Position numbers and translations under genes: made by a program. A DNA stretch of 44,065 nt, from NCBI GenBank assembly GCA_038329555.1, contig JBBQNC010000002.1, forward strand, positions 1-44,065, given 5' to 3'. This DNA comes from Thermoanaerobaculia bacterium (lineage in GTDB: Bacteria > Acidobacteriota > Thermoanaerobaculia > UBA5066 > Gp7-AA6). Of the stretch, positions 1 to 44,065 are shown one piece after another. The notes below the pieces were generated by a model. That model saw nothing but the letters and a program-made list of their open reading frames with translations. It was not told where the DNA came from and did not search any database. Position 1 is the first letter of the stretch; each line of letters opens with the position of its first letter.

Positions 1-296
1 AAGGTCGTACCCGCAACGCAGTGCAGGAAGGCGGGAGCGAGAAAGCCTTGTAGATCGGAAGCTGGAAACGGCAGCCAGCCTACTGGGGCGTTTGGTATCA
101 AAAGAAGGATCAAGAACCAGCCGACTACGGAGACGGGCAGGTCGACCAGAAAAAGGATGGCGCGGGGCATGAGTTGGACCCAGCCGTCACTGTAGTTGCT
201 TGCCGTCGCCAAGGTCAGCGCGCCGGCAAGAGCCAGGTGGGCCAATGCTAATGCGATGCTGAGCTGCCGTCTGCGCGACCTTGCATCGATCAGCAC
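1..296 (-). CDS. Hydrophobic membrane protein, partial (runs off the window); cassette ORF
   Basis: My own reverse-complement translation is stop-free from a GTG at 296-294 (GAGAGGG 7 nt upstream) to position 1: VLIDARSRRRQLSIALALAHLALAGALTLATASNYSDGWVQLMPRAILFLVDLPVSVVGWFLILLLIPNAPVGW... It is absent from the ORF track, presumably because it has no stop in the window. It starts 29 nt after attC-1. Confidence 0.4.
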   Translation of the reverse strand, partial: MLIDARSRRRQLSIALALAHLALAGALTLATASNYSDGWVQLMPRAILFLVDLPVSVVGWFLILLLIPNAPVGWLPFPASDLQGFLAPAFLHCVAGTT

Positions 297-325
297 GATG
301 AAGCCCTCTCGCAATAGCCCTGGTC

Positions 326-395
326 GTCTAACGTTCCAAAGCTCAGCGGCGCCGGCGGCGTAGCCGACGGCGTCCGCTGAAGCGCGATGTTAGGC
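326..395 (-). repeat. attC site 1 (70 bp)
   Basis: Minus-strand read: GCCTAAC-ATCGC-GCTTCAG-CGGACGCCG..CGGCGCCG-CTGAGC-TTTGGAAC-GTTAGAC. This parses as R''/L''/L'/R' boxes, with an extra T in L'' and a bulged A. Confidence 0.75.
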
Positions 396-573
396 GGCGT
401 GTTCATTTGACAGGTACGGCGAAACCCAAGCCGGCAGGCGACCCGGAGCGGCTTCTAACAGCCCCGCGGTGACACCCGCCGATCCTGACCACCCTCGCGA
501 TCATGACGCCAGCTCGATCTTTGGCGGCCGGCGCCTTTAGCCTCCCGACTGAAGGCGACTCGCAGACGCCTAA
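332..573 (-). repeat. ORF-less cassette copy A (242 bp between crossover points)
   Basis: Bounded by the G|TT crossover positions of attC-1 and attC-2. The ~172 bp non-palindromic body is homologous to 2283-2454. No convincing ORF. Confidence 0.6.
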
Positions 574-637
574 CGTTCCAAAGCCCAGCGGTGACGACGG
601 CGCAGCCGGCAACGTCCGCCGGAGCGTGATGTTAGGC
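568..637 (-). repeat. attC site 2 (70 bp)
   Basis: GCCTAAC at 568-574 and GTTAGGC at 631-637. The inner arms are imperfectly complementary. This is the most diverged copy of the family. Confidence 0.7.
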
Positions 638-827
638 GGCGAGCAAGACTGGAGACGGTCCGATGGGAGTGACGCCAGAGCAAGAATGTTGCTAGAGGCG
701 CCGAGCCAGCGCAATCGGGGTGCCCCTGACGACGTGAGACTCACGCGAGTCCGCTGCACGCGCGTGCTAGGCCTCGTTGAGCACCGATAGGACGACTGTG
801 CTTTCAACCTGCCTTTGTCCTTTGGTC

Positions 828-1664
828 TCAAACGGATGCACCGAGGGCCCTGACGACATCGTCCGACGCTGAGACCCAGCCGAACAGCGTTTCAACGGCT
901 AGGAGAGAGGCGTCGTGATTGCTTCGCGGCAGGCCGTATCCGATGGGTTCGCTCATGCAGTCGGCCAGCAGCACGCACAGATAATCCCTGAACATGGCGT
1001 CTCTGACCGTCGACTCCACGCAGATGCTCGTAGTGCAGCCTGTGACAATCAGATGTTTGATGCCCATCTTTCTGAGCCTGGCGTCCAAGTCGGTTTCATA
1101 GAAACCGCTGAATCGTGTCTTATACACGATGACATCGTCGGACAGCGGTTTGAGCTGGGGGACGATATCTGTGTTCCAGGTGTCACGGATTAGAATCCGA
1201 CTCTCTCTACCGTCGGGGGCACGAACGGCTTGGCCGACGCCCATCCGTAGGTGTCGCACCCGGTTCACAGAGTCGGTGGCGCCGAGATCAGAGAGATCGG
1301 GACGATACCCCATCTTGAGATAGATGATTTTGACGTCTGCGGCGCGGGCCGAGGCTAGGACTCTTGCAGTGGGGTCCACGACCTTCTGAATGCCGGAGAT
1401 ATCAATCCCTGCACGATCGAACATGCCGCCCTTCGCACCGAAGTCGTTCTGCATGTCGACCACAATGACCGCAGTCTTTGCCGTATCGATGGAGGCCGGC
1501 CCAGGCTTCGCTTCAATCGTGACGACTCGACCTGTCGATGCATCACGCACCAGCTTGCTCGCGTCTGGACTCGCGGCTCGTGTGCGATCGCTTCGAGGCC
1601 CGAGCGCTGCGAGACCACCGGCGACACCAACGCGCATCAGCTCGCGACGATTGATCATGCTCAT
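828..1664 (-). CDS. Isochorismatase-family (cysteine) hydrolase with twin-arginine signal; cassette ORF
   Basis: ORF 828..1709 trimmed to the ATG at 1664 (GGGAGG 5 nt upstream). N-terminus is MSMINRRELMRVGVAGGLAALG. Motifs VIVVDMQNDF and VTGCTTSICVESTVRDA are present. Confidence 0.85.
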   Translation of the reverse strand: MSMINRRELMRVGVAGGLAALGPRSDRTRAASPDASKLVRDASTGRVVTIEAKPGPASIDTAKTAVIVVDMQNDFGAKGGMFDRAGIDISGIQKVVDPTARVLASARAADVKIIYLKMGYRPDLSDLGATDSVNRVRHLRMGVGQAVRAPDGRESRILIRDTWNTDIVPQLKPLSDDVIVYKTRFSGFYETDLDARLRKMGIKHLIVTGCTTSICVESTVRDAMFRDYLCVLLADCMSEPIGYGLPRSNHDASLLAVETLFGWVSASDDVVRALGASV

Positions 1665-1694
1665 CAGAGCCTCCCATATGAAGTGTTTCGCGAG

Positions 1695-1754
1695 GCCTAA
1701 CGATATCAAGCTCAGCGGCGAGCATATCGAGCCCGCTGCAGCGCGGTGTTAGGC
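1695..1754 (-). repeat. attC site 3 (60 bp)
   Basis: Minus-strand read: GCCTAAC-ACCGC-GCTGCAG-CGGGCTCGATATGCTCGCCG-CTGAGC-TTGATATC-GTTAGGC. Confidence 0.75.
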
Positions 1755-1783
1755 GGCGACCGGGTCAAATGTTGGGCCTCAGT

Positions 1784-2182
1784 CTACGGTTGCCTGAATA
1801 TATCGACTGAGATCTCCACCGCTGGCGTCGTTCCTTTATTCTCAAGCCAGTGCGTGGTGTTCTTGTCTTCGGGCCAGCCCACGCCGGGCCCATACTCCTT
1901 GGCCAAGCCATTCCGATGGTCAGTGATCTTTCCTTGCAGGATGTAGACCGTTCCCGGCCTGTCTTTATGGTTGTGAATCGGGCCGAAGACGCCTCCAGGC
2001 TCGATGGTCACCATACGCATTCGAAGTTGGCGCCCAGCCATGCCCTCGATTTCAGGGCCAAGGTCAACTGCGGCAAGTTGCGTCACCGTAACGCCCTTCG
2101 TCTCAGGTGCCGCCTGTTCGGCGGCCAAGACGACGGAGGCGCTGAAGAGAGAGATCATTGCGAGGCGAAGGAAGGTCTTCAT
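1784..2182 (-). CDS. Secreted cupin-domain protein; cassette ORF
   Basis: ORF 1784..2431 trimmed to the ATG at 2182 (AAGGAG 6 nt upstream); the upstream part of the track ORF runs through attC-4. Signal peptide is MKTFLRLAMISLFSASVVLAAEQ. Cupin-like GPIHNHKDRPGTVYILQG is present. Confidence 0.8.
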   Translation of the reverse strand: MKTFLRLAMISLFSASVVLAAEQAAPETKGVTVTQLAAVDLGPEIEGMAGRQLRMRMVTIEPGGVFGPIHNHKDRPGTVYILQGKITDHRNGLAKEYGPGVGWPEDKNTTHWLENKGTTPAVEISVDIFRQP

Positions 2183-2211
2183 CGCGGTCTCCTTTCGGTT
2201 TTTTTTGGGCC

Positions 2212-2282
2212 GCCTAACGTTTCCAAAGCCCAGCGGCGACGGCGGCGAAGCCGACGCCGTCCGCTGAAGCACGATGTTAGGC
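2212..2282 (-). repeat. attC site 4 (71 bp)
   Basis: Minus-strand read: GCCTAAC-ATCGT-GCTTCAG-CGGACGGCG...-CTGGGC-TTTGGAAAC-GTTAGGC. Confidence 0.75.
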
Positions 2283-2460
2283 GGCGTGTTCATTTGACAG
2301 GCGCGGCGGGAAACCGAGCCGGCAGGAGACCCGAAGCGGCTTCTCTCAGCCGAGCGGTGACATCTGCCGATCCTGGCCACTCTCATGATCATGCCGCGCT
2401 CCCGACCCTGGCGGCCGGCGCATTTCGCCACGCGGCTGAGGGCGGCTCGCGGAGGCCTAA
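2218..2460 (-). repeat. ORF-less cassette copy B (243 bp between crossover points)
   Basis: Homologous to 332-573 over its whole length. By eye roughly four fifths of positions are identical, with a few 1-2 nt indels. Confidence 0.6.
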
Positions 2461-2524
2461 CGTCCTAAAGCTCAGCCGCGGCGACGGCGAAGCCGGCGGC
2501 GTCGGCTGCAGCGCGATGTTAGGC
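2455..2524 (-). repeat. attC site 5 (70 bp)
   Basis: Minus-strand read: GCCTAAC-ATCGC-GCTGCAG-CCGACGCC...GCCGCGG-CTGAGC-TTTAGGAC-GTTAGGC. The TAA inside GCCTAAC is the stop codon of the 2519-2785 ORF. Confidence 0.75.
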
Positions 2525-2785
2525 CGCATTCTTTTTGGCCTTTTCCCGCCGATTCAGGTCAACCGCCCGCGAAACGCCTACGATGGTCATGATGAACCCA
2601 GTCGCCGTCGCTAGGAAAAACAGAACCCCCACTCCTACCAGGTTCGGGTCCGGGTCGCCGCGCCAACCATGGTCACTGGTGTAGACGAGAAATACCGCGC
2701 AGGTCACCCCCACGAGGAGCAGAAAGACGCCGACCACAAAGAGCGGTGAACGCCACGCCCTCCACACTCCGGGATCGAGCGGCAC
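2519..2785 (-). CDS. Small two-TM membrane protein; cassette ORF
   Basis: 88 codons with a GTG start. Two hydrophobic spans are SPLFVVGVFLLLVGVTCAVFLVY and VGVGVLFFLATATGFIMTIVGV. It starts 16 nt after the lone core site and its stop lies inside attC-5. Confidence 0.6.
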   Translation of the reverse strand: MPLDPGVWRAWRSPLFVVGVFLLLVGVTCAVFLVYTSDHGWRGDPDPNLVGVGVLFFLATATGFIMTIVGVSRAVDLNRREKAKKNAA

Positions 2786-2801
2786 GCTAACCTTTCAGCG
2801 G

Positions 2802-2808
2802 GCCTAAC
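2802..2808 (-). other. Lone GTTAGGC core site (attI-like or attC remnant) ending the array
   Basis: GCCTAAC on + equals GTTAGGC on -. I could find no complementary partner arm within 150 nt on the high-coordinate side. Confidence 0.45.
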
Positions 2809-3315
2809 ATGTATTAGACCGCCCAATTCCTGATGCAAACATTGCGAGACTTGCCGCCCTAACCAATTCGATCTCCACGCTCGCTCTCATCAGATCTTCC
2901 GACCGGTCGTTAAGTTGAGACACGCGGCCGCCCCCGCGGTTTCGGCGTTGGGCTGCGAAAAATGCCTTCTAACGTCCGCGAAGGCCCCGGGAAACGGAGG
3001 AACCCTCAGAGCGCGTCCGCCAGCTGCGGATTCCGCGGCCGCTGGTGCGGTTGGAGGGTCGCTCAGTCGTCCTCCTGACGTTGGCGTGGGCCGAATCTCC
3101 AGGATGGTACGGATATCGTACCCTCCTCAAGCGCCAGGATGGTTGAAGAGTGTTCCGGGGAGAACGACGTGACGAAAATCCCCCTGAAACGTCCGTGTTC
3201 TGTCCGCGAGAAGGGTGCTACAAGGAACGGCTGGGTACGCCTCGGCAGAGCCGATCGTCAGGCGGGAGTTGGTCGGTCTGGATCTGAGAGGAACAGTGTG
3301 ACGGTGAGAATAGCC

Positions 3316-3361
<46 letters not shown>

Positions 3362-3367
3362 GTCCCT

Positions 3368-3585
3368 GAAACGCCCGGAGCTACCTCCGGGCGTTGTTAT
3401 TTCCAGATCGATAAGAGGGATTTGAACCTGCGACCTTTGGCTAGAAGTCAGCCGCAGGTTCGGCCGTATCGACAGAGACGCCGAGGCCCTGCGCTGCGCC
3501 CGCTTCACTCCGGCACCGGTGCCCAGCCACGCTGGAGGCGGCGCCGGCTCCGCCGGCGCCTACCCGGCCCGGCGATGGTGAAGCC
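3368..3585 (+). repeat. Direct repeat unit 1 (~218 bp, 235-bp period)
   Basis: Aligns with 3603-3817. Contains a terminator hairpin and, at 3419-3438, the exact reverse complement of tRNA-fragment positions 3326-3345. Confidence 0.7.
3370..3404 (+). terminator. Rho-independent terminator-like hairpin
   Basis: AACGCCCGGAG-CTAC-CTCCGGGCGTT forms a perfect 11-bp stem, followed by GTTATTTCC. Confidence 0.6.
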
Positions 3586-3602
3586 ACAACGATTCTCAGA
3601 GA

Positions 3603-3817
3603 CCAACGCCCGGAGCGACCTCCGGGCGTTGCTATTTCCAGACCGGTCAGAGCGATTTGAACCTGCGACCTTTGCTAGAAAGAAGCCGCAGGTTCGGCCG
3701 TATCGAGCGGGACGCCGGAGCGCCGCCACACCTCGCATAAAGACCACCTCCGGTGCCACGCAGGCTCGAGGCGACGCCGGCTTCGCCGGCGCCTACCCTG
3801 CCCGGCGTGATCACGCC
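3603..3817 (+). repeat. Direct repeat unit 2 (~215 bp)
   Basis: Same layout as unit 1. The inverted tRNA-like 20-mer GATTTGAACCTGCGACCTTT lies at 3654-3673. Confidence 0.7.
3605..3639 (+). terminator. Rho-independent terminator-like hairpin (second copy)
   Basis: AACGCCCGGAG-CGAC-CTCCGGGCGTT forms a perfect 11-bp stem, followed by GCTATTTCC. Confidence 0.6.
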
Positions 3818-3829
3818 CATGCGCCTCTC

Positions 3830-4309
3830 ACGAGGGGCATCTGCTGCGGCCCAGCCGGCGATGAATTGAGGCAGCGCTGCGCCGTGGACTGGGGGCGCAG
3901 CCGGCTCCGCCGGATCGCGAACGCGCCGGCTCTTCCGCTGACGATTCCGATCGCCCGGCCGACGGGGCGCCGAATCCGCGTCGAGATCGAGAACGGCGAC
4001 AACGCGCCCCTTTCGATCTCGGGTGCGGCCGTCTGGACCTCCTCGCCACGCATCGATTTCGTCTTCGCCCCCGGTGACCGGCTGACGCTCCTGTCGGGCA
4101 ACCCGGACGCGCTCGCCCCGCGCTACGACCTGGAGCTCGTCGCCGCGCGGATCCTCTCTTCGCCCGCGCAGGCGGCCCGACTTCGCACGCCCGTGACGGC
4201 GGCGGCCGCGCCGAAGCCGGCCACCACGCGGTTTCTCTGGGTCGCGATCGTCGCGGCGGTCGTTCTGGTGGGAGTCGTTCTGGCGCGCACGCTCCGCGCG
4301 CCTCGCTGA
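3830..4309 (+). pseudogene. 3-prime remnant of a hypothetical protein with C-terminal TM anchor
   Basis: Only the last ~150 codons of ORF 3422..4309 look protein-like: RIRVEIENGDNAPLSISGAAVWTSSPRIDFVFAPGDRLTLLSGNPDALAPRYDLELV...FLWVAIVAAVVLVGVVLA. The upstream part of the ORF is the repeat region. Confidence 0.4.
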
Positions 4310-4325
4310 ACCCTCCCCCGCCGCG

Positions 4326-7361
<3,036 letters not shown>

Positions 7362-7421
7362 CTCGAGTCATCGGAAATTCGCCGGGAAGGTCCCGGCGAC
7401 AGGCGTGGTTCCCTCGTCCAA

Positions 7422-8417
7422 ATGAACGTAGCACGAGTAGCGGGAATCCTCGGCCTGCTGCTGGCGGGAGTCGCGGGACTCGCAGGCCCCCTCGAGAACG
7501 AGTCCACCGAATCTCCTGAGTCCGGCGCCGGCTCCTCCCGAAGGCTCCGCGTCCGCGCGCCGAATCTCGCCGCGCCGTTGTCCGAGCATTACCCGGATCC
7601 ATCGCGGCCCGCGGATCCGGTCAAGTCCGCCGTCCTCTCGCGCATCAACCGCGATCGCGCGGCCTTTCATCTTCCTCCGGTCGCCTGGGACGAGGCGGCG
7701 GCCCGCGTCGGGGACGCGTTCTGCGCGCGGCAGGTCGCCGAGAAGAGCCGGGGTCACTACCTCATGGACGGCGTGCCTCCATACGGAAGGACGGGGTTCG
7801 CGGGCGTCTTCGCCCTCCAGGCGGAGAACTCCGCGTCCTGGGTCACGACCGCGCCCCGGTTCACGGAGTCGACGGTGAGCCTCGCGCTCGAGTCCCAGGC
7901 GCAGATGATGGAGGAGAAGCCGCCCGGCGACGGCCACCGGCGGACGATCCTCGATCCCGACGCCACGCACGTCGGGGTCGGTTATTCCATCGTACGCGGG
8001 CGCTTCCAGATGTCCCAGGAGTTCCTGACCCGTCGATTCGAGCAGGTCACGCTCACGGCGCCGGGGCCGGATCCGGCCGCCATCAACCTGTCGGGGCGTC
8101 CCGCCGAGGGCTTCCGATTCCAGTTCGTCACGATCGCACGCGAGGCGCCGCCGCGCCCCCTCTCCCGCGAAGAGGCGACGGCGCGCACGAGCTATTCCTA
8201 TCCCCTCGCGCGTCTCGCGTGGGTGGCGGAGGGAAATCGAACGACGCAGATCGTGGGCCTCCTGACGGAGGACCGCGTGCGCCTGCATTCCGCGCGCGAG
8301 TTCTCCTTCACGTACACACCCCACCGGGCGGGGCTCTACACGTTCGTGCTGTACGTCACGGGAAGCGACGGCGACCGTCCGAGGCCGGGCGGGGGCGCGA
8401 CCGTCTTAGTCGAATGA
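7422..8417 (+). CDS. Secreted CAP/SCP (PR-1-like) domain protein with extra C-terminal domain
   Basis: Last 331 codons of track ORF 5613..8417. ATG at 7422. Signal peptide is MNVARVAGILGLLLAGVAGLAG. INRDRAAFHLPPVAWDEAAARVGDAFC and THVGVGYS are CAP-like. Confidence 0.7.
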   Translation: MNVARVAGILGLLLAGVAGLAGPLENESTESPESGAGSSRRLRVRAPNLAAPLSEHYPDPSRPADPVKSAVLSRINRDRAAFHLPPVAWDEAAARVGDAFCARQVAEKSRGHYLMDGVPPYGRTGFAGVFALQAENSASWVTTAPRFTESTVSLALESQAQMMEEKPPGDGHRRTILDPDATHVGVGYSIVRGRFQMSQEFLTRRFEQVTLTAPGPDPAAINLSGRPAEGFRFQFVTIAREAPPRPLSREEATARTSYSYPLARLAWVAEGNRTTQIVGLLTEDRVRLHSAREFSFTYTPHRAGLYTFVLYVTGSDGDRPRPGGGATVLVE

Positions 8418-8462
8418 GGTGGCCCGAATGAAGGACATGAAGGACACAGCCGGGCGATAACC

Positions 8463-8792
8463 GTGTATACGCTGCTCGTCGTCGCCGGTCGGGCGGAGGA
8501 GCTCCCGGGGCTCGCCGGCTCGCACCCCTCCGTCGAGATCCTCCGGGCGTCCGGTCCCGAGGAGGCGGTCGAAAAGCTCGGCCGAAACCGGCGCGTCGAC
8601 GCGGTGTTGATCCTGGGCGGAGCGGAGCAGGCCTCGGACGCGATCGCGGCGATTCGCGACGACAACCCCGCCCCGCCGCCGCTGTTCGTGGTTTCGGGGG
8701 GAGAGGAGCCGCCGGCCGGAGCGCGAGCGATTGCCGCGGGATCCCCCGCGGATCTCCTCGACCGGATCGTCACCGAAATCGGCCCCGCGTAG
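8463..8792 (+). CDS. Small receiver-like (CheY-fold-like) protein, function unknown
   Basis: 109 codons with a GTG start and high GC3. MYTLLVVAG...VDAVLILGG...AIAAIRDD resembles a degenerate receiver domain. Confidence 0.45.
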   Translation: MYTLLVVAGRAEELPGLAGSHPSVEILRASGPEEAVEKLGRNRRVDAVLILGGAEQASDAIAAIRDDNPAPPPLFVVSGGEEPPAGARAIAAGSPADLLDRIVTEIGPA

Positions 8793-8868
8793 GGGATCCG
8801 AGGCGCGCGACCCGTCCCCCGAGCCTTCGTCAAGCCATGCTAAGGTAACGGTTTACGGGGGTTCCTAC

Positions 8869-9624
8869 ATGTCCGGCTGCGGCGGTTGCACGACAGGAAA
8901 TTCCTACAATCCCGGCGGCCACTACGTCGGGATTCGCATCAACGATCATGAAGACGGGCGCGTCGTGTTCTGCGAGACCTCCGGCGCGGCCGTCGAGAAG
9001 GGCCAGCGAGTCATCGTCGAAGGGGACCAGGGGCTCGAGTACGCGCAGGTCACGACGCTTCACCCGATGATCGTCAAGCAGTGCCAGCTGCGCGAGGCGC
9101 GGCGGCTGGTCCGGGTGGCGAACGAGGGGGATCTGGCCAACTACCAGGGGAAGGTCGACCGTGAGACGCGGTTCTTCACGGACAGCCGCGACCTCGCGTC
9201 GGAACGGCGGCTCCCCCTGAAGCTCGTCCGGGCGGAGGAGAGCTTCGATGCGCGTAAGTACACGATCTATTACACTTCGGAAACGCGGGTCGATTACCGA
9301 CTGCTCGTGACGGATCTGGCGGTCAAGTATCCGACCCGGATCGAGATGCGCCAGATCGGGCCCCGCGATGAGACCAAGATGCGGGGCGGGCTCGGGCCGT
9401 GCGGGCTGACCCTCTGCTGCTCGACCTTTCTGAAGGGGTTCCACCCGGTCACGATCAAGATGGCCAAGAACCAGAATCTCTCGCTCAACCCCTCGAAAAT
9501 CTCGGGGATGTGCGGCCGCCTGATGTGCTGCCTGGCCTACGAAGACGAGGGCGGGCGGCCCGCCCCGGATGCCTTCGCGCCGGCCCGGAAACCGGAGAAT
9601 ATTTCCCCGGAGAGCGCCGTTTAG
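8869..9624 (+). CDS. PSP1 C-terminal domain protein (YaaT/RicT-like)
   Basis: ATG at 8869 inside track ORF 8731..9624. KYTIYYTSETRVDYRLLVTDLAVKYPTRIEMRQIGPRDETKMRGGLGPCGLTLCCSTFL and SGMCGRLMCCLAYE are present. Confidence 0.85.
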   Translation: MSGCGGCTTGNSYNPGGHYVGIRINDHEDGRVVFCETSGAAVEKGQRVIVEGDQGLEYAQVTTLHPMIVKQCQLREARRLVRVANEGDLANYQGKVDRETRFFTDSRDLASERRLPLKLVRAEESFDARKYTIYYTSETRVDYRLLVTDLAVKYPTRIEMRQIGPRDETKMRGGLGPCGLTLCCSTFLKGFHPVTIKMAKNQNLSLNPSKISGMCGRLMCCLAYEDEGGRPAPDAFAPARKPENISPESAV

Positions 9625-9669
9625 GAAGCAAAGAAGCCCCCGTTTTACCGGGCTCAAAGAGAGACTGCA

Positions 9670-10047
9670 GTGCCGAAATTTCATCCTGCGGGGGGTGCCT
9701 CTCGCGGCGAAGACGAGGCGCCCGGCAACCGCAAATTGATCCGTCCGAACCTCTCGGAGCTAGCCGAGCGGTACCCGACTCGCACGTTCGCCCAGCGCAA
9801 GCAGACGCCGGCGGAGCAGACGAACGCCGAGAGCTACTACTACCTGAAGCAGATGGCCGCCAAGACGCCGATGGTGCTGATCTTGACCGACGGCGAGCAG
9901 ATCCATGGCTGGATCGAGTGGTACGACAAGCATTGCCTGAAGGTGAACCGCGAGCGCGGCCCGAACCTCCTCATTCCCAAGGCTTCCATCAAGTACCTGT
10001 ACAAGGAGGCCGAGGGCGAGACGCGGGGCGGGAGCGGGAACCGGTAG
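9670..10047 (+). CDS. Sm/Hfq-like RNA-binding protein with N-terminal extension
   Basis: AESYYYLKQMAAKTPMVLILTDGEQIHGWIEWYDKHCLKVNRERGPNLLIPKASIKYLY matches the helix plus five-strand Sm layout of Hfq, although the canonical YKHAI motif is absent. GTG start is uncertain. Confidence 0.6.
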   Translation: MPKFHPAGGASRGEDEAPGNRKLIRPNLSELAERYPTRTFAQRKQTPAEQTNAESYYYLKQMAAKTPMVLILTDGEQIHGWIEWYDKHCLKVNRERGPNLLIPKASIKYLYKEAEGETRGGSGNR

Positions 10048-10360
10048 CGGTTTTCGGTTCTCAGCTCTCGGTTTCGGGCGCCGACCCGGAGGCCGAGACC
10101 AGATGAGGCCCCCTTCGCCCCCCACACGTCGTTCGAGTTGACGCTCGGCGCTCCGTCGCCCCGGCTCACTCCCGCCGGGAGAAAGGGACTGATTTCGGCC
10201 GATCCTCTCCCATGCGCTCGCAGCGTGAGGAGTCTCCCGAGCGTCGCGAAGGGAGGAGCCTCACGCTGCGGGAGCCGAAGCGAAGCGCGGGCGACGTGCG
10301 AGGAGCGTCCCGCTGCGGGAGCCGGAGCGGTCGCGCCACGCGCGACGCGGAGGCGACGGT

Positions 10361-11794
10361 TTACCGAGCGCCCCGGCCGGTCAGGACCGCTGGAACCGTC
10401 TTCAGGAGAATCTTCAGGTCGAGCATCGGCGACCACGTGTCGATGTACTTCAGGTCGAGCTCCATCCACCGGTCGAAATCGACTTCGTTTCGGCCCGAGA
10501 CCTGCCACAGGCACGTCAGCCCGGGCGTCATCGAGAGACGGCGCCGCTGCCACGGCTCGTAGCGCGAGACCTCTTCCGGAAGGGGTGGCCGCGGGCCGAC
10601 CAGGCTCATGTCGCCCCGGATCACGTTCCAGAGCTGCGGGAGCTCGTCGATCGAGAGGCGGCGCAGGAGCCTTCCGACGAGCGTCAGGCGCGGATCCTTG
10701 GTGGCCTTGAAGACGGGCCCGGTCATCTCGTTCAAGTGCGAAATCTCTGGAAGGCGCTGCTCCGCCCCCGGGTCCATCGTGCGGAACTTCAGGAGCGTGA
10801 AGTGCCGTCCGTTCAACCCGCAGCGGATCTGCCGGAAGAAGATCGGCCCCGGCGAGGAAAGGCGGATCGCCAGAGCGGCGAGCGCCTGGATGGGCAGCGT
10901 CAACAGGAATAGAACCGTCGACAGGCCGAGGTCGATGGCGCGCTTGACCACCAGCTGGCCCGGATTCGACGGAGTCGTCGTGAAGGAGAGAAGCGGCACG
11001 CCGTCGAGCTCCTCCAGGACGGGACGGGCGAGGACGTGCGGGAAGATGTCCAGGGAGACGTGGGCGCGCACGCCGTGCCGCTCCGCCGCCAGCAGCGCCT
11101 CTTCGTACGCCCCGAGCTTTCCCTTCTCGATCACGAACACCAGCTCGTCGACGACCTCTCGCTGGAGCACCGCCTCGAGATCCGTCAGCCGGCCGAGGCA
11201 CGGCCAGCGGTTGGCGCGGCGGATCTCCCCGCCGTTCTCGTCGTCCAGATAACCGAGCACGCGAAATCCCCAGTAGGGATGCGCTTCGAGAAAGTCCGCG
11301 AGCTGTGCCGCCTTCTGCCCCGTGCCCGCGAGGAGGACGGTGCGGAAGTTGTACCCGCGGGACCGCACCCACCGCGACACGAGTCGCAACGCGACCTTCT
11401 CCGTCGCCAGCAGCGCGAAGTTCACCGCCGCGAAGACGACCAGCAGCCACCGGCTGACGAAGTCGAGGCGCACGCCGTAGACGATCAGCGCGAGGAGCGC
11501 CGTCCCGCCGACGGCCACCTTGGTCGCCGCCCAGATTTCCTCGGCGAGCGGCAGAGTCCGGTGGCTTCGATAGAAGCCCGCCGCGTAGAGCATCACCGCC
11601 CAGAACGGCAGGATCAGCCCGAGGAGGAAGAGGTAGCGGTCGAACGGGTGGAGGGGCGTCGGAAACAGCGACGGCGACAGCGTCGTCAGGACGCCATGAC
11701 GGATCATGTAGGCGACGGGAAGAGAGACCGCCGTCAACGCGAGGTCCCCTGCCAGGACCCCGAGGGCGATCACGCGCGCTTTTTGCTTCAGCAT
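10361..11794 (-). CDS. Polyprenyl-phosphate glycosyl-1-phosphate transferase (WcaJ/EpsB-type priming enzyme)
   Basis: N-terminal TM block followed by KRAIDLGLSTVLFLLTLP, LLKFRTM, DELPQLWNVIRGDMSLVGPRPPLPEEV and PGLTCLWQVSGRN. Confidence 0.9.
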   Translation of the reverse strand: MLKQKARVIALGVLAGDLALTAVSLPVAYMIRHGVLTTLSPSLFPTPLHPFDRYLFLLGLILPFWAVMLYAAGFYRSHRTLPLAEEIWAATKVAVGGTALLALIVYGVRLDFVSRWLLVVFAAVNFALLATEKVALRLVSRWVRSRGYNFRTVLLAGTGQKAAQLADFLEAHPYWGFRVLGYLDDENGGEIRRANRWPCLGRLTDLEAVLQREVVDELVFVIEKGKLGAYEEALLAAERHGVRAHVSLDIFPHVLARPVLEELDGVPLLSFTTTPSNPGQLVVKRAIDLGLSTVLFLLTLPIQALAALAIRLSSPGPIFFRQIRCGLNGRHFTLLKFRTMDPGAEQRLPEISHLNEMTGPVFKATKDPRLTLVGRLLRRLSIDELPQLWNVIRGDMSLVGPRPPLPEEVSRYEPWQRRRLSMTPGLTCLWQVSGRNEVDFDRWMELDLKYIDTWSPMLDLKILLKTVPAVLTGRGAR

Positions 11795-11836
11795 CGAATT
11801 GTTCCCCGGCCATCGGGCCGGCGAAACGGGGGCATG

Positions 11837-12940
11837 TTAAGAGATGACGGGTCGGCCTTCAAGAATGGCCTCGTAGCGATCGGTGACATCGTCCCAACGA
11901 TACCGTTCTTTGGTTCTGTCCCTGGCGCGCTCTTTCCATACGGATTGTCCGGCCGGATCGTCCAACACTCCGGCCAGGAGGCGGGTCAGGGTTTCCGGCC
12001 GGTGGACGTCGAACGCAAGACCCGCGCCGCCCGCAACCTCTTCGTTCTCGGGTGACAGGTGGTAACAGGTCACTCGACCGTACCCGAGCGCCTCGACGAG
12101 AGCGGGGTGCGTTCCTCCCACTTCGGTCGCCTGGATGTAGACCGCCGCGTGAGCGAGCAGCTCCCGGTAACCCTCGCCGTAGATCGCCCCCGGAAACAGG
12201 ACCCGGCGATCCGCCGCCGCGCGAACGGCCGCGATGTACGCGTGCGCGTAGGGCGCGTCACCGACGACGACCAGGGGAGTCGAGCCCGGGACCGAGCTCC
12301 ATGCGCGGACCACCTCGAGCGCATTGTTCTCCGGCTCGAGACGCGAAACGTAGAGGGCGTACTTCTCCGGCTGCAAGCCGAGCCGCTCGAGCGTGCTCAT
12401 TCCCTCCGGCTGCGGGAGGTCGCCTCCGTACGGGATGAACACCGTCGGAAAACCGTAGCGCTCCCGGTAGTAACTCTGGATGACGCGCGCGTCGGAGACG
12501 ACCGCGTCCGGCAGCTTCGTCGAGAGCCGTTCGGAGATCCGATAGGCACCCCGTCCCACCCAGCTCCACTTGCGCCGGTGGCGCTCGAGCCCGTCGACGT
12601 TCAGGACGACGCGCGTCCTCCCTCCGAGTCGCGGCAGGAACGAAGACGCGGCGTTGATCGCGTTGCAGACGAGCACCGCGTCGTAGCGCTCGAACGCGGC
12701 GTCGACGCCGGAGAGAATGCCGTGCGCCACGGTGTCGAGGTATTTAGAGGGGATCGTCGGCAGCACGCGAATCCGCGCGCCGCGCCAGCTGTCGAGGCCC
12801 GGCACCGAATAACGGGTGCGGGTGTAGACCGTGACGTCGTGGCCCCGCGCCGCCAGCCGGGCGGAGAGCTCTTCGGCGAGCGTCTCGAACCCCCCGTACC
12901 GGGCTGGGATCCCCCGGGTGCCGAGGATGGCGAGACGCAT
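11837..12940 (-). CDS. Glycosyltransferase family 4 (GT-B; DUF1972-type N-terminus)
   Basis: MRLAILGTRGIPARYGGFETLAEELSARLAARGHDVTVY, plus a C-terminal GT1/4-like EVGGTHPALVEALGYG. Confidence 0.8.
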   Translation of the reverse strand: MRLAILGTRGIPARYGGFETLAEELSARLAARGHDVTVYTRTRYSVPGLDSWRGARIRVLPTIPSKYLDTVAHGILSGVDAAFERYDAVLVCNAINAASSFLPRLGGRTRVVLNVDGLERHRRKWSWVGRGAYRISERLSTKLPDAVVSDARVIQSYYRERYGFPTVFIPYGGDLPQPEGMSTLERLGLQPEKYALYVSRLEPENNALEVVRAWSSVPGSTPLVVVGDAPYAHAYIAAVRAAADRRVLFPGAIYGEGYRELLAHAAVYIQATEVGGTHPALVEALGYGRVTCYHLSPENEEVAGGAGLAFDVHRPETLTRLLAGVLDDPAGQSVWKERARDRTKERYRWDDVTDRYEAILEGRPVIS

Positions 12941-12987
12941 GGCCGGAAAATATCAGGGGTCGGGAATCGGCGCCGTGGCGATCCTCC

Positions 12988-13929
12988 TCATTTCAACCGC
13001 CGCGAGGATTCCTTGGCCGCGATCTCGCTGCGCTTCGCCAGAAGTCGAGCCCGGTGTCTCCAGAGCCACACGAACGCCGGCAGCGAGCTGCGCTCGACCG
13101 TCAGGCAGGCGCCGACGACGACCAGATCGCGCGCAAGAGTCGGGAGAAGTGTCCACAGAGCTTCTGCGCGCGTCTGGTTGTTGATCCGGAGGAGAAAACG
13201 ATTCTTGACCGAATGGAGGTTGACGATCGCCGGCATCGCGCGCCGGCGCTCGGGCAGGTTCCGCCGCCGATGCGAGGCGACGGCCGCGGGAACGTAGAGG
13301 CATTTCCAGCCGAGCCGGGCGAGACGCCACGCGAGATCCGCGTCCTCGCGGTACAGGAAGAAATCCGCGTCGAAGAAACCCGTCGAGATCCGGGCCTCCT
13401 CGAGCGCGGCGCGGCGGTAGAAGCCGGCGGCGCCGCTCGTCCCGGACACCTCCTCCTCCCGAAGGTACCGGCCGGCCTCCGGCTTCCCCGCGCCGCGGTC
13501 GAAGTGCCGGCCCGAGACCGTGAAAAAGATGCCCGCGGAGTCGAGAACTCCCGTCGCCCGCAACCCGGGGCCCTCCCCCCGGAGCAGCCGGCCCGACGCG
13601 GAGCCGACGTCGGGCCGGGCGTCCAGGCGTTCGGCGAGCACGGCCGCGAAATCCGGTTCGAGCCGGCAGTCCGGGTTGAGCGCGATGACGTAGCGGCCCG
13701 TCGTCGCCTCGATTCCGGCGTTCATGGCCGCCGCAAAACCCGTGTTTTTTTGAAGGGGGAGCACTCGTGCGCCGAGCCGCTGCGCGACGTCCCGGGAGGC
13801 GTCCGAGGAGGCGTTGTCGACGACGAGCACTTCCGCGTGGACGCCCTGCTGACCGAGCGCGCTCGCCAGCGAAACGGGAAGGTCGGCCGCGTCGTTGTAG
13901 GAGACGACAATGATCGAGACGTCCGTCAC
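12988..13929 (-). CDS. Glycosyltransferase family 2
   Basis: GTG at 13929 overlaps the upstream stop (GTGA). SIIVVSYNDAADL, VVDNASSD, KNTGFAAAMNAGI and YREDADLAWRL are present. Confidence 0.85.
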   Translation of the reverse strand: MTDVSIIVVSYNDAADLPVSLASALGQQGVHAEVLVVDNASSDASRDVAQRLGARVLPLQKNTGFAAAMNAGIEATTGRYVIALNPDCRLEPDFAAVLAERLDARPDVGSASGRLLRGEGPGLRATGVLDSAGIFFTVSGRHFDRGAGKPEAGRYLREEEVSGTSGAAGFYRRAALEEARISTGFFDADFFLYREDADLAWRLARLGWKCLYVPAAVASHRRRNLPERRRAMPAIVNLHSVKNRFLLRINNQTRAEALWTLLPTLARDLVVVGACLTVERSSLPAFVWLWRHRARLLAKRSEIAAKESSRRLK

Positions 13930-14945
13930 GCGACGCCCCCGGGCCTCGCGCCCCCGAGAAGCCGAAGGACTCCGGCGTAGGCGCGGGCCGCCTCCGCGCG
14001 GCGGCGAGGCATCTCGCGCCGGAGCGGGAGGGCCGCGAGCCGCAGGATCATTCCCGCCGCAAGAAGCCCCCGATACACGGCGCGGGCCACCGGCGGGTAG
14101 TGCTTGGCGCGATATCGAAGAGCGTTGGCGTAGAGGATGGGAAGAAAACGGTCGTAACCCAGGCGAGCGGAGGAGATCCCGCCGGCGTGGCGGAATCGGG
14201 ACTCCGGCCAGTAGAGGATCGCGCCCTCTCCGAGGAGCCGTGCGCAGAGATCCACGTCCTCGAACCACGCCGGCACGAAGGACTCGTCGAAGCCGCCGAT
14301 CCGGCGAAACGCATCGGCGCGCACCGCGAGAGCGGCGCCGGCGGCCTGTTCGACCGCGAAGGGACGATCGCGATCCTCGTCTGCATACCGGGCGCGGCGC
14401 CGCTCGACCCCGGACGGGAACAGGTGGTCCCAGAGAAGCAGCTCCCGCGCGTCCGACGACAGCCGCGGAAGCCGCCGGAGCTGGAACGTGAACTGGTCTT
14501 CGTCGCCCGGAGGCGCCAGGGCGCCGGGAGACGCGCTCCGGAACTCGCCGTTCGGCTCGAGCAGGCGCGGAGCCAGCGCGACGGCCTCCGGGCGCAGGCG
14601 GAACCCGCGGTCGAGCGGCGAAAAGGGATCCTCCTCGGCGCGCGTGTCGGGATTCAGAAACAGCAGCACGTCGCCGCGGGCGGCGGCCGCACCCTGGTTC
14701 GCCGCGGGGCCGAAACCGAGGTTGTGCGCGTTCTCGATCACGGCCGCATCCGGCCAGAGCGCGCGCACGCGCTCCGGGCGCACGGAGCCGGGTCCGTTGC
14801 CGACGGCGACGAGCGAGAGAACGGGGCCCGGCGCGGCGATCGCGCGCCGCGCTTCGGCGAGCGAGCGCACGGCCTCCTCGAGGTCGTCCGCATCACGCCA
14901 CGAGACGAGGATCGCCGTGATCTCGGAGACCGGAGGCGCGCTCAC
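13926..14945 (-). CDS. Glycosyltransferase family 2
   Basis: GTG at 14945 overlaps the upstream stop (GTGA). TAILVSWRDADDL, HNLGFGPAANQGA, LFLNPD and WFEDVDLCARL are present. Confidence 0.8.
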   Translation of the reverse strand: MSAPPVSEITAILVSWRDADDLEEAVRSLAEARRAIAAPGPVLSLVAVGNGPGSVRPERVRALWPDAAVIENAHNLGFGPAANQGAAAARGDVLLFLNPDTRAEEDPFSPLDRGFRLRPEAVALAPRLLEPNGEFRSASPGALAPPGDEDQFTFQLRRLPRLSSDARELLLWDHLFPSGVERRRARYADEDRDRPFAVEQAAGAALAVRADAFRRIGGFDESFVPAWFEDVDLCARLLGEGAILYWPESRFRHAGGISSARLGYDRFLPILYANALRYRAKHYPPVARAVYRGLLAAGMILRLAALPLRREMPRRRAEAARAYAGVLRLLGGARPGGVA

Positions 14946-15934
14946 CCGGCCAGTCGGCGGTCGCTGGAATCGGCGGCCGGGCCCCGCGGAGGGGTCCGGG
15001 CCGAGCGCGGCCATTCGGACAGGGGTCCGGCCCCGGCGGCGGAGGCCGGGGAACCGGCGGCGAAGGGAAGCGCCGGCCAGACCGACAGCAGGAAGAGAGG
15101 CGCGCGCCACCCAAGCGAGCGGGCGTGCGCGAGGTCGGCGCGGAGGATCTTCCGCGCGTTGCGGCGGATCAACCGCCGGTCGAAATTGCGGAAGAGAGTC
15201 TTCCAGCGGTTGCGGGCCATCCACCTCGCCCGGCGCCAGGGCGTTCGTGAGCCTGTCCGCGAGCCCTCGTGGCGGGCAACCGCCCCCGGGTCGCACGCGA
15301 ACCGCCAGCCCGCCCGCGCGAGACGCAGCGACAGGTCGACGTCCTCGTAGTAGGCGAAGTACGACGGCTCGAACACCTCCCCGAGCGGCGACACGCGCAT
15401 GAGCGCGTCGCGGCGGTAGAGCGCCGCCGTGGCGGACACTCCCGCGACCTCGAACACCTCGGCGGGCGCGGCGTGAGGTTCGGAATTTCCAAATAGGGGA
15501 ACCGCCTCGCCACGGGCGTTCCAGTCGACACCCGCCGAATCCACCCGCCCGCCGTCCGCCGTCAGGATGAGACCTTGCACGCCCGCGAGGCGATCGTCGA
15601 ACGTCAATCGCGCCGCCAGCCGGGCCACGTAGTCCTTCGCGAGCACCGCGTCGTTGTTGAGCAGAAGCACGAAGGACGAGCGGGTCCGCGCGATCCCTTC
15701 GTTCGCCGCGCCCGCGAAGCCGAGGTTGCGCGAGAACGGAACGACCCGAACCTCCGGCGCCTCGCGCGCCAGACGCTCCCGTTCGGCCGGACTCGAGGCG
15801 TTGTCGACGACCACGATCGAAAGATCGATTCCGTCCTGCGATTCGAGCGACCGAAGCGCCGCGAAAAGTGAGTCGCCGCCGTCGCGGTTGACCACGATGC
15901 AGTCGACTTCCGGCAGCTGGAAGGGAGGGCTCAC
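14942..15934 (-). CDS. Glycosyltransferase family 2
   Basis: [40 protein letters not shown] and [11 protein letters not shown] are present. GTG start. Confidence 0.85.
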
Positions 15935-15977
15935 ACGGTTGACTCAGGATCGCGCGCGATGTAAACGAGCGTCACTC

Positions 15978-17231
15978 ATGTTAGCACGCGAGCGCCTGCG
16001 CGAAGACGCCGAAGCCCTGCTGCGCGACTATCCGGAGCGTTATGCGGGCTCTGGAATCGAGCGGTTCGTCTCGCTCGATCGCGAGCGCCGCGAGAGCGTC
16101 ACGCGTCTCGAAGAGAAACGCCGGCGCCGCAACGAGCTGAGCGCCATCCGCGGAAAGCCGGACCCGGCGGCGCTCGAGGAGATGAAGGCGCTCAAGGAAG
16201 AGATCCGATCGCTCGAAGAGGACACCGAGACTCGGGAGAAAGAGCTCGCCGAAGTCGAGCTCCGGATCCCGAACGCGCCGCACTCGAGCGTCCCGCGTGG
16301 CCCGGACGAATCGGCGAACCGGCTGGAGCGTTCGTGGGGCGAGCCGCGAAAGTTCGACTTTTCTCCGAAGCCGCACTGGGATCTCGGTCCCGCTCTCGGA
16401 ATCCTCGACTTCGAGCGGGGCGTCAAGATCGCGGGCACGCGCTTCACCGTCCTCCGCGGGGCGGGAGCCCGGCTCTCGCGGGCTCTCGGCTCCTTCATGC
16501 TCGACCTGCACGTTCGCGAGCACGGCTACGAGGAGGTTCTACCGCCGGTCCTGGCGAACGCGGACTCGCTCTTCGGAACGGGGCAGCTGCCGAAGTTCGA
16601 GGACGACCTCTTCAAGACCCGCGAGGGGCTCTATCTGATCTCGACATCGGAGATCCCCGTCACGAACCTGCACCGGGATGAGATCCTTCGCGACGAACAG
16701 CTTCCGATCCGTTACACGGCGATGACCTCGTGCTTCCGCTCCGAGGCGGGGGCGGCCGGCCGGGACACGCGCGGAATGAACCGCCAGCATCAGTTCGAAA
16801 AAGTCGAGCTCGTCGCGTTCTCCCGGCCCGAGGAGTCCTGGGAGATGCACGAGACCCTGACGCGCCACGCCGAAGAGGTGCTGCGTCGCCTGAAGCTTCC
16901 CTACCGCGTGATGGCGCTCTCGACGGGCGACCTGGGGTTTCAATCCGCGAAAACGTACGACCTCGAGGTCTGGCTCCCCGGCCTGAACGAGTACAAGGAA
17001 ATCTCCTCCTGCTCGAACTTCGAGGACTTCCAGGCGCGCCGCGCCTCGATCCGGTTCCGCCGGTCCGAAGGCGAGAAGCCGGAGTACCTGCACACGCTGA
17101 ACGGCTCCGGGCTCGCGATCGGCCGCACGCTCGTCGCGGTCCTCGAGAACTACCAGCGCGCCGACGGTTCGGTCGATATCCCGGAAGCCTTGCGTCCGTA
17201 CTTCGGCGCGGACGAGATTCGCGAGCGCTGA
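15978..17231 (+). CDS. serS: Seryl-tRNA synthetase
   Basis: ATG at 15978 inside track ORF 15654..17231. An N-terminal coiled-coil arm is followed by [39 protein letters not shown] and [21 protein letters not shown]. Confidence 0.95.
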
Positions 17232-17264
17232 CGCCGACCTCCGTCCCGGCAGGGGACCGATTCC

Positions 17265-17504
17265 TCACGGAATCCGATCCTCCAGAACCACGTTTCCGGA
17301 AAGCTCTTCGAGAGTCAGGAGCCTTCCCGCGCCGTCCGGATCCGACGAGACGCGGGCCCGGATCTGGCCCGCTCGCATGCGGTTCACGATCGCGGGATCG
17401 AATTTCTCCGGCGGATAGGACGCGAGAATCTCGCCGTTCGGATGCATCACGTGGACGCGGATGACCCGATTCCCCACCGTCTCGATCCGGCACCACGCCT
17501 CCAT
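17265..17504 (-). CDS. Hypothetical small protein (79 aa)
   Basis: Intact ORF with high third-position G+C. No recognisable motif and a weak RBS. Confidence 0.45.
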   Translation of the reverse strand: MEAWCRIETVGNRVIRVHVMHPNGEILASYPPEKFDPAIVNRMRAGQIRARVSSDPDGAGRLLTLEELSGNVVLEDRIP

Positions 17505-17592
17505 CGCCCGATTGTCGTCGAAGAGGCGATGCCGGCGAATTGGATCCCGCGATGCGACGCGATTCTGATTCCGGCATCGCGAGCGGGCTCGA

Positions 17593-17686
17593 TGGCGGAG
17601 AGGACGGGATTCGAACCCGTGGTAGGGGTATTAACCCTACGGCGGTTTAGCAAACCGCTGGTTTAAGCCGACTCACCCACCTCTCC
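17593..17686 (-). tRNA. tRNA-Ser (anticodon GCU), CCA encoded
   Basis: Sense strand is GGAGAGG-TG-GGT..ACC-A-GCGGT-TTGCTAA-ACCGC, then a long variable arm GTAGGG..CCCTAC, then CACGG-GTTCGAATCC-CGT.., then CCTCTCC-G-CCA. Folded by hand into a type-II cloverleaf. Confidence 0.9.
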
Positions 17687-17704
17687 GTAAGCGTCGCAAT
17701 CGTG

Positions 17705-17733
17705 ATTTTAGTGGAAGGCCTCTTGAGTCACAA
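17705..17733 (-). promoter_or_regulatory. Sigma70-like promoter for tRNA-Ser(GCU)
   Basis: Minus strand reads TTGTGA-17 nt-TAAAAT, ending 18 nt before the tRNA 5-prime end. It is a conspicuous AT box in a GC-rich context. Confidence 0.45.
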
Positions 17734-17771
17734 ACCAGCGGTTTCGCGCTCAGCCGCTCACCCACCTCTCC
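17731..17771 (-). pseudogene. Partial duplicate of the tRNA-Ser 5-prime third
   Basis: GGAGAGGTGGGTGAG matches the first 15 nt of the tRNA, then come a D-loop insertion and AAACCGCTGGTTT. No anticodon or T arm follows. Confidence 0.5.
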
Positions 17772-17832
17772 AAGAGATCGGCTGTTGTGTGACAGAGCCC
17801 CGGACTAAACATCCGGGCGCTACACTCGTGGC

Positions 17833-18456
17833 GTGGCTCATCCCTTCTGGGTCCGGCTCCGGCGATACTACGTGGCGGGGCTCTTCGTACTGACGCCGAC
17901 CGCGTTGACGCTCTGGGTCGTCTGGAGCCTCTTCAACTTCTTCGACAACATCCTGGGCAGCGAGCTGCGCGCCCACGGCATCTCGGTCTTCGGTCTCGGC
18001 TTCTTGCTTTTGAACGCGCTCCTTCTTTTCCTCGGCTTTCTCGCCACGAATTTCCTGGGACGCCGGATGTTTGCGCTCTGGGATCGCGTGATGCATCGCG
18101 TTCCTCTCATCAACAAAATCTACGCGACGCTGCGGCAGATCGCGGAGCTGCTCCTGGGGCCTTCTCGGACGGGTTCGTTCGGACGGGTCGCCGCGGTGGA
18201 ATTCCCATCGCCCGGCTCGTGGGGGCTCGGCTTCGTGACGTCCTCGTCGGCCGGCGAAGCGGAGGAGAGGCTCGGAAAGGTCCTCCGCAGCGTCTTCATT
18301 CCGAGCGCCGTAAACCCCACGACCGGGTTCCTGCTGCTCGTCCCCGATGACCGCATCACGTATCTCGACATGTCCCCGGAACAGGCGATGAAAATGATCG
18401 TATCGGCGGGCGCCCTGGTGCCTGACAGGAAGGCTCGCCCCGAGGGAAAGCTGTGA
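17833..18456 (+). CDS. DUF502-family membrane protein
   Basis: YYVAGLFVLTPTALTLWVVWSLFNFFD, VPLINKIYATLRQI, FPSPGSWGLGFVT, FIPSAVNPTTGFLLLVP and AMKMIVSAG are present. GTG start. Confidence 0.8.
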   Translation: MAHPFWVRLRRYYVAGLFVLTPTALTLWVVWSLFNFFDNILGSELRAHGISVFGLGFLLLNALLLFLGFLATNFLGRRMFALWDRVMHRVPLINKIYATLRQIAELLLGPSRTGSFGRVAAVEFPSPGSWGLGFVTSSSAGEAEERLGKVLRSVFIPSAVNPTTGFLLLVPDDRITYLDMSPEQAMKMIVSAGALVPDRKARPEGKL

Positions 18457-20870
18457 CTTCGTGTCACGCCCGTTCGCGGGCGCAAGAATTTCGCAGGATC
18501 GGCGCTCCCTTCGCCGCTAGACTTCGCATCGTGCTGAAATCGGGCGCCAGCCTCCTCGCCGCGACCCTCCTGTTCGTCCTCGCGGGACCGTTGGGGGCGG
18601 CGGACAAGAAGTGGGTCGGGATCCACGAAGGCGGGTACGTCACCGCGATCGCGATCGACCCCGCATCTCCCTCGCGCGTCTACGCGGCGACCGCCCGCGG
18701 CCTGTTCGCGAGCACCGACGACGGCAAGACCTGGGTTCCCCTTTCGCACAGCCTGACCGGGCAGTTCGTCGGAACTCTCGCCATCGAGCCGGGATCGCCC
18801 TCCGCTCTATATGTCGGCACCAATGCCGGCGGCCTGCTTCGCACGCGAGGCCCCGGAAGCGCGTGGACGCGGCTCGATGGAGAGCGCGGAGCGTTCTTCG
18901 TTTCCGCGATCGCCTTCGACCCGGCCTCGCCGGGAACCGTCTACGCGGGAACGAACGGCGGCGTTCTGCGCAGCGTCGACGGAGGAGCTCGCTGGGAGGA
19001 GCGCAACCGCGGGCTCGGCAACTTGAACGTGACCTGTCTCGCGGTCGAGCCGGGCGGAGGCGTCTACGCGGGGACCAACTCTGGAGGAATCTTTCGAAGC
19101 ACGGACGGCGGCGCGAACTGGTCCGCCGCGAGCACGGGACTCCTCTCGAATTTCATCTGGGCGATCGTTCCTTTCCGAATGGGAGGGACCTCGGCTCTCT
19201 ACGCCGCCACCTACGAAGGGCTCTTTCAGAGCGTCGACCATGGCGCCACCTGGAAGAGCCTCTCGCGCGGGCTGCCGAGCACTTTCGTCCTTTCGATCGC
19301 CGTCGAACCGCAATCGGGAACGATCTACGCCGGCACGGCCGCCGGCATCTACCGGAGTGAAGACGGAGGCGCGCACTGGACCGGAGCCCGGACGGGCCTC
19401 GTCAACGAATTCGTGACCGTCCTCGCCATCCACCCGGCGTCTCCGCAGGTCCTGTACGCGGGAACTAACGGCGGCGTCTTCAAGACGCTCGACGCGGGCG
19501 AGCACTGGACCCCGGTTCGCCTCGTCGGCGAGCAACCCCCGGGCCGCCGTCCGGCGGCCGCCGCTCCGAAGGGAATCGAGCGCGCCGCGGGCACGGAAAA
19601 GGATTCCGTCTCGGTTGCGCAAGGGACCTCCGTCTCGGGCTCCACGCCCGCGAGTCCCGCCGGAGCGCCCGCGTCGCCGATCTCCTCCGCCGCCAAGCAA
19701 GCCGCCCAGCCCTCCTCGACCGCGAACCCCGTTGCGCAGCCGTCCTCGGCCGCGACGCCCCCGAGCGCGTCGGCCTCGTCGGAGGCGGTGCGCAATCCCT
19801 TCGACGCGGCGCAGCCCGCCGCTCCGTCCGCCGCGCCGGCCCAGGCTCTCGCCCAGCCGGCTCCGGCGCCGACCGGGACGGCGCCCGCGGCGCCCGCATC
19901 CACGGTCGCATCCGCACCCGGGACCGATACCGCGGAGCCGCCCGCCGAGGACCCGGGCGCCGGTGTCGTGGCGGCGTTCGCGCTCGATCGGGAGGGCACG
20001 ATCCTCCACGCGGCGACTTCCAACGGCGTCTACCGCAGCATGAACTCGGGCGAGAGCTGGATTCCCGGTCGCGGTGCGCTCGAGGCGGTTTCCATCTCCG
20101 CGATCGCCGTCGATCCCACGCGCGCGACCGTCGTGTACGCGGCCAGCGAGGGAGCGGGTGTCTTCCGCAGTGTGGACGGCGGCGCGTCGTGGGCCGCCTT
20201 CAACTCCGGACTGAGCAACGGAGACGTCTCGGCGCTCGCGGTCGACCCGGGCGCCCCCGGCGCGCTCTACGCGGCCACCGAAGAGGGAGTCTTCCGCAGC
20301 GCTCTGAACACCGAGAAGTGGCAGGCGGCGAGCGAGGGTCTCCCCGGATCGGTCGCGGGACTCGCATCCGCCGCGCCGGGAGCCCTCTATGCCGCCGCCA
20401 ACGACGGCCGCATTTTCAAGACGACGGATAGCGGCTCCCACTGGGCGCCGGTGGCGCCTCTCCCCTCGAAGGCCACGGTGCGCAGCCTCTCCGTGCCTCC
20501 GGGATTTCCCTCCACGGTCTTCGCGGCGACCGAGACGGGCATCTTCCGAAGCCTCGACGGCGCGACGACGTGGACTCCCGCAAACGGAGGACTCCCGGGC
20601 GTCGGCGTTCTCGGGGTCTGGGCCGACCCCTCGAAATCCTCGCGCCTGTATGCGGCGACCGTCGACGGGCTCTTTCGCAGCGTCGACAGCGGAATGACCT
20701 GGGCTCCGGTTGTGGCCCGCGCGGGAGCGCACTCGCTCGCGATCGGGCCGGGAAGCGGATCGACGCTCTACCTGGGCGGAGCGGGGGAAGTCTGGAAGAG
20801 TGGGGATTCCGGTCGGAACTGGACGGCCGTACCGCTTCGGTCGCGGCCTCAGGGCCCCACGACGCCCTGA
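18453..20870 (+). CDS. Secreted BNR/Asp-box (Ycf48-like) beta-propeller repeat protein with central Pro/Ala/Ser-rich linker
   Basis: Repeats of the form LRSVDGGARWEE, FRSTDGGANWSA, FQSVDHGATWKS, YRSEDGGAHWTG, FKTLDAGEHWTP, YRSMNSGESWIP, FRSVDGGASWAA, FKTTDSGSHWAP, FRSLDGATTWTP, FRSVDSGMTWAP and WKSGDSGRNWTA. The start is either the GTG at 18453 (GTGA overlap) or the GTG at 18531. Confidence 0.8.
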   Translation: MTSCHARSRAQEFRRIGAPFAARLRIVLKSGASLLAATLLFVLAGPLGAADKKWVGIHEGGYVTAIAIDPASPSRVYAATARGLFASTDDGKTWVPLSHSLTGQFVGTLAIEPGSPSALYVGTNAGGLLRTRGPGSAWTRLDGERGAFFVSAIAFDPASPGTVYAGTNGGVLRSVDGGARWEERNRGLGNLNVTCLAVEPGGGVYAGTNSGGIFRSTDGGANWSAASTGLLSNFIWAIVPFRMGGTSALYAATYEGLFQSVDHGATWKSLSRGLPSTFVLSIAVEPQSGTIYAGTAAGIYRSEDGGAHWTGARTGLVNEFVTVLAIHPASPQVLYAGTNGGVFKTLDAGEHWTPVRLVGEQPPGRRPAAAAPKGIERAAGTEKDSVSVAQGTSVSGSTPASPAGAPASPISSAAKQAAQPSSTANPVAQPSSAATPPSASASSEAVRNPFDAAQPAAPSAAPAQALAQPAPAPTGTAPAAPASTVASAPGTDTAEPPAEDPGAGVVAAFALDREGTILHAATSNGVYRSMNSGESWIPGRGALEAVSISAIAVDPTRATVVYAASEGAGVFRSVDGGASWAAFNSGLSNGDVSALAVDPGAPGALYAATEEGVFRSALNTEKWQAASEGLPGSVAGLASAAPGALYAAANDGRIFKTTDSGSHWAPVAPLPSKATVRSLSVPPGFPSTVFAATETGIFRSLDGATTWTPANGGLPGVGVLGVWADPSKSSRLYAATVDGLFRSVDSGMTWAPVVARAGAHSLAIGPGSGSTLYLGGAGEVWKSGDSGRNWTAVPLRSRPQGPTTP

Positions 20871-20905
20871 CGACGGGCGGCCGCGTCGGATAGGATCCCC
20901 GCCGC

Positions 20906-23128
20906 GTGAAACGGCGCCCGATCCTTCTCGGCATCCTGGGCATCCTCCTTCTCGGGGCCGGCGTCTGGCTGTACGAGAACGCTTCGCTCGCGCGTCTGCG
21001 GCGTGACTTCCTTCCGAGAATGCAGCGTCTCGAGCGCTGGCGTGACGCGGTCGAAGCCACGCGGCGCGCGCTCCGAAGCCGGACCGGGGACTCCGCCGAT
21101 CCCGGCGGGATCGCCCCGCTGCGCGGCTGGGCGTGGAACGGGATCGAGCGGAACGTCTGGGTCTCGCATCGCGTCGAAAAGCCCGACGAGGATTCGTCGG
21201 GGCTCCGCGAGCGGATCTCCGGCCGGGTCGTCTTCACCTTCGGCGGCGTGCGCGCCGACGGAGCCCGCGTCGAGCGGAGCGCCGCCGCGCGCGTCACCGC
21301 GGAGTGGACGCGTCCGAAAGACGGCGCGGGCGAAGAGGCGGCGCGCGTGTCTGTGGCCTTCGACCGTCCACTCGACGACCGGTCGAATGCGACGCCCCGG
21401 TTCCACGACGCGACGGCCGAGGCGGGACTCGGCGCCCAGCGACAGGATCCTCCGCTGCGCCGCACGAACCGGCTGATCGCCGACATCTGGCCCGGCTCCG
21501 GCGTCGCCGTGCTCGACTACGACCGGGACGGTTTCGAGGATCTCTTCGTCGCCGACGGCGTGCGCTCGATCCTCTACCGCAACGACGGCCACGGACGCTT
21601 CACGGACGTGACCTCCGCGGCCGGACTCGTGAGACCGTCGGGCAGGGACCTCGCCGCCACGGGAGTCGCGGCGGGAGACGTCGACGGCGACGGATATCCG
21701 GACCTCTTCGTCACCGACGCGTTCGGCCCCGCCCGCCTCTTCCGGAACAGGACCGACGGCACCTTCGAGGAGATCACGTCCCGGTCGGGGATCTCGGTCG
21801 CCGGAAACGCGCGCTCCGCGGCGTTCGCCGACGTCGACGGCGACGGGGATCTCGACCTTTTCGTTTGCGTGACGGGCGACTACTACGCGCAGATGCCAGA
21901 TCCGCCGTTCGACGCGAACGACGGCCGCCCCAATCACCTGTACTCGAACGACGGGCACGGCCGCTTCGCCGACGTGACGGCCGCGTGGGGTCTCGCCGGA
22001 TTGACCCGCTGGTCCCTGTCCTCGCTCTTCGCCGACTACGACGGCGACGGGCGAACCGACCTGCTCGTCACCAACGACTTCGGGCTGAAGAATCTCTACC
22101 GCAACGAAGAGGGCCGCCGGTTTCGCGACGTCACGAAAAAGACGGGCACGGAGGTCCGCGCCTACGGGATGTCCGGCGCATGGGCCGACTTCGACGGCGA
22201 CGGGCGCCTCGACCTGTACACGACGGGGACGGACACCCAGTGGTACTTCCTGCACGAGTACCCCTCGCTGCCGATCGGGCTGCCGGGTCGCCTCTTCCTG
22301 CCGATCGCGATCCGCTGGATGGAGACGATGTCCCGTGGGAACACTCTTCTCCTTCAGACGCCGGATCACCGGTTCGCGGACGCGACGGAGCGATCCGGCG
22401 CCCGGTACGCGGGCTGGAACTGGAGCGCGGTCGCCGCGGACCTGGACGACGATTCGTGGCCCGACATCTTCGCGACGAACGGCATGTGGGGGGATGGCCG
22501 CGACCACGACCGGGAGCTCGAGTTCTGGTGGGATTCCCTCGCCTACTGGGACGACTATGTCGCCGGGCGCAAGACCTTCGACCGAAAGGGAGCGGGAATC
22601 GCGGGCATCGAACGGGACCGATTCTTCCGAAACCGGGGCTCGGGTAGCGGCTCGCCGATGTTCGAGGAGCGCGGGTACCTCGACGGGCTCGATCTCGAGA
22701 CGAACGGCCGTGCGGCGGTGGCCTTCGACGCCAACGGCGACGGCGCGCTCGATCTCTACGTGCGGTCCGTCCAGGCTCCCGAGGCTCTCTTCCTGGGAAG
22801 CCGCCGCTCCGGCGAGCACTACCTTCGCGTGCGCCTGCGCGGCACTCCCGGGCTCGACAACCGCGACGGCGTCGGATCCGCCTTGATCGCGTCGCTGCCC
22901 GGAGGCCGGCGCGTCCTGCTCGAAACCGGCAACGCGAGCGGTTACCTTTCGACGGCCAGTCCGATCGCCCACATCGGCCTCGGGCCCGCCACGCGCGTCG
23001 AGAAGCTCACCGTTCGCTGGCCCTCCGGCCGGCTCCAGGACCTCGGACGTATCGAGCGCGTGGACCGCACCATTTCGGTCGACGAGACGAGCGGCATCGT
23101 CGACGATTCCGGCTCCTCGCTGCCGTAA
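20906..23128 (+). CDS. CRTAC1-family FG-GAP/VCBS repeat protein with ASPIC/UnbV C-terminal domain
   Basis: N-terminal TM anchor. Repeats are DYDRDGFEDLFVADG, GDVDGDGYPDLFVTD, ADVDGDGDLDLFVC, DYDGDGRTDLLVTN and DFDGDGRLDLYTT. C-terminal GVGSALIA...GNASGYLSTASPIAHIGLG...LTVRWPSG is present. Confidence 0.85.
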   Translation: MKRRPILLGILGILLLGAGVWLYENASLARLRRDFLPRMQRLERWRDAVEATRRALRSRTGDSADPGGIAPLRGWAWNGIERNVWVSHRVEKPDEDSSGLRERISGRVVFTFGGVRADGARVERSAAARVTAEWTRPKDGAGEEAARVSVAFDRPLDDRSNATPRFHDATAEAGLGAQRQDPPLRRTNRLIADIWPGSGVAVLDYDRDGFEDLFVADGVRSILYRNDGHGRFTDVTSAAGLVRPSGRDLAATGVAAGDVDGDGYPDLFVTDAFGPARLFRNRTDGTFEEITSRSGISVAGNARSAAFADVDGDGDLDLFVCVTGDYYAQMPDPPFDANDGRPNHLYSNDGHGRFADVTAAWGLAGLTRWSLSSLFADYDGDGRTDLLVTNDFGLKNLYRNEEGRRFRDVTKKTGTEVRAYGMSGAWADFDGDGRLDLYTTGTDTQWYFLHEYPSLPIGLPGRLFLPIAIRWMETMSRGNTLLLQTPDHRFADATERSGARYAGWNWSAVAADLDDDSWPDIFATNGMWGDGRDHDRELEFWWDSLAYWDDYVAGRKTFDRKGAGIAGIERDRFFRNRGSGSGSPMFEERGYLDGLDLETNGRAAVAFDANGDGALDLYVRSVQAPEALFLGSRRSGEHYLRVRLRGTPGLDNRDGVGSALIASLPGGRRVLLETGNASGYLSTASPIAHIGLGPATRVEKLTVRWPSGRLQDLGRIERVDRTISVDETSGIVDDSGSSLP

Positions 23129-23137
23129 ACTACGCCG

Positions 23138-24787
23138 ATGGAGACCATGGCGCCCCCGTCCCCTTCTTCCTCGGCCTCGCCCTCGCCGGCCCCTTCCACC
23201 TCTTCTTCGCAGTACGACGTGGTCATCGTGGGCGGCGCGGTTTCGGGCGCCTCGACGGCGATTCTGCTGAAGCGCCAGATGCCGCACCTTCGCATCCTCG
23301 TCGTCGAGAAGGCGGACCGATTCGACTGGAAAGTCGGCGAGTCGACCGTCGAGATCTCCGCCTATTTCCTGACCCGCGTCCTGAAGCAGTACGACCACCT
23401 CTCGCGGGAGCAGCTCCCGAAGCAGGCCTTCCGCTACTGGTTCGTCAACGACCAGGTGACGTGCCTTCGCGAGGCGTCCGAAGTGGGGCCGACCCAGCTC
23501 GCCCGAACGCCGTCCTTTCAGCTGGACCGGTCGAAGCTCGACGAGCACCTCTTGAAGGTCGCCGCCGAGGAGGGCAGCGAAGTCTTGCGGCCCGCGCGGG
23601 TCACCGGCTTCGAGCTGCAGGGCGAGTCCGGGAACCGCCTGACCGTCGAAAGGGAGGACGGGGAGAGAGTCGAGATAAGCGCGCGCTGGATCGTCGACGC
23701 CACCGGACGCCACGCGATGCTCGCCCGCAAGCGCGGGGGCGTGACCCCGATCGAATCGCATCCGATCTCGGCGATCTGGGTCCGCTATCGCGGCGTCAAG
23801 GACATGGACGGGCCGGAAGTCGCGGGGACCGATCCCTCCGATCCCTTCGCCCGCGCCGTCCTGGCCTCGCGGCGGCTCGCGACGAACCACTTCAACGGCT
23901 ACGGCTATTGGATCTGGTTCATACCCCTCCGCGACGGCGAGACGAGCGTCGGTCTGGTCTGGGACAAGAGGCTGGTCCAGCCCGAAGGCGACACGCCGTT
24001 CGACAGGCTGCGCCGCTTTCTCGACTCGAACCCGCTGACGCGCGAGCTTCTCGAGCATGCGACCCCCGTGGAAGGCGACTGCCGCTCGTACGGCAGCCTC
24101 CCCTATTTCGTCGACGCGTTCATCGGTCCGGGTTGGACGTGCGTCGGAGACGCGGGCGGCTTCCTCGATCCGTTTTACTCCCCGGGCCTCGATCAGATGG
24201 CGTTCTCCGTCTACACGCGCGTCGAGCTGATCAAGAAGGCGCTCTCGGGCGCTCTTGCCGAGGAGATGGAGAAGGCGTATGCGGAGCACAACCGGTGTTA
24301 CGGGCGCTACTTCCACTACTTCTACGACTCGATCTACAAGGACAAGTACTACGTCATGGGGGACTACGACCTCATGACGTCCGCCTTCCTTCTCGACACG
24401 GGTCTCTACTACGCGGCTGCGATCATGCCCGTGTACCGGTGGTCGCACGACCGGCTGGGCTTTCCCCCCTTCTTCCAGGATGGCGCGGAGGTCGGTTACT
24501 ACCCGATCCGCTTCTACAACCGACGGCTGACCGCGATCGCCAAACGGAAGAAGACCCTTGGCATCTATGGAAACCACAACCACGGCCGCCGGCCGGGCTT
24601 CGTCGGCTACTCGGTCCGCTCCTCCCTCTTCGTCATGATCGCGCACGGGCTGCTGCGCTGGTGGAAGGCCGAGCTCGCCAACGCCTGGACGTACGTCGTT
24701 CGGCCCCGCCCGATCGCGGCCGCGGAACCCGAGGCGCCGGGCGAGGAGCAGCCCGAGCGGCCTCCGGTCCCGCGCGCCGCCTCCTGA
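23138..24787 (+). CDS. FAD-dependent halogenase-like oxidoreductase (tryptophan-halogenase family fold)
   Basis: Dinucleotide fold YDVVIVGGAVSGASTA, WKVGESTVE, WxWxIP motif YWIWFIP, and FxxPxxSxG motif FLDPFYSPG. There is an N-terminal Pro/Ser-rich leader. Confidence 0.65.
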   Translation: METMAPPSPSSSASPSPAPSTSSSQYDVVIVGGAVSGASTAILLKRQMPHLRILVVEKADRFDWKVGESTVEISAYFLTRVLKQYDHLSREQLPKQAFRYWFVNDQVTCLREASEVGPTQLARTPSFQLDRSKLDEHLLKVAAEEGSEVLRPARVTGFELQGESGNRLTVEREDGERVEISARWIVDATGRHAMLARKRGGVTPIESHPISAIWVRYRGVKDMDGPEVAGTDPSDPFARAVLASRRLATNHFNGYGYWIWFIPLRDGETSVGLVWDKRLVQPEGDTPFDRLRRFLDSNPLTRELLEHATPVEGDCRSYGSLPYFVDAFIGPGWTCVGDAGGFLDPFYSPGLDQMAFSVYTRVELIKKALSGALAEEMEKAYAEHNRCYGRYFHYFYDSIYKDKYYVMGDYDLMTSAFLLDTGLYYAAAIMPVYRWSHDRLGFPPFFQDGAEVGYYPIRFYNRRLTAIAKRKKTLGIYGNHNHGRRPGFVGYSVRSSLFVMIAHGLLRWWKAELANAWTYVVRPRPIAAAEPEAPGEEQPERPPVPRAAS

Positions 24788-24791
24788 CCGA

Positions 24792-25589
24792 GTGACCGCC
24801 GGCCCGGGGCGCCCGACCGCGCTCGTGACCGGAGCGTCGAGCGGCATCGGCCGGGAAATCGCCCGGCTCCTCGCGGCGGACGGGTACACGCTCGCGCTCG
24901 TCGCGCGCAACGCGGCGAGGCTCGAAGAACTGGCGCACGAGCTCCGCGCGGCGCACGGGACGATCTCCGCGGTGATCCCGCGCGATCTCGCCGCGGACGA
25001 CGCGTCGCGCGAAGTCCTCGCCGAGGTCGAGAGGCAGGGTCTCGCCGTCGACGTCCTCGTCAACAACGCCGGCGCCGGCGTCTACGGGCCGTTCGCCGAG
25101 ACCGACCTCGGTCGCGAGCTCGAGACGATTCGCCTGAACGTCGTCGCCGTTACCGCTCTCGCGAAAGGCGTGTTGCCGCAGATGCTGCGCCGCCGCTCCG
25201 GGCGGATCCTGAACGTCGCTTCGACGGCCGCCTTCCAGCCCGGGCCCCTGATGGCCGTCTACTACGCCACGAAGGCCTACGTGCTGTCCTTCTCGGAGGC
25301 GATCGCCAACGAGCTCGCGGGGACCGGCGTCACCGTGACGGCCCTCTGCCCGGGACCCACTGTGACCGAATTTCAGAACGCCGCCGGGCTCACGAGAACG
25401 CCGCTCTTCACGGACCCGCTCGTCATGGACGCCCGGCGCGTGGCGCGGGCCGGATACGAGGGGATGCTGCGCGGGCGTCCGGTCGTGATCCCCGGTCTTC
25501 CGAACAAGTTGATGGTGCAGGCTCTCCGCCTCGCTCCGCGGCGCGCCGTCACGGCGATCGCTCGCCGCATCCAGGAGACCCGGGGCTGA
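24792..25589 (+). CDS. Short-chain dehydrogenase/reductase (SDR)
   Basis: ALVTGASSGIGREIA, LVNNAGAG and YYATKAYVLSFSEA (YxxxK) are present. GTG start. Confidence 0.88.
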   Translation: MTAGPGRPTALVTGASSGIGREIARLLAADGYTLALVARNAARLEELAHELRAAHGTISAVIPRDLAADDASREVLAEVERQGLAVDVLVNNAGAGVYGPFAETDLGRELETIRLNVVAVTALAKGVLPQMLRRRSGRILNVASTAAFQPGPLMAVYYATKAYVLSFSEAIANELAGTGVTVTALCPGPTVTEFQNAAGLTRTPLFTDPLVMDARRVARAGYEGMLRGRPVVIPGLPNKLMVQALRLAPRRAVTAIARRIQETRG

Positions 25590-25656
25590 CGGATCCGTCC
25601 CTGCGCTCGAGACTTCGAGAGGCGATGCGCGCGCCCGCCGAAAGACGAGGAACCGG

Positions 25657-26468
25657 ATGAAGCGAGTCGTCCTGTTCGTCGCGGAAGCCGCGGTTTGCGT
25701 TCCCGGCTACCTCTTCCTGATGAGCGACACGAAGGGAAGCGCCGCCGGGGTCGGCGTCGTGCTGCCCGCGCTGCTGCTCGCCGTGGCGATGGCGGGCCTG
25801 AACTGGCTCTTCTTTCGCCGGGAGGGCGAGTCGCTCGCCGCGATCGGGTGGGATGCTCCCTCTCGACGTCTGCGGCAGTTGCGACAGCGTCCGCCTGGGG
25901 CTGCGCCGTCGTCGCGTCCTGGGGCCTCATCCTGTGGATCGTCGCCTCCGCTCGATGGCATCCCTACGAGCGATGGGACCGCCAAGGCGCCGTCCTCAGG
26001 CTGGCGTTCTGCCTCTTCAACAATGCGGCGGAGGAGTTTGCCTATCGAGGCCACCTCCTGTGGAAGCTCGCACACCGGTTCGGATCCACCGCCGCGGTCC
26101 TGTCGACGTCGGCACTCTTCGCCTTGGTGCACGTGCAGGCGGGTGTGCCACTCGCGAGCGCGGCCGCGGTCGTGTTCACGTCGGCCCTTCTCTTTTCGGT
26201 GCTGGTTCTCCGCTGGCGAAGCCTGCCGCTCGTCATCGGCTTTCCCACGAACGTCGCCCAGGAGGTCCTCGGTTTCCGGGTCAGTCCCCTGACGTTCTGG
26301 CGGCCGGGCTTCCCGGAGATGACGACGACGCAGAGAGGCGGAGTGCTCGTCCTGACGGCTCTCGTCAACCTCGTGATCGCGTGGTCCCTGGTCCGGTCGA
26401 TGAGCAGGCGCGAGGCGGCGGCCAGGCGAGTCCGGGAGGACCCATCCGACGGGCCGAGTCCGGGCTAG
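25657..26468 (+). pseudogene. CPBP-family intramembrane metalloprotease (CAAX protease/Abi), frameshifted near 25850-25870
   Basis: The N-terminal TM helices are in the frame of 25657 (GAGGA RBS). Catalytic motifs NNAAEEFAYRGHL (EExxxR) and LFALVH (FxxxH) are in the frame of 25695..26468. Confidence 0.6.
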
Positions 26469-26518
26469 GGACTACCGGCGCGTCTGGGCCGCCCTCCGGG
26501 GCATCCCCCTCACCCGGA

Positions 26519-26553
26519 CCCTCTCCCCCGGCCGCGGGGGAGAGGGAATTTCT
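26519..26553 (+). terminator. Rho-independent terminator-like hairpin after the CPBP gene
   Basis: CCCTCTCCCCC-GGCCGC-GGGGGAGAGGG forms a perfect 11-bp stem, followed by AATTTCT. Confidence 0.55.
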
Positions 26554-27319
26554 ACTGGCCGCCCTTCGCGACGCGGCCTCGGCTCGAACCCCCGGGATCT
26601 GCACTTCGATTGGTGGACGCGTTCGCCAAGAATTCGAACCGTCGCGGAGATCCCTTTTGAGGCCGTCCTGTTCGAGACCTCCGTCCCCTTGCATCGCCAG
26701 ATCGCCTCTGAGGCCAAGCGTTTGCGCGCACTGAATCTCAGTCTCGCCGCGATCGCAGACCATTTGGGCGTTTGCAGGAGGACAGTCACCAACGCGCTCG
26801 CCTCGATCAAATCGCGGGAGTAGAAGCGCACTCCCTAGAAATAGTGTCGGCCCGCCGACACCGTCCGGGGCGCCGAAGCACACGAATTCTGTGCCGTTGG
26901 CGAGGGCGCCTCGGTTGGCTTCGTTTCGCAGAAGGTGTGCCGCGGCCCGACAGGAGCCGGTGGCTTCGTTTAGCAGAAATGAGTTGACGGCTGATAGCTA
27001 CCAGCTCCGGCCCTCCTTCTTGCGCCGCCCATCCTGCAGCCGCTCGAGCATGGCGATCGCCTTCTCCTCGAGCCGGTTCAAGTGTGCCGCGTACCGCATG
27101 ATCTTGTTCATTTCCGCTTCGTCCGGGATCAGAGAGCGCTCGATCGCGGCTTCGTCCGGGACGGTCTTTGCGCGCAGATCCCACATCGCATCGAGGACGC
27201 TATCCATGGTCGAGCGAAACCGCTGCTTCAGGTCTTCGAGGTCAGCCCGGGTCGAGGCCAGCGAAGAGCGCCTTGAGTTCGTCCTCCTTCGGGTCGTCGG
27301 CGTCGCCGGCCTTCTCGGA

Positions 27320-27850
27320 TTACACGAAAGCCATAAAGGCGGCTTCCTCCTCGATTCTGGCGCTGTCGTTCCTAAGCCGTTCAACGAGATCGAGCTGCTC
27401 CCGCAGCTCCGCCGCAGTTACAACGGGGCGACGCTTAGGATCGTGGATCGAACCAAGCTTCCTTCCCATCGGGATCATGCCCAGGCGATCCTCGGTGGCT
27501 CGAGACCTCGCGGCTTCGATCGTCGCGGACAGCCGCTCAGAGATGCCTGCCGTCTCGTAGCGCTGCAGGCGCAATTTGTTCCAGTTGATCACGGCGATCT
27601 CCTCCATCTTCACCTCCTCCAGCACACCGATGGGCTGGTAGTGTGCCCGGAGACTCTCGAGCAGTGCGTAGAATTTGGCCGGGTCCTCCACTAGGGGCGG
27701 CCCGAGCACGACGACCTTCTTGGCGAGGATTCCGTGAGCCAGGGCGTTGAGGCTCGAGATGACCTTCCCGCTAGCGGTCCGGGGCCCCGTGCTCTTCTTT
27801 GAGTTTTCGCGGTTCGCCGCGAGTTTGCGATCTGAGATTGGAAGTTCCAT
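27320..27850 (-). CDS. Hypothetical protein (possibly the N-terminal part of a broken longer gene)
   Basis: ATG at 27850 with TAGGAG 6 nt upstream. N-terminus is MELPISDRKLAANRENSKKSTGPRTASGKVISSLNALAHGI. The reading continues after a TAA and a frameshift into 26998-27250. Confidence 0.5.
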   Translation of the reverse strand: MELPISDRKLAANRENSKKSTGPRTASGKVISSLNALAHGILAKKVVVLGPPLVEDPAKFYALLESLRAHYQPIGVLEEVKMEEIAVINWNKLRLQRYETAGISERLSATIEAARSRATEDRLGMIPMGRKLGSIHDPKRRPVVTAAELREQLDLVERLRNDSARIEEEAAFMAFV

Positions 27851-28230
27851 GGTTGGCTCCTAAGAAATGGATTTCGAGTCGTTGGTCGGCGCCGAATGCC
27901 GGCCGGCCGCTTGGCTTCGGTCGGGGGGCTCCGGCGGACCTCGGGCGCATCCCGGGGGTTCCTCGGGACGTCCTGCTTTTTCCCAGGCAGATGCGTATCG
28001 GCCCATACAGAAAGATCCGCCGGGGTGAGAGCCGGAGCGCCTCTTTCGAAGAAGGTGGGACCCGCAGGGGCCTTCCCATGGAACGGTAGGCGTAACGCTT
28101 GTCACCCATAAGCATCCGCCGACACAGGTACCAGGGCCAGGAAGTGCTGAATTTTCAGGGCTTTGCCTGATCCGCTCTCCTCAGAATCAGGCGCCTCGCA
28201 ACCCGGGCCCCGGAGGACCCAACGGCGAAC

Positions 28231-29290
28231 CTAATTTTCCGGGTTCGCCGAGAAGCTCACGCTGCTGCTGAGCTCGGCAACGAATGAGCTGAGGGGATCG
28301 GTCCGATCTGCTAAGTCCCGTAACCACCGCAGCCACCGTTCCATCGGCGCGTTTTCGGCGATCGGGCCCAGGCGCTTCGAGGCGGCATTCTCGAGGGCGG
28401 CCAGAAAGGCCCGGAGCTCCTGGTTGTTCCACGCCTGGAGGTTCTTTTTCAAGGGCCAAGAGCCGAGCCTGCTCGCGCATCCAGCGCCGCTCCTCTTCGA
28501 GCCGACGTTGGCGAGCTCGATGTGCTTCGAGCCGGCGCGGGCGAACGACGGTCACCGAGATTCGAACCAGCGCGACGATGATTTCGTTGATGCGTGATTC
28601 CAGCGGCCGGTTCTTGCGATCCGACCACCGATGCTGCAATCCCTCCGTGTATTCGTGGATCGTGAACGACCGCTCGATGTGTAGTCGTATCGCGGGATAC
28701 CCCAGCCGTGGCCCTTTTCGCGGTCGGATTCCTCTCGGACAGTGAGGACGTGGTCCGATTGGCGGTTGGGTTCTTCGCACCGAAAGCTCCTCGCCATACA
28801 CTCCGATTCTTGTGCCTAGTTGCGATCGTCGCCGACCTTCACTGTGAACCCGCGCTCCTCGCAGGCCTTGAACAGCGAATCGAAGAACCGCAGCGCGCGA
28901 GGCACTGTTTCGCCGATACTCGGATCGGCAGCGGGTTTCCGCGGGTAGCGAACACGCCCTCGATCCCCGGTGTCCGCGGTCTGAGACCGCCCCTCGCCTG
29001 AGCTACCAACGCATGGGGCCGAACCAAGTGGTCGGGAACGACGATCGGATGTTCCCGCTCGTACGCAATCTGAGCCGGCACGTCCGGATGCTCCTCCCTG
29101 TCCTTGCCGGGATCGCCGGTGATCGAAACCTGGGTCTCGGGAGGCGGATCGGCTGGCAGCGGGTCGCTGCTCCATTACGTGTCGGAACGAACTCAGGCCC
29201 TCGCGCTGACACTCGGCAATTGGATGGTGATTGCCGACGATCGCGGCATCTGCCGTCGGCTGCTGCCTGGCCTTGATCCTTGGGTTTCCT
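28231..29290 (-). pseudogene. Multiply frameshifted hypothetical gene (island cargo)
   Basis: Protein-like stretches are spread over all three minus frames: ...KARQQPTADAAIVGNHHPIAECQREGLSSF / PETQVSITGDPGKDREEHPDVPAQIAYEREHPIVVPDHLVRPHALVAQ / ETVPRALRFFDSLFKACEERGFTVKVGDDRN* / FTIHEYTEGLQHRWSDRKNRPLESRINEIIVALV..RRLEEERRWMREQARLLALE / KNLQAWNNQELRAFLAALENAASKRLG... Confidence 0.6.
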
Positions 29291-29303
29291 ACACCCTACG
29301 GGT

Positions 29304-31310
29304 TCAGTGCACAGCCCACGCAACTCCTCCGGTCAGCGTGATCGAGGCCTCGTCGCCTTCTACCGTCTCAATCGTGAAGGGTAGGTCTTCCGGCATCTTG
29401 AAGAGAACCATGTCGTTGTATGTCTTGGTGAGAAGTGGGGCGAGCAGGTTAGCGACCCACCCGACAATCCCCTTGCATTTCGGGCGGATCTGGACGTTGG
29501 AAAGAACGAACGCTCGCGCGTTCTTGTCGATTACGAGGTCGGCCTTTCCTTCCGGTCCGCACTCTTCGCGGAATAAACTCTTTTTCTTTTCCCGTTTCTC
29601 GGCGACGAATCGGAATTTCGTGTAGAAGCAGTTCTTGCCGCAGGGCCGAAAAGCGGTCGGCTCGATTGACAGGGACACGCGCTCGATTACGGGCGCATTC
29701 TGAATCCACCGCGCGCGGATCGCCTCGAAAGCCGCCTTCTCGATCGGCGCCCACGGCGCCTTGAAGGTGTAGGTCCCGGCGATCGTCCCTTCGTTTCCAG
29801 CGCCTATGTCCTCGAGATGTAACCGGGCGGAGAGCGGACCCGTGAAGTCGAGAGGGATGCGGCGTTCTTTCAGGCTTTCGACCGGGTACTTGACGACGAA
29901 CGGGTAGCGCAATCTGTAGTTGAAATCGATGGTCATGTCCCCGGTCGCGCGATTCTCCGATAGCTTCAGACCTTTCGTTTCGAGGCGTACGTCGGAGAGT
30001 GCAATGCGGCTTTCTTGGCGCCGGATCTCCCCAGTCTTGCCGAGAAGGGTCGCGTCGAGGATCCCGCTCAGTCCGCCGCGGGGCGCCATCGCGAGACTTG
30101 TGAGCTCGAACCGGGAACCTTCTCCGAGATCAACGACAACGCCCCCAGGCCCCTGATAGCGGCCACTCGTCAGAACCAACGCCAGCCGCGCAGCCGAGAA
30201 CTTTGTCTCGAGTACGCCCGACTCTCCTCGAGCGACGTCGAACCGTGCCGCGGTGAGTCGGCCCGTGGAGAAGGCAAGACGGCCCTCGTTGAACGCGAGC
30301 TCTCCCTTCTTCAAGCGGCAATCCAGCGTCCCGCGCATCGTCAGCGTCCCGGCCTCCGTGCCAACCGCCGGACGGAATTCCGCAGACTCGATCCCCAGAA
30401 CGAGCGGGTCATGCCCCTCCGGGTCTCGCGCCGTCTCGAAGAACAGGGAGGGCCCGATGTCGAGGCGGCGGTCCTCAAACAGCCCCAGGGTCGAATCGGA
30501 GATGCGTACGGCGGCGACAAGCGCCAGCGCAGCGGCGGGTGAAGGTCCCGCGGCCGAACTGCCCGGGGCTGCGGCCGGAGCGCGTGCTTCATCGCCGACA
30601 ACCAGATTGCCGCGCATGAGCTCAGCAACTTCGGTGTGAAAATGGATCTTTCCGAGCGAGGTGAGCACGAGAGGGCGAAACACCGAGACGAGAGGGCGGA
30701 GGATCCCGCGCCCATGAAAAACGGCCCTGGTAAGCGTGCCGCGCGCGTCCACCGAGACTTCCTGGACGACGACGCTCGGCCGCAAGCCCCGGCCGACGAA
30801 CACGAGATCGCCGCCGTCCACGCGGTAGTCGAGAGACCGGACCCGTCCCTCGTCGGCCTCGACCAGGATGTGCGCAGTCGGGGTTCCGACTGTCTCGAGC
30901 GACCAGCTCTGGATGAGGGGCGACTTCCCGGGGCGGAACTCCACGTTCATCGCGAGGTGTCCCGACCGGACGGCGCCAGCGACCTGATCGACGAGGGCTC
31001 CTGCGGGCGCGCCCGGCCCGGGCGAAGGAACAGGTGTCTGGGATGGAGTGGCTGTTGCGGGGGCCTGCGTTCCATTCGAGAGAGCCGCCATCGCGCGCAT
31101 TGGGGCCTGCGCGTACGCGGGCGGTGCCACGACTAACGCCGGCGAAAGAAGAGCGCCCGGCAGGACGTTGACGATCAGAGGCAGGGAAGTCTCGATGGTT
31201 CGCTCGCCTCGCGATCTGTCCGATGAGGGGTCTTGGGACTCCGGAAGCGCGGCGAGAAGCAGGAATCCGATGCAAAAAAAGCCGGTGGTCGAGTGTCTTG
31301 CTCGGTTCAA
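29304..31310 (-). CDS. Large secreted protein of unknown function (668 aa)
   Basis: Track ORF 29304..31640 trimmed to the TTG at 31310 (GGAGGA 5 nt upstream), which gives signal peptide (M)NRARHSTTGFFCIGFLLLAALPES. The body is long and beta-rich. I recognise no motif. Confidence 0.6.
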   Translation of the reverse strand: MNRARHSTTGFFCIGFLLLAALPESQDPSSDRSRGERTIETSLPLIVNVLPGALLSPALVVAPPAYAQAPMRAMAALSNGTQAPATATPSQTPVPSPGPGAPAGALVDQVAGAVRSGHLAMNVEFRPGKSPLIQSWSLETVGTPTAHILVEADEGRVRSLDYRVDGGDLVFVGRGLRPSVVVQEVSVDARGTLTRAVFHGRGILRPLVSVFRPLVLTSLGKIHFHTEVAELMRGNLVVGDEARAPAAAPGSSAAGPSPAAALALVAAVRISDSTLGLFEDRRLDIGPSLFFETARDPEGHDPLVLGIESAEFRPAVGTEAGTLTMRGTLDCRLKKGELAFNEGRLAFSTGRLTAARFDVARGESGVLETKFSAARLALVLTSGRYQGPGGVVVDLGEGSRFELTSLAMAPRGGLSGILDATLLGKTGEIRRQESRIALSDVRLETKGLKLSENRATGDMTIDFNYRLRYPFVVKYPVESLKERRIPLDFTGPLSARLHLEDIGAGNEGTIAGTYTFKAPWAPIEKAAFEAIRARWIQNAPVIERVSLSIEPTAFRPCGKNCFYTKFRFVAEKREKKKSLFREECGPEGKADLVIDKNARAFVLSNVQIRPKCKGIVGWVANLLAPLLTKTYNDMVLFKMPEDLPFTIETVEGDEASITLTGGVAWAVH

Positions 31311-31842
31311 GCGGGTCCTCCAGCCTCGGGAAGCAGGGACGAGGACGCAAGCCGAGCATAGCGCATCGCGCAGGGCTTGAAAGCTGGCGCTGCGTACTTG
31401 GTCCCCCAATACGCTGTGCCGTCGTGAGCCTGCCTCGAGCGTGCGGCAGAACGGGCTGTCAAGATGCGGCGCCGTTCGCCGCGACGAGAGCCTTGGAAGC
31501 TTGCGTTCTTTCAACCCCGCCGTGAAAGCATGAGATCCTTGGCGGTCGCATGAGACATCGCACGGCGGCACTTGGGTTGTTGGGTGGACTCGGGTGATCG
31601 CTTTGGCAGCGCGCGCCGGTGCGCATCGACCGCTCGCCATCCGCCCAGAGGGTTCCGATCATCACCCATCCATCTGACGCAACCGCGACCGCACGGCTTC
31701 AGAAGATCACCACTCCGGGTACCATCGTCGTTCCGGCAGGAGCGACCGAGCTTGAAATCGTCGTCGAAATGCTTGGCTACATTACGGCCGTCGCGGATGA
31801 ACGGTCGGTGGTCAGGCGTCGAAAGTGCTATGCGGCACATAG

Positions 31843-32733
31843 ATGGTGCTGGAGTGCCGGATGAAGGTTCGATGGAAAGAGTGGCGTCGCGTGCTCTGGC
31901 AGACGGTAACGAGCTTCGGCAAGCACCGGTGTTTGGCCGAGAGCGCCGGACTCTCGTTTTACACGCTCTTCTCGCTTGCTCCCGTGCTGATTGTGACGAT
32001 CGCGGTGGGCAGGGCGTTTTTCGGAGCCGCCGCCGTGCGAGGGCAGGTCGTCCACCAGTTCACAAGCGTGATGGGACCGGCTCAGGCGGAGCTCGTCCAG
32101 CGGCTCCTACAGAGGGCGATGCGCGACCAGAAGAGCGGCCTCGCCGCCGTTCTTGGGGGACTTACGATGCTCTTCGGCGCGACGGCCTTGTTCGCGCAGC
32201 TCCAGAGCTCGTTGAACCGCGTTTGGGAGGTGGCGCCCAAGCCCGGCCACCTAATCCAGTCGTTGCTCAAGAAGCGGATCGCCTCCTTCTCGATTCTCCT
32301 CGGAATCGGCTTTCTGCTGCTGGTCTCGCTCGCGCTTTCGGCAGCGATCGCGGGGTTCCAGGAGTGGATTGAAATGCATTACAAAGTCTCAGCAGCTCTG
32401 CTGAGTTCTTTGAACGTCGGCGTATCCTTTCTGCTCTCCACAGTTCTCTTCGCAATGATTTATCGCATCTTGCCAGACTGCGAGATCGCGTGGAGAGACG
32501 TTGCGCCCGGCTCGATCGCCGCATCAATCGCGTTCGTAGGAGGAAAGTGGCTCTTCGGCCTCTACATCGGCAAGACCGCGGTCGCGTCGCCCTACGGGAC
32601 CGCCGGCGCTCTCGTCGTGATCCTCCTCTGGGTCTACTACGCCACATCGATCCTTCTTCTCGGAGCCGAGTTCACGCGAGCGCACTCGAAGATGACGCCT
32701 GGATCATCTCGAATTCGCCTCGTCGCTCGCTAG
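31843..32733 (+). CDS. YihY/BrkB-family membrane protein
   Basis: AESAGLSFYTLFSLAPVLIVTIAV and GGLTMLFGATALFAQLQSSLNRVWEV are present, with six hydrophobic spans. An alternative start is at 31861. Confidence 0.8.
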   Translation: MVLECRMKVRWKEWRRVLWQTVTSFGKHRCLAESAGLSFYTLFSLAPVLIVTIAVGRAFFGAAAVRGQVVHQFTSVMGPAQAELVQRLLQRAMRDQKSGLAAVLGGLTMLFGATALFAQLQSSLNRVWEVAPKPGHLIQSLLKKRIASFSILLGIGFLLLVSLALSAAIAGFQEWIEMHYKVSAALLSSLNVGVSFLLSTVLFAMIYRILPDCEIAWRDVAPGSIAASIAFVGGKWLFGLYIGKTAVASPYGTAGALVVILLWVYYATSILLLGAEFTRAHSKMTPGSSRIRLVAR

Positions 32734-32940
32734 AGCTCGGCTCCGCGAGGCGGCCCGGCCAATTAGGCCGCCTACTCCTCGTCACCTGGGAACGGGAACC
32801 AGCCTGCCGGGGGTCAGACTTTAGGAGCTCGACGAACTCGACCCGCATCAGGATGAAGCGGCGCTTCTACAAAATCAAACGAAAAGTTCGCCGCTGCGTG
32901 AACCTCTTCGGTGACCCTCTCGGCTTCTTCCCAAGCTCCA

Positions 32941-32973
32941 GCGGGAAAGGAAAGGACGCGGAAAACCGCGTCC
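32941..32973 (-). terminator. Terminator hairpin downstream of tRNA-Ser(UGA)
   Basis: Minus strand reads GGACGCGG-TTTT-CCGCGTCC followed by TTTCCTTTCCC. Confidence 0.55.
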
Positions 32974-32991
32974 CTTCGAAACGTTGTTTGT

Positions 32992-33081
32992 TGGCGGAGG
33001 AGGAGGGATTTGAACCCCCGGTGCCGTCTCCGGCACAGTGGTTTTCAAGACCACCGCCTTAAACCACTCGGCCACTCCTCC
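32992..33081 (-). tRNA. tRNA-Ser (anticodon UGA), CCA encoded
   Basis: Sense strand is GGAGGAG-TG-GCCGAGTGGTTTAAGGC-GGTGGT-CTTGAAA-ACCACT, then variable arm GTGCCGGAGACGGCAC, then CGGGGGTTCAAATCCCTC-CTCCTCC-G-CCA. Confidence 0.9.
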
Positions 33082-33253
33082 GGATCATCATTCTAGGGGG
33101 AGCCCGGGCGGGCCGCCCTGCGGGCGTGTTAGAATCTCCCCACAGTACAAATTCTGATCGATACCCGGCTGGCGGCGGGATTTTCTGTCCCGCCGTTTCG
33201 AAGGGGGCTGTTCCACGGATATTCCGCCGTGGAATGTGCAAAGGAGCGACGAA

Positions 33254-34309
33254 ATGCGGCGAACCTCCCGGTATTTCCTTCCTCGTCTCGCGGGCGTGTG
33301 TCTCGCCGTCTTTCTCGGTGTCCTGCTTGCCCCTCGGGCCGAGGCACAGCCTTTCGGCGCCTGGATGACCACGACCACGGTCACCGGACGCTATATCGAG
33401 ATTGCGAGCTCGCCGGCTTTGAATCCCACCGACCAGATCACCATCGAGGCCTGGGTGGTCGTCAACAACGGGGGCGGCTGTAAGAGCCTTTTCGGGAAGG
33501 GCTACCAGACGACTTACTGGGTGGGCGTATGCGGAACGACTCTGCGCGGATATCTCAAGGGGAGCTCGTCGCTCCACGACGGCGGGACCGTGCCGGTCGG
33601 CGAATGGACCCACGTCGCGGTCACGTTCGATGGAACGACGCAGCGCCACTTGATCAACGGCGAGCTCATATCTTCCTTTCCCGTCGCAGCACCCTTGACG
33701 ACCAATTCCTCCGCCGTCCGAATCGGAAGCGACGTCGACTACGACCTCGAGCCGAACGGCGCCATCGATGAAGTGAGGCTCTGGAACGTCGCCCGCACCA
33801 CGGAAGAGATCCGGAGCACGATCAACGTTCCCGTGACGACAGCTCTTCCGGGCCTGGTCGCGGTGTGGCCTCTCGACGGAAGCGGCACGGATGTCGTCGG
33901 CGGACACAACGGCGCGATCGTCGGCGGCGTGACATTCTTGAACGGCGCAGTCGCTCTCGGTTGCTCCCCTTCCGCGACGTTTCTCTGTCTCAACGGGCGA
34001 TTCAGCGTCGGCGTCTCGTGGCGCGACTTCGCAGGCCACACCGGCGTCGGAACCGTCGTGCCGGGGGCGAGCGCCGATTCGGGGATCTTCTGGTTCTTCG
34101 CTCCGAACGCGTGGGAAGTCATGGCCAAGACCGTGGATGGATGCGGCTTCAACAACCGCCACTGGGCCTTCGGCGCGGCGACGACGAACGTCTTCTATCG
34201 GCTGGAGTTCACGGACGTCCGCGCCGGACAGAGCAAGATCTACTTCAACTACCCCGGAGTCTCTTCGCCGGCGGTCACGGACGCGGCGGCTTTCGCGACC
34301 TGCCCCTAG
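33254..34309 (+). CDS. Secreted LamG (concanavalin-A-like lectin) domain protein with Cys-bounded C-terminal domain
   Basis: ATG at 33254 (AAGGAG 7 nt upstream). Signal peptide is MRRTSRYFLPRLAGVCLAVFLGVLLAPRAEA. LamG-like ITIEAWVVV...GEWTHVAVTFDG...IDEVRLWNVARTTEEI is present. Confidence 0.8.
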   Translation: MRRTSRYFLPRLAGVCLAVFLGVLLAPRAEAQPFGAWMTTTTVTGRYIEIASSPALNPTDQITIEAWVVVNNGGGCKSLFGKGYQTTYWVGVCGTTLRGYLKGSSSLHDGGTVPVGEWTHVAVTFDGTTQRHLINGELISSFPVAAPLTTNSSAVRIGSDVDYDLEPNGAIDEVRLWNVARTTEEIRSTINVPVTTALPGLVAVWPLDGSGTDVVGGHNGAIVGGVTFLNGAVALGCSPSATFLCLNGRFSVGVSWRDFAGHTGVGTVVPGASADSGIFWFFAPNAWEVMAKTVDGCGFNNRHWAFGAATTNVFYRLEFTDVRAGQSKIYFNYPGVSSPAVTDAAAFATCP

Positions 34310-34312
34310 CTC

Positions 34313-34357
34313 GAAAAGGGCTTCCGGCGGCGCCGGGAGCCCCTTTTCCTCTTTCTT
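34313..34357 (+). terminator. Rho-independent terminator after the LamG gene
   Basis: GAAAAGGGCTTCCGG-CGGCG-CCGGGAGCCCCTTTTC forms a near-perfect long stem, followed by CTCTTTCTT. Confidence 0.65.
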
Positions 34358-34497
34358 CTAGCGGGCTGCTGAGAAAGGGTGTGAGGCGGGTAAACGCCGG
34401 CAGTAGCCGGCGTACCCTACTGCCGGGGGTCTGCCTCTGGTGGTCGGGAGGCGAGCGCCGCGGGGTCGGATGAATCCGTTTTTCAGCAGCCTGCTAG
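34358..34497. mobile_element. MITE-like element, copy A (140 bp)
   Basis: Ends are CTAGCGGGCTGCTGAGAAA...TTTTTCAGCAGCCTGCTAG. It shares both termini and an internal 22-mer GCGAGCGCCGCGGGGTCGGATG with copy B. Confidence 0.65.
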
Positions 34498-36083
34498 CCG
34501 CGGCCGAACCCGGTGTCGTCCAGGCTCTGATACTCGCGGAGCTGCCGCTCGAGCTCCTTTCGGTCGGTGATGTCGCGGTGAACGAAGATCGCCGCGCAGA
34601 TGCGGCCGAATTCGTCCAGGTGCGGGACGACCACGGTCTCGCAGGTCCCTCGCGCGCCGTCCTTCCGGCGAAAACGCACGAGCCCGGACCATCGGCCCTG
34701 GCGGCGCATCCCCTCGATCATCCTGGACAGGAGATCGCGGTCTTCTGCGGGCGAGAGGATCGTCTCGGGCGTCTTTCCCATCAGGCCCTCTCTCGTGTGC
34801 CCGAACATCTTCTCCGCGCCCGGGTTGCAATCGACGATCTTGCCCGACAGGTCGGTGACGAGGACCCCGTCGAACATGTGCTCGAACGTCCGCGCCTGCC
34901 GCCGGAGAATTTCCTCCATGCGTGCCCGGTCCGTCACGTCCCGGAAGCTCCAGACGCGGCCGATGATTCGCCCCCGGACGCGCTGCGGTTGAGAGTACCG
35001 CTCGAAGGTCCGCCCGTCGTGGAACTCGAGCCAGTCGAAGCTCTGCGATTCGGGGTGCTGGTAGAGGTCCCTGACCTTGCGGAGGAAGGCGTCGGGCGCC
35101 TTCAGCTGGTCGAGCACGAAGGCGAGCGCTTTCTCGTCGTCGCGGGAACCGACGATCACCTCGGGAATCCGCCACATCTCGACGAACTTGCGGTTGTAGG
35201 TCACGATCTTCCCCTCGACGTCGACGATCAGCAGGCCGTCCGCGGTCGACTCGAGAGCCGCCTCCAGCAACGACAGCGATCGCCCGCGCTCTTCGTCCGC
35301 CCGCACGCGCGCGGTGACGTCCCGGAAGCTCCAGACGCGCGCGTGGGTGGGATCGTCCGGTCCACGCCGGGCCGGTGAGTAGCGCTCGAACGTCCGGCCG
35401 TCCTTGAAATGCAGCACGTCGAGACTTTCGTCGGATGGCCTCGCGTAACGGTCCATCGTCTTCGTCACGAAGTCACCGGGGTCGACGATCTGATCGAGAA
35501 CGAACGCGAGCGCCTGGTTGTCGTCCCCGGAGGCGACGACCTCGTCCGGTATTCTCCACATCTCGACGAAGCGGCGGTTGTAGTTGAGAATCCGCCCATT
35601 CTCGTCGACAACCAGAATCCCGTCGGCCGTCGAGTCGAGCGTGGAGCGCAGAAGCGCCATCGATCGCTCGAGATTCTCCTGCTCGCGCCGGCGGTCGGAG
35701 ACGTCGAGGGCGATACCCAGGACGCCTTCCACGGCGCCCGACTTGTTCCGCAGGGGCTCGAGGTGCACCGAGAACGTCCGGTTCCGCCAGACGAGCTCGT
35801 AGGCGGCCGGATCTCCCGCGAGCGCGCGGCGGTGGCCGGCCAGGGCAGCGTGCTCCGGGTCGTTCGTGCCGAGGTAATCGGCGACCGTCATACCCGTGAG
35901 CTGTCCAGGGGCGAGCCCCAGCGCGGCGAGCCCTCCCCCCGTGGAAGAGGTGAACTTCAGGTCCGTGTCGGTCGTCCAGATGATCGCCGCGACCTGGTCG
36001 GCGAGGACCCGCAGCATTTCCTTTCGCCGGGCGGGCGGCTCGCCTGCCCCCTTCCGCGTCGGCGTGCGCGGCCGTTTATTCAT
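34494..36083 (-). CDS. Multi-PAS-domain sensor protein without recognisable output domain
   Basis: ATG at 36083 inside track ORF 34494..36467. There are four PAS-like units; units 2 and 3 are near-duplicates (STADGILVVDENGRILNYNRRFVEMWRIP... versus STADGLLIVDVEGKIVTYNRKFVEMWRIP...). The stop TAG lies in the MITE terminus. Confidence 0.8.
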   Translation of the reverse strand: MNKRPRTPTRKGAGEPPARRKEMLRVLADQVAAIIWTTDTDLKFTSSTGGGLAALGLAPGQLTGMTVADYLGTNDPEHAALAGHRRALAGDPAAYELVWRNRTFSVHLEPLRNKSGAVEGVLGIALDVSDRRREQENLERSMALLRSTLDSTADGILVVDENGRILNYNRRFVEMWRIPDEVVASGDDNQALAFVLDQIVDPGDFVTKTMDRYARPSDESLDVLHFKDGRTFERYSPARRGPDDPTHARVWSFRDVTARVRADEERGRSLSLLEAALESTADGLLIVDVEGKIVTYNRKFVEMWRIPEVIVGSRDDEKALAFVLDQLKAPDAFLRKVRDLYQHPESQSFDWLEFHDGRTFERYSQPQRVRGRIIGRVWSFRDVTDRARMEEILRRQARTFEHMFDGVLVTDLSGKIVDCNPGAEKMFGHTREGLMGKTPETILSPAEDRDLLSRMIEGMRRQGRWSGLVRFRRKDGARGTCETVVVPHLDEFGRICAAIFVHRDITDRKELERQLREYQSLDDTGFGRG

Positions 36084-36118
36084 GGCGTCGGCAAATCTTA
36101 CGCGAGCCGGGCCGTTGG

Positions 36119-37321
36119 TCAGTGCGCGGGGTTGGGAGCCTTCGCGGGCGTCCCGGCCAGCCGGTCGCGGATCGCCTTCGAGAGCGGCACGAGATCGCGA
36201 TTGCTCTGGGTCGCGCGGACGTAGCCCTCGAAAAACGCGCGGGGACCGCGCTGAAACGCTTCGCGGAGGGCGCTCAAGCCCTGCTGCTGGATGATCGCGT
36301 CGACGAGGTATGCCCCGTCCTGGCCCGCGACCCTTCTCGCAAAGTCTCCGCGACGGATCTCGGTCGCGAGCTCCATCCGGCGCTCCAGGTTTCCCTCGGC
36401 TTCGGCGAACCGCTCGGCGCGCCGGTTCAGGTCCTCGAGTGCCTTCTTCATCGGCTCCCTCAGCCACACGGAAAGGGGGAAGAAGTTTTCGTCCACGGTA
36501 TAGAGCGAGACGGGGCCGGCGATCGCCACCGCGCGCAGGAGAAGATCCAGCTCACCGAGCTGCGGATCGCCGCGTTCCCAGACGGGGCTTCCCGCCCGGT
36601 AGGCCGTCCATGCCTGCCGGAAGGCCTCGCCGGCGATGACGCGCGAGAGCCGGGACAGGCGGCTCCCCAGCGGCTCCCCGTCCGAGTCGCCCAGGGCGCG
36701 GGCGAGATCGAGGATCATGACCTCGCGACCGTCCGTGCCCCTCAGAACGATGTGATCCCCGAGGCCCGCCAGGCCGAAGGACAGGAACACCTCGAATTTC
36801 ACGGAGACCGTGCGGTCGCCCGGCAGCAGCGCCGCCGCGCGCACCGACGCCATCCTCGCGAGGTCGGCCGCACGCGGTTCGATCGCGTCGAGAAGCGTCT
36901 GCCAGCGGTCCCTGGACTCCCGGATCGACCGGAAATCGAAGACCGCCGTGCGGGACTGCTCGTCGAACGCGGCCGCGAAATCGCGCTCCCAGACCTCCGC
37001 TTCGCGCCCCGAGTCCTGAATCGCGAGGCGGACGGCGGGAAGGTCCTGGAGAACCTTCGGGTCGGACGCATCCGGCCGGGGACGGGCCAGAGACGCGAGG
37101 ATGTCGCGGGCGGCGCGCGGCCGGATCGTGATCTCGATCGCGTGCGCCGCCGCCGGCGGGGCGTCGTAGGGGGCCTTCGGCGAGCCCGTGCCGGCGGCGG
37201 CAACCGGCCCGCCGGAACCGGGCCTCGAGAGGGATCCGCCGCCGCCCGTGCCGGTCGACCCGGAGCAGGCGAAGGCGGCGGCGCCCGCGGCCGCGAGCCA
37301 CAAGAGAGCGAGCCGTCTCAC
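36119..37321 (-). CDS. Lipoprotein of unknown function
   Basis: GTG at 37321 overlaps the HAD stop (GTGA). (M)RRLALLWLAAAGAAAFAC-SGS carries a lipobox. Confidence 0.65.
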   Translation of the reverse strand: MRRLALLWLAAAGAAAFACSGSTGTGGGGSLSRPGSGGPVAAAGTGSPKAPYDAPPAAAHAIEITIRPRAARDILASLARPRPDASDPKVLQDLPAVRLAIQDSGREAEVWERDFAAAFDEQSRTAVFDFRSIRESRDRWQTLLDAIEPRAADLARMASVRAAALLPGDRTVSVKFEVFLSFGLAGLGDHIVLRGTDGREVMILDLARALGDSDGEPLGSRLSRLSRVIAGEAFRQAWTAYRAGSPVWERGDPQLGELDLLLRAVAIAGPVSLYTVDENFFPLSVWLREPMKKALEDLNRRAERFAEAEGNLERRMELATEIRRGDFARRVAGQDGAYLVDAIIQQQGLSALREAFQRGPRAFFEGYVRATQSNRDLVPLSKAIRDRLAGTPAKAPNPAH

Positions 37322-38025
37322 GCGAGGATCGCCTCCGCCGCCCGCTCGACGTCGGCGAAGCTCTCGAAGAGCGCGTCGGGCTTCTCCGCCGCGAGGCGTT
37401 CCGGCCGCGTGGGACCGGTGGCGACGGCGATCGAGCGGACGCCGAGCGAGCGGCCGCAGGCGACGTCGTGAACGGAATCGCCGATGACGACCACGGATTT
37501 CCCGGCAAAGTTTCGACCGGTCCACTCGCGCGCGCGCGCGATCGCGATGGCTGGAAGTTCGTACCGGTTCGCCGAGTCGCTGCCGAACGCGCCGAACGGG
37601 AAGTAGGAGTTGAAGCCGGGCGGCTCGAGCTTCAGACGCGCGCCACGCTCCAGGTTCCCGGTCAGGAGCGCCAGAGTGACACCGGGCTCCGACGCCAGGC
37701 GCTCGAGGAGGAGCGGGATCCCGGGCTTCGGCACGACGCTCTCGGAGCTCAGCCGGCCCGACAATTCCTCGAGATATCGATCGAGCGCGCGGCGAAGATC
37801 CGCCTCGCAGCGCTCGTCTCCGACCGCCTCGAGGATCAGCTCCCGAATGATCTGGGGATCGGTCTTTCCGGAGAAGTCGTGCGAGTCGGCGGATCCCGAC
37901 CACCCGTAGACCTCCGTCAACGCCGCCAGGATGGATTCGCGCGCGGCGCGGCCCGCGGAGAGAAGCGTTCCGTCGATGTCGAACAGGACGAGCCGATGTC
38001 CGTTGCTCGCGGCAGACTCCGCCAT
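37318..38025 (-). CDS. HAD-superfamily hydrolase (phosphoglycolate-phosphatase-like)
   Basis: LVLFDIDGTLL (DxDxT), LLTGNLE and VVIGDSVHDVACG are present. Confidence 0.85.
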   Translation of the reverse strand: MAESAASNGHRLVLFDIDGTLLSAGRAARESILAALTEVYGWSGSADSHDFSGKTDPQIIRELILEAVGDERCEADLRRALDRYLEELSGRLSSESVVPKPGIPLLLERLASEPGVTLALLTGNLERGARLKLEPPGFNSYFPFGAFGSDSANRYELPAIAIARAREWTGRNFAGKSVVVIGDSVHDVACGRSLGVRSIAVATGPTRPERLAAEKPDALFESFADVERAAEAILA

Positions 38026-38072
38026 CAGAAAGATCCCGTTACCGGCACGGGCCGAACTCTATGCACCGGCTG

Positions 38073-38343
38073 CTAGCAGGCTGCTGAAAAAGGGTGTGAG
38101 GCGGCGTTGCGAGCGCCGCGGGGTCGGATGCCAGGAGCCGCGACGAAGGCGATGCCTATGCGCATCGGAGAGGAGCGGCGACGCCGCAGACGGCTCCGCG
38201 CCGCCGCAACCGCTTGCGGTGGCTGGCCTTTTGCCTCCGATCTTGTAACAGCCGAAATGCGTTTCTTCATTTCAGTCCCTCTTCGGCGTGATTTGCAAAA
38301 GGCCAGACACGACGCCCTCATCCATTTTTCAGCAGCCTGCTAG
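38073..38343. mobile_element. MITE-like element, copy B (271 bp)
   Basis: Perfect 19-bp terminal inverted repeat CTAGCAGGCTGCTGAAAAA / TTTTTCAGCAGCCTGCTAG. The right-hand CTAG supplies the stop codon of 38340..39110. Confidence 0.7.
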
Positions 38344-39110
38344 GGCTTCGGCTGGTAGAGAGAGTCATCCCGGGTGGCGGAGACGGACACGTTCTCGAAC
38401 TTGATCTCGAGGGGCTTTCCCACGATCGGCTTGTCGAGAGAGAGCATCATTCCGCCGAACTTCTGCCAGTCCTTCCAGAGCGCCGTGGTCGGCTCTTCCT
38501 CCGCCCCGTTCAGCAGATATTGCCACTGCACCATGCGCCGCCCGTCGCGGGTGATCCAGAGCCAGTACACGTCTTTGGGCGTCATGCCGACGTTCTCGAA
38601 GGAGAGCTTCAGCACGTCGCACACGCCGCCGTCGGGGCAGGGCTTTTCGCCGTCGTAGACGCGGCGGACACCCGGATCGAAGATCTTCCAGGGAGCGAGG
38701 AGCCAGTAGGAGTCGTTGATGAAGCGGCCGTACGCCGACTTGAGCAGCGCGTCCCGGGCCTCACCGTCCGAGGGCCGGCCGTTGACGAACGCCCGGCCTT
38801 CCTTCGTGTTGACGTTGAAGAAAACGGTATAGGGTGCGCCCGACTTGTCGGTGCCGTTCAACCGGTAGTCTCCGGTGTAGCGATCCCAGACATGGGAAAA
38901 ACGCGCCATCGGCTGCCCTTCCCGCGCGACGATGAAGTCGAAGCGGAACTGCCGCGCCTTCTCCCAGGCGCCCTCGCCTCCGAGAGCGGCGACGAGCTCT
39001 TTCCCCAACGCGTCGGCCCGCGCGTCACGATCCTGAGCGAGCACCGGCGCGGCGCAGAGGAGGAGAACCGGCAGCAGCAGCATCGTGGCTTTTCTCATGA
39101 GCCCGATCAT
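38340..39110 (-). CDS. Secreted hypothetical protein
   Basis: Signal peptide is MIGLMRKATMLLLPVLLLCAAPVLAQ. Intact 256-codon ORF with high GC3. Confidence 0.7.
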   Translation of the reverse strand: MIGLMRKATMLLLPVLLLCAAPVLAQDRDARADALGKELVAALGGEGAWEKARQFRFDFIVAREGQPMARFSHVWDRYTGDYRLNGTDKSGAPYTVFFNVNTKEGRAFVNGRPSDGEARDALLKSAYGRFINDSYWLLAPWKIFDPGVRRVYDGEKPCPDGGVCDVLKLSFENVGMTPKDVYWLWITRDGRRMVQWQYLLNGAEEEPTTALWKDWQKFGGMMLSLDKPIVGKPLEIKFENVSVSATRDDSLYQPKP

Positions 39111-39160
39111 ATGGCTCCGCCGCCGGGGCGCAGCCGTTCGAGGCGTTAAACTCCCCGGCC

Positions 39161-39640
39161 ATGCACGAATTCTCCCGCCTGCCCGCCGACCTCCAGCGGT
39201 TGCTCGGCGGGCAGATGTTCCGGCGGCGCCGGAGGATCGTGCTGCCCCTCCTGACGTCGGACCCCGACGGATTTCCTCGAGCCTCGCTGCTGACGCCGGC
39301 GGAGGTCCGCGCCCTCTCGGGGACCCGCATGGCGGTCGCGGTCCTCTCCACGAGCCGTACGGCGGTCAACCTGATCCGCCGCCGTCAGGCGACGCTGCTT
39401 TTCCTCCAGCGCAACATCGCCGCGTCGATCCGGCTGCGCGCGGAGCGAGGACGGGTCTCGAGCCACGACCCGGACCGGACTCTCTTCCCGCTGGCGGTGT
39501 TTCGCGTGCGGCTCGACGAAGCCGCTTCGAGGGAGGGCGCCGTGGCGATGCTCGGAGGTCCGACCTTCACCGGACCGGCGGCGGACGTTCTCTTCTCCGA
39601 GGAGCTCTTCGCGGAGCTCGCCGCCGTGGACGCTTCGTGA
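39161..39640 (+). CDS. Hypothetical protein (possibly a PNPOx-like split-barrel fold)
   Basis: Intact 159-codon ORF whose stop overlaps the next start (GTGA). The fold guess rests only on the pattern VLPLLTSDPDGFPRASLL...ATLLFL. Confidence 0.55.
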   Translation: MHEFSRLPADLQRLLGGQMFRRRRRIVLPLLTSDPDGFPRASLLTPAEVRALSGTRMAVAVLSTSRTAVNLIRRRQATLLFLQRNIAASIRLRAERGRVSSHDPDRTLFPLAVFRVRLDEAASREGAVAMLGGPTFTGPAADVLFSEELFAELAAVDAS

Positions 39641-40371
39641 GATTCCGCGGGCGGACGGTCCTCGTCACCGGCGGAGGCCGCGGCATCGGCCGCGCGATCG
39701 CGCGCCGGTTTGCCGAGGAGGGAGCCGCCGTCGCCGTCGTCGCCCGGACGGTCGGCGAGCTCGAGGGGACGATCGGCCAGATCGAGGCCAGCGGCGTCCG
39801 GAGTCTCTCGATTGCGGCCGACATCACCGCCGCGGGAGCCGCGGAAGAGTGCGTGCGGCGCACCGAAACGGAGCTCGGCCCGCTCGACGTGCTCGTGAAC
39901 AACGCGGGGATGTTTCTCTGGCGGCCGTTTTTGAAGCTCTCGCCGGCCGAGTGGGACCGCGTCATCGCCACCAACCTGACCGGGACCGCGAGCTTCTGCC
40001 GGGCCGCGCTCCCCGGGATGGTCGAACGCCGGCGGGGCCGGATCGTCAACGTCTCCTCGGTGCACGGCCTCCGCGGCGATGCGAACCTGTCGGCCCATAG
40101 TGCGGCGAAGTTCGGCGTCATCGGGCTGACGCAGAGCCTGGCGCGCGAATTTCGCGATCTCAACATCGCCGTCAACGCGGTGTGCCCGGGCGCCGTCGAC
40201 AACCGCACGGACGAGACCGCGGACGTCGATCGCTCGTCTCCGCTTTCGCAGAAGCTCTGGCCGAGCGACGTCGCGCGCACGGTCCTCTTCCTCGCCTCAG
40301 ACGACGCCGCCGGGATCACGGGCGCCGCCCTCGAGGTGTATGGGGGGACGCACCTGACCATCCAGGGCTAA
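39637..40371 (+). CDS. SDR-family oxidoreductase (FabG-like)
   Basis: GTG at 39637 in the frame of track ORF 39085..40371. VLVTGGGRGIGRAIA, VNNAGM, SAHSAAKFGVIG (YxxxK variant) and PGAVD are present. Confidence 0.85.
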   Translation: MRFRGRTVLVTGGGRGIGRAIARRFAEEGAAVAVVARTVGELEGTIGQIEASGVRSLSIAADITAAGAAEECVRRTETELGPLDVLVNNAGMFLWRPFLKLSPAEWDRVIATNLTGTASFCRAALPGMVERRRGRIVNVSSVHGLRGDANLSAHSAAKFGVIGLTQSLAREFRDLNIAVNAVCPGAVDNRTDETADVDRSSPLSQKLWPSDVARTVLFLASDDAAGITGAALEVYGGTHLTIQG

Positions 40372-40429
40372 AAGGATCCCCGGATCCCGGGAGACCCCGT
40401 CTCGGACTCCCCGGGGACTCCCGCGGCCT

Positions 40430-41398
40430 TCAGCCGATCCGGGCGCGGTGCTCGAGGCGGATCGAGACAGGCGCGATCGGGAGGCCGTCGCCCTCGGCGT
40501 ACGGATAGATGAAGAAGTTCAGGGGCTCGCGGCAGGGGGGCGGATCCAGCCGGATGTTGCGTCCCCGAGTGAACTGGATTCGGTCCGGGTCGAGGTCCCC
40601 GAAGAGGTAGTCCCGGCGCGCGGCGTCGTCGGTCTTCGACGCGTCGGAGGCGTCGACCGGGATCCAGCCGCGCCCGGCGAGATAGAACTCGGCCCAGCAG
40701 TGGTACCCGGGAACCGTCGCCTCCGCCTCCTTCTTCAAGGGGAATCCGATGACGAAGCGCGCGGGGATCCCCTCCGCGCGGACGAGCGAAATGAAGAGCG
40801 AGTGGAAGTCGGTGCAGTTGCCCTTGCGGACGTCGCACGCCCGCTCCGTGTCTCCGTTTCCCCACCCCGGAGAGACCTTGTCGTAGGTCATGGTGTTGAC
40901 GACGTACTCGTAGATGGCGCGCGCCTTCTCCTCCGGCCTCCGAGACCCGTACGTGATCGATCGCGCGAGAGCACGAATCCGCGGCGAGATCGTCACGAGC
41001 GGCTCGGCCCGGAGTAACCGCTGCAGGGTCGCCGGCGCCTCGCCCGACGTTGCCGGACGAGGCCGTCCCCGCAGGACCTCGCTTCTCTGCGCATCGAACC
41101 GGACGACGATCTCCAGGGGACCGGGACGGGGCGACTCCGTCGAGACGTACCAGTAGGCGTTGCCGAACTCCTTTTCGCGGCGGATCTCGCCCGGGTATGG
41201 GCTCTCGACGCGGAGGTTGCGGATCGCCTGCTCGTCGGTGTCCGAGGGAAGCGGGACCCAGACCTCGAGGCGCGAAAGACCCGGGGGGATCGCGTCGACT
41301 CGCGCGACGTACACGCCCTCGAAGGCCCGCACGGCGGGAGCCGAGGAAGCGGCCGCGAAGATCCGGAGTGCCGCGGCGAGAAGAATCGTCGAGATCAT
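40430..41398 (-). CDS. Transglutaminase-like cysteine-protease-fold protein, secreted
   Basis: ATG at 41398 (ATGA overlap with the GDPD stop). Signal peptide is MISTILLAAALRIFAAASSAPA. Core motifs GNCTDFHSLFISLVRAEGIPARFV and GYHCWAEFYLAGRGWIPVDASD are present. Confidence 0.85.
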   Translation of the reverse strand: MISTILLAAALRIFAAASSAPAVRAFEGVYVARVDAIPPGLSRLEVWVPLPSDTDEQAIRNLRVESPYPGEIRREKEFGNAYWYVSTESPRPGPLEIVVRFDAQRSEVLRGRPRPATSGEAPATLQRLLRAEPLVTISPRIRALARSITYGSRRPEEKARAIYEYVVNTMTYDKVSPGWGNGDTERACDVRKGNCTDFHSLFISLVRAEGIPARFVIGFPLKKEAEATVPGYHCWAEFYLAGRGWIPVDASDASKTDDAARRDYLFGDLDPDRIQFTRGRNIRLDPPPCREPLNFFIYPYAEGDGLPIAPVSIRLEHRARIG

Positions 41399-42219
41399 GC
41401 CGCTCCCCCCTCGCCGGACGGCCCCGGAGACATGAAGACCTCCACATCGTGATTCGCATCCGGCCCGGCGGCCGGAGCGAGGCCCGAAAGGATGGCGCGG
41501 GCGACGTCGGGAACGTTCGTCGTGATGGACGGGAGGCCGAGCGCGAAGAGGCGCCGGATCTCGTCCGGCTCGTCCACCGTCCAGGGATGCACGGAGAGAC
41601 CGGCCGCGCCCGCCTGCGCGAGAAGCTGCGGCGCGACGAGATCGCACCTCGGTCCGATCGCGTCGACCGGCGGAAAGAGCGGCGTCAGGCGACCGGGCTC
41701 CGGGATCGCCACGGGATGGTCGAAGAGAAAGCTGGTCGCGATTTCGGAATCGATTTCGCGGACCTTGCGAAGAAGCTCCGCGTCGAACGAGGCCACGAGG
41801 CAACGGTCCCGCAGCCCGAACTCCGCCGCGACGCGGGTCACGCGGCGCGCCATCAGCCCCAGCTGAGTGTGCGCGGACGTCTTCACCTCGATGACGTAAC
41901 GGAGGGCGTGACCGTATCGGTGCAGGACTTCCTCGAGCTTCGGAATGCGATAGGGCCCGAACTCGGAAGGAAGCTGGAGCTTCTCGATCTCTCGCGCCGT
42001 GAAGGTCCGCACCGGGATCCGTTGCGCGCCGAGCACGATGTCCTCGTCGTGGAACAGAACGGCCTCGCCGTCGCGCGTCTGGCGCAGGTCGAACTCCACC
42101 GCGTCGACCCCCAGGCTCTCGGCGAAGTCGAGGCTGTCGATCGTGTTCTCGCGGGCGCGGCGCGGTGCGCCGCGATGCCCCACGACCCACGGAGGATGCG
42201 GTCGCTTCCAGTCGCTCAT
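41395..42219 (-). CDS. Glycerophosphodiester phosphodiesterase family protein
   Basis: VVGHRGAPRRARENTIDSL, VEFDLRQTRDGEAVLFHD and HPWTVDE are present. Confidence 0.88.
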   Translation of the reverse strand: MSDWKRPHPPWVVGHRGAPRRARENTIDSLDFAESLGVDAVEFDLRQTRDGEAVLFHDEDIVLGAQRIPVRTFTAREIEKLQLPSEFGPYRIPKLEEVLHRYGHALRYVIEVKTSAHTQLGLMARRVTRVAAEFGLRDRCLVASFDAELLRKVREIDSEIATSFLFDHPVAIPEPGRLTPLFPPVDAIGPRCDLVAPQLLAQAGAAGLSVHPWTVDEPDEIRRLFALGLPSITTNVPDVARAILSGLAPAAGPDANHDVEVFMSPGPSGEGGAA

Positions 42220-42929
42220 GGCGCGCTCACTCGGGCCGATTCTATTTCCTCGAGGATCCGGTCGAGCGCCGCGTCCGGATCGGTCGCCGCGATGACGGGA
42301 CGTCCGACGACCAGGATGTCCGCGCCGGCCTCCAGGGCCTCGCGGGGAGACGCCGTGCGCTTCTGGTCCCCCGCGGCGGCTCCGGCCGGCCGGATTCCCG
42401 GCACGACCGTCAGAAAATCCGCTCCGCAGGCTGCGCGAATGCCCGGCAGGTCCGACGCCGAGCAGACGACGCCGTCCAGGCCGCAGTCCTTCGCCAGCCG
42501 GGCCAGGCGGCGCGCGATCCCTTCAGGCTGCCCGGCCACGGGGAGATCCGCCAGGGCCGCGGCGTCGATCGAGGTCAGCAGCGTGACGGCGACGATCCGG
42601 GGTCGGGGCTCGAAGGCCCCGGCCGCGTCGCGCGCCGCAACGAGCATCGCGCGGCCGCCCGATGCGTGCACGTTGACGAGAGCGGCGCCGCTGCGGGCGG
42701 CGGCGGAGACCGCGCGACCGACGGTATTCGGGATGTCGTGAAACTTGAGGTCGAGAAAGACACGGGCCCCGAGCGCGGCGACCTCTGCAACCAGGGCGGG
42801 TCCTTCGGCGACGAACGCCTCGAGCCCGATCTTCAACCAGCCGGCCCGCGGCGCGAACCGCCGGGCGGCGGCGATGAGCTCGGCCCGGGACGGGTAATCG
42901 AGCGCGATGCACAGCCGCTCGCTCCTCAC
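42216..42929 (-). CDS. pyrF: Orotidine 5-prime-phosphate decarboxylase
   Basis: LCIALDYP, KIGLEAF, FLDLKFHDIPNTV, VNVHASGG and ILVVGRPV are present. The GTG start overlaps the pyrD stop. Confidence 0.93.
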   Translation of the reverse strand: MRSERLCIALDYPSRAELIAAARRFAPRAGWLKIGLEAFVAEGPALVAEVAALGARVFLDLKFHDIPNTVGRAVSAAARSGAALVNVHASGGRAMLVAARDAAGAFEPRPRIVAVTLLTSIDAAALADLPVAGQPEGIARRLARLAKDCGLDGVVCSASDLPGIRAACGADFLTVVPGIRPAGAAAGDQKRTASPREALEAGADILVVGRPVIAATDPDAALDRILEEIESARVSAP

Positions 42930-43891
42930 CCTTCGGCCCCCGCCTCGAGCGCAGCCGGCGCCGGTCCGTGCGCACGTCCGACCAGATCAGAGGGCCGCAC
43001 GCCGCGGCGCGCGCAATACGCCGCGAGCTCGCCGACGAGACGTCCGGAGACGCCCGGGTCCCGGAAGTTCGCCGTGCCCACCTGCACGGCGGTCGCGCCG
43101 GCCGCGAGAAACTCGAGGACGTCGGAGAGGTCGGAAATGCCTCCGATCCCGACGAGCGGCGTCCCCGGAAGCGCTCGGGCGACCTGATACACCATGCGGA
43201 CGGCGAGCGGCCGGATCGCGGGTCCGGAGAGACCGCCGGTTCCGAAGGAGAGGCGCGGCAGCGCCGTCTCCGGATCGATCGACATCCCGACGAACGTGTT
43301 GACCAGCGAGAGCGCGTCGGCTCCGGCGTCGCGGGCGGCCCGGGCCGACTCGATCAGATCGGGAGCGTTCGGCGAGAGCTTCACGAGGAGAGGCCTCCCC
43401 GTCGCGGCGCGAACCCGGCCGACGAGAGACGCGGTCGCGGACGGAGAGTTTCCGAACAGCATTCCGCCGCGCTCGACGTTGGGACAGGAGATGTTGAGCT
43501 CGACGGCGGCGAGCCCGGCGGCGTCCTCCAGCGCGCGCACGACGGCGACGTAGTCCTCCTCCAGATCCCCCCAGACGTTCGCGATCACCGTGGCGCCCGC
43601 CACGCGAAGGGCGGGCAGCTTCTCCGCCAGGAAGGCTTCGACGCCGACGTTCTGCAGCCCGATCGCGTTCAACATCCCAGCCGGCGTCTCGCAGATGCGG
43701 GGCGGAGCGTTGCCGGCGTGGGGCAAAAGGGAAAGGCCCTTCGTGCAGATGCCGCCGAGTGTCGAGAGATCCACGAAGTCCGCGAACTCGAGGCCGTAAC
43801 CGAAGGTTCCGGACGCCGTCAGAATGGGGTTCGCCAGTGCGAGCGGGCCGAGTTGCACGGAGAGATCGCGCGGCGGGCGATCCTCGTTCAC
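42926..43891 (-). CDS. pyrD: Dihydroorotate dehydrogenase, class 1B catalytic subunit
   Basis: LANPILTASGTFGYG, GICTKGLS, MLNAIGLQN, ELNISCPNV, LVKLSPN, GGLSGPAIRP and GIGGI are present. Confidence 0.93.
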   Translation of the reverse strand: MNEDRPPRDLSVQLGPLALANPILTASGTFGYGLEFADFVDLSTLGGICTKGLSLLPHAGNAPPRICETPAGMLNAIGLQNVGVEAFLAEKLPALRVAGATVIANVWGDLEEDYVAVVRALEDAAGLAAVELNISCPNVERGGMLFGNSPSATASLVGRVRAATGRPLLVKLSPNAPDLIESARAARDAGADALSLVNTFVGMSIDPETALPRLSFGTGGLSGPAIRPLAVRMVYQVARALPGTPLVGIGGISDLSDVLEFLAAGATAVQVGTANFRDPGVSGRLVGELAAYCARRGVRPSDLVGRAHGPAPAALEAGAEG

Positions 43892-43946
43892 GGCCCGTTG
43901 CGTCCCGCCCCGAGCCCCGGAGCAAAGGACGCGGCCGCACGGTCTC

Positions 43947-44065
43947 TCATCCGGCGAGGCTCCAGTCGATCCGCTCGGGGGCGAGAATCGGCCCCTCCTG
44001 GCAGGAGATCAGGAACGGGGTCTCCCGGGCGGGGATGACGCAGCCGAGGCAGACGCCGAAGCCGC
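43947..44065 (-). CDS. pyrK: Dihydroorotate dehydrogenase electron-transfer subunit, C-terminal end (partial)
   Basis: My own translation of the reverse complement gives ..GFGVCLGCVIPARETPFLISCQEGPILAPERIDWSLAG*. This matches the 2Fe-2S cysteine pattern and C.EGP motif of PyrK. It lies directly upstream of pyrD. Confidence 0.75.
   Translation of the reverse strand, partial: GFGVCLGCVIPARETPFLISCQEGPILAPERIDWSLAG

What the first reader, a model, noticed from the sequence alone, without database searches (positions are those of the whole stretch)
1..2808. Integron-type cassette array with five attC sites in a ~70% GC chromosome and no integrase nearby
Seen in sequence:
- Palindromes lie at 326-395, 568-637, 1695-1754, 2212-2282 and 2455-2524.
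- Read on the minus strand, copies 1, 3, 4 and 5 parse as GCCTAAC - 5 nt - GCT(T/G)CAG - GC-rich stem/loop - CTG(A/G)GC - 8-9 nt - GTTAG(G/A)C. Copy 2 keeps both end motifs and the L-prime half, but its L'' box has diverged (GCTCCGG).
- This corresponds to R''(RYYYAAC) / L'' / L' / R'(GTTRRRY), with one extra unpaired base in L'' relative to L'. Copy 1 has a further bulged A on the same arm.
- That asymmetry sets the polarity of an attC site. Here it agrees with the coding strand of all four ORFs.
- ORFs are compact. Starts lie 16, 29, 30 and 29 nt after a GTTAGGC core. Each has its own RBS, and the TAA stop of 2519-2785 lies inside the RYYYAAC box.
- Cutting at G|TT gives cassettes 1-331 (partial), 332-573, 574-1700, 1701-2217, 2218-2460 and 2461-2807.
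- G+C is clearly below that of the core (30/60 at 1021-1080 versus 43/60 at 5041-5100).

Established knowledge: this is the defining architecture of integron attC (59-be) sites and cassettes. Near-identical attC sites within one array are typical of sedentary chromosomal integrons.

Inference: this is either a CALIN or an integron that has lost intI. The three complete cassette-encoded proteins look exported or membrane-bound, and the partial one is strongly hydrophobic. The 8-9 nt spacer next to R' is longer than the 5-6 nt I recall for classical attC sites.
Basis: partly seen in the sequence, partly recalled or inferred. Interest (0 to 1): 0.8.

Follow-up and report, generated by a model that had tools for sequence, protein, structure and literature searches.

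The report
Integron cassette array, integrase gene truncated
This is the integrase-proximal end of a chromosomal integron, a row of small mobile gene cassettes separated by hairpin recombination sites, whose own recombinase gene has been cut down to a stub; it is a real but already well-known kind of element, here in what is probably an acidobacterial genome.

Summary

- **Sites.** Five imperfect palindromes (326-395, 568-637, 1695-1754, 2212-2282, 2455-2524) lie in one orientation. They are the only such sites in the 44 kb window.
- **Test against class 1 integrons.** A covariance model built only from seven class 1 integron attC sites hits exactly these five, on the + strand (23-52 bits).
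- **Test against relatives.** A model built only from attC sites next to intact integron integrases in other genomes scores them 54-82 bits.
- **Geometry.** The sites have canonical attC geometry: an extrahelical base at position 16, a 6-bp stem, then T at position 23 in four of the five sites. The spacer beside R' is about 3 nt longer than usual.
- **Relatives.** The same attC family forms co-oriented arrays of up to 50 or more sites, mostly in Thermoanaerobaculia and other Acidobacteriota MAGs. They always sit next to an intI transcribed toward the array (the known 'inverted integrase' layout).
- **Junction.** The window keeps the conserved attI junction (2802-3005) and a frameshifted remnant of the last ~50 codons of intI (3006-3156).
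- **Mobility.** The cupin cassette recurs in seven other arrays with unrelated neighbours.

Verdict: a new member of a known kind, of modest interest.

The parts
1..331 (-). Partial sixth cassette. The ORF starts at GTG 296 and runs off the left end of the window. Its product is hydrophobic and matches no Pfam family.
   Evidence: Translation; no Pfam hit; bounded on the right by the G|TT of attC1.
326..395 (-). attC1 (70 nt). By convention R''->R' reads on the - strand; the + strand is the folding bottom strand. Extrahelical A at position 16 and T at position 23.
   Evidence: R1 76.3 bits; R2 48.1 bits; + strand fold -23.8 kcal/mol, z -4.0.
332..573 (-). ORF-less 242-nt cassette, copy 1 of a conserved non-coding cassette family.
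   Evidence: No consistent ORF; 83% identical to 2218-2460; 12 relatives in other arrays; no codon periodicity.
568..637 (-). attC2 (70 nt), with a degraded L box.
   Evidence: R1 53.8 bits; R2 23.2 bits; fold z -1.5.
574..1700 (-). Cassette encoding an isochorismatase-family protein (ORF 828-1664, 278 aa). The N-terminus has a twin-arginine-like motif (RRELMRVG). About 190 nt lie between the stop codon and the attC.
   Evidence: Pfam PF00857, E 5e-40; translation.
1695..1754 (-). attC3, of the 60-nt type that dominates the large arrays in relatives. C at position 16 and C instead of T at position 23.
   Evidence: R1 76.2 bits; R2 42.1 bits.
1701..2217 (-). Cassette encoding a cupin_2 protein with an N-terminal signal-peptide-like segment (ORF 1784-2182, 132 aa). 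The same cassette is present in at least seven other arrays.
   Evidence: Pfam PF07883, E 2e-9. The ORF segment is 97% identical in L091 and 71-78% in six other loci, while the flanks fall to 31-49%.
2212..2282 (-). attC4 (71 nt).
   Evidence: R1 62.2 bits; R2 32.0 bits; fold z -3.9.
2218..2460 (-). ORF-less cassette, copy 2 of the same non-coding family.
2455..2524 (-). attC5 (70 nt), the best-scoring site.
   Evidence: R1 82.2 bits; R2 51.7 bits; fold -26.6 kcal/mol, z -4.7.
2461..2807 (-). First (attI-proximal) cassette. It encodes an 88-aa protein with two hydrophobic segments (ORF 2519-2785). The TAA stop lies inside R''.
   Evidence: no Pfam family.
2802..3005 (-). attI-like region, that is the conserved spacer between the intI stop and the first cassette. 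The crossover core is ATTGGGCGGTCTAATACAT|GTTAGGC (2827-2802). Degenerate extra core-like boxes lie at 2857-2863 and at 2947-2953 / 2967-2973.
   Evidence: The 21-nt junction motif is found at the intI-3'/first-cassette junction of L037, L083, L090 and L094, and in L081, which has no intI. It occurs once in the window, with 0.02 expected. Alignment A5.
3006..3156 (-). Remnant of intI: roughly the last 50 codons, from ...HSFATHLLEDGYDIRT to the stop TGA at 3008-3006. It carries a frameshift, an internal deletion and an in-frame stop. The rest of the gene is absent from the window.
   Evidence: blastn of 3015-3132 to the 3' ends of intI in L094, L096, L083, L037 and L090, E down to 7e-11; tblastn; alignment A5.
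3316..3361 (+). Context only, not part of the integron: the 3' half of a tRNA-Met(CAT) gene, from the anticodon loop to CCA. Its native downstream flank follows and is tandemly duplicated (~234-nt unit, 3370-3840).
   Evidence: ARAGORN and Rfam find no complete tRNA here. Homology to the complete tRNA-Met of L110 starts in the anticodon loop. Repeats.

Best explanation
Window 1-3156 is the integrase-proximal end of a sedentary chromosomal integron of the 'inverted integron-integrase' type. It probably lies in an Acidobacteriota (Thermoanaerobaculia-like) genome.

**Layout, read on the minus strand.**
- First comes a stub of intI (3156->3006).
- Next is the attI region (3005->2802), with the crossover point at G|TT (2808|2807).
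- Then follow five complete cassettes and one partial cassette, each ending in an attC site. The array continues beyond the left end of the window.

**How such an element works (established knowledge for integrons; not shown for this locus).**
- The bottom strand of an attC site, here the + strand, folds into a hairpin.
- The R box, the unpaired central spacer, the L box and the two extrahelical bases of that hairpin are recognised by IntI.
- IntI excises a cassette by attC x attC recombination and inserts it at attI by attI x attC recombination.
- The promoterless ORFs all end up in one direction.

**State of this locus.**
- Shown: intI has been destroyed by a deletion or rearrangement that left only its last ~50 codons.
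- Inferred: the array can no longer rearrange by itself. It is either a frozen relic or a cassette reservoir served in trans by an IntI encoded elsewhere.
- Inferred: expression of the first cassettes depends on whatever promoter survives right of 2808.
For: **1. Site identity.**
- Model R2, built only from seven class 1 integron attC sites, finds exactly the five sites on the + strand (51.7, 48.1, 42.1, 32.0 and 23.2 bits). No other hit in 44 kb exceeds 12.2 bits.
- Model R1, built from 46 attC sites of integrase-linked arrays in other genomes, scores them 54-82 bits. The opposite strand scores 12-19 bits and everything else <=12 bits.
- Conversely, R1 finds the attC sites of aadA16, aadA2, lnu(F), aac(6')-Ib4, aac(6')-Ib-cr and dfrA14 plus a site downstream of aac(6')-IIc. 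It finds nothing else at E<1 in 65 kb of class 1 integron DNA.

**2. Geometry.** Counting from the 3' end of the + strand:
- R'' occupies positions 1-7, the spacer 8-12 and three base pairs 13-15.
- An extrahelical base sits at position 16, a 6-bp stem at 17-22, and T at position 23 in four of the five sites.
- This is the layout described for attC bottom strands in PMC5027507. The aadA2 and lnu(F) sites read show it too.
- The + strand folds 1.0-8.1 kcal/mol better than the - strand.

**3. Genomic behaviour of the family.**
- There are 423 hits in 96 sequences (95 loci plus the window), and none has mixed orientation.
- The 319 cassettes have a median length of 536 nt.
- 251 of 300 have their longest ORF on the cassette strand.

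**4. Link to IntI.**
- 20 of 20 loci with an IntI match have it at the same end of the array, with its 3' end facing the array.
- Three of these proteins were tested and score 441-464 bits on TIGR02249 'integron integrase', whose cut-off is 265.

**5. Junction and remnant.** The attI junction and the intI remnant sit in the syntenic position in the window.

**6. Cassette mobility.** Homology of the cupin cassette stops at the cassette borders in seven other arrays.
Against: - Nothing here shows recombination activity; no IntI was tested on these sites.
- The 5'-arm spacer is 8 nt instead of the usual 5-6. The base at position 16 is A, C or G, whereas G is usual. attC2 and attC3 each lack one canonical feature.
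- The alignment used to build R2 was fitted to R1's structure, so R2 is not fully independent of R1. Its sequences are independent.
- IntegronFinder's own attC model could not be run.
- The source organism is not identified directly. The window's own contig was not found in the collections.
- The protein-level match of the intI remnant is weak on its own (E 0.034). The case rests on DNA similarity and synteny.
Confidence: 0.93

Rival explanations
1. The array is a true CALIN that never had its own integrase here. The cassettes were either inserted at a secondary site or split off from an integron elsewhere by a rearrangement.
For: No intact intI is present in the 44 kb. CALINs are common, and 95% of them lack a recognisable intI pseudogene nearby (PMC4889954).
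Against: The right end of the array carries the conserved attI junction and about 200 nt of the intI-attI spacer. It also carries the last ~50 codons of intI. Order, spacing and orientation match those of intact integrons in L094, L096, L083 and L037.
Confidence: 0.03
2. The palindromes are REP/BIME-like or terminator-like genomic repeats that have nothing to do with integrons.
For: They are GC-rich imperfect palindromes lying between genes in a high-GC genome.
Against: - They are confined to 1-2808 of the window and are all in one orientation.
- None of 96 sequences carrying the family (95 loci plus the window) has mixed orientation.
- They sit next to integron integrases.
- They are detected by a model made from clinical class 1 attC sites.
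- They are not followed by T-runs: the terminator scan does not flag any of them.
Confidence: 0.01
3. This rival concerns function, not identity. The array is still recombinationally active, because an intact IntI encoded elsewhere in the same genome excises and reshuffles these cassettes in trans.
For: - Four of the five attC sites keep all structural features and score as high as sites in intact integrons.
- Several related MAGs carry arrays on more than one contig, for example CAWGCY...010 with intI and CAWGCY...002.
- Trans mobilisation of CALIN cassettes has been proposed (PMC4889954).
Against: Only 44 kb of the genome is available and no second intI is visible. attC2 has a decayed L box and attC3 has lost T23. 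The two copies of the ORF-less cassette have diverged to 83%. All three observations fit a lack of recent turnover.
Confidence: 0.35

Closest known systems
Sedentary chromosomal integrons of the 'inverted integron-integrase' group (Treponema denticola and others; PMC3607928, PMC4889954)
   Same: [quoted passage not shown] This holds in 20 of 20 loci. In the class 1 loci, analysed in the same frame of reference, intI1 is divergent. The arrays are long and their attC sites are nearly identical.
   Different: - The host lineage differs: mostly Thermoanaerobaculia and other Acidobacteriota MAGs.
- The attC family has its own signature: an 8-nt 5' spacer and C at position 16.
- In this window the integrase is only a stub.
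CALIN, clusters of attC sites lacking an integron integrase (IntegronFinder definition, Cury et al. 2016, PMC4889954)
   Same: At least two attC sites on one strand within 4 kb of each other, and no intact intI nearby. IntegronFinder would report the locus as a CALIN.
   Different: Most CALINs (95%) have no recognisable intI pseudogene nearby. This one keeps both attI and an intI remnant, so its origin by integrase loss can be demonstrated.
Xanthomonas chromosomal integrons with inactivated intI (PMC12444791)
   Same: A chromosomal integron whose integrase has decayed while the cassette array is kept. Integrase loss also recurs within the lineage: the window, L090 and L081 represent separate losses.
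   Different: Xanthomonas integrons have the divergent intI layout at a fixed locus (ilvD). Here the layout is inverted, and the locus lies beside tRNA fragments and eno-ftsB.
attC sites of class 1 mobile integrons (aadA2, aadA16, lnu(F), aac(6')-Ib and others)
   Same: The same R/L box architecture. The positions of the two extrahelical bases (16 and 23) and the 6-bp stem between them are the same, as is the 5-nt spacer on the R'' arm. Covariance models detect sites of either group from the other.
   Different: The spacer on the R' arm is 8 nt rather than 5-6. Position 16 is mostly C (83% of 220 sites) rather than G. The sites are near-identical within arrays, as is typical of sedentary integrons.
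Acidobacteria-type attC sites (taxon-specific covariance model of Ghaly et al. 2021, PMC8352920)
   Same: Chromosomal attC sites of Acidobacteria have already been recognised as a distinguishable structural class.
   Different: That model is not available here, so identity with the present family could not be tested.

Membership tests
Integron attC site | Inverse core sites: RYYYAAC at the 5' end and GTTRRRY at the 3' end of the bottom strand, pairing to form the R box | tested here: met
   All five sites read G(C/T)CTAAC ... GTTAGGC, and the ends are paired in the folds.
Integron attC site | An L box with extrahelical bases on the L'' arm only: one at position 16 and a T at position 23/24, separated by a 6-bp stem (PMC5027507) | tested here: met
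   Position 16 is unpaired in all five sites (A, G, C, A, C). T at position 23 is present in four of five and unpaired in the folds where that stem forms. Exactly 6 bp lie between them. In 220 sites from relatives, T23 is present in 96%. The base at position 16 is mostly C rather than the usual G.
Integron attC site | An unpaired central spacer between the R and L boxes (usually 5-6 nt per arm) | tested here: met
   The spacer is present. It is 5 nt on the R'' arm and 8 nt (9 in attC4) on the R' arm. The extra ~3 nt appear as an insertion against the class 1 model and are a family trait, found in 87% of sites. The published length is described as 'usual', not as a requirement.
Integron attC site | The bottom strand folds more stably than the top strand; site length 57-141 nt | tested here: met
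   The + strand is 1.0-8.1 kcal/mol more stable, 3.2 on average. The published mean is 2.12. Site lengths are 60-71 nt.
Integron attC site | Detection by an attC covariance model | tested here: met
   IntegronFinder's own model was not available. Two proxies were used. R2, built from seven class 1 attC sites, gives 23-52 bits, E 5e-4 to 6.5e-12. R1, built from integrase-linked sites of other genomes, gives 54-82 bits.
Integron attC site | Recombined by an integron integrase | not testable with these tools
   This needs an in vivo or in vitro recombination assay.
Integron cassette array | Several attC sites on one strand, each following a short, usually single, co-oriented and promoterless ORF | tested here: met
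   Five sites lie on one strand. Four of the six cassettes hold one minus-strand ORF, which starts 16-30 nt after the core and has an RBS-like motif. Two cassettes have no ORF. No sigma-70-like promoter was found.
Integron cassette array | Cassettes are independent mobile units, found in other arrays with different neighbours | tested here: met
   The cupin cassette is present in seven other loci, and identity falls to background outside the cassette. The ORF-less cassette family is present in seven loci.
Complete integron | An intact intI (a tyrosine recombinase with the IntI-specific additional domain) next to the array | tested here: not met
   No IntI match is found in the window apart from a frameshifted fragment of ~50 codons at 3006-3156. 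Relatives do have intact IntI that passes TIGR02249.
Complete integron | An attI site at the integrase-proximal end of the array | tested here: inconclusive
   The junction sequence and spacer are conserved with intact integrons. However, attI sites are integron-specific, and function cannot be shown by sequence.
CALIN | At least two attC sites clustered (<4 kb apart) with no integron integrase nearby | tested here: met
   Five sites lie within 2.2 kb, and the 41 kb to their right contain no intact intI. The left side is off the window and unknown.
REP/BIME-type repeats | Dispersed singly or in mosaics in both orientations, in the intergenic regions of core genes | tested here: not met
   No copies lie outside 1-2808. 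Orientation is uniform in 96 of 96 sequences carrying the family (95 loci plus the window).

The most novel reading that the evidence does not exclude
The conserved ~242-nt ORF-less cassette may be a functional non-coding module that spreads within these integrons, for example a promoter or another regulatory element.
- It occurs twice in the window.
- It occurs in tandem runs in related arrays.
- It is the first cassette after attI in two relatives.

Separately, tRNA-targeting integrative elements may be a recurrent cause of integrase loss in this lineage. The evidence is an intI stub beside a tRNA-Met half here, and an independent stub beside tRNA-Glu plus a partial duplicate in L090. Such events would convert active integrons into fixed gene arrays.
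Probability: 0.2. Interest if true: 0.5.

Novelty: new member of a known kind. Interest (0 to 1): 0.3.

Why it matters
- **Annotation.** The six short units at 1-2808 should be treated as horizontally acquired integron cassettes, not core genes. The locus is best described as a decayed integron.
- **Origin of a CALIN.** It is a clean, sequence-level example of a CALIN arising by integrase loss, with attI and an intI stub still in place. Surveys rarely find such remnants (15 of 279 CALINs in PMC4889954).
- **Host range.** The related loci show that Thermoanaerobaculia and other Acidobacteriota MAGs carry large integrons of the inverted-integrase type. One contig holds 50 or more cassettes.
- **The attC family.** These integrons have a homogeneous attC family that keeps the canonical positions of the extrahelical bases but has a longer R'-side spacer and C at position 16. 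This is a useful natural variant for studying what IntI actually needs.

None of this changes current understanding of integrons.

Tried and rejected
- **Source contig.** Exact-protein look-ups for the cupin and for enolase found nothing on record. The window's own contig was not among the 101 genome loci either. What lies left of position 1 therefore stays unknown.
- **Known RNA families.** Rfam at gathering and at E-value thresholds, and ARAGORN, found no attC-like family, tmRNA or complete tRNA in 1-4400.
- **A complete tRNA or tmRNA at 3127-3361.** Rejected. Only the 3' half of a tRNA-Met is present.
- **A second tyrosine recombinase in the window.** tblastn with IntI at E<=10 gave only noise.
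- **A small protein in the ORF-less cassettes.** Rejected. The candidate (A/G)TG-ATC frame is not kept between copies, the changes between the two window copies are mostly non-synonymous, and there is no 3-nt periodicity.
- **A structured RNA in the ORF-less cassettes.** Not supported on either strand; the covariation terms are +0.25 and +0.31.
- **A sigma-70-type promoter in the ORF-less cassettes or in attI.** None was found in the window or in L094.
- **Automatic extraction of class 1 attC sites with a strict RYYYAAC/GTTRRRY regular expression.** This failed, because R' boxes in arrays are hybrids. It was replaced by reading the sequences and by model-based detection.
- **The same intI truncation point in the window and in L090.** Rejected. 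L090 keeps about 15 more codons, so the two losses are independent.

Full report
**Observation**

- The pattern GCCTAAC-N40-70-GTTAGGC matches four of them, with none expected in shuffles. The fifth, 326-395, begins GTCTAAC.
- The conserved 3' motif GCGCGATGTTAGGCGGCG occurs five times within two mismatches, always on the + strand. It occurs nowhere else in the 44 kb at that stringency.
- Direct-repeat analysis places all five in one register.
- The minus-strand ORFs start 16, 29, 30 and 29 nt after the core, each behind a purine-rich motif.
- The TAA stop of ORF 2519-2785 lies inside GCCTAAC.
- G+C is 57-65% up to about 3500 and mostly 62-78% beyond.

**Are they attC sites?**

IntegronFinder could not be run, so I built two stand-ins that do not use the window's sequences.

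First, a pattern scan of one genome per species found the same site family in 101 stretches. Most are from Thermoanaerobaculia and other Acidobacteriota MAGs. I took 46 sites from arrays that lie next to an integron integrase and built model R1 from them.
- R1 scores the five window sites 54-82 bits on the + strand and 12-19 bits on the - strand.
- Nothing else in the window scores above 12 bits.

Second, I fetched class 1 integrons from clinical plasmids.
- R1 finds the attC sites of aadA16, aadA2, lnu(F), aac(6')-Ib4, aac(6')-Ib-cr and dfrA14, and one downstream of aac(6')-IIc. All are on the bottom strand.
- It finds nothing else at E<1 in 65 kb.
- Model R2, built from those seven class 1 sites alone, hits exactly the five window sites on the + strand. 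Scores are 51.7, 48.1, 42.1, 32.0 and 23.2 bits, with E from 6.5e-12 to 5e-4. All other hits are at 12 bits or less.
- One caveat: the alignment behind R2 was fitted to R1's structure, although its sequences are independent.

**Geometry**

Counting from the 3' end of the + strand:
- GTTAGGC occupies positions 1-7 and a 5-nt spacer positions 8-12.
- Three base pairs occupy positions 13-15, and an unpaired base sits at position 16.
- A 6-bp stem occupies positions 17-22, followed by T at position 23. That T is unpaired in the minimum-energy folds of attC1 and attC5. In attC2 and attC4 the fold differs at that point, and attC3 has C there.

This is the layout published for attC bottom strands: extrahelical bases at 16 and 23/24 separated by a 6-bp stem, with the bases on the L'' arm only (PMC5027507). 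The aadA2 and lnu(F) sites read have it too.

Other points:
- The + strand folds 1.0-8.1 kcal/mol better than the - strand. The published average advantage of bottom strands is 2.1 kcal/mol.
- Two family traits depart from the usual. The spacer on the R' arm is 8 nt, in 87% of 214 measured sites in relatives, rather than 5-6.
- attC2 has a decayed L box and attC3 has C instead of T at position 23.

**Behaviour of the family elsewhere**
- An HMM scan found 423 sites in 96 sequences (95 loci plus the window), and none has sites in both orientations.
- One contig (CAWGCY010000010.1) carries 50 sites over about 28 kb, ending at an intI.
- The 319 intervals between neighbouring sites have a median length of 536 nt.
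- In 251 of 300 intervals the longest ORF lies on the same relative strand as in the window, and it covers a median 81% of the interval.
- Twenty loci contain a match to IntI. Three full-length proteins were tested and score 441-464 bits on TIGR02249 'integron integrase', whose cut-off is 265.
- In all twenty, intI lies at the same end of the array with its 3' end toward it, so it is co-oriented with the cassettes. In the class 1 loci, analysed in the same frame, intI1 is divergent. This is the known 'inverted integron-integrase' arrangement (PMC4889954; PMC3607928).

**What lies right of the array in the window**
- Window 2802-3132 aligns with the region of L094 that runs from the first cassette junction into the 3' end of intI.
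- Window 3015-3132 matches the 3' ends of intI in L094, L096, L083, L037 and L090, with E down to 7e-11.
- The junction motif GGGCGGNCTAATACAT|GTTAG is found at the intI-3'/first-cassette junction of L037, L083, L090 and L094, and in L081. It occurs once in the window, at 2804-2817 for its 14-nt core, with 0.02 expected.
- The multiple alignment shows that homology to intI begins at about 3156, at the codons for ...HSFATHLLEDGYDIRT. It runs through a frameshift and a deletion to a stop at 3008-3006.
- The ~200-nt spacer between the stop and the crossover is conserved as well.
- tblastn with an intact relative finds only this fragment in the whole window.
- The array therefore once had its own integrase, which has been truncated.
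- L090 has a different truncation point, about 15 codons further upstream. L081 has the attI junction but no intI. Integrase loss is thus recurrent in this lineage, as reported for Xanthomonas (PMC12444791).

**Cassette content and mobility**
- The cassettes encode an isochorismatase-family protein with a twin-arginine-like N-terminus, a cupin_2 protein with a signal-peptide-like N-terminus, an 88-aa protein with two hydrophobic segments, and a partial hydrophobic protein.
- The ORF segment of the cupin cassette is 97% identical in L091 and 71-78% identical in six further loci.
- The neighbouring cassettes align only at background level, 31-49%. The unit of homology is therefore the cassette.

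**Mechanism**
- By analogy with studied integrons (established knowledge, not shown here), the folded + strand of each attC is the substrate for IntI. IntI excises cassettes by attC x attC recombination and inserts them at attI.
- With intI reduced to a stub, the array cannot rearrange by itself.
- Whether an IntI elsewhere in the genome still acts on it cannot be decided from 44 kb. I put that at about one in three.

**Comparison and novelty**
- By IntegronFinder's definition the locus is a CALIN. By origin it is a decayed integron.
- Acidobacterial attC sites have already been modelled as a class (PMC8352920). Inverted integrases and intI-less arrays are both described.
- I found no paper on Thermoanaerobaculia integrons in the searchable library.
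- This is a new member of a known kind.

**Loose ends**
- Two cassettes (332-573 and 2218-2460) belong to a conserved ORF-less family of about 242 nt, with 12 more copies in seven loci. Some copies are in tandem, and two are directly next to attI.
- I found no coding signal, no supported RNA fold on either strand, no sigma-70-like promoter and no Rfam match for this family. Promoter activity of ORF-less cassettes has precedent (10.1101/427781), but nothing here tests it.
- Right of the intI stub come 160 nt of unmatched DNA and then the 3' half of a tRNA-Met gene with its native downstream flank, which is tandemly duplicated. A 5'-truncated conserved gene follows. The event that removed intI may have involved this tRNA locus, but that is not resolved.

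Noticed in passing
window 332-573 and 2218-2460; L009 3734-3904; L049 (4 copies); L094 (3 copies); L082, L084, L037 2544-2713, L096 4807-4978: A conserved ORF-less cassette family of about 242 nt. The two window copies are 83% identical to each other and about 70% identical to the others. Copies form tandem runs in L049 and L094, and the family is the first cassette after attI in L037 and L096. No coding periodicity, supported RNA fold, sigma-70-like promoter or Rfam match was found.
   Followed up: partly
window 3316-3361 (+), 3370-3840: The 3' half of a tRNA-Met(CAT) gene, from the anticodon loop to CCA, with no 5' half. Its native downstream flank follows, including a terminator-like hairpin at 3370-3395, and is tandemly duplicated (~234-nt unit). 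A 21-22-nt piece of the T arm recurs inverted at 3418-3439 and 3654-3674. The relative L110 has the complete tRNA-Met directly after eno-ftsB.
   Followed up: partly
window 3900-4309 (+): The 3' part of a gene conserved after eno-ftsB in the metagenome relatives L108, L109 and L111. In the window its 5' part is replaced by the duplicated tRNA flank, so the gene appears 5'-truncated. It has no Pfam family.
   Followed up: partly
L090 4185-4760: An independent case of integrase loss. A complete tRNA-Glu is followed 95 nt later by a partial duplicate of its 3' end. About 190 nt further on lies an intI remnant that keeps roughly 15 more codons than the window's, followed by the same attI junction and a cassette.
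   Followed up: partly
L081 900-1700: An array with the conserved attI junction (975-995) but with no IntI match anywhere in the 8-kb block. This is a third intI-less array in the lineage.
   Followed up: no
window 2947-2973 and 2857-2863; relatives in alignment A5, columns ~435-470: A conserved inverted pair of core-like boxes (CGTTAGGC-N12-13-GCCTAACG) lies 20-60 nt after the intI stop. A further GTTAGG(C) box lies about 60 nt before the crossover. Both are degenerate in the window. They may be accessory IntI-binding sites of attI.
   Followed up: no
L039, L089, L101 versus window 1728-2120: The cupin cassette occurs at 88-90% nucleotide identity (blastn local match) in MAGs labelled delta proteobacterium, Syntrophorhabdus and 'uncultured bacterium', as well as in Acidobacteriota. 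This reflects either cassette exchange between phyla or mis-binning of integron contigs.
   Followed up: no
L020, L023, L034, L002 (CAWGCY010000010.1, 1-32000): A very large integron in a Thermoanaerobaculia MAG. It has 50 co-oriented 60-nt attC sites over about 28 kb, starting at the contig end and finishing at an intact, co-oriented intI.
   Followed up: partly
window 638-827: The isochorismatase cassette has about 190 nt between its stop codon and attC2. This is unusually long for a cassette 3' region, and no ORF was identified in it.
   Followed up: no
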